Shown piece after piece: positions 1 to 64,000 of a stretch of DNA of 64,000 nt. The DNA is taken from the NCBI RefSeq assembly GCF_001447785.1, contig NW_015163619.1, positions 338,514 to 402,513 on the forward strand, given 5' to 3'. How positions within the stretch are numbered: position 1 is the stretch's first letter; each line of letters starts with the position of its first letter. The notes beneath the pieces are model-generated. The model searched no databases. It was not told where the DNA came from and saw nothing but the letters and a program-made list of their open reading frames with translations. A program made the translations under genes and the position numbers. The stretch comes from Gekko japonicus. Taxonomy: Eukaryota.

Positions 1-1122
1 TTAGGTCTAAGTATACAAGTAAAATCGCCTCATCACTGTTACATATTGATGTTATATTAGCCCTGATAAGGCAATTTCAAAGCTTTAGGCTTCCATCCCA
101 GGCTCTCTCTCTCTTTCTCACTCTCATGTCATTCCACAATACCCCCCCTTCTTTGCATTTCTTTTCACCAATGAGGGGGGATGAGACTGGCTAAGCGGCT
201 ACCCAGGCACACTGGGCTTGGAGTGGCCAGCAGGCAGGTGAGGGAAGGGAGGGAGCTGAGGCAGAGAAGTCCACCCACTTCAGCTCACCATCACTGGGCT
301 TCTCACTAGGCTGGGGCCATGGTAGAGGCAGAGCCAGAGTCCTGCAGCAGGGCTGGCGAGGGGGACAGGCTCAGGCCAGGCGGTGGCCCGCATGCTGGGT
401 GGGGGGAGTCGCCAGTGGAATGCCCGCCAGATGCTTGCTCCCTCGCTCCCTTCCCATGGCTATGTCCGGTGTGCACCTCTTGGTGCCATGCTGGCTCCAT
501 GCTGTGGGGGCCTTTAGGGGCAAAAAGGTGCTTCAGTCCTTTGGCTTCCACCTTGGGAGATGCACCTATCATGCCGCAGGCTGCAGCCCCCATCCAGGGG
601 GCCTGGGGGGTCCAAGATCAACTCAGACCCCCCCATCAGCACATTTGCGGGGTGCTCACATCGGAACTGCGATGGAGCATGCCCGCTTGCAAGCTGCCAA
701 ACCCGAAAGTCCCAGGAACATTGCTTAACATATGCTGAATGCACTGGAAGAGTGTATATCCACAAAACAAGGGACATCGTAGAGCTAAGGTTTCTGCTTT
801 GGACATATGCACTGGCAGATGCTCTTTTATTTTATACTAACCAATGGCCAACTAAGAACATAAATTAGAAAAGGGTGGTCTTGTAATCTAAAAAGTGTAT
901 TATGCAGAGACATGGGCTACATTCACACATCAGTGGATATTGTGCTATAATCACACAATGACAATCATTAACCTACAGGAAAGTACATTGCAAATTTCTG
1001 TGCAACAAAAGCACAGTATCTAAATATGTGAAGATGCACCCCTGGTATGATTAGGAGGGAGCGAAACTCCAAAACTGCACATATTCTGATGTTAGGAACT
1101 TTCCCAACATATTCATTATTAT

Positions 1123-1315
1123 CAGGGCTTTTTTCTTTTCTTTTCATTTCATTTTTTTCTTTTTGGAAGAAGAGGTGCTGGAACTCTTAAGAGGGAAATG
1201 AAGTTTTCAATCTGTATACTGAAAACTCATGAACTTTTAAACATTTTAAAAATAATTTTGTTGAAGAGGTTCTGGAACTCCATTCCAGAGCGTTCCCCCA
1301 GAAAAATAAGCCCTG
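1123..1315. mobile_element. hAT-type MITE
   Basis: Ends CAGGGCTTTTTT / AAATAAGCCCTG; perfect 8-bp TSD ATTATTAT (1115-1122, 1316-1323). Confidence 0.85.
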
Positions 1316-1429
1316 ATTATTATGATGAACTTCAACTGAGCAAACTATTTTTTGTTTCCAACATTGTCAAAATAACCCCTTGAAGCAGGCCACCATTACA
1401 AAGAGAACTGGCACTGGAGAAAGCAAGTT

Positions 1430-1655
1430 CTATATATCTACTTCATTTTTCTCTTGCCTTTCCTCCCAGGAGCTCAGTACAGTGCACCTGGTTCCCTCCT
1501 TCTCTGCATTATCCTCACAAGAAGCTTGGGGGGTAGATTTGGATAAGAGAGAGAAAAACTGGTTGAGAAGCACCTGAGAGCTTCAGAGGCGAATGGGGAT
1601 TTGAACCCAAGTCTTCCCAGTCCTAGTCTTGATATTCCAACCACTACAGCACCCT
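1430..1655 (-). mobile_element. tRNA-derived CORE/L2-tailed SINE (Squam3-like), diverged
   Basis: Reverse strand has A-box (GTAGTGGTT) and B-box (GGTTCAAATCC) and matches the other copies at 8356 and 42208. Confidence 0.75.
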
Positions 1656-2019
1656 CAGTGACTTTGAGATGGAAACGGAACCCAGAGTTTCTCACACCAT
1701 AATCCAACCAAACCCATGCTGAAGCTTTCTGGTTGTAACTTGATATTGCACAGAGACCCTCATAATGGGATGAATGGGAATTATTTTAAAGCATTCCAAG
1801 TACTATTATGAATAAAGAATCCAAGGGGATAATGAACCCCTGACTTGTCTGACCCTCCAGCATCACCTATGCATACCAAAGTGGAAAAGCTTTAGCATTA
1901 ACATGGTACCACATGTCTAAAGTGTCCTGATCTCAAACCAGGGATACTGGTAACAGGCTTTGCTTCAGTTCTGTTTTTTTTCTTCTTTCTGGTTTCTGGT
2001 TGGTTCTACAACCCAAATC

Positions 2020-2135
2020 CTATTTCACTGTTTATTGAATGTCCCACCCTATTGATTATATTGACTCACCCTGTGCAATCTGCCTTGAGTCCCAGGGAGA
2101 AAGTGGAAGATTAATAATGTAAATAAAAATAAAAC
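2020..2135 (+). mobile_element. L2-type 3' tail fragment
   Basis: ...TGCAATCTGCCTTGAGTCCCAGGGAGAAAG... ending in an AATAAA-rich tail, as in the other L2/Squam3 tails here. Confidence 0.55.
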
Positions 2136-3519
2136 AACTTGATAGGGAGACTCATTATTTCTGCTCCCAGCAAGACTTTCCGGGGGGGGGGAACCTCCTG
2201 CTTGTTCTCCACCCCCAAACCTCCCACCTTCAATTCAAAAATTTATTCTTAATTGTCCGAGAGTCCAACTGCAAACTGTGAGCCAAAACTGTATTCCCAG
2301 GGGGTACAAGATATTAATAGTGCTACCCTCTGGCCCTACATATTGTAATAAACTCCACTGTAATTTGTTTACCCACCCTAGACAGTAACTAACAGTCAAA
2401 TAAATGGAGTTGGCGCCTGTAAGATTTATGATGTACCTCTGTGCTTAGCAATGTTTAATCAGGGAGTTAAAATATTACAGCATAAAAATCCTTTACAAGC
2501 ATGCACAAACAGAGATCTACCATTAGAGGCTTGGCAGGCACCCTCGGTGTCGAATAGTACCTCCAGACAATTTCAAAACACAAGGTAGAATATTCATAAT
2601 GGAGCTACTAACTTAAGAAACATGATTTGGAACAAGGTCGGGCCCCTTTTATTTTAGTTTTTAAGTTCTGGTGGTCTGGCTTTTGAAGTGACAGCCTGAT
2701 GGGCAGGGACAAGTGGGCTTGTCTGCAAGAGCCCGTCAGGCCAAGAGAGGAGTTTTTCTGGCAGGAGGTGATTTCTGGTCAAAAAGGTGGCGGATGCCTG
2801 TCAGAGAGCTTTGTGTGTTTGGATAAAACAGGCAAAGCATGTGGGGGGATCAGCATGAAGCATCACACCTGGAGGAAAAGACAACTCGCTCCAACCCCTG
2901 TGCCATAAGACTGGCTCCACAAAGTCTAGCCAACATCTGGAATGGATATCAAGAGACACAGTGCAGCCCCCGACTGGCGCTGCACTCTACCTTTGTACTT
3001 TTCCCTGCAAATTGAAAAGCAAAACAGACATCAAGGATATATTTATATAACTGTCTTCGAGCTGCATTTTCTACTCCCATCTGCTGCGCATGATAAGTCT
3101 CAAGTGTTTTTCTAATAAAAAAGCATTTCTTAAAATCCTTGTTCTTTGAGTATACCAAACTGACCTCTTTTCTTTTTTTTCAGATTGGTCCCATTTTTAA
3201 AGCAACACTAAATATTTTGCAGCCAAAACAACAGCCCTGGTATATTGAGACGTTCTATTATGAAAATTGCAGATGTCGTAAACTAAATGGGCAGTTGGCT
3301 CAACTTTGTGGGTTCATATGCACAGGAACATGTCGTTATGGGCATGTCCAAGAGTAGGGAAGAGCAAATGCCTTTTTTCAATTTTGCAGCCCATTGTTAA
3401 TTTACTCAAGATGGAAATCAAAACCAGATAAATAAATAAGGAATGGTTATAAACTGAGTAAAGCTACTCAATATCAAAAGATTGAAAATGAAGCTGAACC
3501 AAACACTTCATGCAGTTAT

Positions 3520-3718
3520 TGGGGGGATAGAACATCTGCTTGGCATGCAAAAGGCCCCAGATTCAACCCCACCATCTCCAGTTTAAAGGATGAGGTAGTA
3601 AGTTATGTAAAAGACATCTGCCAGAGACCCTGGGGACCCACTGCCAGTCTAAGTAGAAAACACTGGCTTTGATGGATCAAGGGTCTGATTCAGTATACGG
3701 CAGTTTCATGTGTTCATG
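3520..3718 (+). mobile_element. tRNA-derived SINE with CR1-like tail (Squam2-like)
   Basis: tRNA-like head (GATTCAACCCC), body GAGACCCTGG..CTGCCAGTC, tail GGCAGTTTCATGTGTTCAT shared with copies at 31691, 38740, 53590, 59925. Confidence 0.75.
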
Positions 3719-3899
3719 ACTTAGTTGGAAATGGATATTACTTTTTCATTTATCTTTAGACTAGGAATAAGGCCCATTGTGGAAATAAATACAACGAGAT
3801 CTAGAAAGAGGCTCTGGGAGAGTGCTCTGGCTTTGGGCAAACAGTGTCAGTTTGCTGTGGTGACCTCAGCAGGGTATAATGACAGAGTCCACTGTTTTA

Positions 3900-5365
3900 T
3901 CCAGAGGAACTGATCTCTGCTACCTGAAGAGCAGTTGTAATTTTGAGTGATCGGTAGTCCTCACCTGGAGATTGGCAACAATTTTACCCAGGATGAAATG
4001 GCTGGTTTGGAGGGTGGAGTCTATGGCATTCTACCTGTCTGAGATCCCACCCCTCCGCAAACCCCACCCTCTCATGGCTCCACCCCTCAAATCCCCAGGA
4101 ATTTGCCAGCCTGGAGTTGGCAACCCCATCTCCTTCCCAGCTAACCATCAACCTACCATTATCTGCCCCTTTGACTTCAGCTGACTTCCGCCCTCCCTTC
4201 TGCAGAGCAATTGTAATTTTGAGTGGTCTCCAGCCCTCACCTGGAGATTGGCAACAATGGTTCCCTATGTGGGACTGACTGGTTTGGAGGGTGGAGTCTA
4301 TGGCATTGTACCTGTCTGAGGTCCCACCCCTCCTCAAACCTCACCCTCTTCAGGCTCCATCCCTCAAATCTCCAGGAATTTCCCATCGGGAGTTGGCAAC
4401 CCTATCAGGATTGGCCCCAATGTGGTTTCTCCCAAAGGCCAAAGTAGGTGACAGGACCAAGCTTAGTTGCCTACCAACAGGCACTGAGGGGAATGTAGGG
4501 TTGCCAGCTCTAAGGAGGGAAATACCTGGAGGTTTGGGGGGTGGAGTCTGTAGAGGGCAGCANNNNNNNNNNNNNNNNNNNNNNNNNNNNNNNNNNNNNN
4601 NNNNNNNNNNNNNNNNNNNNNNNNNNNNNNNNNNNNNNNNNNNNNNNNNNNNNNNNNNNNNNNNNNNNNNNNNNNNNNNNNNNNNNNNNNNNNNNNNNNN
4701 NNNNNNNNNNNNNNNNNNNNNNNNNNNNNNNNNNNNNNNNNNNNNNNNNNNNNNNNNNNNNNNNNNNNNNNNNNNNNNNNNNNNNNNNNNNNNNNNNNNN
4801 NNNNNNNNNNNNNNNNNNNNNNNNNNNNNNNNNNNNNNNNNNNNNNNNNNNNNNNNNNNNNNNNNNNNNNNNNNNNNNNNNNNNNNNNNNNNNNNNNNNN
4901 NNNNNNNNNNNNNNNNNNNNNNNNNNNNNNNNNNNNNNNNNNNNNNNNNNNNNNNNNNNNNNNNNNNNNNNNNNNNNNNNNNNNNNNNNNNNNNNNNNNN
5001 NNNNNNNNNNNNNNNNNNNNNNNNNNNNNNNNNNNNNNNNNNNNNNNNNNNNNNNNNNNNNNNNNNNNNNNNNNNNNNNNNNNNNNNNNNNNNNNNNNNN
5101 NNNNNNNAGAGCTTTAAGAGCTCTCCAGCTGTCACCTGGAGACTGGCAACAGCTTGTTAGGAGGGTGGGGAGTATGGCATTGTATCTGTCTGAGGTCCCC
5201 CTCTTCCTCTTCCTCCTCAGACCCCACCCTCAGCAGGCTTCATCCCTAAAATATCCTGGAAGTTTCCAACCTGGAGTTGGCAACCCTATGTCCTTTCCAG
5301 GCAACCATCAGCCTACCTTTATTTACCTGTCTATCTTCAGGTTTACATCCCCCCCCTCTGCCTAG
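3900..5365. repeat. Tandem cluster of TAGGGTTGCCA-family hAT MITE pieces, spanning an assembly gap
   Basis: Three related units ending GGAGTTGGCAACCC (~4127, ~4403, ~5287); a left end TAGGGTTGCCAG at 4496; gap 4563-5107. Confidence 0.75.
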
Positions 5366-8355
5366 GGAAAGGGCAGTCTTTCCCTGCAGTGGGAACCAAA
5401 GCAGCTGACATCATTCTCCTCTCCCCCGTATGATCCGCACAACTACCCTAGGAGGTATGTTAAGGTTGAAAGTGTGTGAATGGTCCATAATCCCCCAGGC
5501 AGCTTTTAAAACATGAACCTGGGACCTGCACACCATCCTCTGAAGCGCTCTCTGTGGCAGTTAATGGGGTGACTGCTGGCACCTTTTCCTATCATTTTTT
5601 GTCTTGTGGTATTCTGCTTGTGGTGTGATCTGTCTTCTTTGTGATGTGGCATGATTGTGTTATTGGGTTTGTTTCTTTTGAAGGGGAAGTGTTGTGTTGT
5701 GAGTGAGGACATATTTTACCTCAGAATACAGTAGGTTCCATATGCAACTGAAAATTCCAACTGCCTTGTGGGGGGGGGAGTTTGAGGTGTGGAATGGAGT
5801 GAAGTCCAATCAGCTTCCATATGCAAAAGACCTTGAAACGCTGGGCGGGACTGCACAAAGCAGCCAGTCAACCCAGCCAGTGTCTTCTGACTGACAGTTC
5901 TTGCGGCCAAACACTAAAGGTGTGCATTTGGAACATTGGAGCCCACTACAGCTTTATATATAAGGGAGAGATATCTCTCAAAATATGCTTCTTTTCACAT
6001 AGCTGGTGGAGCACAACGTGTGCATGCCGATATAGTACTCCCAACCACTAAACCATCATGTGATGTCATTTAAACAAAGCATAAACAGCCAACAGTTATA
6101 CTCAACTCAGAAGAACTTCACAAGTGAATTTTGAGTAAGTGGCTGAGGCATTCCTTCCAGTGCCTGGACCACCATAAAAGGACATTTCCCAAAGAAGAGA
6201 CTCTTCCTGACATTGTGTTGGATTGGGTTTGGCATCAGCTACTTTGGCGTAACCATCATAGCGCCAATCTAGTCTCTTTGGACCAGCAGTCAAAACAGGG
6301 ATCAATGTAGTTTCTTCTGGTTAGCACAGTATACCAGGCATGCAATTCCGTATGCCTGTCATTTGCTGAAGCACATTGTTTGCTGGGGGAAAGAGCTCTG
6401 GCAGTGCCCTTAGTGTTTCCAGCTGGAGAGCTCACACCACACAACATGAACAACATGTTGCACATATTTGTTGCATTTGCAGAACTATTATTCATTACAT
6501 TTTATTTGCTTGTTGTCATCATAAAACGGGTCCTGTTCAACACAGTTAATAAAAGGACTGTTCAGCTTCCTACACGGCAATGATGTTGTCAGCCATCTAA
6601 GCAGGAGCAGTGGCTACAAACCAGACCAGAATTGGGTGCAATTAAAAGAGACAGTCCCAGCAGCATTTAAGCACCTTATATGGTCTTTGAAAAGCAGCAC
6701 TGGGCATCAATACCCAACAGTTTACCATTACTGAGTTCATTAATAATATATATAAAAGTACTCTTACATTTTCACATTGCTAGCAATCTCAAGATATGGC
6801 AGAAATAACCTTCCTTAGAGCTTCTTTAAAGCCAAATTCGATTAGACAAACATCAGCCTGAAAGTGGAATATTTTAAAAAAATGTAGTAAGAAGAACCTT
6901 GTTTCATGTGCCACAGTAAGACACAGTAAGACACATAAACTATATTACATAATTGCTGCTGGATTCTTTCCTTGAATATAAATTTACTTCCTAACACAGT
7001 TACAGGGTCTATCTTTTGCAGGGAGAACAGCAGTTTGGGGGGGGGGGTTAGGTTGCTCTTTGCATCACTGCAGCAAGAACATCCCCATTGCATTGAGGTT
7101 GGCTAGTACTGGCAATCCCAGATAGATTTCCTTTAACTGAAAAATGTAGCAGACAAAAGCAAAGTGTTTTGTGGTCAGCTGACATCTTTCAGTATTTCAA
7201 TTATCCTCCACCCCTTCTGATTGACATCTGTATTACATTTTGAAGTAAATAAAATAGCTTTTAAATTCTGAACAAGGCACAGCTCCATCATATGGAAGTG
7301 GCTACTATAATAAACTTCACATTTACTCAGAGAAGCACAGAGTTTATGAAAAGAAGGCATCATAAAAGGTTATCTTGTCCCTCCCCAATTTCACCAAGGA
7401 GCAATCATGTAAAAGTAACCCATAGCAGATGTTTTATCTAAGCTTAATCAAAAGCTCCACTGAAGAATGCATAGAACCATAAGACAGAGTCACACGCCCT
7501 GGGTAATTTCTTCCATTTCTTTACTATCCTCGATATTTGAGAACATCTTATTCTCTAATCTTATCCATATTTTCTCATAAATAAACCCTACTGAATTTAA
7601 ATAGGCTGACTCCCAAGTAAGTACATATATGATTGCAGTCTTTGATATTTAATCTTAATATTCCCCCTTCAGGTTAAGCCAATTGCTCGTATTACTGAGA
7701 TAAAAATGGTTTCCATCCTGCTTCCAGCAGCCTTATTCATAACTGAATAAAACTGTGCCTATGTTCTTCTCTTTTAAAAGCTAAACAGAGATATTTGCTT
7801 GACTTCGTGAACTTATTTATCTTATGATTTATCACTATTAAGTCTTCAGTGATTTCTGCCCAGACTGTCCTCAGTGAGACCTCCTCCATCAGGGTACATG
7901 GCAGGAGAAGGGGTAGCCCCTTTCCAGGGTTCTCGTGGCCTCCAAATCCACCCCTACTGGCCCCCTCCATGGCTTTGCTTTACAGAAACCAGGTCTTGGA
8001 AGGCTGAGAAATATCATGGTGGTTGCCCAGAAATCTCTAAAATATCTCCTGAGCGCTCGGTGGGCATTCTTTTCTTAATATTTGTTTTTGTTAATTTGGA
8101 GAGTATAAATTCCCTGTGTTGTTGGGGTTTTTTAAGCAGATTTTCCTGCAGACTTGGGACTTCCTTCAGTTTTTCTTTTCTGTCCCTAGGTCCATTTTGT
8201 AGATCTCTTAATTCATACTTGATGGCCCAGTTCAGAATTAGATGTACAATATTTCCTATATGTAGTGTCAGCATATATGACATATTTTCAAGAACATGTT
8301 TATTGTTTAAATGTGAATAACTCTGGTGACAATTAACATGATATAATTTTTAATA

Positions 8356-8589
8356 TTTTATTTAGTTAGTTCATTTATACCCTGCTTTTCTCCCCAGTGA
8401 GGACCTTAAATAGCTTACATCATTCACCTCTCCTCCATTTTATTCTCTCAAAACCCATGAGATGTAGGGTAGGCTAAAGAGTGTGTGACTGGCCCAAAGT
8501 CACCCAGCAAGGTTCCATGCCAGAGTAGAGACTCAGACCTGGATCTTTCAAATCCTAGCCCAATACTCTAACCACTATACCACACTGGA
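8356..8589 (-). mobile_element. Squam3-like tRNA/CORE SINE
   Basis: Reverse-strand head CCAGTGTGGTATAGTGGTTAGAG, CORE-like GGGTGACTTTGGGCCAGTCAC, L2-like tail with (TAAA)n. Confidence 0.8.
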
Positions 8590-9499
8590 TCCTGTTACAT
8601 TATTAAAGTATTCAGTGTTTTCAATGCTGTAAAGTTTTTGATATCCAGATATACAGTAACCATATATTGCAACCAGGTGAGTGTTTCTGTTCAAATAAGA
8701 AACTGTCTTTTTTATTTACTACAAAATCTGTTCTCTGCATAGATAGCAGAGGGTGCAGCAATTTGCCTTTCTCTCTCAAGCATTGGGTATACTTGCAATT
8801 TTTCTTATAAAAACTACAACATATTTTTACATTCCGTAAATATGCTAGATAGTACAGTTTTATATGCTAAGTTAATTACAACAACATAATTACAAATTAT
8901 GTTGTTAAATCAGTAAAAAAAGTTAGGTGTGATAGGAAAGTAAGTATTGCATATATTTCAATTTCTCCAAGACTTCAGTATTTCCAGAAATTGTACATCT
9001 CTAGTTCTAGTCAGTCCTTATTTTTAGACCAATTTCTGCTTCTTCATTCTAGATTTCCCCCATAAAACGTATGAATTTTTAAACATAATTTGTTTGCCAA
9101 TAAATTGACATTCCTGTTGTATGTACAAAGCATACATTTTGCACTGAAGTTACATATAAAAACCATACACAAGACAACTCTACAAAGCCAACAGCAAAAA
9201 GTGGAGAACTGAAATCATGGATTAAAAAAAAATGGATAAAAATATAAACTAATATGAAAAGAAACTGAACAGGGAACATTTGCCAGTCCCTAACAGATAA
9301 ATCAGAGAATTGGTCTTAGACCCACAAGGATGGAATTTTCAAGAATGTCTATGAAAATGTGACTAGACCTTCGCAGGAAACAAGAGTTCCATTACTTGGA
9401 GCTGGAGATGTACATTTCACCACTCCACCGATAACAGTGAATTTAACAGTGCACAAGGATACCCTGGAAGTGTAGATAGCCCAGTCTGTAATCAGGGAG

Positions 9500-9643
9500 A
9501 GTCAGGATATCAGCAGTAAAAGAGATCTCTGGGCATACAGCTGAGAAAGAGTTCTGGGACCTTTGACAGCTGCTGCCAGTTAGAGTACATATTGGGCCAG
9601 ATGGATTGATGCTTTGACACTACAAGGCATCTTCATATGTTCA
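9500..9643 (+). mobile_element. Squam2-like SINE 3' fragment
   Basis: CAGCTGCTGCCAGTTAGAG...AAGGCATCTTCATATGTTC tail. Confidence 0.55.
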
Positions 9644-10877
9644 GAGGATGTGCCAGGCATCTTTGTTATAAATATAAGTTATGTCACCTTGGCACCATTG
9701 GGTAATTTTATTTAAAAAATCTTAGCATAGCCATTGTGATATGCTTCACATGGTTAATCAAAAATATTGTGATGTTTTAAGGTCTTTCATGATTCCACTT
9801 TCAGAATGATGGCTAAATGTTTACATGCAGTCCATGTTGCTTTGCTGCGGTACATTCTTGCCTGGAAACTGTCCTTCAAATAAAAAGACTACGCTTTGCC
9901 AAAAAGTGGGACATTTTTATTGCTGGTACTTACATTGTATTTAGCCGTGTTGCTTGCTATTGCTGTTGTTCTTAAGTGGTTGCTGGTGCCTCAGGAAATT
10001 TCAACAGGACGTGATAGTGAGGAAAATTATCGTATATTTGGTGAAGAAAGGCATACCCTACAAATCCCACAGGGACATTTCCAATGCAAACCCTTGGTAA
10101 TATTTTGGGCCTTTTCCAGTTTCCATCTTGCTTCCTTACCCAAATGTAATCTCTTACATTGTTGATGCCCAGGGGCCAGTCCTTTGTGTATGCACATCAG
10201 CCCCAATGCTTGCCTTGAAAATACCATATGCGCTCTAATGCAGGACAGAGAATGCCAGAACAACTGCCTGCTTCAGAATTTGCAAAGAATCTATAAACTC
10301 AAACCAGGGATAGAGAACAAGTGGTTGCCAATAACTTTAACTTCATTTATCTATATTTGGCAAAAATTGTGCTGCAGCTGGAGATGAAATGCTGAGCGAA
10401 ATAACTGCAGGGATGTGAGCTCCAAAACAGCAATTACTAAAGCGGCCTGCCTTGTGTAAGATCTTACTTTTATTTATTGTATTTAAAGCCACTCTCAAGC
10501 TGTACAGTGCAAGTGTTTGCCTAATCAAATAACACTTGTATCTAAGAGTCTCATCACAGTTTCAATGATTGGAATACTGTGATCAGGACCCAGCTGAAAC
10601 AATTTGCACTGGACTTTCTTTATCGTGTTCACATTCACATTTACCTTTTCAGGGAGGAGGGGCAGTTTATTCCTACATGCTTCTGTTCTGTTCACACAGC
10701 CACTTTCATAGGAATTAAAACTAATGATGATATTATTTTCTTTGCTGCTAAGCTGAAAGCTTTAATTATCCCAAATAAGATCACATTAATGTATCAAGAT
10801 ACCTTGTCCATGTAACCCACATATCATTGATTATGACTGGCAGATTTCTGATAGAGGACTTTCCCAGCACCCATGAT

Positions 10878-10955
10878 ATTTTACCTGGATGCCAGGGATT
10901 GAATTTGGGGCTTTCTGCATGCAACACATGTGCTTTATCACTTAGCTATGCCCCT
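10878..10955 (-). mobile_element. tRNA-derived SINE head fragment
   Basis: Reverse strand GGGGCATAGCTAAGTG..AAATTCAATCCCTGGCATC resembles the Squam2-like heads. Confidence 0.55.
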
Positions 10956-12006
10956 TTTCATTGTTTTCCCCTGGCAGGGTTTTGGAGAATACAGGAGAAG
11001 ATGCATTTAGAAAGCACATAACACTTAAGTGTATCTGCCTAACCAACTGCATTATCTTCTTTGATTTCAGGAGAACCAACCCCAAAGTACAGTTGAAACT
11101 TCCAGCAGTAATTTAGCATCAAACAACTTCTTTTTACAAGCAAGTCCTATAGCTTGCAACAATGGCAGTGCTTCCAGGCATAGCCAGCCATTGCATGCNN
11201 NNNNNNNNNNNNNNNNNNNNNNNNNNNNNNNNNNNTTGCACTTCTCCACTTAAGCCTGTACATTTCACATTTGTTCCTTTCAAAAGAGAGTGAAGGAGGA
11301 TATAGAATCGGATGCAGCAATGAATTCCCACTAATGAAATATGGGAGGGATTTCTGTAGATTCCCCTCCCAACTCCTAACCCCTCTTTATGGCCACCTGT
11401 CTCCCAGGAGCAGCATCTTGAGGAGGGAGGCAAGAAAGTCAGTGGAAATGAGATGCTATCACTGTATCAGTCAAAATACCTGTGCAAAAACCAAGGTAAG
11501 CGAAAAAAAGAGTTTTGATAACATGAGAGAAATTTCACAAACCATCCTAGTTTGTCTAAAGGAGTCTCCTTGCCTAGCAGCACTACCAATTTCACATAAA
11601 TTCAAGCCCTGTACTTCCATCACTTGTTTCACTCTTTGGTTCTGTGTGTACAAGACACTGGGGAAGTCTGCTTGTACACACTGGCAAGCAGGGAGGACAG
11701 GGGATGGCAGCACAAACTGGGGTGCAGGACAGGAAAAGGAGGAGTCCCAGCTGACATTCCACTTTTCTCCAGATGCACTTCTTGTTATTTTTACACGAAT
11801 AGATTTCAAACATTTCTGTCAGGGAACAGCAGTAAATCGAATAGCAGTTCTAATGTACCCCCCCAAAAAAAAGGACACTGAGTTGGATCCCACAGTCCAT
11901 CATCAGAAGGCACTGGTGGTCGTGGATCTTTCTCACATGCCCTTTCCCCCAGAAGAGAAAGGGACAAAATCCCCTTGTCTGTTATGTCACCACAGCTCTG
12001 TGGATG

Positions 12007-12228
12007 GAAGAAGAAGCAGAAGCAGAAGAGGAGGAGGTTGGATTTATACCCCACCCTTCACTCGGATTCTCAGAGCAGCTTACAAACTCCTTTCCCTTCC
12101 CCTCCCCACAAAAGACACCCCGTGAGGTAGGTGGGGCTGAAAGAGCTCTTTCAAGAACTGCCCTTTCAAGGACAGCTCTTGTTAGAACTATGGCTTGCCC
12201 AAGGTCATCCAGCAGTTGCAAGTGGAGC
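12007..12228 (-). mobile_element. Young Squam3-like SINE, 5'-truncated
   Basis: Close reverse-complement match to 42208-42499 (CCCCACCTACCTCACAGGGTGTC..GGAAAGGAGTTTGTAAG); (TTC)n-like tail. Confidence 0.8.
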
Positions 12229-15200
12229 CTTCCAATCTGCGTGGCAATTAGACAATGCAGGTTCCACAACCCTGGGAATAATCTTTTCTGAGCTCAGAAA
12301 GGACTGTTGGAGGGAGGGGAATGTGGGGAAGATGCACAGTTCTTGCATCTATAGGTTGCAAAATCTAACCCATTAAAGGTTTGAATTTCAATTATTTTGC
12401 AGTGAGTATCAGTTCAGACATTCTCTTCATCTGTATAGTGTAATGTAGTTATAAGCATAGTGTAGTTATAGTGTATTCCTGAAAGCTTATTTGCATTTTT
12501 CTCAACTCTCATCTGATGCTGATACATTACTAATATGTTAATAGTTCCCTGAAGCATTGACCTGTTCCCAAAATATTCATCCGTGACTGTTAATATCCTG
12601 GTTGGCCCTTTTTGTTTCAAAAGCCTAACTCTCTCTGAAAAAAAAGTTTAATTGTGTCTTTATTGGGGATGCATAATTAGAGAATAAATATTCAGTTTTT
12701 TTCAATAGCCTGAAACATTTAGATCTAGAAGTCATGCCTGCTTGGCCCAAGGGAAAATGTTTCAGCATGTAGGGTCATACTCAAGGACAAGTAGAGGCAG
12801 GCACCAGGAGTTCCCCACCTCACATAATAGATAGACCATGCTAGAGACTGAAACAAATATTTGTTTGCAATGGCTGGCAAACAAGCAGGGCTGGAGAGGA
12901 ACAGAACCCAAGATTCGGAGTTTACCACCAAGAACAGAAGCCACACTGAGAAAAAAGCAACTGGACAGACACAATTTCAGAGGAAAACATGGGTAGGTGA
13001 TGGTTCAGCATCCCCTTCCCATCAGCTGTAGCATTATACTCTCTAACATATCAATGGTGAAACCATGACACCTAGTCAGACCCCTAGAATGTACACCCAA
13101 TTATCTCCACTGAAATCAATAGAAAGAAAGTGACTTTGGCACAAGAGTTCAAATCTGGACTGTGGGCTTTTATATATTACTTTATTCCCAACCCTGGAGA
13201 TATTCTTCAGTTTCACAGTCACCCTCAAGTCATCAACTAACAAATAATCTAGGACAAGTGTTCCAGAATTCGAAGTTGCTGGTTAAATTTCAGATGTTCC
13301 CTCATCAGTTTACATCATTTTACTGGTATACATATGCAAATGTAATCCAAGTCACACCATTCTAACATTGCAGGAGATTAATTGATTTGGTCTTTGTGAT
13401 GCTATGAGTCCTGATATATAATTGTCTACATTTAGTTTCATAAATCTCAGACACTGTACATTATTAACTTTTGTTCGGTCTGCAATTCTTCAAAATAACA
13501 GAAAACAGCAGCTTTAAGAGACATCTAATTTACAATGTAGTGTCTATACTTTATTTTCATCCATTGAACTGAAAGACACTACTTCCTTTTAAAATAACCT
13601 CTGCAGTTCCTAATGTTCCTTGTTACCTTTTTTTTTTTTTTTAAGTTACATAAATGTTTGCAGGGCAAACAGTGAAGTTCAGAATCAAAGTTCCACCTGC
13701 AAATTGTAATAAATCTTCAACATTGTCTTGAAAAACCACTGCTATGGAATATATCTAACACCAAATCAGAGAGCTCCATACTTTTGCCATAAATATTTGC
13801 TCCACAGCTGACAGTTTTCATAGGCTTCAATGAAAGAGGCTGGTTGCAGCCGAAGAAGTGGTGGGAGATGGCTATGGAACTCTTTTAAATAACTTGAGAT
13901 CAAATAATAGTAATAGAACATGGTGTCTTTTCTCACCATCCAATCAACAGGCTACTTGTTCATTGGAGAGCAATACATGGTTGTTCTATGTTTGCATCAT
14001 GTTCTTGAAGACACTAAAATGATCTTTTCAGCAAGACTGATCTTTCCTTACTTTAAAGATATCTCTTCGCTCAGTTACAAAAGGAAGATAGCTCTCCTGT
14101 AGTTGATCTGCTACACAAAGAAATTTCTACTTTTTCTGAATCCTTGTGCTTTTAAAAACTGCTATCTGCATAACAAAGGTATTGATCAGGCTTTATATAC
14201 CTAGTCTCCACTGCTTTGTACCTTGTGAAGATTATACCAGAACAACAAGAGCATAAAATATTTCTACTCTAGTTTGCAGATTAGCTCAAAGTAAAGATAT
14301 AATGAAAATGCCACTGGAAGTAACTTTTACAGAGTGAGCATGATTTGGTGTCATACATATGAACTATTTTCAGAATTGTTGCTTATGTTTCCTATGCAAA
14401 TGAAGGCAGATTTAGACATTTAATTAAATATACAGTTAATTGACTAATGATTTCTTTTATCAGATGACATCCTTAAAAACAGTAAACAGACAAAGCTAAT
14501 TGATTCCAGTGAACCAAAGCCTATGTACATTCAAGCATGGAGAAATATTGGCTATTTATATATTATGCCTTTAATACACCAATTTTCATTTAAAGACTTT
14601 ATACATGAAGTTATAACAATATCAAACTCAGGTTGACATGCCCAAGGTAATCCAAGGACCTCCATGGCTGACCAGAGAGCAGAATCCCAAAGGAAACTAT
14701 TCTGTGCACTACACCATGCCCAAACACATTTATGGGTCCACCTGGTGGTGTTGGATAAAGTAGAATTTATCAGATTCAAAACTTCCATCTAAAAAATTGA
14801 CAAAGTAACATACAACAAATAATTATCCCTATTTAAAATCACATGGACCTGGTAAAGAGTAATGAAACAATTGCAGCAATAACCAGGTTGCTCTGCCTAT
14901 AGTCAGCGCCACATTCTCCTAGAAGTTAGCAAGCAACATTTCTTTGCTTCCATGACAAGCAAAGTATAATTACTAATCCACCTCCGTTATAAAACTACAA
15001 TTTCTCCAGGCCCACTGTCTCTTAATGCTTTGACTTACAGGATATCAACCACTCAACAGAGTGACTACCTCATCCAGAACCACCAGAAATTTGCTGTTAC
15101 CACCACTAATAGTTCTGACTTGATTGGCACCACCCATAATTGAGGTGCAATCTCTTGAGTGCAGCAAGCTCAGTTCATCAGTCCCCAACTGTGTGATAGG

Positions 15201-16913
15201 CTATTGCTTCAACCCACTCTATTTTTTTTCTGTCAGCAGAGAAAAGAATGGAGGCATATAGGCAATGGAAGTGCCACACAAAGTGCAGTGTTGCATCTAT
15301 GGTTAAATGTTTGGTTGTGAAGTCTTTCACACAAGTATTGATCTTGCAACCGTAGAGTAAAGTGAATACTACATTGTGCTGCCTATGCCTGCGTGAACAT
15401 GCTATGAAAACCACATTTCCCCCTGCTTTCAATAACAGCCTGATCTCTTATCTTCTTTCTGTGGCTAGCCCAATTGTGTTATGTGGAGATCAATGACACC
15501 AGTTAATTGGTTTTGATACATTTCTAAAATACAACATCTAACTAACTGAGAAGTTTACCTTATTACTCTAATTAATAGGGGGCATACTTTAGAGATTTTT
15601 AAAATAGTCTTTTCAGTTCTTGTCAACCCTAATTACAACATTTCTTAACATCCCTTTCTCAGGAAGGATATGCATGTGTACACACATGAACGCATGGTAT
15701 GAATTACACACCTAAACCATTAACTTAAAATATACAGTGTTGCCCTTCTTCCCTAAGAAGATAGTGAAGGACGAAAATCTGCACAGGGCATTTTAAGATT
15801 CTTTTTTACTAAAGGTAGGCAATATATATACCAGCGACCCTCAAATTATATCAGTCTAAAATGGTCTCCCAGCTTTTTTATAGAACTATGCTAGGTCTGC
15901 TTTCTTCGAGTTTTGCTACCCTGGAGAGAACACAATCGAACATTTTAAGAGCAATATTTTGATTCCCCAGTTGTGTCTCCAGTGCTAGCCTGTGTCTAGA
16001 ATCCCTTCCCCCAGTATTTTTGGGGTGGGGATTTTCAACAGGAAAATAGTGGGGCTAGCCCTTTTCCTTCACATCAGCATTTTCTTTTAAGTTGCATTCC
16101 CAACAGCTACATTCTGCAATTCTCCTCCCCACATCAGAAAATAATCACAGAACTTACACATAACATATAGTTCCACACATCAAGTCCAGCACTCTTTCTA
16201 CTATGCCACGCCAGCCTAAAGGGTTTGCCAACACATAGCAATCCAAAGCTAAGAATGTGCCATTCATCATCACAAGGACAAGTGGGATGTTAAGTATTCA
16301 TCCCCGGTCATCCCTGGTGTGTTAACTGTATCCTTTATTTCACAGTTTACACAGCTCCACTGCAACCCCCTACTGGGATCACTGCGAACAAAACTCAAAC
16401 ACGAACAAGCTGGCTTGTTTCATGCCCTTCAGTTTTCATTCTTTTTGTTGGCCAACATGCCTGTTACATAAATAATCATGGGTTAAGAACAGAGCTAAAT
16501 TCTGCTCCTCTGTTTGACATACTGAACTTGCTGCAAAATAGCCTCAGATCAGCTTTCCTAGAGGAGCCTGTAAACAGCACAGAAACCAGATGTGAGTCAG
16601 GAGAGACAACCTTGGATAAATAAGAGAGACATAATTTAAGGCATATTTTTCAGGGCAAATAATTCATACCCTCTTTGTTCCTTACACCTGCGTGCAAACT
16701 TGGATGGCGACAATACTAACCCGCCCTTCTCTAAGAGTAACTGGTAGCCTATTCTTAGGAGTACTGTATAATCAAGAGACGCTACTGAATTTCTCAGCCT
16801 CTTGGTTTCAGCTCAAAACTTGATTCATCTTTGCTGCTTTCTTGTGAAGATCAATTTTCCCTGTCATATTGTATCTCTGCGTGCCCTTTAAAACCTACAC
16901 ATTTTAACCCCCC

Positions 16914-17266
16914 TGAAAAGTACTCAGAACGTGGAGTGATTCAGCAAGCGTGATTCAGCAAGAGTACTTTATTAGATCAGGGATAAGACAAAGAAACCAG
17001 CTCGCAGGCCGGTTTATATGCGTTCAGAAAACCCGCCACCAAGCACACCTAAACACACCCCCTACTCCCGATAGGCTATTTACAGTAACCGGGCGACCAT
17101 TGGTCTCCCGGCTGGGAAGCTGGCCCTTTGATTGGGCCGGCTAGGATCCTACGGATCCTTTGTCTTTCGACTGAAGCTACTGAGGAATATTGCCTGGCCA
17201 GCCCGGGCAAGTCCGGGCATGTCAGGCTGAATGCACTACACGTGGTAATGGCGACAGTACATTACA
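16914..17266 (-). mobile_element. Solo LTR (353 bp)
   Basis: TG...CA ends, C-run on both flanks compatible with a 5-bp TSD; minus-strand CCAAT boxes, ATATAAA and AATAAA in U3-R-U5 order; CpG-retaining island in AT-rich DNA. Confidence 0.75.
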
Positions 17267-17904
17267 CCCCCATTAATTACATATAAATAGGGTAAATTCA
17301 TTATATTAATGACACTTTATTTCCAAGTAATACTTCCAGAACTGGGGGAAATGGGAGCTAAAAATGGGTCACCAGTATCTTTGTGAACACTGATCACAAT
17401 GGTACTTGCTTGCTCTTAAAAAGAGAACATTGTCCAGGGCTTTTGATGGATTTAGGCATATGTGTTCTACTGGAGTGATCAATTTTTATTTGGTTCCATT
17501 TGCAAGCTGTCTGGTGCTACTATCATAAGAATCAATCTTACCTTTACTAAGTCAATATGTGGGAAACAGTTGTTTGGCACCAGCAGAAGGAAGACCAAAG
17601 AGTCCATATAGTTCACTAATGCTTCAGTCTGCTAAATGAAATGTTTTGAGTCACAGACTTTATTAGATTGAAGCTCCCTAACCTTAGCCAAGACAGAACA
17701 ACAGGATTTCATTAATGTCATTCCAGTCCTAGAGAAAGCTATATCAAAAAGGAAAAGGGGAGGGAATGATAACACGCATGGAGAAATGGGCAAGGAGAAG
17801 CAAATGCCTACAAAAGTGTGTTGGTTCCTTGCACAAAGCTCATCATGTGAACATGATTGGGACTGGGTGATTTTTACCCAATGGGGACACAGAGGGCAGG
17901 AAAA

Positions 17905-18140
17905 CATATATATATATATATTTATTTATTTATGATAATGCTATGATGCTCTTCAGAGTCCTGCCCAATTAAAACAATGTCACAATATTAACACATCAAT
18001 AAAAACACACTATTGGACAGCTTAAAAACTATACATAAAACAGAGGCAGCTGGTCAAATAAAATCCCTAATTAAAAGTCTAGGTAAAAAGATGTGTTTTA
18101 GTCTTGTAGAGAAGCTCCTGGCCCTGGTTGAGGACATCGT
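17905..18140 (-). mobile_element. L2 LINE 3' fragment
   Basis: (TA)n/(TTTA)n tail and CCTGGCCCTGGTTGAGGACA shared with the L2 piece near 26411. Confidence 0.55.
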
Positions 18141-18516
18141 CTGGAAATGGCACTGGAGACTCTGTAACAATGAACATTAATGAAGATTTTATGTTGTAGG
18201 CAGGGATGGTATGAGGTAGTCAGGAACTGGAAAGGCTGAGGTAAATGTTGTTGGTAAAATGGTATATATTTCAGTTGACAGACAAGATGGGGTTGTAGCA
18301 GCTTATTTTCACAAATTCTTGGTTCTTATCAGTGAGAGATGGTTGACTAAGTAATCTGGTTTCAATTTCAATGTTTCTGCATATAGTCTCCTATTAACTG
18401 TTTAGGTTCGATTTGCAATCCAACCTCCTGGTTTGTATAGGTTTGTGGTTGGCTGAACCACAAAATGAACTCCCAAAATGTGGTTAATGTCCATCACTAC
18501 TATTACCAGTCTTATA

Positions 18517-19407
18517 GGCTGTGGTCACACGGCAAGGTAATGGTGATTTGTTCCCACTATAAATTTAATTGGGAATATTTGGGGGGGTTGGGATGATTAC
18601 ACATCCTTCCCCGAACCGCAAGCATTCTGCAAGGGGGCTCTGGGCACCATCTAGATGCAGCCAGCCCCTCTCTCTGCCCCACGCTCACCTGCCAACCCAC
18701 CCAGCACTTCCTTCACTGCCTGCCTGCCTCCCCTCCCCAGCAACTTTCCATGCCACCGGCCCGATGCTGCTGGCAAGCTGGGCATCCTCCCCACTGCCGG
18801 GGGCTCCCTCCCTCCTAATGCTGCAGCTTCGGGGACTCCTGGGGCAGGCTCCACAGCCCTCTCACCTGCCAGCCTGCCCAGCACTTCCTTCCCTGCCCGC
18901 CGGCTTCCTCCTCCAGCAACTTTCCACACCGCCTCCTGCTGTCGGATACTGCTGGCAAGCTGGGCAAGCTCCCCGGTGCTGGGGGCTCCCTCCCTCCCTC
19001 CTAACGCTGCATCGGGGACTCCCGGGGTGGGCAGGACCACGAGCTCTGTGCTGGATGTGCACTTGAACATTTAAATATAGAATTTATTCAGCACAGGATT
19101 GCTCATGTGCTCAAAGGTAGAAGCTGGGGCAGGGGGAAACCTCATTGTGCAAAGAACAGTCAGAGGACCCTAATCGCAATCATTACAAGAGATGGCTGTC
19201 TAGATCGGTGAAATCGCGGATTCAAACTTCAAGTACCCAGAAAGTACTTGATTTTCCCAGTGCAGGAAAACGCAGTAGAGAACCGGGAGGTTTGTGCGAG
19301 TGAGCCCGCTTTGGAGCGGGAGGCGGATTGGCCTGTCTGATCAGCAAATTTAAATGCGAGAGGGAACAGCAGTGAAACCCGATCAAAACAACAGTGTGAC
19401 CGCAGCC
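18517..19407. mobile_element. PIF/Harbinger-like MITE with internal ~175-bp duplication
   Basis: TIRs GGCTGTGGTCACAC / GTGTGACCGCAGCC; 3-bp TSD ATA (18514-16, 19408-10). Confidence 0.8.
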
Positions 19408-20159
19408 ATACTCAAGGAACCCTGGTCTTCAGCTAGGCTTCCAAGGTATCACTGGGTTTCTAGGAATACAGTTTGAAAATTGCTGGTTTAGGTAGAGCAC
19501 AAAATCTAATTATGTCCTAACGATATATGTAGCAACAGACAACCCTGGTAATTTCATAAGGTTTGATCACAACCTGATTCATTCAAGAAATAAGATTAAC
19601 ATTTTCTTTGCTTTTTAATAGCATCATCCTGTGCAGAGTCATTCCAGTCTAAATCCATTTAAGTCAGTGACACAGAATGCAGTAACTCTGCACAGAAGAA
19701 TACTTTAAAAGTCTATGAATAATGTTTTTGTGATGAAAACAAGAAATCAGTGAGCTGGAGCAGGCCTTTAGTTTTTCTGAATCACTCTGCAGTAGGGGGC
19801 ATGCTTGTCATGTTGTAAACACAATCATGGGAGTATTACATAGCAACTACAACAAGATAAAGTAAGGAGTCCATCCAGTAGGGCAGAAAGCAATTTCAAA
19901 TTTCATCATCTCTCTTGTACTATAAAGATGATTATTTTAAGGTCCAAAGGACTGTTTACCCACTTTCTAGTTTTAGGTGCAATAAAACATTCATAATATG
20001 TTAGCACTGATTTGACGTGTGGTAAAATCAATAGGAATGCCATGCCTGCTAGCTGTTACAATTGTCCAGAGTATAGTTGGAACTTGGAAGCATAAAATAG
20101 AACAACTCTTCTGAAGCTAAACAAGGCTAGATCGGGCCACTGCCCTCTTTTTTCCTTCC

Positions 20160-20302
20160 ATGCCTCCAGTAACTGTGTCAGGCTGAGAAATAATGACTAG
20201 CCCAAGGTTCAAGGCTGAATAGAACTTCAGCTTCAAGGCTGAATAGAAATTTGAACCTGGGTCAACCTGGCCTCAACACTCAGATCATTATACCACAATG
20301 GG
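20160..20302 (-). mobile_element. Squam3-like SINE 5' fragment
   Basis: GGCTGAGA..TGACTAGCCCAAGG..ATTTGAACCTGGG..TATACCACA; contains a short duplication of TTCAAGGCTGAATAGAA. Confidence 0.6.
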
Positions 20303-20475
20303 TCTAGTGCCATCGGGGAAACCTTCAAGGAATTCCACATAACCATCTTTAATTCCATGGTAGGGAGGTGTGGAATATAATGATATTAAATAAATAAATA
20401 AAATATAAGCATGCCATATTTAGATTTAGTGATTAGGCACCATATATACAAAACTGCACTAGCCCTCAGTATCAT

Positions 20476-20959
20476 TAGGGTTACCAGACCCCCAGTCCAG
20501 GTGGGGTTTTCCCTGATTTTTGGGGCTTCAGCCCACCACCAGCCAGTTGGCCAGTGGGGGAAGCCCCGCCCCCAAGCCTGACCACCCACAGCCACCCCTT
20601 TCCCTTCTCTCCTGATCCCTCTCCTCCAGCTGATCAGGATCCCTTTAAATGCTTCTGGCCAGTGGGGACCGGGCCTGCTGTGCCTGAATTCCAAGCAGCA
20701 TTGCCACTTGGAGTTCAGGTCCGTGGCCCATGGCCACCCCTCTCCCTCCCCTCCTGCAAGATTTAAAGGGCCCTCCACCTGATCAGCAGGCCCTTTAAAT
20801 CTCACAGGAGGGGAGGGAGAGGGGTTGCCACAGGTGATCGTTCTTGGGGGATTGGGGGTAGCCCCAAAGTGATGTCATTGCATTGGGGATGCCCCACCCC
20901 CTCTAGGACACCCCCCCCAAAGTCCCCCACTGGGGACGAAGATGGACCTTGCAGCCCTA
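20476..20959. mobile_element. hAT MITE, TAGGGTTGCCA family
   Basis: Ends TAGGGTTACCAG / TTGCAGCCCTA; degenerate 8-bp TSD AGTATCAT/AGTATTAC (6/8). Confidence 0.75.
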
Positions 20960-22253
20960 AGTATTACAGATACTGTAAACTGTGCCATTTTCTATTTGTA
21001 ACACACCAAGGCTATTATTTCTTTCATTGTGGCTTAAAGTCTTACTGGCACTCAGAAAAGAGGAGAGGTGCTTGTTACTCTTTCCACTACAGAATCCTAT
21101 GTCATACCTCATACTGCGGAAAAATTTATGCAGAGGGAACAATGATGCGATAAGGGATCCATAGCTTGAATGTGATAGTCTGAAGATGGAGAAAAACAAT
21201 GCATAGATGATGGTAGCGTGAAGACTAACTAGCGCATAGATCCTGGTGTGAGCTTACATTGGTGACTGCCCACTTCATGACGTGAATAACCCTGAATGCA
21301 GTCTTGTGACATCCGAATATAAAAACATTTTGACTTGTGACTCCACCAGATTAGTTCTGCAGACTGAAGGACTTCCATTTGTGGAATGCAACTCTCTCAT
21401 CTCCTACTCCCACAGCAACCCAGTATGTCTTCTGAGATGCTGCCCCTGAAGGGCAGCATTTTGGACTATGGGTGGGTGGAGAGAAAGTCATGCTCCACAA
21501 ATGGACCTCCTTCCTTTAGAAACACTCTGATGGATCCAACTTATTCATCCTTATTAACCACTGTCACCGCTTATCAATTTTGATAAAACACATAAAATAG
21601 CTAAATACAAAGAACCACAGCACAGTCCAATTTCCAAACCATTCATTTAGCAGAAAGGTCAAATTTAATCCAACACTATATTTTGATTACACATTATTTC
21701 AGTGAGTTATTTGGTCCTATCTATTAAAATATTTGATAACTGGATGTCAGCACCCTATATAATAGCTCATATAATTAAAAACTAGAAACTCCTTATTTTA
21801 GATAACTTTGCCTCAAAGTAGTCATAATGACCTTGCTAATTGCTAATCCACATGTTTTTAAAACACTTTCAGCTATGCTCTTAGTACCAGAAGAAGGACA
21901 GAACAAAGGCCATTGGAATTTGAGATGCATCTTGTGTTTTATAATGAGCTCTGCAGGCTTTAATCAATTTTATTAGCAGATTATTCAACTAGAGCTTTGG
22001 TTTATTAATAGGGGCAGCAAATTTTAATCAGTTGGATTGAGGGTTAAGGACACACTTGTTTACTTTTTGAGGTTATTTGCTTTGGTTGCATCATTATAGG
22101 AAATTTTTGAAGTACTTAACATGTCTTTTCCTGCTAAAAAAAAGTACTTCTTACCTTGGGCAATTATATCAATAGCATCATTAACTTATTTATTTATTTA
22201 TTTAATTCAATTTACCAGGCCACCCTTCCCTGGTATAGGGCTTAGGGCGTTTT

Positions 22254-22903
22254 TTGTTGTTGTTCAGTCGCACAGTCGAGTCCAACTCTTCGCGACCCCA
22301 TTGACCAGCTCCCACCAGGCCCTCCTGTCTTCCGCCATCCTCTGAAGTTTGTTCAATTTCATGTTCGTTGCATCGATGAAACTGTCAAACCATCCCATCC
22401 TTTGCCATCCCTGTCTTCTTTGACCTTCAATCTTTCCCAGCTTCAGGGTCTTCTCCAGTGAGTGCTCCCTTCTCATTTGGTGGTCAAAGTATTTGAGCTT
22501 CAGTTTCATTATCTGGCTTTCCAGGGAACAGTCAGGGTTGATTTCTTTTAGGATTCACGGATTTGATCTTCTTGCAGTCCAAGGGACTCTCAAGAGTCTT
22601 CTCCAGCACCATAGTTCAAAAGAATCTATTCTTCGGCACTCGGCCTTCCTTATAGTCCAACTCTCGCAGCCATACATGACTACTGCGAATACCATTGCTT
22701 TGACCATGTGGACTTTTGTTGGCAGGGTGATGTCTCTACTTTTTATCATGCTGTTTAGGTTCGCCATCGCTTTCCTCCCAAGGAGCAGGCGTCCTTTAAT
22801 TTCATGGCTGCTGTCACAGTCTGTGGTGATCTGGGATCCCAGGAGCGTGAAGTCTGTCACTACTTCCACGACTTCCCCTTCTATTTGCCAAGGAGTGATG
22901 GGG
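22254..22903 (-). mobile_element. BovB/RTE LINE, 5'-truncated copy
   Basis: Near-identical to the 3' 650 bp of the full element (48750-49391); (CAA)n tail; peptide MYGCESWTIRKAE..FELWCWRRLLRVPW. Confidence 0.95.
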
Positions 22904-23058
22904 ACAACAGAATAAATATATGCTTTTTTATACAACAGAATAAATATACAATCTTACTTTAAAACTAGATTAAAATAACCCAATAAATACCAGTACATAA
23001 AACAACATTTTTGTAACTACAGAAAACAGCCTATATAAGATGGCAGAAGAATTCCAAC

Positions 23059-24060
23059 CAGGCCCGTAGCTAACCAGGGGCCCATGGGGCCCGGCCCCCT
23101 TGTGGTTTAAATGGGCCCCCTTCCCAATCCTCGGCTCCCCCTCCCTCCCCCAGCCCCTCCTCATCAGGGAGGGGGGAAGGAGCCCGGCCCCGTGCAGAGA
23201 GAGGCCTCGATCTGGCGCGCCTGGTAAGGATCGCCGGCGCAGGCCCTCTGGGCTGGACGCCCTTTCCCGGGGCGGGAGCTCTGCGGGGCAGCGGGGCTGG
23301 GACCGGGTCCGGCCATCCCAGGAAGGGATGGGCTTCTTGCTTCTCACCCCCCCAGCTCGTCTTCCCCGCGACGCGGCAGGACCCCCCCCTCTTCTCTTCC
23401 AAAGGTCGAGCGACGTCCGGGCGCTTCCCTCGAGGAAGGAGCTCCTGCCTGCTCTCTCCGGGAGAGCCAGAAATGCGAGGGGGAATTATCAAACCCTGTC
23501 TTCCCAGAGCAGCAGAGTCCGCGCACTTAACCGCGGCGCCCGACTGGCTCTCTTCCCCCTTCCCCTGTTGCAGCCACGAAGGGGTTAAGACCATCGAGCG
23601 GGGGGGGGTCGCGGAAGGGCTGCAGAGGAGAAGCCGCTGGGAGGGAAAGGGAAGGGCCGGGCAGCAGCCGCAGCCAGAGATGGGGGTGGGGAAGGGCCCT
23701 TACTGGTGAGTCGCCCGCAGGGGGGGTACCGAGCTCGGAAGTTTGGTGGGTGGGGGGCGGCGCGGGGGTCATGCGTGGCCACGGTTGCCACCTCGCGGGC
23801 GGAGAATTCCTGCACATTTGGGCGGGGGGTGTCTGTGCATCCCGGGAAAGGCCCACTTTGAGGATGGGGAACCTCACATGGGAGCCCTGCCAGAGAGAGA
23901 GAGAGAGCCCTTCCTCCAATGCCCCCCTAGAGGGTGAGAATGAGGACTCTGCTAGGCGCCAGGTTTGCCTTGCGCTGCTCTGGAAGCGGAATTGGGGGGA
24001 GGCTCCCCAAATTTGCAGGGTTTTCCCAACCGGGAGTCTGTGGCAGCGGTCCCTCTCAGC
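23059..24060. promoter_or_regulatory. CpG-island-like segment inside the hAT element
   Basis: Very GC-rich with many CpGs (GCGCGC, CCGCGG, CGCG), GC boxes (GGGGCGGG), donor-like CTG|GTAAGG (23224) and CTG|GTGAGT (23706). Function not shown. Confidence 0.45.
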
Positions 24061-25829
24061 TGAGTCCCCTGAATGTGTGGGTGTATGATTTATGGTGGTC
24101 AGCTTAGAGGGAACACTGATATCAAGTATATACACTGTACAGACGACTCCCCCCACAAATTGACCGAACATGTGAGGAGGGACAGCGTGTTACCTCCAGC
24201 CTCTTCACACTGTTGGTTTCTGAGTATGGCACTTACATGTGGAAGAACTGTCCATGTTGACACCCCCTTCCGCAGGATCAGCAATGGTCAAAAAGCAGTG
24301 CTGCTGATCATGGGAAGCGAGTGCACGCCCAGATGCTTCCTCTGGGTGTTTGTGCACTGGCGTGGCCAATGTGTTCACAGCTGCTTTCTCTCTCCAGGCA
24401 TTCAGTTAATATGCAAGATGGCTGGCTGTCAGTGTTCCCTCTAAGCTGAGTTAGTGTGANNNNNNNNNNNNNNNNNNNNNNNNNNNNNNNNNNNNNNNNN
24501 NNNNNNNNNNNNNNNNNNNNNNNNNNNNNNNNNNNNNNNNNNNNNNNNNNNNNNNNNNNNNNNNNNNNNNNNNNNNNNNNNNNNNNNNNNNNNNNNNNNN
24601 NNNNNNNNNNNNNNNNNNNNNNNNNNNNNNNNNNNNNNNNNNNNNNNNNNNNNNNNNNNNNNNNNNNNNNNNNNNNNNNNNNNNNNNNNNNNNNNNNNNN
24701 NNNNNNNNNNNNNNNNNNNNNNNNNNNNNNNNNNNNNNNNNNNNNNNNNNNNNNNNNNNNNNNNNNNNNNNNNNNNNNNNNNNNNNNNNNNNNNNNNNNN
24801 NNNNNNNNNNNNNNNNNNNNNNNNNNNNNNNNNNNNNNNNNNNNNNNNNNNNNNNNNNNNNNNNNNNNNNNNNNNNNNNNNNNNNNNNNNNNNNNNNNNN
24901 NNNNNNNNNNNNNNNNNNNNNNNNNNNNNNNNNNNNNNNNNNNNNNNNNNNNNNNNNNNNNNNNNNNNNNNNNNNNNNNNNNNNNNNNNNNNNNNNNNNN
25001 NNNNNNNNNNNNNNNNNNNNNNNNNNNNNNNNNNNNNNNNNNNNNNNNNNNNNNNNNNNNNNNNNNNNNNNNNNNNNNNNNNNNNNNNNNNNNNNNNNNN
25101 NNNNNNNNNNNNNNNNNNNNNNNNNNNNNNNNNNNNNNNNNNNNNNNNNNNNNNNNNNNNNNNNNNNNNNNNNNNNGTGTGGAACAGAGGCCTTATTGGC
25201 TTCCAGTGGTGGGAGATGTGGCCTAAAGTCTGAATCAAGAGACATGTGCAAGGGGCGCGTGGGGGCATTGTGTGGTATTCATTGGATCTGAGACTTCTAC
25301 ATTTCACGTTGGTTTTTTTTGTTTTCCAAAGTGCTCAGTTTTAATAAGCTCTTCAGGTGAATATCTTAGGTCATCATAGTCAATAATTTAAAGAACTCTG
25401 AGGATACAAAGAAACTCATGCTGTTTCTGCGTTCCCCAAAATGGAATGGAACAGAATATCAACAGTCCATCACAATTACAGGCAAATTCAGCAACAGAGC
25501 CTTTGAAAAAGAATCCCAAATCACAGCTTTCAATTGAAGTCCAATTTCCAAAGCCCCCTGCATTCCCACTCCTCAAAGCCTCTTGAGTGCTTCCCTAACC
25601 TTTACTCCCAGGAGCTGTGGCTTTAGCTTGGCCTTCTGCTGGGGCTGCAAAAATCCAACCTGACATTCTCCAATTGCTTGCAGGTAACTCTGCCCTGTCT
25701 GGCTATTATTGTAATAATAAATAATAAACTTGAAACATATGTGCAATAAACCACTTGTATTTATTATTTAGTTATTATTTAGAAGTATGAGCATGGCATG
25801 GCAGTACCACACAAACATATAGTGGTGGG

Positions 25830-26015
25830 CAGTGTTTCCTCTAAGCTAAGTTAATGTGAGCTAGCTCACAGTTTTTTAACCTCCAGCTCGCAGATTTTTG
25901 TCTTAGCTCAGGAAGGATTGCTCCAGAGCAAACTAATTTATGCGGCAGCCAAATTGCTCTCTCACAACTTTAATGGCAGTAGCTCACCAAACTCCACAGC
26001 TTAGAGGGAACATTG
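25830..26015. mobile_element. hAT MITE, CAGTGTTCCCTCTAAG family (nested)
   Basis: TIRs CAGTGTTTCCTCTAAGCT / AGCTTAGAGGGAACATTG; perfect TSD GTGGTGGG (25822-29, 26016-23). Further ends of this family at 24100-24118 and 24430-24459. Confidence 0.9.
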
Positions 26016-26108
26016 GTGGTGGGCCCCCCGAGAAAAACATGGGCCCCCTGAGCAAAAAGTTGTTAGCTACGGGCCTGATTCCAACTCCCCAGCCTCCCTA
26101 GGGGAGGG

Positions 26109-26390
26109 TTTATGGGGGATGGGTACTTATATAAGAGTGCCAAATGATGACCCATCACTGTCCTCAACTGAAGGCCCAGTGGAACATCTCTGCCTGGCAT
26201 GCCCTGCAGAAAGGTAATAATTCCTGCAGGGAACAGATGTCTTCTGGCATTTATGGGGGATGGGTACTTATATAAGAGTGCCAAATGATGACCCATCACT
26301 GTCCTCAACTGAAGGCCCAGTGGAACATCTCTGCCTGGCATGCCCTGCAGAAAGGTAATAATTCCTGCAGGGAACAGATGTCTTCTGGCA
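26109..26390. repeat. Perfect 141-bp tandem duplication
   Basis: 26109-26249 equals 26250-26390. Confidence 0.9.
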
Positions 26391-26549
26391 GAGCATTTCA
26401 CCAGGCAAGCCCTGGCCCTGGTTGAGGACAGTCAGACTTCTCTTGGGCCGGGGACCACCAGGAGGTTCTTGTTTTCTGAGTGTAGCACTCTTCCCAAAGA
26501 TATGAAAGTCCCTGACTGCTAAGGGCCTTAAAGGTCAAAACCAGAACTA

Positions 26550-27127
26550 GGAATACAAGCTTTTTGGAGAAGTGTGATTTCTCAGATTAATGTGATAGCC
26601 AGGCAGTCCTTACCATGCACTCCGGAAGTGGTGTTGTTAAATCTTTGGAAAGATTCGGATACAGGGGGCAGTAAGGAACTTATTTTGACATTATTAGCCG
26701 CAGCCAGGTTAACAATAGCAGCAGCTTGGAAGTCTCCTCATCTCCCTACAATTGCAATATGGCAAGAGAAAATTTGGGACCAATTTATAATGGCGAAAAT
26801 TACAGACTCCCTGATGAGAGCGAATAACAGTAACACGCCAACCTACACTAGATTTGTTAGGACTTGGGCCCCGGTGTTAGACTACATGGTAACGAATTAT
26901 ATTCTCCCTGCTAAACAGATCTATCATAAATGGTTATATTTATAGGCTGTAGCAGATATTTTATAATGGTCAGACTCATGGTGACTTACTAATGCTGTAT
27001 GGCGAGAATAGATGTTAAGAAAGTAAGCAATTATTCTTATTAATTTATAAGCAAAAAGTATTTGATGTATGTAATGTTAATGTTATTAACAAAAACAATT
27101 AAAAAATTATTTAAAAAAAAGAACAAC
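26550..27127 (+). mobile_element. L1-clade LINE 3' end (ORF2 C-terminus, 3' UTR, A-tail)
   Basis: IQAFWRSVISQI..LLAAARLTIAAAWKS..W motifs typical of non-mammalian L1 ORF2; A-rich tail; 11-bp TSD AACCAGAACTA (26539-49, 27128-38). Confidence 0.85.
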
Positions 27128-27256
27128 AACCAGAACTATGAACCCGATCCGGTGCTTCACTGGATTGTTCAGTTGAAAGTCAGATAACTAACCAAGTGAA
27201 ACCACTTTAATAACAGCCCTTTTAAAAATTAGTTTAAACCAACTTCTTTGCACTTG

Positions 27257-27400
27257 TTATTTATTTATTTTTATTTACTTAAAATATTTCATTCCACCTT
27301 TCCACCTGACCAGGGACCCCAAGGTAGCACACATCAAACATTAAAACATTAGAACAATTAAAAACAACATTAAAATTATAAATAAAATAATTCAATAAAA
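27257..27400 (-). mobile_element. L2-type 3' tail
   Basis: (TTTA)n followed by CCACCTTTCC..GGGACCCCAAGGTAGC. Confidence 0.55.
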
Positions 27401-28301
27401 GCACATAAATACAGGCCAGCTTGGGTTCGAGTATCAAAGCCAGGCTTCCAGCACTGCACAATAAAGTGTGGAAGGGGAGTCTCTTCCTCCAACCCAAGAA
27501 CCCCATTTTTGTTTAAAAATAGGCATGATAATTCTCTGGATATTTGGGGTTTCCCCTTGTCTTTTCTTTTCAGTCCTCAGTGAAAACTGATTCCACAGGA
27601 GGTTGGGTAGGAGTTAATAACCCCTTCAGCCTCTTGTTACAAGGAACTGTGCACATGCTCTGAGGAACCTGCTACAGTGTAGGTAACTTTTGTTTAGCTT
27701 AGTTCTGTTGGCAGAGTTTAAACATGCAGAGGAATGGAGCACCAACTGCTTAAAGAAAATAACTTGGTTTACTAAAGAAGGAATAAACTCTGATAGAACA
27801 CAAAAGAGGCACAGGAACTTAACTAGCTGAATAACTGCTATGAGAGACAGGAACAAAGGGGGAGGGCTCAGAAGGAGCAACAAGTCTCCAAAGAGCCAAT
27901 CAGGAGACAGGAAGGACATAATTTGAAATTGTGGAATGTCCCTAATCCAGCTATGCTAACTAACTAGCAGTCCTTCAGCTGTCTCCTTGTAGGATGATCT
28001 TCTGATCTTCAAGTAGGTGCGCTATAGACATATATTCCAACAAGTTCAACTATATTGCTTGTCATCTGAATATCTCTGTTCCATTATTGCTATGTGCCTT
28101 TCCCTGCATTTTGTTTTTGCCCTTTTCCCACGACCACTGGAATCCAACCATCCTTTTACTGTTTTCTCTCCTATAATAAATCTTCGAGTGTATGTGAGTC
28201 AAGTGCCATCAAGTTGCAGCTGACTTACGGTGACCCCAGCAAGGGGCTTTCAGGCAAGTGAGAAGTAGAGATGATTTGCCATTGCCTTCCTTTGCAGAGT
28301 C

Positions 28302-28389
28302 TTCCTTCCTTCCTTCCTTCCTTCCTTCCTTCCTTCCTTCCTTCCTTCCTTCCTTCCTTCCTTCCTTCCTTCCTTCCTTCCTTCCTTCC
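28302..28389. repeat. (TTCC)n microsatellite
   Basis: About 22 uninterrupted units. Confidence 0.97.
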
Positions 28390-28424
28390 CTCTGAAGAAG
28401 GTGGTCTGCCTTACAAATACGGTC

Positions 28425-29564
28425 CAGCCCCGTAGCTAGGGATGTTTTGGGGGGGGCTTGGGGGGGCACCAGCTAACTACATCAAAGGCTCCAGGGCAAG
28501 GGGGGTCCCCACACAGCCCCCACTAGAGCTTTCCTCTAAGGCGAGCCAGAATCCCAATGTTAATAAAAACTAAAAGGTCTAGGAAAGCTGCCGTGTTTTT
28601 TTTAAAAAAGGAGAGCGGGTATCAAGCTTCCTCTCTCACTCACTGAGTGCGTTCAGACGGGGCGTTTATGCCGGCAGAAACGCGATCAGACTTACCCTCC
28701 ATCTTGCGTAGCCCTCCGGTGGACGCCCGCTCACACGCTGCAGGCGTCGGCTTTTTTTTTTTAAAGGACAGTTTGAGCATGCACATAGGCAGCCATTCAG
28801 AGAATGGTGATTTTTGCGCATGCTCAACCCCCCCCTTACGTTTAAACTTTAAAGCCCAACCTGGCCTCCCTGTAGTCCCGGACTCCTCCGGGAAGTTAAA
28901 GTAAGGCATTTTTTAAAAAAACAAACGCTCAGAGCGAAGCTTCGCCTGAGCGCATATTGCTTAGTTTAAAAAAAAAATGGCCGGGGAAAGCCGGAAGCCT
29001 CAGGCTTCCGACGGAAGTAGCTGGGGAACGGAGGAGAGCGATCAGACGCCGGGGTGCACCGATTACAACCGTTGCACTCTGTTTACCACCACTTCGGACC
29101 TAGTGGCAGAGTGCAACGGTGTAAAGGGATTTACAACGGTTAGGGACGGGAGGCAGATGTTCGCCGTGTGAACGCCCGTAAGTACACCGGTTGGAACCGG
29201 CACCCTAACCGTTGTAAATCCCCCATCTGAACGCACCCACTCACTCACACACAGAGAGACCTTTATTGGCATTACTCCTCCCTCACTCCTTCCCTGAGCC
29301 TACGAGCCTGGAGCAGAAAATCCAACAGGAGGAGCGAACTGCTGCAATCCGACCAATATGTGTGTGACTCAGTCAACCACCAGTTGCTGCTGGGTCCTAA
29401 AGAGACTCATCTCATCACAGATGAGCTCAAACGGGGAGATGCCGGCTCAGATCGATCAGGGGGTGAGGGGGCCAGAGGGAGGGAGGGGGAGCTGAGGATT
29501 GGGGGAGGGGCCCACAAAAACAGCGGGGGGAGGCCCCATGGGCCCCATGTTAGCTACGGGCCTG
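28425..29564. mobile_element. hAT MITE, same family as 23059-26077, opposite orientation
   Basis: Ends CAGCCCCGTAGCTAG / GTTAGCTACGGGCCTG; TSD ATACGGTC/ATATGGAC (6/8); last ~90 bp match the reverse complement of 23059-23150. Confidence 0.85.
28645..29238. mobile_element. PIF/Harbinger-like MITE (nested)
   Basis: TIRs GAGTGCGTTCAGACGGGG / CCCCATCTGAACGCACCC; 3-bp TSD ACT; CpG-rich, so probably young. Confidence 0.85.
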
Positions 29565-29729
29565 ATATGGACCCTGCTTAGGTTCCGAGATCTGATGAGA
29601 TTGGGCTGTACCATGCCACCATCTCTCCCAAAGCATTGTTTTTTGTTTGTTTGTTTTTAATAAAGTCATTTTTCTGGCTTTGCTTAGTACAATTTATTTC
29701 TCTGGGGTATGTCTCTTAATCTCTTCCCC

Positions 29730-30600
29730 ATGTGCTAGGCTACGCAGGTGCTACCAAGTTACCTATAAGGTATTGTCTAGGGTTTCTACCCTGTTACTTT
29801 AGCACTCTAATTCTGTGCTGGATGAGTACCTCCTCAGTGGGTCACTTTAGATGTTCTCAGGAGGTCCTGCGTGGTGGCAGCAGGTTACCAGTGTATTTTC
29901 CAGGGAACCTTTGGTCTAAACGAGTTTCCCAGCAAGGAAACATGCCACTTTCTCCTTCCTACCATAACACAAGCATCAAGCAGGCAGAAGCCAAGGCACT
30001 GAAAGCAAGACTTGTGGGAGCTGTTGAACCAGCAAAGCTTCCATGCTTCTGCAGTCTTATAAAAGAAGCTGGGATCCCAGCCCTTTCTTGATGATCTGGA
30101 TAAAGTCCCTGTCAGGAACTACTACGACTTCATCTCTTTCCTGGGAATCTAGAGAAAGCCAGAACTCGGGCTGCTCATTATATGTTCCTTTGTTAGATCC
30201 CTGTCTCTGCCCAGGTCATCCTTCATCTTTGATGCCAAGGTTCTGGGGGGTGGGGAACCTCTGTGGGTGTGGGGCCTTGGTAGGACTTGTGCAGTGGCTC
30301 CAGGTCACTGGAAGGGGCTGACAGGGTGCAGAGCTTTGCAGATAGTTCCTGGTTTGTTGGCTCACTGGGGACTGGTCCACAACTGGTGGCTGTGACAGGA
30401 TCACTGGGTCCACCTGCTGAGCACTCAGAGGGGTTTGCCCCATGGAACTCTCAGGGCCTGTGAGGGACTCCTCATCATCTGAAGAGGGCTCCTTAAGGAG
30501 ACAGCTGCTGTCTGAAGAACATTACTAGCTCCCCTGAAGAACATTACTAGCACAAGGGAGCATACTTGGAGATGCAGTTTGATAAGCAGAGTTGTCAACA
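29730..30600 (-). mobile_element. Possible degenerate Gypsy-type LTR
   Basis: GC-elevated block with CTCCTCATCATCTGAAG, reminiscent of squamate Gypsy LTRs; no TSD found, ends uncertain. Confidence 0.3.
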
Positions 30601-31148
30601 ACCTAGAGAAAAAATGTCTGCCTTTTTAACCGAGGCTTATTGTGCAGAAATGAGCAGTTGAAGCTTCTCATGGCACTGAAGTAAATAACATCACCTGGTA
30701 AACAGCATCCCATTGAGCCCTTGTTAATGGGGCAGGACTTTTTTTCTCTCCAAGTTGACATTGGGTGCAGCAATAAGTAAGAAGCCAGTGCAGTTGATGT
30801 GGCACTAGAATTATGCCTTCTAATCAGCTGTCCCCAGACAGAAGCCTTGCTGCTCCATTTTGTACTCACTGGAGCTTCCAAGACTTCTGTACACAAGTAT
30901 CCCCCTTACTGGTTAATATATTTGTGCCTAGGACATGATCCCTTAGGTTGCCAAATGCCTTCCTGTGCCCACTGTGTAAGTCAGAATTTTAATAGCCTTG
31001 AAGGAGACACTCCCTGAAATTTGACAGGAAGAGGATAAGGTTCCACCAGACATCATGATATTTCACAAACGGTATCTAGTATGTAGTTTGTGTGAGTATT
31101 ACCATGGCTGCATCCACACATTATTTGTATATGGTTATTACTATTGTC

Positions 31149-31384
31149 TCCTGCCAACCTAGCAGTTCGAAAGCAAGAAATTGCAAGTAGATAAATAGGT
31201 ACCACTTCGGTGGGAAGGTAACAGCGTTCCAGGCGCCTTGGTGTTTAGTCATGCCGGCCACATGACCACGGAAATGTCTTCGGACAGCGCTGACTCTTCG
31301 GCTTTGAAACGGAGATGAGCACCGCAACCCTAGAGTCGGATTTGACTGGCTTTCGAGCAAGGGAACCTTTACCTTTACCTTTAC
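31149..31384 (+). mobile_element. Sauria SINE (Squam1), 5'-truncated
   Basis: CCTAGCAGTTCGAAAGCA..TAGATAAATAGGTACC..GTCATGCCGGCCACATGACC, (ACCTTT)n tail; 13-bp TSD TATTACTATTGTC (31136-48, 31385-97). Confidence 0.9.
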
Positions 31385-31690
31385 TATTACTATTGTCATG
31401 CTAAAGTGATCATTTGCAACTGAATTATCTTATCTATCCAGGAAAACCCAGTTGTCGATGATAGCTATAGCACAGTGATGGCATAATATGCAACAGTGTG
31501 TGTATGCAGCCTATGTCAAGTGTTCCAGGTGAAAGGTGAGTCTTATGCCTTCATTTGGTGAAAGTCAACCTGGACAACTGCATGCAAAAGATTCTTGATC
31601 TGAAGGCAGTTGAAGGTAGCTATATTACTATTTTTCTCCAACTTACAAATGTATGCAGCAAAATCCTTGCTCCTTCCCCTAATTATGGTC

Positions 31691-31888
31691 TATGAACACA
31701 CAAAGCTGCCTTATACCCTCAGACCAGTTCTCCATTGTGCTCAGTATTGTCTTCTCTGATTGACAGTACAGGATTTCAGGCAGATAAAGGCCTTCCCTCA
31801 ACACCAGCTTTTAACTGGAGACAGCTGGGATTGAAACCAGTACTATCTACAAGCAAAACAGATGTGGTACCACTGAGTCACAGCCCCT
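31691..31888 (-). mobile_element. Squam2-like SINE
   Basis: Reverse-strand GGGGCTGTGACTCAGTGGTA head and AAGGCAGCTTTGTGTGTTCAT tail. Confidence 0.75.
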
Positions 31889-33278
31889 AACATCACTGGT
31901 CTCTGTCATTCCTAAATTCCCCAAATTTATTTTTTCAGTCACTGATGGAACAGTGTTTGATGGATTACCTTACACCCATGACTCTGCATAGGGAATTAAA
32001 TGGTCATTCTAACCTTTTGATTGTTTTATGGATGTAATTGTTTTATGGATTTTACTTTAGTGACTTCCTTTTGTGATTTTTAAAATAATTGTTTTGTTGT
32101 TCCTGCTTATAGATAGGTCATACACCACAGAAAGTTCTCCACAAAGATTTCAACTTAATTATTTTAAAACACTTATTTGTGGATTTGATAGAATTTTTTA
32201 AAAGAAGGAATGGTGCTCATATGAGAGTGCTGTTTCCCTCCTGCTTAAAAAACTCTTATGCATAAGTGTCAAAATGGTTTTTTTTTTAAATTCCTGGGAG
32301 CTGTAAAAGCACAAAGTGAGTGTATATGTAGGAAAAGTCTGTATGAACATCCTCTGCAAGGCATATTGACAGAAAACTGTTGTTGAGTGCCTAAGGGATG
32401 GCCAAAGAAGTAATGAAGATTGGAGTGGAATCTTATCAGGGTCTGAATGACATATGACATGTTGTAAAAGAACCTCCATCCCTTTCTGATGCCCACATAG
32501 CAGAACACAAGGGGGTGCAAAACTGTACTCTGATTTTCAATTGTTCTCGCAGAAAATTCTGGACAGTAATAAATGGGCACTGCACAGATACTGCCCCAAG
32601 GAAACCCTAAGCTGCCTTTTTGATTGCCCAGTGTAGGAAGTGTATCAATACTACAAGAGCAAGACTGAATTTACTGTCTTTAAAAAGAAACCCACCAAAT
32701 ATGTTATTTGTCTAATTACTGGCAGCCCTTAGAGCAATTATGCGTGTGGCAGCAGTCTTCACAGAACCTGTCCTTTAGCATGCACTATAATTAGAGAAAG
32801 CCTGCAGCCCGACAGACACAAAATCGACAGAACAAGGAGTGCAGAGGTGAAGGAGTTGAGGGGGCGGAGACCATTACGCAGAAACGGCAGCACCTCTCAC
32901 TTTTGCTCCCAGCACAGAGCCATGCAAATATACCTTCTGAACATTAACACAGCCAGAGAAGAAACATCCCACAGGGTGCATCAATACTGCAGCAAATGAT
33001 AATGGGAACCTTGTTCCAGCAGCTGTGTCCTGCCCTCTGCACATTAGCACCTGTCGGGAGAAGCAATCAATGCTGGTCAATGGGCAGCTCCCCTTACAGC
33101 TCAATTCACACAATGATCGTTAGCTGGAACCAACACAGTGGCACCCCGCACTGCCAAATGGTGTCCTTTTCTTTTCAAACACAGGCAAGCCATGTCTTTC
33201 CCAGATAGCTGGCACACAGCTCCTTTGTCATCTCTCTGATTTTGTTCTTGCTCTGCCTTTTCTGCAGTGTGCAAAAAA

Positions 33279-33399
33279 CCCCAAAACACAACCTACTGAA
33301 AGGTATAAGATATTCAGCATAATGTCATGCCATGTCCCCCCAAAACACAACCTACTGAAAGGTAGAAATTAAGATATTCAGCATAATGTCATGCCATGT
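33279..33399. repeat. Tandem duplication, ~57-62-bp unit
   Basis: CCCCAAAACACAACCTACTGAAAGGTA..AAGATATTCAGCATAATGTCATGCCATGT twice, with a small indel. Confidence 0.9.
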
Positions 33400-35785
33400 T
33401 CCTCCACTGGGTTTAAGATCAATCTTGACTGGCATCCATCAGCCACGTATTCCACCAAAGCAAGAAATCATATCCTTAAGTCAATTTTCTATATTGTATT
33501 TACATAACAAGTGTCAATAAGGATTTAACTGTTACAGCATCTGAGGGTTAAAATTAGGACAAAAAAGGTGAATGAAGGACTGTTTGGAAAGTGGGTTTTT
33601 TTCCCTTTTACAATATATCAGGAAACACAGCAGATCTTCAGCAAGCAGTCAGAATCCATTTGGCTCCTTTAAAAAATTATAACAACTTTTTCCATACAGT
33701 ATTATAACTAAACTGCCAGTAGCTTTAAAAAAATGCCAGTTTTTTTAACAATGCAAAATGACTTTTCCAAAGATAACTGCCATAAATTTTTACAGGTTAT
33801 ACTAAAAATAAAAAACAAATACTTCTGCTGGGAACCCTAGAAATAAGAAATTATTACATTTGACTGAGAAAGACACAGGTATTATTTTTGTTAGCCAGAT
33901 TAGTTTAAAAAAATCTCAGAATGGGTGATCCAAATGACAGTTAAAACAACAAGGCAAGATTGGAGTGACCATTTTATAAAGGGGCAATTGAATGCACATG
34001 CCAGATGGGGAATGTTATGTGTGAGTAACAGACCTATGCTATTAAAAGGTGTTGACAAGGCAGAGATTCTAAACAACCTTTTACAACATTCTACAACAAA
34101 GTAATAACAATTTAGCAAAACCTACATTTGTAACAAATAAAAGGTTTGTCCACTCACCCCCCCAAATGCACTCTGTACCCTTAAAATAACTAAGGGCAGA
34201 TTCCTGGTCAACACAGATTTTGTTAACAGCCTGACAATTTACAAAGTTTACTTTCCAAAAGACATGTATTCACTGGGGAAAGAACTGACAAGCAATAAAT
34301 GCATTCTTACTTGTTTGGATAATTTTGCTTCATTGCACTAGAAGTCAAATCCAGTACTATGCAAATGGCATCTTGAAGGTCGCAACCCATACTTCTATTC
34401 TAATCCATTCTAGTGTGAAATCATTTTTTGTAAGATTAGTTGTCCAGACCTCTTAGCCTTCTCTTTATCTTCCCCCTGTAAAGCCGTGACACTTGAAAAT
34501 TCATAGAAGAGTCAAATGCTCCTGTGGAAATGAATATTGCCATCCATGGACTATCCTGTCCTCACAAACACATATGAGGTGTTGATAAAATCATCCATCT
34601 TCCTGTTCAACAAACCTCTTATTCAGCTGATAGTGGAATGACCTAACTTTGAATGTGTCCCTTAAAAGGGAGCTCTAAAGGAAATAAATCCATTATAATC
34701 AATTTACAGTATTCATCAAGGCTCCATCAATAGAACCTTAATATAATGCTTACTGATTAGTCTTGTTTCATTAATAGTAGCCATGGTCAGACAACATGAT
34801 TAGGTTGGCTCTACCCAACTTCCCTATATTGGACAGAAAACGTCTTAACAGATTGTACAACATACAAGCTGTATGCACAGAAGTTCTGCTCAGAAATGGC
34901 AATGAATTCTTGGAAGTTGGAGGACAGCAGCGCTAATGCTTCACTATCTGCCCCCCCCCCCCAATGCATTTGGTCTCCATAATATGTTGCCTGAAAAACA
35001 GCTGGATTCAGGGTCACCTATTTTCCCCCTCTTCTACAAAAAAAAAATTAAATTCGTACACAACAAGTTTAAGTAGCAGGTGTTAGAATGATTATTTCAC
35101 ACTGCAAGATTATGGCAATGTGTGCCTACACAGACATATGCCCCCCATAGGTGATGTATGCATTAATTCTCTCAAATATTATACTCTGATATCATTTTTG
35201 TTCTCTTGTGGCACTTCTTAGTTCTCTTCTGGCACTAATAGAACACTGGAGCTAAAACTAATGGCATATATCCTCCAGTGAGCAAAGTTTGAAGCTGTTC
35301 TCTATCACCACTATAAAATAATAAATCATCATCCCTTTAAAAAAACAAATGTCTTAGCATTCCTATTGAATTGTTTCTCAGAAATAATCTTATGCAGTCT
35401 GGAACAGTATTACTAGATATACGTTTATTGTCACAAGTCTTTAATGAAACTATCTGGCAATTTTAGCACATGGCATTCTCATTTAGTAGGAAAAAAGAAA
35501 CAAAAGGCTGCACCAATCACCCACCCCCCCCAAAAAAAAATATAGGCAAAAAGCCAATGGAGAAGATTTCTTCAATCTCTATGCATTTCTCATTAGCTGT
35601 ATCAGCAGATAAGGTTGTCAGCCACTGGGGCAGGAGAGGGAGGGGCAAGAATGAAGGAAAGGATGGCATCTCATGGGACTTTTAAGAAGACCAGCCACAT
35701 TTCATTCCAGGTGTAAGTACACTTTTTCTTCAGAGAGAGAGAGGGAGGGAGGGAGCTAGAGGGAGCATGCCAGAAAGAGAGAGAG

Positions 35786-35940
35786 AGAGTCCTGTGTTTA
35801 AGACCCAAAAACATTTTATTCCAGGTATTGGGCGGGGGGGTTTCCTGTGTTTAAGACCAAAAAATGTTTTATTCCAGGTATGGGGGGAGAGTCCTGTGTT
35901 CAAGACTCAAAAATGTTCTATTCCAGGTATGGGGGGGGGA
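35786..35940. repeat. Minisatellite, three units of ~50 bp
   Basis: TCCTGTGTTYAAGAC..AAAA..TTTTATTCCAGGTAT(G)n three times. Confidence 0.85.
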
Positions 35941-36049
35941 ACCTAACAGCACAGCCTGCATTCCTTATTAGTCAAAGGGAGCAAGAGTACAGTAGCACCT
36001 TAAGGACTGACAAAATTCGTGGCAGGGCATGAGATTTCATGAATCACTG

Positions 36050-36332
36050 TGTTCTGGGTTCGCAGCATGGAGGACTCGGACGACGACATGTGTTTGCACA
36101 CGTTTATTGTACTTAACTTCAAACTGCAAAACGGCCCTGCAAGGCCAACTATATACACACACACCCAGCACACCCACAGTCCCATTGGGGGGGTTGAATT
36201 TCCCACCATAGTTACTATTGGTTCGTGCTGGGGGAACTAGGATCTTCAGCTCCTATTGTCTTGAGGAGCGCTTGAGGAGCTAAGCTCCTGCCGGTAGCCG
36301 CGGACCCCTGCTGGCGGTCCGCGTACATAACA
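36050..36332 (-). mobile_element. Solo LTR (283 bp) inserted in a Penelope pLTR
   Basis: TGTT...AACA ends; perfect 5-bp TSD CACTG (36045-49, 36333-37); minus-strand TATATA and AATAAA. Confidence 0.85.
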
Positions 36333-36690
36333 CACTGCTCACTTCTTCAGATACAGCTGGAATGTGAGTCCATCGGTCATATCTTGGACAGTGAAGTGAT
36401 TTCAGAAACCAATAGCAGGCATTGGTAATGAAAGAAGAAACCTAGGTCTCAGTTCAGTCCAGGAGTTTGTATTGTCTTGAGCTTCATGATCAGTTCCAAT
36501 TCAGCAGTCTCTCTTTCTAATCTCCCTTTGAAATTCCTTTGTAAGAGAACTGCTGCTCTTAGGTCAGCCACTGAATGCCCTGGAAGGCTAAAATGTTTCC
36601 ACACTGGTTTTTGAGTGTTGTAGTTTCTAATAGTGGTAGAAAGAGTAAGAGTCCAGTAGCACCTTTAAAGACTAACAAAATTGTGGTGGG

Positions 36691-36728
36691 GTATGTGCTT
36701 TTGTGAGCCACGGCTCACTTCTTCAGAC
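36691..36728 (-). ncRNA. Degenerate minimal hammerhead ribozyme motif (Penelope pLTR)
   Basis: CUGAAGA-A-GUGAGC(CGUG)GCUCAC-AAAA-GCAC-AUAC: core and stem II present; GAAA and the cleavage triplet are mutated. Confidence 0.65.
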
Positions 36729-36939
36729 TTATTTCCATTTATTCTTTGCATCCTCCTGGACTGAATCCTCCTGTACCAAACTGAGATGTAGGTTTCCTGT
36801 CTCATTACCAACGCTGATATCTCCATGCCTCTGTATACCACACCAATGCTGATATCTCCACCCCTCTGCATATCACACCTAATCCAATCTTGCCTGCTAT
36901 TGTCATTCGGCATCTGAAATCACCTTTATAAAATGTATA

Positions 36940-37043
36940 TCTCTGGTACCTTGTGTTACATTTTATGGCACACATGGCCCACCCTGACAAAGGGACATTT
37001 ATGTCAGATCCGGCACTCGTAACAAATGAGTTTGACACCTCTG
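36940..37043. mobile_element. hAT MITE end, family of 55945-56378
   Basis: GACATTTATGTCAGATC..GAGTTTGACACCTCTG is the reverse complement of the left part of the 55945 element. Confidence 0.7.
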
Positions 37044-38276
37044 GGTTAATTGAGCGAAAACCACTAAAACAGTTCATGGAAGAAGGGAGATTCGCCTAAC
37101 TTTTATGCTACTCCCATTTATTCTAAATACAAAACTGAACAGATTTCTATGAAAGATGAGTTCAGTACTCTGTCTTATACTCACACATTTACACACATAA
37201 GCATGCATGCACATGCGCACCCAAAGGGCTTTTAAAAGCAATCTTAAACAGGTCTTCTCAGAATCCTACTCATATGTATCCTCTTGGGCATACTCCCAAG
37301 AAAGCATTCTTAGGATTGCACTGTTAATATTATTGTTCATAGTGGTTGTTCTCCAGCACTGGAACCTCTTCCCAACAAATCAAGAACAGCATCTGACCTT
37401 GAATGAGCAATAAAGGACCTATGTAGAAAAGTGTTCTGTGGTCTTCTTGAGCATCTTTAGCATTATGCATGGCTTTATAATTTATTTTCAAGACTACATT
37501 ACTAGTTAAAATATTGTTGGTCTCACCCAAACTCTCAAGGACCAGATAATTAAAAACCTGAATTTTAAATGAATATTGTACTATGTGTTAATGGCAATTT
37601 ATACTCCTACTCATATCAAATATCCGCTTCTGAAAACAGTAACAAAAAAGTGGAAACTAACAAAGTTAACAAAGATAAAGAGAGCTTCGTCTCTCAGAAG
37701 CTCACATATAAAGGTATTTTTGCTGCAGTTTCTAACTATGCTCTGCACTCCATAGTCATATAAGTTATATTTCATATTCAACACACAAGTAATAAAGGGT
37801 CATATTCAAAATAGGTTTTTAATATTCACTTTTAGGAGTATGTATTTCTGCTGTGTCCCATCCTGCATATGCATCATTTTCTCCTAAAGTGCTTTAATGA
37901 GACTTCCTAAGTTTAAATTAGCAATAACGTTTTTAAAAGTCTATTACCACAAGCAAGCAAAAAAAATTGAAAGAGAAATTAAACATATAAGAGGCACATT
38001 TGGTGAGAAAGCTGTGATTATTTCTCCAACTCAGCTCTTCTAAAAAAAGATTTGGGACCTGTTTATCTTGTAAAAGGTAGCAACAACAGCAAACTGAGTG
38101 GATCTAATTGGCAAGCAGGTTTGTGAGCATTTCAGCTCTCATCTTCTACATTTTGTGATGACAACAGCAAAATTCCCACTCGCTCACATCAAAATCAGAG
38201 GGTCTTGGCATAAGAATGGAAGAAGAGGCCTATCAGACCACAGGGTCTTCTTGCAGCTACAGCGTGTGGGCAGATG

Positions 38277-38688
38277 CAGGGGTCGTTTCATAGAAAAAGA
38301 GCTAGGGGAACTCATTAGCATAACTCATTAGCATATGCCACACCTCCTGACATCTCCGGAAGTGTGTCATAAGGCCACACTCCCCGCCCCCAAGGGTCCC
38401 GGCCGCCGCCGCTGGCCTTGCAGCTTCACTGCCGGCGGTGGACCTGCAAGGCCAGCGGGAGTGCAAGGAAGCCCCGCGAAGGCCCTCCCTGGCCCCAGGC
38501 AGGCAGGGGTGGGGAGAGGCAGGGAGGAAGCAACTTACCCTCCCTCTTCTCCTGCCTCCCCCTGGCTGAATGAGGGCTGGAAGCGGGGTGGCTGGAAGCA
38601 GGGGGCGGGGCTTCGTCATGTGCCCCGTCCCCCATACCTCACCCAGGGGAACTGCGATCCCCCGCAATCCCCCCCGAAATGACCTCTG
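38277..38688. mobile_element. hAT MITE
   Basis: TIRs CAGGGGTCGTTTC / GAAATGACCTCTG; perfect TSD GGCAGATG (38269-76, 38689-96). Confidence 0.9.
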
Positions 38689-38739
38689 GGCAGATGAAGT
38701 AAGCCACCCTCCATCACTGACAAGGAAAGGGAAGGCAGA

Positions 38740-38912
38740 GGGACCATGACTCAGGGGTAGAGGCTCCAGGTTCAATCCCTGGCATCTCCAGTTAAAAGAA
38801 CTAGGAACTGTGAAAGAGCTCTTCCTGAGACCCTGGAGGACCAGTTCCAGCCAGAATCGACAATACTTATCTAGGCAGATCAGTAGTCTGACAGTAAGGC
38901 AACTTCATGTGA
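38740..38912 (+). mobile_element. Squam2-like SINE
   Basis: GACTCAGGGGTAGAG..GGTTCAATCCCTGGCATCTCCAG..AAGGCAACTTCATGTG. Confidence 0.75.
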
Positions 38913-38919
38913 AGTTGGC

Positions 38920-39286
38920 ACCCAACCCTGCAAGCATCGCGTGGAGGCACTACAGCCACCATAGCCAAAATTACAGCATACGAAAATCATAAGGGCGTAG
39001 CCACAAAATTGCTGCCACAAATGGCTCCTGCAGGAGGCAGAGTCATCTACAAAATGGCTGCTGCAGCTTACCCTCTATCACATATTGAAGATCCCTGTGC
39101 TGTGGTGGCAGCCGTTGCCAAAGCAACATTTCTTTAAAAAATCTGCACAGCCAATCAAATCTCCTGTCACCTTGTTGGGCCAAAGTCTCACCTGGCCCCA
39201 CCTGCTTTCCAAAAAGAGTCGGTGGGTACCAAGAAAGGTTTTAGCGGGCTCCATAGCGCCCACGGGCACCACGCTGGAGACCCCTG
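38920..39286. mobile_element. hAT MITE, one end only
   Basis: Repeated CACAAAATGGCTGC motifs and end GGGCACCACGCTGGAGACCCCTG; other end not seen. Confidence 0.6.
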
Positions 39287-40189
39287 TTCTGGAGTCTGCA
39301 CTACCAATTTTTACTGTAAGTGATCTCAGTTTGCTGGCACAACACCAACACCAGTATATATAGCTTCATGACACCCCTTTTCCACAAGCTGGAACCTGCT
39401 AGGCAAATCACTGGGATGCTGGGTGGCAGGCCCAGATTCTGGGTGAAACCTTCCCAACTGGAGGAGCATGGCAATCCTCAGAAAGCAGAATACCTTTCTT
39501 GGCAAGTGAGAACTGGATATAGTTATCCATAGATATCCACAGGTAAAGTATTTAAGGGAAAGATAGCAAGCTTCCATGGCAGGCAGTATAAATTCAGGAA
39601 AGTCTGGTGCCTCAGCACTTTCTGATTTTAGAAATTAAGGATGTCACTGAAATCAAAACAATTGTCTGTAGTGCAGCTGTGCTGATCCATGAGAAAGGCC
39701 TAGGAGAGGGCTCAAGTGTGCTGGAGTAGATAGGCCGGAGGGAGGGAGATTTTGTAAATTTATTCCACTCTTCAGGGCGTACCTTTGCATGTAAAATGTC
39801 AGATTGTATCCATTTGATGGCACAGAACAGTGTATATGCTGAGTGCCTTTCCCTGGACGATTACAACCGGGTTTTGACACAGTGAAAAAGGCAGACTAAG
39901 AATAATTCAGTTACGGTAGGAGGGTGGTCATAGAACATATAGTATAGTTGCCATGGAAGTCTGGACACAACTAGTTCTTCTTGTATTTATAGCACCTAGT
40001 TTAGGTGGGGCAAAGCCCATTTACCTTGCTCTCCTTTCGTAGAGTTTTCAGCAAAAGAACAGAACTTTTGATAACTTTTCTTCCTCGTCTCTTTAGCCTG
40101 TCAGCAAGTTTTTATGTGATGAAATAAAATAGGAAAACTGTTCCAAATGTGTTCAAGTTACTTTGCAATGGGTTGTGTTTGACATGCAG

Positions 40190-40690
40190 CAATTTATTTA
40201 TATATAATTATTTAGTATATTTCTGTGCCACCTCTTCTGAGTCCTTCTCAAGACAGTTTACAACCAGTGTTCCCTCTAAGCTGAGTTAGTGTTAGCTAGC
40301 TCACAGTTTTTTAGCTTCTGGCTCACACGTTTTTGTCTTTGCTCAAGAAGGATGGCTCCAGAGCACACTAATTTATGCAGTAGCCAAATCGCTTGCTCAC
40401 AACTTGAATGCCAATAGCTCACAAAAAGTAGAATTTTTGCTCACAAGATGCCACAGCTTAGAGGGAGCATTGCTTACAACTATTTAAAACCATGTAACGG
40501 TATGAAAAACAAGCCATTAAAAAGAAGCCATTGGACATAAGCAGCATGAAAACTATCCATAAAGCAGAAACAAACCATTAAAAAACTGATAAGATAAAAC
40601 CCATAATTAAAATCTTGGGTAAAAGATCTGTTTTTACCTGGCACCTAAAATAAATTAAAGCAGGTGCCAGGCCAGCTTTACAGTTCAGGG
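40190..40690 (-). mobile_element. L2 LINE 3' region hosting a MITE
   Basis: (TTTA)n tail, CTCAAGACAGTTTACAAC, AAAATCTTGGGTAAAAGA..TTTTACCTGGCACCTAAAA. Confidence 0.6.
40265..40472. mobile_element. hAT MITE, CAGTGTTCCCTCTAAG family
   Basis: TIRs as in 25830-26015; TSD TTTACAAC/CTTACAAC (7/8). Confidence 0.9.
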
Positions 40691-42207
40691 GGGGGGGCGC
40701 TCAATTTTAGTTTTTATTGCAAAAAGAAAAGAAAAAGAAAAATACATAAAATAGAAGACTTTGATTTTCTCTACAACTAATATAAGTTTTATTACAAAGT
40801 TCTTCCTTGTTCTATATATAGTAAAAAGAGCTCTCCTTTTTTTGTATCTCAATATCCAGCCTTCCTCTTCTGACTAATGGGGATGCACACTAGAATCTAT
40901 TGATGTTCATTGTTACATGCAATCAATAGACCACAGCTAAAACTGTAAGGGAGCCAGCAATGATTGGTCCCAGGGTGTAGCCATAAGGTATGTGATTGCA
41001 GCCTGGTCAGTGCTGGATGGGAGACCCCCATATGAATCCATGTGTATACTATTTTGAATTCTATGATGGGTAGTGTAATGGCAGCTACCTTGTATTGGTT
41101 AGGGTGTCAGATTAGTGTCTGGAAGCTCCAGGTTCAAATTCATACTCTGCTCTGAAAGNNNNNNNNNNNNNNNNNNNNNNNNNNNNNNNNNNNNNNNNNN
41201 NNNNNNNNNNNNNNNNNNNNNNNNNNNNNNNNNNNNNNNNNNNNNNNNNNNNNNNNNNNNNNNNNNNNNNNNNNNNNNNNNNNNNNNNNNNNNNNNNNNN
41301 NNNNNNNNNNNNNNNNNNNNNNNNNNNNNNNNNNNNNNNNNNNNNNNNNNNNNNNNNNNNNNNNNNNNNNNNNNNNNNNNNNNNNNNNNNNNNNNNNNNN
41401 NNNNNNNNNNNNNNNNNNNNNNNNNNNNNNNNNNNNNNNNNNNNNNNNNNNNNNNNNNNNNNNNNNNNNNNNNNNNNNNNNNNNNNNNNNNNNNNNNNNN
41501 NNNNNNNNNNNNNNNNNNNNNNNNNNNNNNNNNNNNNNNNNNNNNNNNNNNNNNNNNNNNNNNNNNNNNNNNNNNNNNNNNNNNNNNNNNNNNNNNNNNN
41601 NNNNNNNNNNNNNNNNNNNNNNNNNNNNNNNNNNNNNNNNNNNNNNNNNNNNNNNNNNNNNNNNNNNNNNNNNNNNNNNNNNNNNNNNNNNNNNNNNNNN
41701 NNNNNNNNNNNNNNNNNNNNNNNNNNNNNNNNNNNNNNNNNNNNNNNNNNNNNNNNNNNNNNNNNNNNNNNNNNNNNNNNNNNNNNNNNNNNNNNNNNNN
41801 NNNNNNNNNNNNNNNNNNNNNNNNNNNNNNNNNNNNNNNNNNNNNNNNNNNNNNNNNNNNNNNNNNNNNNNNNNNNNNNNNNNNNNNNNNNNNNNNNNNN
41901 NNNNNNNNNNNNNNNNNNNNNNNNNNNNNNNNNNNNNNNNNNNNNNNNNNNNNNNNNNNNNNNNNNNNNNNNNNNNNNNNNNNNNNNNNNNNNNNNNNNN
42001 NNNNNNNNNNNNNNNNNNNNNNNNNNNNNNNNNNNNNNNNNNNNNNNNNNNNNNNNNNNNNNNNNNNNNNNNNNNNNNNNNNNNNNNNNNNNNNNNNNNN
42101 NNNNNNNNNNNNNNNNNNNNNNNNNNNNNNNNNNNNNNNNNNNNNNNNNCTGGGACTTGATGGCAAAAAAAAAATAGAGGAGGGAGGAGTAGTGGTTAAG
42201 TGCGTGG

Positions 42208-42499
42208 AGCCAGTTTGGTGTAGTGGGTAAGTGTGCAGACTCTAATCTGGGAGAACCAGGTTTGATTCCCCACTCCTGCACTTGCACCTGCTGGATGGCC
42301 TTGGGCAAGCCGTAGTTCTGATAAGAGCTGTTCTTGAAAAAGAGCAGTTTCTGTCAGAGCTCTCTCAGCCCCACCTACCTCACAGGGTGTCTGTTGTGGG
42401 GAGGGGAAGGGAAAGGAGTTTGTAAGTCGCTCTGAGACACCTTTGGGTAGTGAAGGGCGGGATATAAATCCAATCCAATCCCTTCTCTTCTTCTCTTCT
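42208..42499 (+). mobile_element. Full-length young Squam3-like SINE
   Basis: AGCCAGTTTGGTGTAGTGG A-box, GGTTTGATTCCCC B-box, CORE-like middle, L2-like tail with (TTC)n. Confidence 0.85.
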
Positions 42500-42859
42500 T
42501 TAAAAATTATCTGTCCCAAGTGCCATATAAGATAGGTATGCCACTGCTGGTTGTCATCCACGTATTGGTCGTACCTCACTCCAATTCCCCAGATGACCTC
42601 TCACAGTGGTAGATGTAGATGCTGAACAGTGGGGGGGGGACCCTGTAGGTCTCCATTGCATAAATGCCATGAGGCTGATCAGTAGTCCCCCAGCACCACC
42701 TTCTGGAATTGATTGGTCAAATAAAAGTGGAACCACAGAAACACCGTGCTGCCTATTCCCAGCCCAGCCAGCCTTTCCAGGAGGCTACCATGGTCAGTGC
42801 TATCGAAAGTCATTCACTGGTCCAAGAGAATCAACAGCAAAGATGACTAGTATGATATC

Positions 42860-43330
42860 TTAGTAAAGATCACTAGTATGGCCAACCAAGGCTATTTCCA
42901 TCCCAAAGACAAGCCTGAATCCAGACTGAAATGGGTTTAGATAATCTGTCTTCTCCAAGACCACCTGACGCTGTGTAACCACGATCCATTCAAACACCTT
43001 GCCTAAGAATAGAATATTAACTACAGGGTGGTAGATGTTTTGGTCATTTGGGTCCAGGGATGCCTTATTCAGGAAGGGTCTAACAACTGCCTCTTTTAAA
43101 CCAATCAGAACTATAGCCTGCTGCAGAGACGTATTCATTACCTCCTCGACCCAGTCAACCAATCCAGCCCAGCATGATACTAATAGCCATGAGAAGTGAG
43201 TGTGAAGACTGGATGTTGTGGGCCACACATTTTGAAGCACCTTGTCTACTATATCAGGCCTCACCAACTGAAAGTCATCCATACAACTTGGACTGAACTG
43301 CACTGCAATAACATCCTGAAATTAAGACAG
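42860..43330 (-). pseudogene. L2 LINE reverse transcriptase fragment
   Basis: PTTS..FSWL..LKEAVVRP..SLDP..YHPVVNILFLGKV..DYLNPFQSGFR..G.EIALV matches the L2 RT N-terminal motifs. Confidence 0.9.
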
Positions 43331-44572
43331 TCCAGCGCTGGTGTCAAAGTCATGGCCCATGCAAGCAATTTAATCAGCAAGTGACATTAGTTAACATTAT
43401 GCCATGAAAAGTGTCAGCTGCCCATTTCACTAACTGAACCCCTATTAATGGGACAGAACATTTTTTTCCTATCCGGTTGGCAACCTTAGCCACAAGGAAG
43501 GAATGAGAAATTCCCCACTGCTATGCTTCCTCCTCTATCCAGGATTTCCTTCTCTGTCTGTGCCCCAGCATGGCTCATTCCCTCCTTGAGTGAGAGAAGA
43601 GAGAGACAACAGATTTAGCCCTACTTCTCTGCATGAAAGTTCTGCAAGCCAACAACCCCTATCCAGATGGGAATGATAATGTCAGTAGAAGGCTAATAAA
43701 GTGGGGATCAATGAAATCCCCAAAATTTGGAGCCTACGCTGTTCATGATCTTTGTTATGGGAGCACAGAACTGAGGATCTTTCCCCCAACCCCTTTCCAC
43801 CAGAGGAAGGGCAGAGCCATCATTCAAAGAATGTACATGCTTGCGAAACTGTAGAAGCCTGGACCCTCCTCTCTCCCCATTATAGTTAGGGTATATACAT
43901 AATAACACACCAGAACAAAAAAAATATGGAAACATGGGGCCAATACTATAGGCCTTTCATTGGGTCTGGGGAACCTGCCTCTTGTGCCCTAAAGTGGTGC
44001 TGATTAAAAGAACAGGGGTTGCCCATCACTACAGCAGAAGCTTCAAACAGAGCCCATTCTGGTATTCCAGAAGAATTGCCAGAGAGGAAAAGAACACGCA
44101 ACTTGAGATTCCTCTGCCCATGCTTGTGTGGTTGGGGAAATATGAAGGGTGAATAATTTCAATGCCACAATGTCCACTGACATGTTGCTCCTCAGGTCTA
44201 ATTCCAGATGCCACTAATGATGGAACAACAATGATTAGATCTCAAATAATAGCCTCCATGTAGAACTACCTGGGAAACAGACAAGACGTTTGTCTCTTTT
44301 GTTCTTTGGTTCTGGTTCCTCAAAGTTATACAATATTTAACAAAAAAAATATTGGCGCAAAAGTGGTAAAGGAGAGTGAATCCCACTAGAGAGAGATTTG
44401 GCAGAAATCCATTTATTGCTAAGATTTAGTAGCAATTCTTTCTCACCCAATGAGCACAGTCTGAGAATAGAATTGTGCTATCAGTGTTTCATATTTTCTT
44501 TTTTGTCAGGAAATAGGATAACTGTTTATTCTATAAAAGACAACTAATAAACAACAGTGTCAACCGGGCTTA

Positions 44573-45126
44573 GGACCAAAATACACAGTAAGTGTGACAG
44601 AAGTCAGGCCACTGGTACCTGACCCAACTTGTCGTCACACGCAATACTGGAGAAACTCACCTTCAAAGCATTCTGTTGCTCCACTGGGCTTGGGAGTGCT
44701 GCGAGGGCTACAGGTTTCCCTTCCACGCTATTTCTGCCGGTGGAAATGGGGGGAGGGCTTTTGTCCCTTCCTTGGGCTCTGCATTTCCTGAAATGGACAT
44801 GTGGATCCCATGACTGGGCAAACAGCCCCCCACAGCCATTTCTGCTGGCAAAAACAGTCGATAATCTGTCTTCTCCAAGACCACCTGAAGCTGTGTAGCC
44901 ACGATCCATTCAAACACCTTGCCTAAGAATGGCCCACAGCCATTTCTGCTGGCAAAAACAGTGAGGGAGGGAAGCCTGAAGTCCCTTCTCCCCCCCTACA
45001 ACACTCCGAAGGCAGCAAAGCAACAGGACACTTAGGTTGTGAGTTCTCCTGATCATATGTGCGACTACAAGTTGAGTTGGGCCCCTGTGATCGGACTTGT
45101 ATTACATGTATCATGCATTTTGGCCC
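44573..45126. mobile_element. Probable Harbinger-like MITE
   Basis: Ends GGACCAAAATACA / TGCATTTTGGCCC with TTA/TCA flanks. Confidence 0.55.
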
Positions 45127-48100
45127 TCAAGTAGACCTGAACCCTTGCATAGAGGCCCTCTAGGAATTGGTGCTAAAGCAATGGAGCCACAACACTGTAT
45201 GATTTACAGATGTTGAATGGTAATTTATGCCAAATTAATTGTTTGTGGGAGAGCTGGAAAGGGCTGGAGTTAAATTCTTTTCAAAGTGTGAAGTACATAA
45301 ATGTATCATTGTAGCATGTGTAAGCTTTCATCAAGGAAGATCCATAATTATCATACTTTAAAATGAGGCTATAAGGCAGATGCCATGCTTGCAGGATTTT
45401 GTGGTCTGTGGTACGCATCTTTGCTTTTCAAACAAAAGAAAATTCCTTGTCTTCTTTGGATAAATACAGCTTTATAAAAATAGTGACTTTTCATTGTTTG
45501 AAAGAGGACAGATGAAATAAAAAGGGTTCCATAGATGTCTATTGCCATGTGGGTGTGGTTTAAGTAAGCTAATATTTGCACATGGAAATCATTTACGGTT
45601 ATAAAGGACAGGCTTTTGTGGCCCGCAGAATGATTGATTATACATTTGCAGCTGGAGATTAAATGCAGCCACAGCTGTAGCAGTAGCAGGCAACCTTTTG
45701 CTATTGTGCCAGAACAACAGTAAACAACAGCTCATGTCATTAATTGTTTCTGCAACCTCACGTTCTGGGGGCTTTATTTCTAATGTTAATCATTCTCTGT
45801 TTTCTTTTCTTTTTTAGAAACTAGCATGACTTGGTTTTAAAGTAATTATACCTTTAAAGACACGTTGTGGACCTGACATAAAAGAGATGGATCCAACAAC
45901 CTCTGTAATATTGGGGGTCATCATTCCATTCTTCAGATCCAGCAGCCAGAAGTATCAAGTGTGTTTTGCCATACAAGCCAACACATTCATATGCCAATGC
46001 TAAACAGTTCCTTTAGCAGTAAAATCTTTGCTGTTTTGATGCACAGGTATCCAGCCAAAGAGATGGAACACAGGCTGGGATCTCTTTCTCCCTTTGGTTT
46101 CTTGTGAATGAAAGCACAGCAAATGTCTTGATTCAACTTTTGTGCTGTTGCCAGAGACCAGACAGAACGGCCCAAGAGCAACCAATTAACCATTACTGCC
46201 TATAAGGATGCTTTCTTCTCTGTTCATCTCTTCATTTTTCCACAAAATATGGTGTGTAGTGGGAAAATACAGTGAAGAGGATGCAATTACTTTTTTGCAA
46301 TTGTCAAACCACTCAGTTCAGCAGTAATCCTATTATTTTCCTTTAAAATAAGTAGTTGGGACTTTCTGATGTTTGAAGACAGTATGGAAGTTTATTGTTG
46401 TTAATACAAGCTGGGCACCCAACAGAAATTGTTGAAGAGAAGAACAATTTGTAAATCCTACTCTGGAAATTTCCCTCTCCAAGTTTCTACATATTCTCAC
46501 ATAAGCAGCTTGAATATGTAGTTTTCTCTTCCCAATTTTTCCTTGAACTGATACATTGAACAGTACTCAACATTCAGTGCTTCCGGGAGACTGTTAAGCC
46601 CTTATCTGATATTTTTATGATTCTGGCTAATTATAAGATCATACATTTCTGAATATCTATGTGGTCTCCCTAGAATATGTAGAGACCACTCCTACCTTGC
46701 CAATAGACTGAGCCAATACAGAGTAGGTAGGAGTGGGGGGGGGGGAGCAGAGTAATTTGATGTAGTCAAGTTTCTGAGGCCGTTTGAGCAGGGGATCTTC
46801 CTTCCAGCCCCAGGTGGAGAAGTGCAGCTTGAAGTGGTATACCTCTGCTCTAAGGAGAACCATGTTAGCAATATTCTGCAACAACACAATAGCATTTATC
46901 AAGATCCATAACTTGGCAGGGACATTTTGTGGAAGTCAAAGTAAGCAGGCATTTATTTTCTTTTTTAAAGTTTTTATTTATGGTTTTTACAATGTAAACA
47001 ATATATGCTAAATAAAATAATTTCGAGTCTACTTTTCCGATTTGTTATCCAACCATTTATACACTCTTAGATATACTACTTCATCCTTTCCTTGCAATAC
47101 AATGTTCAATCTATCCATTTCTGCAAATTCCAACAATTTCTGAGCTATGTCCTCTCTTGAGGGAGTTCTATCAATCTTCCAATATTTAGCCAATAAAATT
47201 CTAGCTGACGTTAAAATATGTCAACATATACACATCATTTTGCTCATAACCATCTGGAATTATGTTCAACAAACATTTCTGGTGTTAATACTAAATTTAT
47301 GTTCAGTATTTCTAGAATTATCTTACGTATTTTCAGCCAAAAACTATGAATTTTCCCACATCTCCACCACATGTGATAAAATGTTCCTACATTTGTTTTA
47401 CATTTCCAATACCATCTGTGGAACATTTTATAAATGTTTTCTTTGTATGATGTGGCTCTCATAACTTTTATTGCTTTCCAAATTTTTGACCACTCATCTA
47501 AATCTATATTATGACCTATATCCTGCATCCATGTAATCATCGTTGTTTTCACTATTTCATCCTGCATATAATCTTCTAACAGAAACTTGTATAATTTTTA
47601 AATAATTTTATCATTCATAGACAACCAGATTTTATCAAGTTCATTTTTTGTCCCATAGAAACCAATTACATTATCTTTATTATATCTAGACTTTAATTGT
47701 ACATTTTCCCACCATGTCAATTTTATATTATGTGATTTTAGTTTATTATTTTTATCTAATACCATCTCATAGTGTTCTCTATGGTTTTCAGTAACGAGCA
47801 TGGGTTTTATAAATGCTTCTAAAGGTGATACCCATTTTGTATGTTTTATATAATGACGTCCTTTTATTTCTTTCCAGATTTTTATCAATGTGCCCCTTAT
47901 TATATGTTGTTGAAAATTTGAGTGAATTCTGTCTTTCCCATACCACACATATGCATGCCATCCCATACTTAAGTCGTGCCCTTCAGGAGTCAAGATTCTT
48001 ATATTTTCCAATGTTAGCCATTCTTTTATCCATCCTAAGGAAACTGCCTGGTAGTATATATTCCAATTAGGTAGACCAAAGTCACCTCTTTCTTTTCTAT

Positions 48101-48749
48101 CTTGTAAAGTTTTCCATTTAATCCTTGGCCTCTTGGGATGCCAAACAAATTGCCTGATAGCTCTATCAAGATCCGTGAAGTACTGTTTTCTCTTCAAAAT
48201 TGGTTAAATTTGGGCTAAAAATAAAAATCTCGGCAGTATATTCATTTTTATGGTTGCTATTTTGCCCATAAATGATAGATCTAAGTCCTTCCATTTAAGC
48301 AAATCTTTTTTTCTTTCTTCCAAAAGTTTAGTATAGTTATCTTCCATCAATGAACTACTTCTATTGGACAGTACTATGCCTAGATATTTAACCTTTTTTG
48401 TTATTTCCATGGAGGAAATTTTGTGTATCTCTTGTATTTGGTTTTGCATACAGTTTTTAGTTAATATATTTGTCTTCTTGCAGTTTATTTTAAGGCCTGC
48501 TACTTGACCATATTCTTGAATTAATTCCATCAAGTGATTGATTGATGTTATGGGGTCTTCTATTATGAAAACAAGATCATCAGCAAAGGCTTGTAAATTA
48601 AATTCCTCTCCTCTTATTTTAAGACCTCTTATCTGGTCATTTTCTCTCACTAGGTCATTCAGCATTTCCAGAGCAAAAATAAACAATAATGGTGATAGAG
48701 GGCAGCCTTGCCTTGTCCCTTTCTGTATTTCAGTGTTTTGAGTCATATT

Positions 48750-51700
48750 TGTTGTTGTTGTTCAGTCGCACAGTCGAGTCTGACTCTTCGCGACCCCATG
48801 GATCATCTCCCGCCAGGCCCTCCTGTCTTCCGCCGTCCTCTGAAGTTGGCTCAATTTCATGTTCGTTGCATCGGTGACACTGTCTAACCATCTCATCCTT
48901 TGCCGTCCCCGTCTTCTTTGACCTTCAATCTTTCCCAGCATCAGGGTCTTCTCCAGTGAGTGCTTCCTTCTCATTTGGTGGCCAAAGTATTTGAGCTTCA
49001 GTTTCATTATCTGGCCTTCCAGGGAACAGTCAGGGTTGATTTCTTTTAAGATTGACTGATTTGGTCTTTTTGCAGTCCAAGGGACTCTCAAGAGTCTTCT
49101 CCAGCACCATAGTTCAAAAGAATCTATTCTTCGGCGCTCGGCCTTCCTTATAGTCCAACTCTCACAGCCATACATGACTACTGGGAATACCATTGCTTTG
49201 ACCATGCGGACTTTTGTTGGCAGGGTGATGTCTCTACTTTTTATCATGCTGTTTAGGTTCGCCATCACTTTCCTCCCAAGGAGCAGGCGTCTTTTAATTT
49301 CATGACTACTGTCACAGTCTGCAGTGATCTGGGATCCCAGGAACGTGAAGTCTGTCACTACTTCCACGACTTCCCCTTCTATTTGCCAAGGAGTGATGGG
49401 GCCGGATGCCATGATCTTAGTTTTTTTGATGTTGAGCTTCAAGCCCACTTTTGCGCTCTCCTCTTTTACTCTGAGCAAGAGGCTCTTTAGATCCTCTTCA
49501 CTTTCAGCCATTAGAGTGGTATCATCTGCATATCTGAGGTTGTTGATCTTTTCCCCAGCAATCTTAATTCCCGCTTGTGATTCATCCAGGCCAGCATTTC
49601 GCATGATGTACTCTGCATATATATTAAATAAGCAAGGCGACAATATACATCCTTGTCGTACTCCTTTTCCTATGCTGAACCAATCAGTTGTTCCATATCC
49701 GGTTCTAACTGTCGCTTCTTGGCCCTTATACAGGTTTCTCAAGAGACATGTGAGGTGGTCTGGTACTCCCATCTCTTTAAGGACCTGCCATAGTTTGTTG
49801 TGATCCACACAGTCAAAAGCTTTAGCATAGTCAATGAAGCAGAAGTAGATATTTTTCTGGTACTCTCTTGCTTTCTCCATAATCCAGCGAATGTTGGCAA
49901 TTTGATCTCTAGTTCCTCTACCTCTTCGAAACCCAGCTTGTACTTCTGGTAGTTCTCTATCCACGTACTGTTGAAGCCTAGCTTGTAGGATCTTGAGCAT
50001 GACCTTGCTAGCGTGTGATATGAGTGCAATTGTGCGATAGTTTGAACATTCCTTGGCATTGCCCTTCTTTGGGATTGGAATGTATACTGACCTTTTCCAA
50101 TCCTGTGGCCACTGTTGCGTTTTCCAAATTTGCTGGCAAATGGAGTGCAGCACTTTAACAGCATCATCTTCTAAGACTTTGAATAGCTCAGCTGGAATAC
50201 CATCACCTCCACTAGCTTTGTTGTTAGCAATGCTTTCTAAGGCCCATTTAACTTCACATTCCAGGATGTCTGGCTCGAGGTCAGTGATTATACCGTCGTG
50301 GTTGTCAAGGACATCGAGGTCTTTCTTGTATAGTTCTTCTGTGTATTCTTGCCATCTTTTCCTAATCTCTTCTGCTTCTGTTAGGTCCCTACCGTTTTTG
50401 TCCTTTATCATGGCCAGCTTTGCATGGAACGCTCCCTTGATTTCTCCAACTTTCTTGAAGAGATCTCTAGTCCTTCCCATTCTATTGTTTTCTTCTATTA
50501 CTTTGCACTGTTCATTCAGGAAGGCCTCCTTATCTCTCCTTGCTGTTCTCTGGAAATCTGCGTTCAGTTGGGTAAATCTTTCCTTTTCGCCTTTGCCTTT
50601 CGCTTTCCTTCTTTCCTCTGCTATTTGTAAAGCCTCATCAGAAAGCCACTTTGCTTTCTTACATTTCTTTTTCTTTGGGATGGTGGTGATTGCTGCCTCC
50701 TGTACGATGTCACGAACCTCTGTCCATAGTTCTTCAGGCACTCTATCTATCAAATCCAGACCCTTGAATCTATTCTTCACCTCTACTGTATATTCATCAG
50801 GGATGCGATCTAGGTCAAACCTGAATGGCCTCGTGGTTTTCCCAATTTTCTTCAGTTTAAGTCTGAATTTTGCAATGAGTAGCTCATGATCTGAACCACA
50901 GTCAGCTCCAGGTCTTGTTTTTACTGACTGGATAGAGCTTCTCCATCTTTGACTGCAAATTATATAGTCAATCTGATTTCGGTGTTGCCCATCTGGTGAT
51001 GTCCATGTGTAGAGTCGCCTCTTAGGTTGTTGGAAAAGGGTGTTCGCTATGACCAGTGTGTTCTCTTGACAAAACTCTGTTAACCTTTGCCCTGCTTCAT
51101 TTTGCTTTCCAAGGCCAAACTTGTCTGTTATTCCAGTTACCTTTTCACTTCCTACTTTAGCATTCCAGTCCCCTATGATGATGAGGACATCATTTTTTGG
51201 TGTTAGTTCTAGGAGGTGTTGTAGGTCTTCATAGAACCGGTCCACTTCAGCCTCTTCTGCATCAGTGGTTGGGGCATAGACTTGGATTACTGTGATGTTG
51301 AATGGTTTGCCTTGGAATCGGACAGAAATCATTCTGTCATTTTTGAGGTTGTATCCCAGTACTGACTTTTGCACTCTCTTGTTGACTATAAAGGCCACAC
51401 CATTTTTTCCATGAGATTCCTGGCCACAGTAGTAGATATAATGGTCTTCTGAGTTAAATTCGCCCATTCCTGTCCACTTTAGTTCACTGATTCCTAGGAT
51501 ATCAATGTTTAGTCTTGCCATCTCATTTTTGACCACATCAAGCTTACCTTGATTCATAGATCTTACATTCCAGGTTCCTATGTAGTATTGTTCTTTGCAG
51601 CATCGAACTTTCCTTTCACCATCAGACACATCCACAAGCTTTGGCCCAGCCGCTTCACTCTTTCTGGGGTTACTTGTACTTGCCCTCTGCTTTTCCTCAG

Positions 51701-51956
51701 TAGCATATTGGACACCTTCCGACCTGAGGGGCTCATCTTCCGGCGTCATATCTTTTAGCCTTTTGTTACTGTCCATGGGGTTTTCTTGGCAAAGATACTG
51801 GAGTGGGTTGCCGTTTCCTTCTCCAGGGGGATCACTCTTGGTCTGAGTTCTCTTCTGTGGCCTGTCCGTCTTGGGTGGCCCTTCACGGCATAGCCCACAG
51901 CTTCATTGAACTGCTCAAGCCCCCTCGCCACGACAAGGCAGTGATCCATGAGGGGG
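48750..51956 (-). mobile_element. Full-length BovB/RTE LINE (~3.2 kb)
   Basis: (CAA)n tail, ~180-bp 5' UTR, single ORF, perfect 12-bp TSD TTGAGTCATATT (48738-49, 51957-68). Confidence 0.97.
48762..51776 (-). CDS. BovB/RTE polyprotein: APE endonuclease + reverse transcriptase, 1004 aa, uninterrupted
   Basis: GTWNVR, GISE, VYAP, GDWNA, IDY, GSDH (APE); QAGFR, FIDYAKAFD, GVRQGCILSP, YADD (RT); C-terminal RRRGRQRMRWLD. Confidence 0.97.
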   Translation of the reverse strand: MDSNKRLKDMTPEDEPLRSEGVQYATEEKQRASTSNPRKSEAAGPKLVDVSDGERKVRCCKEQYYIGTWNVRSMNQGKLDVVKNEMARLNIDILGISELKWTGMGEFNSEDHYIYYCGQESHGKNGVAFIVNKRVQKSVLGYNLKNDRMISVRFQGKPFNITVIQVYAPTTDAEEAEVDRFYEDLQHLLELTPKNDVLIIIGDWNAKVGSEKVTGITDKFGLGKQNEAGQRLTEFCQENTLVIANTLFQQPKRRLYTWTSPDGQHRNQIDYIICSQRWRSSIQSVKTRPGADCGSDHELLIAKFRLKLKKIGKTTRPFRFDLDRIPDEYTVEVKNRFKGLDLIDRVPEELWTEVRDIVQEAAITTIPKKKKCKKAKWLSDEALQIAEERRKAKGKGEKERFTQLNADFQRTARRDKEAFLNEQCKVIEENNRMGRTRDLFKKVGEIKGAFHAKLAMIKDKNGRDLTEAEEIRKRWQEYTEELYKKDLDVLDNHDGIITDLEPDILECEVKWALESIANNKASGGDGIPAELFKVLEDDAVKVLHSICQQIWKTQQWPQDWKRSVYIPIPKKGNAKECSNYRTIALISHASKVMLKILQARLQQYVDRELPEVQAGFRRGRGTRDQIANIRWIMEKAREYQKNIYFCFIDYAKAFDCVDHNKLWQVLKEMGVPDHLTCLLRNLYKGQEATVRTGYGTTDWFSIGKGVRQGCILSPCLFNIYAEYIMRNAGLDESQAGIKIAGEKINNLRYADDTTLMAESEEDLKSLLLRVKEESAKVGLKLNIKKTKIMASGPITPWQIEGEVVEVVTDFTFLGSQITADCDSSHEIKRRLLLGRKVMANLNSMIKSRDITLPTKVRMVKAMVFPVVMYGCESWTIRKAERRRIDSFELWCWRRLLRVPWTAKRPNQSILKEINPDCSLEGQIMKLKLKYFGHQMRRKHSLEKTLMLGKIEGQRRRGRQRMRWLDSVTDATNMKLSQLQRTAEDRRAWREMIHGVAKSQTRLCD

Positions 51957-52191
51957 TTGAGTCATATTACCATTTACTATAATTTTAGCAGATTGCGTTT
52001 TATATATCGCTCTGATCATTGTTAAAAATTATGATCCACAATCCCATGATGCCAGTTTTTGCTATAAAAATCCCCAAGATACATTATCAAAGGCTTTCTC
52101 TGCGTCTAGAAATATTAACACCATCTGTTTCTCTGGGTGTATTTCATAGTACTCTAGGACATTTATTAGAGCCATCCATCCTACTCTTTAC

Positions 52192-52612
52192 TAGGTATGG
52201 CACACACTGGCTCATAAATAAAAGTTTGTGAAAAATATTGTCTGGTTTGTGATTTACGAACTGAAGTTTGCGAACTGAAGAGCCATCACAAATTTCCACA
52301 AATTTTAAAGGCAGTTCATGGCAGTTTGTGAAGAGCAGAAAGCGGGAGTTCAAATGGCTCCAAGCCATTTAAATTCCTGTTTTCTGCTCCCCACCACTCA
52401 TCTGTTTTTTGAGGGAAGCAGAAAGCAGAGGTTTAAATGGCTTTCTCCTCCCCACCATTTTTCGCGGGAAACCCCCTGCTTTCTGCTCCTCGCTGCTTTT
52501 TGCGGGGAGCAGAAAACAGGGGTCACAAACTGATATGAACCAGTTTGGCTCACAAACCAACCTCCTGGTTCATTTTGATTCATGGTTTGATTTGTGGTTT
52601 GGCCCATCCCTA
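52192..52612. mobile_element. hAT MITE, TAGGGATGGGC family
   Basis: Ends TAGGTATGGC / GCCCATCCCTA; perfect TSD CTCTTTAC (52184-91, 52613-20); internal inverted repeats AGCAGAAA..AAATGGCT / AGCCATTT..TTTCTGCT. Confidence 0.85.
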
Positions 52613-52748
52613 CTCTTTACACTCTTTTTGATATAGTAAAAACTAATTCAGTGAACTTGGTACTGTTGCCATAAAACTGATGGAAGTAACTGATACAGGC
52701 ACCTGCACACCATGATTATGCTCGGTTTCATATTTTAACTATGAAAAG

Positions 52749-53165
52749 CAGGACATACCCTGAGGTGGGGCACTTGCCAGGGCCCGTGGGCTTCTGATGG
52801 GGTTCACTATTAATGATTCCTTATTCACACATCTCCTCTGATGCCTGCACTCATACCCTTCTACTGCCTATTTATGAGTGCTTTCTCACCTTTGATCCTA
52901 GCTGCATCTGCTGCTGGAGAAGGGCACGTGGCTGGTGTACAAAGCATCAGCATTCCTAGCTGCATGCACCATTGGGGAAAGGGCATGCAGGCAGTGTAGG
53001 CAGCTGTGACTCCAAGTGGCAGAAGAACTTGTGAGTGGGCAGGGGAAAGACACACAGGTAGGTGAGGGTGCATGGGTGGGTGGGCAAGAAGGGGGGTCTA
53101 GAAGTGGGCATGGGGGGCCCTGAGCACTCTCTGCCCAGGGCCCCCTGAAACCTGGAACTGGCCTG
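52749..53165. mobile_element. hAT MITE
   Basis: Ends CAGGAC / GGCCTG; perfect TSD ATGAAAAG (52741-48, 53166-73). Confidence 0.75.
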
Positions 53166-53599
53166 ATGAAAAGCATAGACACGAATTTTCATTCATTTGT
53201 ATGATCGAAATACTGACCCTTTACTCATAGTATGCATAAAAAGTTAATTACTTTTTGAAATTATTGAAAGATTTGGTGACTACAAATAGAAATAAAATTC
53301 TTCCTTTCTTTCTAGTTTATTTTATTTATGACAATATATGGTTTGCTACCAATCTGAAAAGCTTGCAGTGTGATAGGGCAAGGGAGAGTGTGGGACCCTG
53401 AAAGCCCAAGCCTGCCTTCGGCTCATTCACATAAGAGTAAAAACATGGTTAGGCTGTTACACTTGAATTAACACTCTATCATTTGTGTCCCTGTACTACT
53501 ACACTTTTACTCTAGGGAGTCATATCAAACCAAAGCCCAGAATTGTTCTTCCTACCACAAAATTCCTATTTCACTTCTGTAGCATTTGTGATAGGATGG

Positions 53600-53748
53600 A
53601 GCTCTGTCACCTGCAGCTAAAAGGATCATGGAGCAGGTGATGGGGAAGACCTCCGCCTGAGAGCCTGAAGAGCAGCTGCCAGTCAGTGTAGGCAATGCCA
53701 ACATTGAGTGACAAATGGACTGACTCAGTGTAAGGCAGCTTCATGTGA
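53600..53748 (+). mobile_element. Squam2-like SINE 3' part
   Basis: GAAGACCTCCGCCTGAGAGCC..GCTGCCAGTCAG..TAAGGCAGCTTCATGTG. Confidence 0.7.
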
Positions 53749-55060
53749 CATGTACATTTTCTAATCAAATTCCATTTTCATCAAACAATGTTTCTTATTC
53801 TATAAAGATTCAAAACCACATTTGACCCTGCTGTTTTTGTAACTTTCCAGTTCAGTGTTTCATGTTATTGTAAACTTAGAAAATGTCATTGTAAAGAAAG
53901 AATGCGAAGAAAGGAAGAAATGAGGTTTATATGTAGTGAAAAGTTCTGGAAATATANNNNNNNNNNNNNNNNNNNNNNNNNNNNNNNNNNNNNNNNNNNN
54001 NNNNNNNNNNNNNNNNNNNNNNNNNNNNNNNNNNNNNNNNNNNNNNNNNNNNNNNNNNNNNNNNNNNNNNNNNNNNNNNNNNNNNNNNTTTGTCATGATC
54101 AGAGCACAATACAAACGTTAGCTAATTAGGGCCCCATGGGATTTATTTCAAGGACTATGTTAGCACTTGGAATCACTGTAACTCTAAGAACTTATCTGAA
54201 ACCCATTTATACCAATGGAAATATAATCACTAACTTCAATAGTCTGTGAATCAAGAGCTGAGGATTCCCACATGACAACTTTTTTAAAAAGCAATGATTA
54301 TCTTGAAAGGTAAAGCTGTCCCTTTAATGCCCAAGAAGAACAGCTGCAATGTCATTTGTACTTATGCTGCAAATTGCTTCTAGCCCACAGCAGAAATAAG
54401 CGTCTTCATGACATTCTACAAACATGCAGAGTATTTTTCAAAAGGTAATTATGTCTGACTACTTTGGCACTCTGTCCAGCCAGACCAACTTAGATAAGCA
54501 CCTTTCTCCTACAACTTCTGGGCTCATCAAAAGATTTTGCAAGTGACTTATGCCAGAAGGCAGAAAGTATGGCTGTTACGATGGTATGTTTTGAAATAAG
54601 TTGTTACACTCTATGAATTTTCTTTGCAAAGCATTTTTAACTGAAATTTGACTAATAGTAATGATGAAACACATGGATTTAGACATTAAGATAGAATCCA
54701 CATATATCCAGGAATTTAACTCAACTGAGTTTTGGATCAAGAGCAACAGACTATTCTTAGTGCAAGACAGAAACAATGGCATGGGTCCAACTTTAGATTT
54801 AGATGAAAGTTCCTTTTGGCTAAAGAGCCTTCCTCCACAGAAGTGGCTCTTACATTAGAAGGAGGCTAATTAGCCCTCTTCTGCCTGAACCAGAATTGCC
54901 AACTATAGCTATAGTTTGTTGTTCTGATATAGGGTTGAACCCAACCAGCCTAACAACAAACATTATGTGGCTTCTTCCCTTCATTTTTCACCATAGCAAT
55001 GCTACTATCCTACCTAACCATCACTGTCCATTCTCAATGCCCTTCTTCCTCTCTAGCCAC

Positions 55061-55650
55061 CAGGCCCATAGCCAGAAATTTTTCCAAAGAGGGGGCAGTA
55101 ACTGCCAGTGTGGGATGGGGGAGAGAGGGGGAGGAGGAGAGGGAGCAAAACCAATGAGGTAGGTGGCAGCGGTGGTGCAATACGTTCCCTGCTGGGTCCG
55201 GACTTGACCTCACCCTTCTCCCCTTGGCCTTCTCCTCATCCTCCCTTTGTTGTTGTGTAGGAAGCCAAATGCAGGAAGGGGGCACCACTCTGAGCTCCCT
55301 GGAAGACAGGGTGAGGCGGGGGAGCTCAGCCAAAGCCCAGCGAAGCCAAGAAGGGAGGCAGCTTCCCTCTTGGTTCTCCACCAGGCAAGGATGCACGAGC
55401 CTGGCCCGGCCCAAAGGTGTGGACCCTTTAAAAGGCCAGGATGTGCAGGAAGGGTGGGGAGGAGAGGTGAGCCAGCCAGCCAGGATGCACTGCTGCACCA
55501 TCCTTTGCCCTGCTTGCCTCTCCAGCAGCGGGGACATGTACTGGGTCGGCCTTAGTCTGCCCGGAGGCACCCCAGACTGGGAGGCTAGGTGTCTCTGAAA
55601 AGGGAAGGAACTGACAGAAAATGCCCCTCATCATGTTTCGCCCCCAATGC
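55061..55650. mobile_element. Probable hAT MITE, left end only
   Basis: CAGGCCCATAGCCAG resembles the TIR at 23059 and precedes a GC-rich block; right end and TSD not found. Confidence 0.45.
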
Positions 55651-55944
55651 CCTCTGTGTATAAGTACTAGTCATGTCTGGCCTACAAGTAGTCCAGCATG
55701 TGGCCTGGAAATGTACACCAAACCAAGATGGAACAGCCAAACAGTATGGTTTCTAGCAACAAAAGTATGAACTTCCTATGTTGGGGGGGGTGGCCCTAGG
55801 GCCTCTGTCAGACCACTAGTTTCTCCCCCATCTAAAACAAAGAGATATTTCTCTGTCTATTGGGGCCCACAGGAAAGAAGGTATCCCCCCAGATACAAAA
55901 TCCTATCACCTGGCTCATCCCTTCCTAGTCAAATCACCCTAACT

Positions 55945-56378
55945 CAGAGGTGGCAAACTCCTTTTTTATGAGGGGCAGATCTGACATAAATGTCACTTTG
56001 TCGGGCCAGGTCATGTGTGCCATAAATGCAATACCAGGTACTGGATATATAAACTGTATAAAGGACATCAGCTGGTAAGCTCCACATTGGCGTATCCTCA
56101 CTGCAAGGCCCCATGGGCTGGGAGGGGGGTGCAAAGGGTAACCCATATTGGCGAACTGGAGAGCCAGCGGTGCAGCCCTGGAAAGATGCTCCCAATGCTG
56201 CTTGACTGCTGCAGATGAGGTTGTTCTGCCATGCTGAAGCCACAATAGGAGTGGCTCTGCCTACTCCCCCCCCCTCGAGCAGTTTCCTGTTCCCTCCCTT
56301 GAACCAATTGCTCACAGGCTGCATAATAGCCCTGGATGGGCCGGTTCTGGCCCTCAGGCCTTATGTTTGACACCCCTG
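55945..56378. mobile_element. hAT (Charlie-like) MITE
   Basis: TIRs CAGAGGTGGCAAAC / GTTTGACACCCCTG; TSD CCCTAACT/CCCTAACC (7/8). Confidence 0.85.
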
Positions 56379-58380
56379 CCCTAACCAATAGGCTTTTCAC
56401 ACAACTGGTTAGCCTTTTCTCTACAGCAATCAGGGATTATCAGTGGATCCTTAACTTCACACATTCCTAGTCACATTTCAACAGAAACATTAACAGTTTC
56501 TGTTTTCGCTAGGAAATCCATTCTCCCACACAGATGCAAAATATGGCAACGTCTTTGTCTTCTCCTGGGATCACTAATCCTGTCAGCCTCCCTTTTTCAA
56601 AACTAAATTTCTTTCATAATAACAGCTTCCCTCTTCCCCACCTAAGACAAAGGAGGGTCATCAAGCAGTATTGTTTCCATTCTGATTAGTTTACCCTCTG
56701 AATCACTGGAGGAAGCACATCCAAAACTCTTCCTAAGAACATCTCCTGTTCTCCTTTATCCATACCTGGGAACCCTTTTCAGTGTTCCCAAACTCATTAT
56801 TTTACTTTTTAGGTAATCTCAGAAATTCTTTGTTTCATGGGGCAGCCCCGAGGTATCATTTTGCCCTATATCTGGACAAGTATTTCTCCCCTACGGTGTG
56901 TCTGCCCTGGGAGCCTACTGGCAGTTCACCCCCAAATTCAGGTGGGTTCCTTCCATCTTCACAGCCTCTCTTTCATGGACTTCTACACATCTGGATAGGT
57001 AATAACTCCCAACAGCCTCCTATTATTCCTGTTCACCTCTGTATTTCCAGTACTTGTGTGTATGTTTTAATATGTGTTAACATGTGTTTTATTTCTGAAT
57101 GTGCACATTTCATTAAGATTTCTTCTTTTAATAAAAACAACTCTTTTGGTTAAGCATCGGACTGGTTATTGAGAGCTCACATAAAGGGAAAGATTCCTGT
57201 AAATATAGGTAGGAGATCCTCGCTAATACCCTACCTCTTGCTGAGATCAGCCATTTAGTTAAATTCTCCCAGAAACTGAAGGCCACAATTCAGCTTCTTA
57301 AATCTATGCTGGTAGGGGTAACATTGCCTGTAGCATTATAACTACCAAACTACATATTACAATCAAATGCATTTATGAAAATCCCAGCGGCTGCATCTTG
57401 CTTGAAAAGCACTTTCAGGAAGGGGCAATTTGGAACTGAAATGCAGTTATGGGGGGGGACACGCTGAATCATTTAATCAAATGGTGGTTTTTCCAGGAAA
57501 AACAACTTCAAAACCACTGCTCCACCCCATGGAATTCTGTACATGGATTTAATCTTTCCACTCCAAATATCCTGTTCTAAAACAATATGTCTTTTTCATT
57601 TATATTATTTATACCAACATCAGCATGTTAAAAGCAGATCAATGTAGCACAGGGTAATAACAAAGATGTGGGTAGATGCCACACTCGACAATGAACCTGA
57701 ATATCATTTTCAAGGGGACATCTCACTGTGTGGCATTGGTCAGGTTACTTTCAAGAATATTTGTCGCAGCTCTGGAAGTAATGAACTGAGTTGAATATAA
57801 TATATGCCCATATGAGGTTAAGGACCTGTGCTACCAACATATAATTTGAGTGAAATTTTACCTTTGCCAGGTGAGTTGTTATAAGAACTTGAGTGACAAA
57901 AAGATCCCACTGGAAACTATGGCAAAAACATGGCTTCAGAATACAGTACCATTTTGACCATCCCATATGCTTATTATAAACATATCTAACTTTTGGTAGT
58001 CCAAATCATTTGTTGTAATTTGATGCATGGAGTGTCTAAATGTAATTTATACTTTCAAACTAACGACGATAAACAGAAAACATAGCCATGCCCCTTGGAG
58101 CAGATACCAGATGAAAGCACATGCTATAAATAGCATGTAGAAGCAAGCAAACAGACAAATGTGGCTTCTGTACAAACTATCGTGCTCAGTTATGTGACAG
58201 GACAAGGCTTCCAGAACCTACCAGCATCTGGTTATCACTTTCATACAGAGTATAAGGAACTTTTTAAGCAAGAGACCAGGACAGTTAATGACATCACAGC
58301 CACAGGTCTCAGTGTATTTCAAATGGTTGCTATGTTGCATCATAATTTTCACCCATATTTCAGGCAGGACATTATAATAC

Positions 58381-58791
58381 TGTTAAGTCGCTTGCTTAAC
58401 AAAGAAGTCGGAGAGTGATTCAGCAAGAACATAACTTTATTCTTCAACTCGAACACAACTCGAACACAGATCAACATCTGATAGCCAGAGCAGAACAGTT
58501 CAGCTTTTACACTGCAGTTGTCCTGCTTTTAAACTCTCCCGGCTAATGTAGCCACACCCACTGTACAAATACCAACCAATACAGTTGTTCATATAAGGAC
58601 CAATCACGGACGTTCCCGCTCAGGGAGCTTGCTGTAAAGTGATTGGCTAGGTGCTTCCTAGGCTAGCAATGTGATTGGATGGATTTGGATCCTAGCCCAA
58701 GTCGAAGCTCAACATAGCTTCAATTAGATGTTTTCATCACACATTATGCATTCAATGGCAGCTTTCAATAAGCTGTATTGAATACATTACA
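58381..58791 (-). mobile_element. Solo LTR (411 bp)
   Basis: TGTTAA...ATTACA ends; perfect 5-bp TSD AATAC (58376-80, 58792-96); several CCAAT boxes; minus-strand AATAAA. Confidence 0.85.
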
Positions 58792-59924
58792 AATACCATC
58801 TAGTCAACTGATAGAGTCATTCTTCCAGGCAGAGTTTTGTTCAAGCAAAATGGCATCGAAAAGCATTTGAACTTTCCTCACTGTGCAACACAGAGCTCAG
58901 GAGGACCTTCACAGGAGATACCATCTGTACAGCCCTATTATCCTAGGATGTCTAGTAACTAACTGTAGCCTGGTGATATCAATGGTTTTAGCATCTGGGG
59001 TACCAAATGAGTGGCACACCCATCTCATTCTATACAAGGTATTCCATGGCTATTAAAATATGAGACTATGTCTTAGCCTGTCACTGCACAGGAACTTAAG
59101 TTCTTTACAAGTCTGAAAGCCTTGTGTGACTATAGCACATCATGGGTAGCATCTTTGTTCAATAGCTGTCCTGGACTATCCATGTTTCAGGTGCATTTAT
59201 GATCAGGGAGTACAACAGTAGCAATGTAAAATATGTATTGGAGTAGATGACTGCTACTTGTTCAGATTCAAGTGGGATAGCCATGTTAGTCTGCTGCAGC
59301 AAAAATAAAATTGAATCCCATGATACCATAAAGATGCTCAAACATTTGCCAGTTTAGCTCATGTTCTATTTGCCAGTCATGTGGAGGGAGTCAATTTTTC
59401 ACCAAACGGTTTGGGCATTTCTGAACAGTTCAAACCTGCTTTTTAGATTACATGTATTTAAACGGTCCAGGGAAGTGTAATCAGCAGTATTTCAGGAGTC
59501 ATAGTTTCTCCTCTCCCCCTAGATCTCCCGTCACTGCTTGTCACTGCTTCATATATCTCCTATTCAGTAACATATATTTGTGCGATCAAATATACTGGAC
59601 TCCCTGATTCTGTACTTATGCAAGCATACTGTGTGAGGTAACACAGAAAAATGCCATTGACAAAAGAATCTCAGACTCACGAGAAACTGGGAACTGATTA
59701 TTTAGATTAATGTCCCATGTCAGTTGTTCATAAAGAGATTATATAAATGTTACATCTTCCTCGTTGTCCCTTCCTGAAAGAAACCTGCAACTGAACCCTT
59801 GTACTTCAAGCAGAGAGACTACCAGTGTAACACCAGCAGTCATCTAACTTCTGGACTGGGACTGAATATTTGATTACAATTGCCTGTTCCTGCTATTTAC
59901 CCTCTCTGTGTTCCTCATGCAATT

Positions 59925-60110
59925 AGAACACATAGGCACATAGATCTATCAGGGTCAGTGTAGTTTATTCTGACTGGCAGCATCTTTCCAGAGTCTCACA
60001 TTGAGATATATTTTTATCTACTACCTAATTCTTCTACCTGGAGATGCTGGGGATTAAACCTGGGACTTTCTGCACGCAAAGCCAATGCTCTGTCACTGAG
60101 TCACGTCCCC
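59925..60110 (-). mobile_element. Squam2-like SINE
   Basis: Reverse strand GGGGACGTGACTCAGTG..GTCCCAGGTTTAATCCCCAGCATCTCCAG..CTGCCAGTCAG. Confidence 0.7.
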
Positions 60111-62186
60111 ATTACAACATTCTCCGACAACTTTCCGGTCACAAGTGCAAGAAATGACAACTCCTTCTTTCATCAACAAATAGTACCAGATCTTTACTAC
60201 TCTTTATCCTTGCTGTATTTCTTTCTCCCTGTTCCCTTTTCTCTCTCCCCCTCCCCCCTGCCATCCCTTCAACTCATCGCACATTTCCATCTAGCAGACA
60301 TTTTGGAGAGGCTAGTAAATATCAAGCAAATGGTTTTAAAATTATGTGTCCTTCTAATTATGGGGTGTGCATGGCTCTCCAGCTCAACTGCCATGTGCAC
60401 ATCCATATGCTAGTATTTTGCAAAAAGCAAGCATGATTAAGGACTGAAGCTGCTGCTGAATGTTCTACTCTTCTGTCACACACAGCATCTTTAGATCCAG
60501 CCATAAATGTTTGTTAAATCATTATTTTTTCTTTTTAAAGAAATACTCTGTGCTGCGTGTCTGATTATTTAAAATGACTGACAGTTTCCTGACAGAACTT
60601 CAAATATAAAAGTTTTATAGCCATCTGATGAAGGGGGGGAAGGGGTATGATCTTTGTCTCCATGCTGGAACAATATGACAAAAGACGACATACTGCATTC
60701 AGGTTCCACAGTATGCCAGATTTCTTCATTTTTCTCTACAAATGGACAGAGCTGAAAGGAAAGTGACTGTTGGCATAACGTAAAAGTATTCCCAACTTTG
60801 TAGGGACTTCAATGAAAGATGCAAAGCAAAGATAATCCAATCAGAGTAAGCAAAGGTTTTGCAGGCATCACTGGTAGAAAAGAAAAGTACAGCAAAGTAA
60901 AATTACCACTGGTGTTCTTGCTGGCGACAAATTTTTCAAACCATTTCAATATACATTGGGAAAGTCCTAGGTTCCCTGATCACACAGTTAGGAATTTAAA
61001 AAATTGAAATATTTTACCTTTAACCCTAACCTGACAATTCTATCATCCTAATACACTAACCTGATAGAAAGATCGGCAGATGCGGGAGCTCCGAGGACAC
61101 AAAGACAGAGCTATCCTTACCTGCAAAAGCTTCCTTCTGTGTTTCGATGGAGGAATAAATTCTACATGCAGCAGTGACCCCCTCCCCTTCTGGGGGTGAA
61201 CGAGGAACACCACATATTCCAGATCTCCATGTATAGCAGGACACTCATGGGACTGGCCAAATAAATACCTTTATCTTTACTATTCAGCTTCACAATATCA
61301 TTTATATATTTTTTCACATAACAGAATAAGCAAAGGAGTTCTTTTTTATAGCCATGCACATAATAATGCTCAGGTTTACTGTGTTCTCTTCATTATGCTC
61401 CAAGTACAGTTTTGTCATTGCAATCACACCAAATGTACAAGCTATAGGAAGGTCTCTAGTTTGCAAACCTTCAGATTACCTGATTTCAAGGACTGTTTTT
61501 GACAAAGCCCTAAGAAAACAGCCTTCCCATGTATCTGAACATTTGAGAAGCTGAGACTGGACACTATCAGTATTTTTAAAAGAGAGCTAAAGGAGATAGC
61601 AAAGAGACAGTGTCTCCTGTAAGGTCCAAAGACATTTCTTTGGTCCTTCAAGACTAAATATTAGGGCAAATTGGTTCTGTGAATTTCTGAATCACTACAA
61701 AGCCTGCAAAATCTGTTTTACCAGGATAATATATACCACATGGATCAATTATTACTGTTGTGTCATTTTGCCTGTCATTCATGTGAATGTTTTGAATTTT
61801 CTCATACCACCTGGATACATGCTTCTGTAAGGTATCTGTTTATGAAAGACAGTATGTATTTGTTTGTTTGAGGGTCATAGATATCTCATTTTGTATTACA
61901 TTCATTGTTCGATTCAATAATAGTTTAATCTTCCTCCATTGTTTAAAACCAAGGGATCTGTTTAATGAATGATTATTTACTGTAAAAGGAAAGAGAGATC
62001 TAATAATGAATTAAGCTATCAGATGAGCTATCAAACAAACTACCTGGTGAAAAAAGCAGTACTGATCATAATTACAGGTTCTGCATTTTCTGCCTTCTCT
62101 GCAGTTTTGTGTAAAGTTTAGCACCAGAACCTTCACCAACATGGTAGTGTGTGTGGTAGATTTCCATCAACTTCTCTCCCCTCTAT

Positions 62187-62209
62187 ACACACACACACAC
62201 ACACACACA
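62187..62209. repeat. (CA)n microsatellite
   Basis: About 11 units. Confidence 0.9.
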
Positions 62210-62681
62210 ATAAAATGACTCGGGCAGACTAAACCTTTGAAGAGAAAACTAGGGTGGTGGTGGATTGGTAGCCTCTTAAGTAAAGAATAAAGCATATATG
62301 GTCCAACGTTTCTGTTATATTTTCGGGAATATGTTTCTGTTATATTCTTGTGGACAATAAAGAAATCCATAGCTGCAGTTTTCCTATCACATTCTATTAT
62401 AAAGACCATAATCCATAACAAAAAATAACCTAGAAGTATGCACAACTTGAACATGAATAAAAAGGACAAGACCAAAATTCAACAAAAGAGAAAATGATTC
62501 AAGCAAAGGAAGAGCTTGAGAATCATATTGTAAAATGAATTGCCTTCATGGGGGGGATAAACTATTGGATGAGAATTGTTGTGTTTCGTCCCTCTAATCT
62601 TGTATATGAATAGATATGTACTGAATAGGGGAACATAGCTAAAGAGGATTGAATGAAACCTTGTTTCTACAAAGGCTGGAA

Positions 62682-63001
62682 TAGGGTTGCCAAGTGGCAC
62701 TTACCCTTCCGGCGGGGGGCTCCAGTTCGGCTCCCGGTGTGCGCACGCGCCGCATGCACATCACAGGGAAGTGACATCATGATGCCGGGCATGCTGGGGG
62801 CGGGGCCATGACCATACAAGGGAAAACCATAGAGTTTTCCCTTGTATGGCTGTGGCCCCGCCCCCAGCGTGCCCAGCGTCATAACGTCACTTGGCCAAAT
62901 GACCTGATTGGTTCATGAGGTTCATGGTTCACTAGAACAGCCTCCCAGCGTGCTAGAGACACCAAACTTGCAGGGGATCTCCAGGGGATTTGGCAGCCCT
63001 A
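62682..63001. mobile_element. hAT MITE, TAGGGTTGCCA family, with internal hairpin and 93 bp of locally copied DNA
   Basis: TIRs TAGGGTTGCCAA / TTGGCAGCCCTA; perfect TSD GGCTGGAA (62674-81, 63002-09). Confidence 0.9.
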
Positions 63002-63040
63002 GGCTGGAACTATGTGAAACTCACTAACACCACTCATGAG

Positions 63041-64000
63041 TAAGGATGGTCACAAAGCGGGAAAATCCAATTTGGTTCATGGTTTGTGGTATGCCTGTGT
63101 CATGATCTGGGCTGTGCCACCAGAAGTCTACTAGGCCCAGGGAGCCTGGCTAGCAGTAGGTGAGGCTGGGTCTACAACTCCCAGAAGCCCCTGAGAGGTT
63201 TTGGAGCCAAAATTGAACGATAGGAAAAGAGGAGGGCTTGTAATAAAAGATTTGGAGCAGCAGGAAAAGCTGTTCTTTTTCCCAGGGGACAGAGCCAGAA
63301 GGGACTGAGGCTGCTGTAGGGAAGAGACCCTCATCCTGAGGGAAGGGTGAGTAGTCTAGTGCCACTTGGAATAGTGAGCTAGGGACAGTATATATTTAGA
63401 CGCGTTAGGGCATTTGATTTCTTTTCTTTTCACCCACTTACTGTTATTATTCTGCACCTTGTTGTTTGACCTCCTATACAATAAACTATTTTCATTGTTC
63501 ACTCTGCCTAGTCTTCATGCCTATTATTCGGCCAAAAGGGAGGTCAGAAGGTCTTGGGAGGGTGCTCTGGGTTTTCTCAAGGGAGCCTGGAACCAGAGTG
63601 GTGGCAGTGTCAGGTGACACCCCACCTGAGCCGTGACAGCCTGGTTCATGAACCACAAACAGTCATGAACTTTTAGTGGCCAAATGACCTGATTGGTTCA
63701 TGAGGTTCATGGTTCACTAGAACAGCCTCCCAGCGTGCTAGAGACACCAAACTTGCAGGGGATCTCCAGCTGACTGAGAAAACATTTTCCCCAAAAAGCA
63801 CTTTCCTGGGGGCACCTTCTTTGGTGTAAATCCAATCCTCACCAAACTTGGCAGGCAGGAAGAGGAGAGTCAGCTAGAGATCCCCTGCAAGTTTGGTGAT
63901 GCTAGCTTTCACTCCTGAACCTGCAGTCATTTTGAATGGTGCTGGTTCAGGAGTGTATAGACTGGATCCTGTGCAAGCTAGAGATATCAAAGTCATAGGG
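63041..64000. mobile_element. TAGGGATGGGC-family hAT element, interrupted by an LTR, probably running off the window
   Basis: Start TAAGGATGGTCACAAA, repeated GGTTCATG / GAACCACAAAC motifs, internal inverted CACCAAACTTGCAGGGGATCTC. Confidence 0.6.
63098..63638 (+). mobile_element. Solo LTR (541 bp), Gypsy-like
   Basis: Ends TGTCATG / CGTGACA; perfect 5-bp TSD GCCTG (63093-97, 63639-43); AATAAA at 63480. Confidence 0.88.

What the first reader, a model, noticed from the sequence alone, without database searches (positions are those of the whole stretch)
51777..51956. BovB 5' UTR can fold into a pseudoknotted, kink-turn-like RNA: ribozyme or processing-element candidate
Seen in sequence (minus-strand RNA, nt 1 = 51956): CCCCCUC(1-7) pairs GAGGGGG(31-37); GGAUCACU(10-17) pairs AGUGAUCC(121-128), crossing the first helix; a 3-bp stem GCC/GGC closes a 7-nt loop UUGUCGU whose GUC could pair with GAC(114-116). 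A long arm follows: AGUUC/GAACU, an AAU-GA...GA asymmetric loop fitting a kink-turn pattern, CUGUGG/CCACAG, CCGU/ACGG and a GGG-CCA-CCC hairpin. Downstream, CUGGAG/CUCCAG closes a loop whose GGCAA can pair with UUGCC just before the AUG. Established: self-cleaving ribozymes occur at the 5' ends of non-LTR elements (HDV-like in R2 and some RTEs, twister in schistosome RTEs). Inference: the helix order resembles HDV-like P1-P2-P3-P4, but the G+1, P1.1 and J4/2 signatures are not canonical, so this may be a different class. The fold starts exactly at the TSD-defined 5' end. It may already be described for RTE/BovB; I cannot check.
Basis: partly seen in the sequence, partly recalled or inferred. 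Interest (0 to 1): 0.78.

Follow-up and report, generated by a model that had tools for sequence, protein, structure and literature searches.

The report
HDV-like ribozyme fold heading BovB
The first 128 bases of this intact BovB jumping gene fold like the self-cutting hepatitis-delta-type ribozymes already known from related jumping genes, so this is a new member of a known kind, followed by a second, very widely conserved RNA knot just before the start codon.

Summary

It is not a new ribozyme class. It has the nested double pseudoknot of HDV-like ribozymes: P1, P2, P3, P4, a one-pair P1.1, the L3 U...G pair, and a J4/2 reading C-N-A-A.

Relatives from metagenomes keep these helices through compensatory changes:
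- Five sequences: 92.2% of cells paired against 38-50% in slid registers, and 19 of 36 pairs changed on both sides.
- Ten sequences: 174 of 193 cells paired.

The predicted cut site coincides with the element's 5' end in three independent cases (and 66).

The non-canonical C+1 has a precedent in the active L1Tc ribozyme.

Self-cleavage is untested. RNA-seq shows read-through across the junction and no pile-up of ends. Rfam scores are below threshold. The eight closest copies have lost the core.

The downstream hairpin and its loop pairing form a pseudoknot conserved in 29 relatives.

My searches found no paper describing this for BovB. Ruminski 2011 could not be read.

The parts
48750..51956 (-). 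Full-length BovB/RTE retrotransposon, inserted in sense into an L1 ORF2
   Evidence: The ORF of 1004 aa is intact. It is 80% identical to a Podarcis muralis BovB protein over 99% of its length. It has a (CAA)n tail and a TSD.
51957..51968 (-). Upstream copy of the 12-bp target-site duplication AATATGACTCAA. The other copy is at 48738-48749.
   Evidence: Read directly.
51950..51956 (-). P1 5' strand, nt 1-7 CCCCCUC. The predicted cleavage site is 5' of C1 (51956).
   Evidence: 7 of 7 pairs. 63 of 63 cells paired in 9 relatives, with 2-3 pair types per position.
51940..51947 (-). P2 5' strand, nt 10-17 GGAUCACU
   Evidence: 8 of 8 pairs. 6 of 8 pairs changed on both sides in 5 sequences. RNAalifold predicts this helix on its own.
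51927..51939 (-). P3 (GCC/GGC, nt 18-20 and 28-30) closing L3, UUGUCGU (nt 21-27). U21 and G26 are the L3 U...G pair. G23 is the P1.1 partner.
   Evidence: L3 reads U....G(G)U in 10 of 10 relatives.
51920..51926 (-). P1 3' strand, nt 31-37 GAGGGGG
51918..51919 (-). J1/4, C38 U39. C38 pairs with G23 (P1.1). U39 faces U22.
   Evidence: P1.1a is paired in 10 of 10 relatives with GC, AU, UA and CG types.
51844..51917 (-). P4 arm, nt 40-113. It consists of U40-A113 and G41-C112, a bulge, GUUC/GAAC, an internal loop, CUGUGG/CCACAG, CCGU/ACGG and a GGG-CCA-CCC tip.
   Evidence: Helices 5-8: 87-100% of cells paired, and 9 of 17 pairs changed on both sides.
51901..51911 (-). k-turn-like motif, 5' side: C-stem GUUC(46-49), 3-nt bulge AAU(50-52), G53 A54. 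The 3' side, G105 A106 G107-C110, lies at 51847-51852.
   Evidence: G53, A54, G105 and A106 are invariant in the 5-sequence alignment. G53 is replaced by U in 60 of 154 reads of run X24.
51837..51843 (-). J4/2, nt 114-120 GACCAAG. C116 (51841) is the candidate catalytic C, followed by N-A-A.
   Evidence: G[G/A]C-N-AA is seen in 9 of 10 relatives. This feature was not used to find them.
51829..51836 (-). P2 3' strand, nt 121-128 AGUGAUCC
51800..51826 (-). Pre-AUG hairpin, nt 131-157: stem CUGGAG/CUCCAG with the conserved loop GAAGGAAACGGCAACCCAC
   Evidence: 6 of 6 stem pairs changed on both sides, and 96% of cells paired in 29 sequences.
51788..51792 (-). 3' strand of the pre-AUG pseudoknot, UUGCC (nt 165-169), pairing with the loop GGCAA (nt 145-149, 51808-51812)
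   Evidence: The middle pair is GC in 16, CG in 9 and UA in 2 sequences. 17 of 30 sequences pair 5 of 5, against a mean of 3.06 in shuffles.
48762..51776 (-). Endonuclease and reverse-transcriptase ORF. The AUG is at nt 181-183.

Best explanation
The first 128 nt of this BovB element encode an HDV-like (nested double-pseudoknot) self-cleaving ribozyme of the kind already reported for RTE-clade retrotransposons.

Proposed mechanism:
1. The element is transcribed as part of a longer host or read-through transcript.
2. The ribozyme cuts 5' of C1, with C116 in J4/2 as the catalytic cytosine and the L3 U21-G26 pair at the active site.
3. The cut leaves an RNA that starts at the element's first base with a 5'-OH and carries a compact fold at its end.
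4. That RNA is the template for full-length copies.
5. A separate H-type pseudoknot about 10 nt upstream of the AUG lies two bases after the ribozyme. It probably helps cap-independent translation or binding of the element's own protein.

What is shown and what is inferred:
- Shown: the fold, its conservation by covariation, and the coincidence of its 5' edge with element termini.
- Inferred: cleavage, the roles of C116 and L3, and the function of the pseudoknot.
For: 1. Helices are present in this copy: P1 7 bp, P2 8 bp, P3 3 bp.

2. Covariation on the MAFFT alignment A4 (window plus 4 metagenome relatives):
- 92.2% of 180 cells paired, against 37.6-49.7% with partners slid by 1-3 columns.
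- 19 of 36 pairs changed on both sides, against 1-5 when slid.
- 0 of 500 shuffles reached the observed values.

3. Ten-sequence structural alignment:
- P1: 63 of 63 cells paired.
- P3: 28 of 30.
- P2: 69 of 80.
- P1.1a: 10 of 10, with four Watson-Crick types.
- Total: 174 of 193, against 72-101 in slid registers.

4. Features that were not used to find the relatives are shared: L3 U....G(G)U in 10 of 10, and J4/2 G[G/A]C-N-AA in 9 of 10.

5. The predicted cut site equals the element's 5' end in three cases:
- The TSD in this window.
- Homology between L010 and L016 starts at P1 nt 1.
- Homology between L084 and L088 starts at P1 nt 1.
- In addition, read depth of both DNA and RNA drops at 51956/51957, with heterogeneous loose ends beyond.

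6. A covariance model built without the window sequence puts its best hit in the 64-kb window at 51912-51956: 17.8 bits, E = 0.038, a rough value.

7. Weak Rfam HDV-family matches fall exactly on these 5' ends. All are below gathering score.
- Window: 14.9 bits.
- L016 32.3, L013 31.8 and L010 26.3 bits.
- L069: 30.8 bits.

8. Literature:
- RTE elements are reported to carry 5' HDV-like ribozymes that cut at the 5' junction. This is Ruminski 2011 as cited in PMC3774820, PMC5786205 and PMC6765202 (passages, and 33).
- The active L1Tc ribozyme cuts before a C1 that sits in a GC-rich P1 (passages of PMC3185411).
Against: - No cleavage assay was possible.
- The cleavage-site pair is C1-G37, not the G.U wobble of HDV.
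- P1.1 has one Watson-Crick pair (G23-C38), in the inverse orientation to the canonical one, plus a U.U.
- Rfam scores are far below gathering (14.9 against 44). A whole-window gathering scan finds nothing.
- Minimum free energy is not unusual: z about -1.
- RNA-seq raw reads of the same species:
  - 59 reads (X22) and 54 reads (X24) run from the element's first base into varied upstream flanks.
  - No pile-up of molecule ends at 51956 was flagged.
  - Much of the steady-state RNA covering the 5' end therefore looks uncut. It could also be DNA or nuclear precursor.
- The 8 closest metagenome copies (70-77% amino-acid identity over the N-terminal 300 aa; L085 65% over a partial match) all lack nt 26-43: the end of L3, P3', P1', J1/4 and the base of P4. 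BovB can therefore persist without the core.
- The relatives were found with a search that required P1, P2 and P3 pairing. Their paired percentages for those helices are therefore partly selected. That descriptor alone is not specific: 27 of 91 sources were hit, against 7-12 when shuffled.
- The core model R1 found only 8 of 91 sources.
- About 19% of reads in X22 carry G26>A at the L3 guanine. This is a CpG site.
Confidence: 0.75

Rival explanations
1. The HDV-like fold is real and conserved, but in this BovB lineage it no longer cuts. It serves instead as a structured 5' module. Possible roles are protection from 5' exonucleases, recruitment of ribosomes, or binding of the element's protein. 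The defined 5' end would then come from a transcription start.
For: - The cleavage-site pair is C1-G37, and P1.1 has one pair with inverted orientation.
- RNA reads cross the junction, with no flagged pile-up of ends.
- The closest relatives lost the core and still spread.
- Reviews ascribe cap-like protection and translation roles to such folds (PMC13708176 and PMC6765202, passages).
Against: - The catalytic signatures are kept across lineages of 40-60% protein identity: C in J4/2 in 9 of 10, and L3 U...G in 10 of 10. That is hard to explain without selection for catalysis.
- C+1 is compatible with activity in L1TcRz.
Confidence: 0.17
2. It is a new class of self-cleaving ribozyme that only resembles HDV in helix order.
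For: - G+1 is absent.
- No Rfam family reaches threshold.
- An alternative L3/J4/2 pairing, GUC/GAC, is possible: 14 of 15 cells paired.
Against: - Every defining element of the HDV fold is present and aligns with relatives.
- Some of those relatives are fully canonical. L013 and L069 have the L3 CC/GG P1.1, GGGCAAC, and GGCUAA or GGCGAA. L069 also has G1.U37.
- The GUC/GAC contact has no compensatory change and does not hold outside the closest group.
Confidence: 0.03
3. The pairings are chance, or a by-product of DNA-level conservation such as an internal promoter, with no RNA structure under selection.
For: - Folding energy z-scores are near -1.
- The loose descriptor hits shuffled sequence often.
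Against: - 19 of 36 pairs carry changes on both sides, against 1-5 in slid controls, and 0 of 500 shuffles reach the observed values.
- P2 has 3-4 pair types at most positions.
- The strict descriptor hits 0 of 30 shuffled windows.
Confidence: 0.03

Closest known systems
HDV-like ribozymes at the 5' ends of RTE and other non-LTR retrotransposons (R2, R4, Baggins, RTE; Ruminski et al. 2011, known here only through citing papers)
   Same: - Position at the very 5' end of a promoter-poor LINE.
- Nested double pseudoknot P1-P2-P3-P1.1-P4.
- L3 U...G pair and J4/2 C-N-A-A.
- Predicted cut at the element's first base.
   Different: - C1-G37 instead of G.U.
- P1.1 reduced to one pair in G-C orientation.
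- A long P4 of 74 nt with a k-turn-like loop.
- Below every Rfam threshold.
- I could not see whether BovB or any amniote RTE was in their list. Neither the paper nor its supplements were readable.
L1TcRz, the HDV-like ribozyme of the Trypanosoma cruzi L1Tc element (PMC3185411)
   Same: - Cuts before the element's first nucleotide, which is a C.
- GC-rich P1.
- Lies at the 5' end of a dispersed, APE-type LINE.
   Different: - Different LINE clade (ingi).
- A 77-nt minimal domain that doubles as a promoter.
- Activity is shown there and not here.
Mammalian CPEB3 ribozyme (its features are recalled from memory, not taken from a call)
   Same: As I recall it: a 7-nt L3 beginning UU and ending CGU, a 3-bp P3, and a weak P1.1 with one G-C pair next to a U.U.
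   Different: - CPEB3 is an intronic single-copy gene element with G+1.
- Its P1.1 pair is in the canonical C-G orientation.
Twister-variant ribozymes at the 5' end of Perere-3, a schistosome RTE (PMC8501958)
   Same: - Same clade of elements and same job proposed: 5' processing next to the TSD, with translation of the cleaved RNA.
   Different: - Unrelated fold.
- In Perere-3 the TSD supplies part of the ribozyme's P1. Here the whole P1 lies inside the element.
Kink-turn motif (a resemblance only)
   Same: A Watson-Crick stem, a 3-nt bulge, then tandem G.A/A.G (G53.A106, A54.G105), invariant in 5 of 5 aligned relatives.
   Different: - No structural or protein-binding test was done.
- G53 varies among copies of this genome.

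Membership tests
HDV-like self-cleaving ribozymes | Nested double pseudoknot: P1 and P3 nested, with P2 crossing them and enclosing P4 | tested here: met
   RNAalifold recovers P2 and P4 independently.
HDV-like self-cleaving ribozymes | P1.1 pairing between L3 and J1/4 | tested here: inconclusive
   - One pair is present (G23-C38), and U22 faces U39.
- The first position covaries: 10 of 10 cells paired, with four types.
- The second position pairs in only 4 of 10.
HDV-like self-cleaving ribozymes | L3 with the U and G of the reverse wobble. The feature is named in PMC3774820. | tested here: met
   U21 and G26 are present. The pattern U....G(G)U holds in 10 of 10 relatives.
HDV-like self-cleaving ribozymes | Catalytic cytosine in J4/2 followed by N-A-A, just 5' of the P2 3' strand. 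The motif itself is recalled from memory. | tested here: met
   The window has C116-C-A-A-G followed by P2'. The pattern is seen in 9 of 10 relatives; L084 has U in place of C.
HDV-like self-cleaving ribozymes | G1.U37 wobble at the cleavage site | tested here: not met
   - The window has C1-G37.
- Among relatives the pair is C-G in 8 and G-C in 1.
- G.U appears in L069 and the L063 group.
- The active L1TcRz also has C1.
HDV-like self-cleaving ribozymes | Score at or above an Rfam HDV-family gathering threshold | tested here: not met
   14.9 bits against 44 for RF02682. The gathering scan of the window gives 0 matches.
HDV-like self-cleaving ribozymes | Site-specific self-cleavage giving 5'-OH and 2',3'-cyclic phosphate ends | not testable with these tools
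   RNA-seq shows no flagged pile-up of ends at nt 1 and shows read-through reads. The library type cannot settle the point.
Ribozyme-terminated non-LTR retrotransposons | The ribozyme's first base is the element's first base | tested here: met
   - The TSD abuts C1.
- Homology in two pairs of relatives starts at P1 nt 1.
- Read depth drops at 51956/51957.
Kink-turn | C-stem, 3-nt bulge, tandem sheared G.A pairs, NC-stem | tested here: inconclusive
   The sequence pattern is present and the G/A positions are invariant in 5 of 5 relatives. G53 is U in 39% of X24 reads. There was no structural test.

The most novel reading that the evidence does not exclude
BovB, the horizontally transferred LINE of reptiles and ruminants, carries a two-part 5' RNA machine.

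- First part: a variant HDV-like ribozyme with C+1, an inverted one-pair P1.1 and a k-turn arm. It trims the element out of host transcripts.
- Second part: an abutting, deeply conserved pre-AUG pseudoknot. It would be the real 5' recognition or translation element of the whole RTE/BovB clade.
- This second part is the piece kept by Bov-A-type SINEs. I recognised that similarity from memory only.

Loss of the ribozyme core in the ruminant-like lineage, together with a longer 5' UTR, would mark a switch from read-through dependence to its own promoter.
Probability: 0.25. Interest if true: 0.75.

Novelty: new member of a known kind. Interest (0 to 1): 0.6.

Why it matters
BovB is the textbook case of horizontal transfer of a retrotransposon between vertebrates, and it makes up a large share of ruminant and squamate genomes.

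- **Expression in a new host.** A self-cutting 5' end would explain how an element without a known promoter produces full-length copies with exact 5' ends, using any host transcript.
- **Gene-writing tools.** RTE-type elements are now used for gene writing, with the cargo placed between the element's 5' and 3' UTRs (PMC13708176, passages). A map of the structured modules in that 5' UTR is therefore of practical use.
- **The pre-AUG pseudoknot.** It is supported by covariation in 29 sequences and gives a directly testable candidate for the cis element that RTE proteins or ribosomes recognise.

Tried and rejected
BovB 5' UTRs of named lizards, snakes and cattle could not be fetched. I used the search for related loci on metagenome, genome and viral collections instead.
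- Ruminski 2011 and Webb 2009 are not held. What they list for RTE is known to me only through citing papers. I did not ask for supplements, which are closed; theirs may name BovB-like families.

**Literature searches**
- 'BovB'+'ribozyme', 'RTE-BovB'+'HDV', 'Bov-B'+'ribozyme' and 'RTE'+'pseudoknot'+'non-LTR'+'UTR' returned no paper that describes a BovB ribozyme or the pre-AUG pseudoknot.

**Descriptor scans**
- My loose HDV descriptors are not specific:
  - 19 of 91 sources hit, against 15 shuffled and 29 reverse-complement.
  - 27 of 91 hit, against 7-12 shuffled and 19 reverse-complement.
  - 14 of 77 upstream regions hit, against 4-10 shuffled.
- I accepted only hits that lay upstream of the ORF and shared motifs not used in the search.
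- The second strict hit in the window, near 20630-20801 on the minus strand, is a palindrome with a nearby repeat. I rejected it.

**Covariance models and alignments**
- Model R1 found only its 6 seeds, plus L084 and L088 and two partial weak hits, in 91 sources. It missed L013.
- MAFFT misplaced P1 of L013, and P1 of L084 and L088 by one column. therefore undercounts their P1 pairs.

**Structural readings rejected or left open**
- A 64-codon upstream ORF from the AUG at nt 8 is not conserved in relatives by eye. I did not pursue it.
- L017 and L077 have the P3-L3 core, a covarying P2 and a J4/2 reading C-G-A-A, but I found no P1 5' strand. They are left unexplained.
- Rows dropped before the count: L069, L023, L066, L063, L044, L055, L062, L059, L017, L077, L065 and L045/L047. 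They were found later and are only tabulated. The automatic P2 choice differs from my manual one for L084, L088, L035, L027, L013 and L059.
Full report
**What is there**

The finding lies at the 5' end of a full-length BovB/RTE retrotransposon on the minus strand (48750-51956).
- It has one intact ORF of 1004 aa (48762-51776). The best database match is a Podarcis muralis protein at 80% identity over 99% of the query. Of 8000 scored candidates, 831 proteins had E <= 1e-20.
- It ends in (CAA)n and is flanked by the 12-bp duplication AATATGACTCAA. It interrupts an L1 ORF2 in the same orientation.
- The only other BovB piece in the window is a 650-bp 3' fragment at 22254-22903, 94.6% identical.
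- Earlier AI notes on this genome call it a reptile. I did not check this.

**The observation**

RNA numbering has nt 1 = 51956.

Evidence on whether this is more than chance:
- The nested minimum-energy fold contains P1, P3 and the arm helices, but it is not unusually stable: z = -0.99 and -1.10.
- Rfam at permissive settings gives only one related match. It is HDV-F-prausnitzii at 14.9 bits against a gathering score of 44, E = 5.7, lying exactly on 51881-51956. The gathering scan of the whole window finds nothing.
- A strict all-Watson-Crick descriptor hits the window twice and none of 30 block-shuffled windows. The descriptor requires a 7-bp P1, a 3-bp P3, L3 of the form U...G, and P2 of at least 7 bp abutting P3. 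The second window hit is a palindrome artefact.

**Relatives**

I therefore aligned the N-terminal 300 aa of thirteen diverse homologues and scanned public collections.
- Metagenomes gave 80 loci kept out of 506 confirmed.
- Prokaryote genome assemblies gave 10 loci. These look like contaminant contigs.
- The viral collection gave 1 locus.
- By BLASTN, the 5' UTR matches the closest copies only over nt 48-180. It matches more distant ones only over about nt 129-178.

**The fold is HDV-like**

Reading the upstream regions and scanning with descriptors turned up 5' ends with the same architecture in L079, L067, L035, L010, L016 and L013.
- The decayed copies L084 and L088 came from a covariance model.
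- L027 came from similarity to L035.
- The descriptors alone are not specific; the hit rates in shuffled sequence are given under Tried and rejected.
- What singles these out is their place upstream of the ORF and shared features that the search did not ask for.

The structural alignment of ten sequences gives:

| Helix or feature | Cells paired or sequences matching |
|---|---|
| P1 | 63 of 63 |
| P3 | 28 of 30 |
| P2 | 69 of 80 |
| All helices together | 174 of 193 (72-101 with the 3' partner slid by 1-3 bases) |
| L3 reads U....G(G)U | 10 of 10 |
| Stretch just 5' of the P2 3' strand reads G[G/A]C-N-AA | 9 of 10 (L084 has U for the C) |
| L3 third base pairs with the first base after P1 (P1.1a) | 10 of 10, as G-C, A-U, U-A or C-G |

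These are the P1.1 pseudoknot, the L3 U-G pair and the J4/2 cytosine of HDV-like ribozymes.
- The L3 feature is described in PMC3774820 (passages).
- The C-N-A-A motif I give from memory.

In the window:
- P1.1 is G23-C38, with U22 opposite U39.
- J4/2 is G114-A-C116-C-A-A-G120.
- The arm starts at U40-A113.

**Independent counts**

On the plain MAFFT alignment of the window and four relatives, the full pseudoknotted structure gives:
- 92.2% of 180 cells paired, against 37.6-49.7% in slid registers.
- 19 of 36 pairs changed on both sides, against 1-5 when slid.
- 0 of 500 shuffles as high.
- P1 of L084 and L088 is misplaced by one column in this alignment, which lowers their count.

Two further checks:
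- RNAalifold predicts only nested structures. On its own it picks P2 and the arm helices.
- A covariance model built from five relatives without the window sequence places its best hit in the 64-kb window at 51912-51956, at 17.8 bits and a rough E of 0.038.

Sub-threshold Rfam HDV-family matches also fall on the 5' ends of L016 (32.3 bits), L013 (31.8), L010 (26.3) and L069 (30.8).
- L013 and L069 look fully canonical: CC/GG P1.1, GGGCAAC, and GGCUAA or GGCGAA. L069 also has G1.U37.
- Further candidates with the ACC-U....G.-GGU core, a long P2 and a J4/2 of the C-N-A-A type are L023, L066 and the L044/L055/L062/L063 group. I tabulated them but did not add them to the counts.

**The 5' edge**

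The predicted cut site is the element's first base in three independent cases.
- The TSD in this window abuts C1.
- Between L010 and L016, identity starts exactly at P1 nt 1. It is 20 of 20 downstream and near random upstream.
- The same holds between L084 and L088.

In reads of the host species, both DNA contig depth and RNA depth fall at 51956/51957. In X22, depth goes from 76+91 to 1.4+3.1, and the loose ends beyond are heterogeneous.

**C+1**

The cleavage-site pair is C-G in 8 of the 9 relatives with a P1 and G-C in one. G.U appears in other lineages. [quoted passage not shown] C+1 therefore does not exclude activity.

**Evidence against, or limiting**

- Cleavage is untested.
- In three RNA-seq raw-read runs the 5' UTR is well covered. 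However, 59 reads (X22) and 54 reads (X24) continue from nt 1 into varied flanks, and no pile-up of molecule ends at 51956 was flagged. These libraries cannot show a 5'-OH end. The result argues against near-complete cleavage of the RNA that was sequenced.
- Copy variants in the reads:
  - A121>C in 69% of X22 reads, so the first P2 pair is optional.
  - A42>C in 75%.
  - A103>C in about 99%. This restores a G56-C103 pair that this copy lacks.
  - C30>U in 16% and C89>U in 10-41%. Both turn a G-C pair into G.U.
  - G26>A in 19% of X22 reads, at a CpG.
- The eight closest metagenome copies (L001-L006, L025, L085) all lack nt 26-43 and have no P1 5' strand. They carry a longer shared 5' UTR.
  - They keep P2 through two compensatory changes: GGACCACA/UGUGGUCC.
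  - That lineage seems to have lost the ribozyme.

**The arm and the k-turn idea**

The arm helices covary (helices 5-8). Between GUUC/GAAC and CUGUGG/CCACAG lie a 3-nt bulge and G53-A54 opposite G105-A106. All four bases are invariant in the five aligned sequences. This fits a k-turn pattern. No test of structure was possible, and G53 is U in 60 of 154 X24 reads.

**The pre-AUG pseudoknot**

The hairpin at nt 131-157 and the pairing of its loop GGCAA with UUGCC (nt 165-169) are the most widely conserved part of the UTR.
- A 19-base core was found upstream of the ORF in 30 sequences.
- On a MAFFT alignment of 29 of them, 91.2% of 319 cells pair, against 37-56% when slid.
- All 6 stem pairs show changes on both sides.
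- The middle pseudoknot pair is G-C in 16, C-G in 9 and U-A in 2 sequences.
- The 5-base loop strand finds a perfect partner in 17 of 30 sequences, against a mean of 3.06 and a maximum of 8 in 200 shuffles.
- Its function is inferred. SINEs and bipartite non-autonomous elements keep parts of RTE 5' UTRs (PMC5786205, section read). RTE-based gene writers need the cognate 5' and 3' UTRs around the cargo (PMC13708176, passages). Both point to a cis role in translation or RNP assembly.

**What is known**

HDV-like ribozymes at the 5' ends of RTE elements are in print (Ruminski 2011). I could read that paper only through others:
- PMC3774820, passages.
- PMC5786205, passages and one section.
- PMC6765202, passages.

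Twister variants head the schistosome RTE Perere-3 (PMC8501958, passages). A review mentions truncated twisters in RTEs as unpublished work (PMC7761336, passages). Four full-text searches found nothing on a BovB ribozyme or this pseudoknot. 'BovB ribozyme HDV RTE UTR' gave none. The 8 'ribozyme' notes that were shown concern hammerheads and Penelope-like elements.

**Verdict**

The structure is an HDV-like ribozyme fold and a new member of a known kind, with a conserved second module downstream. Whether this copy cuts itself remains to be shown.

Noticed in passing
L001-L006, L025, L085 (for example L001:200-393): The closest BovB copies come from food, gut and other metagenomes. They lack 18 nt that cover the end of L3, P3', P1', J1/4 and the base of P4, and they have no P1 5' strand. 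They carry a longer 5' UTR that the copies share. P2 is kept through two compensatory changes.
   Followed up: partly
window 51751-51949 (-): An upstream ORF of 64 codons starts at the AUG inside J1/2 (nt 8). It ends 17 nt after the main AUG, in another frame. By eye it is not conserved in relatives.
   Followed up: partly
window 20560-20860 (-): A GC-rich stretch holds two copies of a palindrome (GATTTAAAGGGCC...GGCCCTTTAAATC type) about 170 bp apart. It gave a false HDV-descriptor hit.
   Followed up: partly
window 22254-22903 (-): A second, 5'-truncated BovB copy: the last 650 bp, 94.6% identical to the full-length one.
   Followed up: no
L010:440-531: A near-perfect 80-nt hairpin lies about 120 nt upstream of the ribozyme of L010. 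It matches several miRNA-precursor models below threshold on both strands and is probably a foldback or MITE.
   Followed up: no
L017:208-330 and L077:253-340: Both loci have the P3-L3 core (ACC UUC.CGU GGU), a covarying P2 (CCAUGCCC/GGGCAUGG against CCGUGUCC/GGGCACGG) and a J4/2 reading C-G-A-A. I found no 5' strand for P1 within 220 nt.
   Followed up: partly
window 51946 (reads of run X24): 42 RNA reads, in full agreement with one another, join nt 11 of the 5' UTR to an inverted piece of the BovB ORF (the ...MYGCESWTIR region). This is presumably one rearranged, expressed locus elsewhere in the genome.
   Followed up: no
window 51560-51776 (-), and proteins P0001-P0107: The extreme N-terminus of the ORF, before the endonuclease domain, is conserved down to about 45% identity. 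Motifs of the type DEPLRSE, ATGEE and KPKG recur.
   Followed up: no
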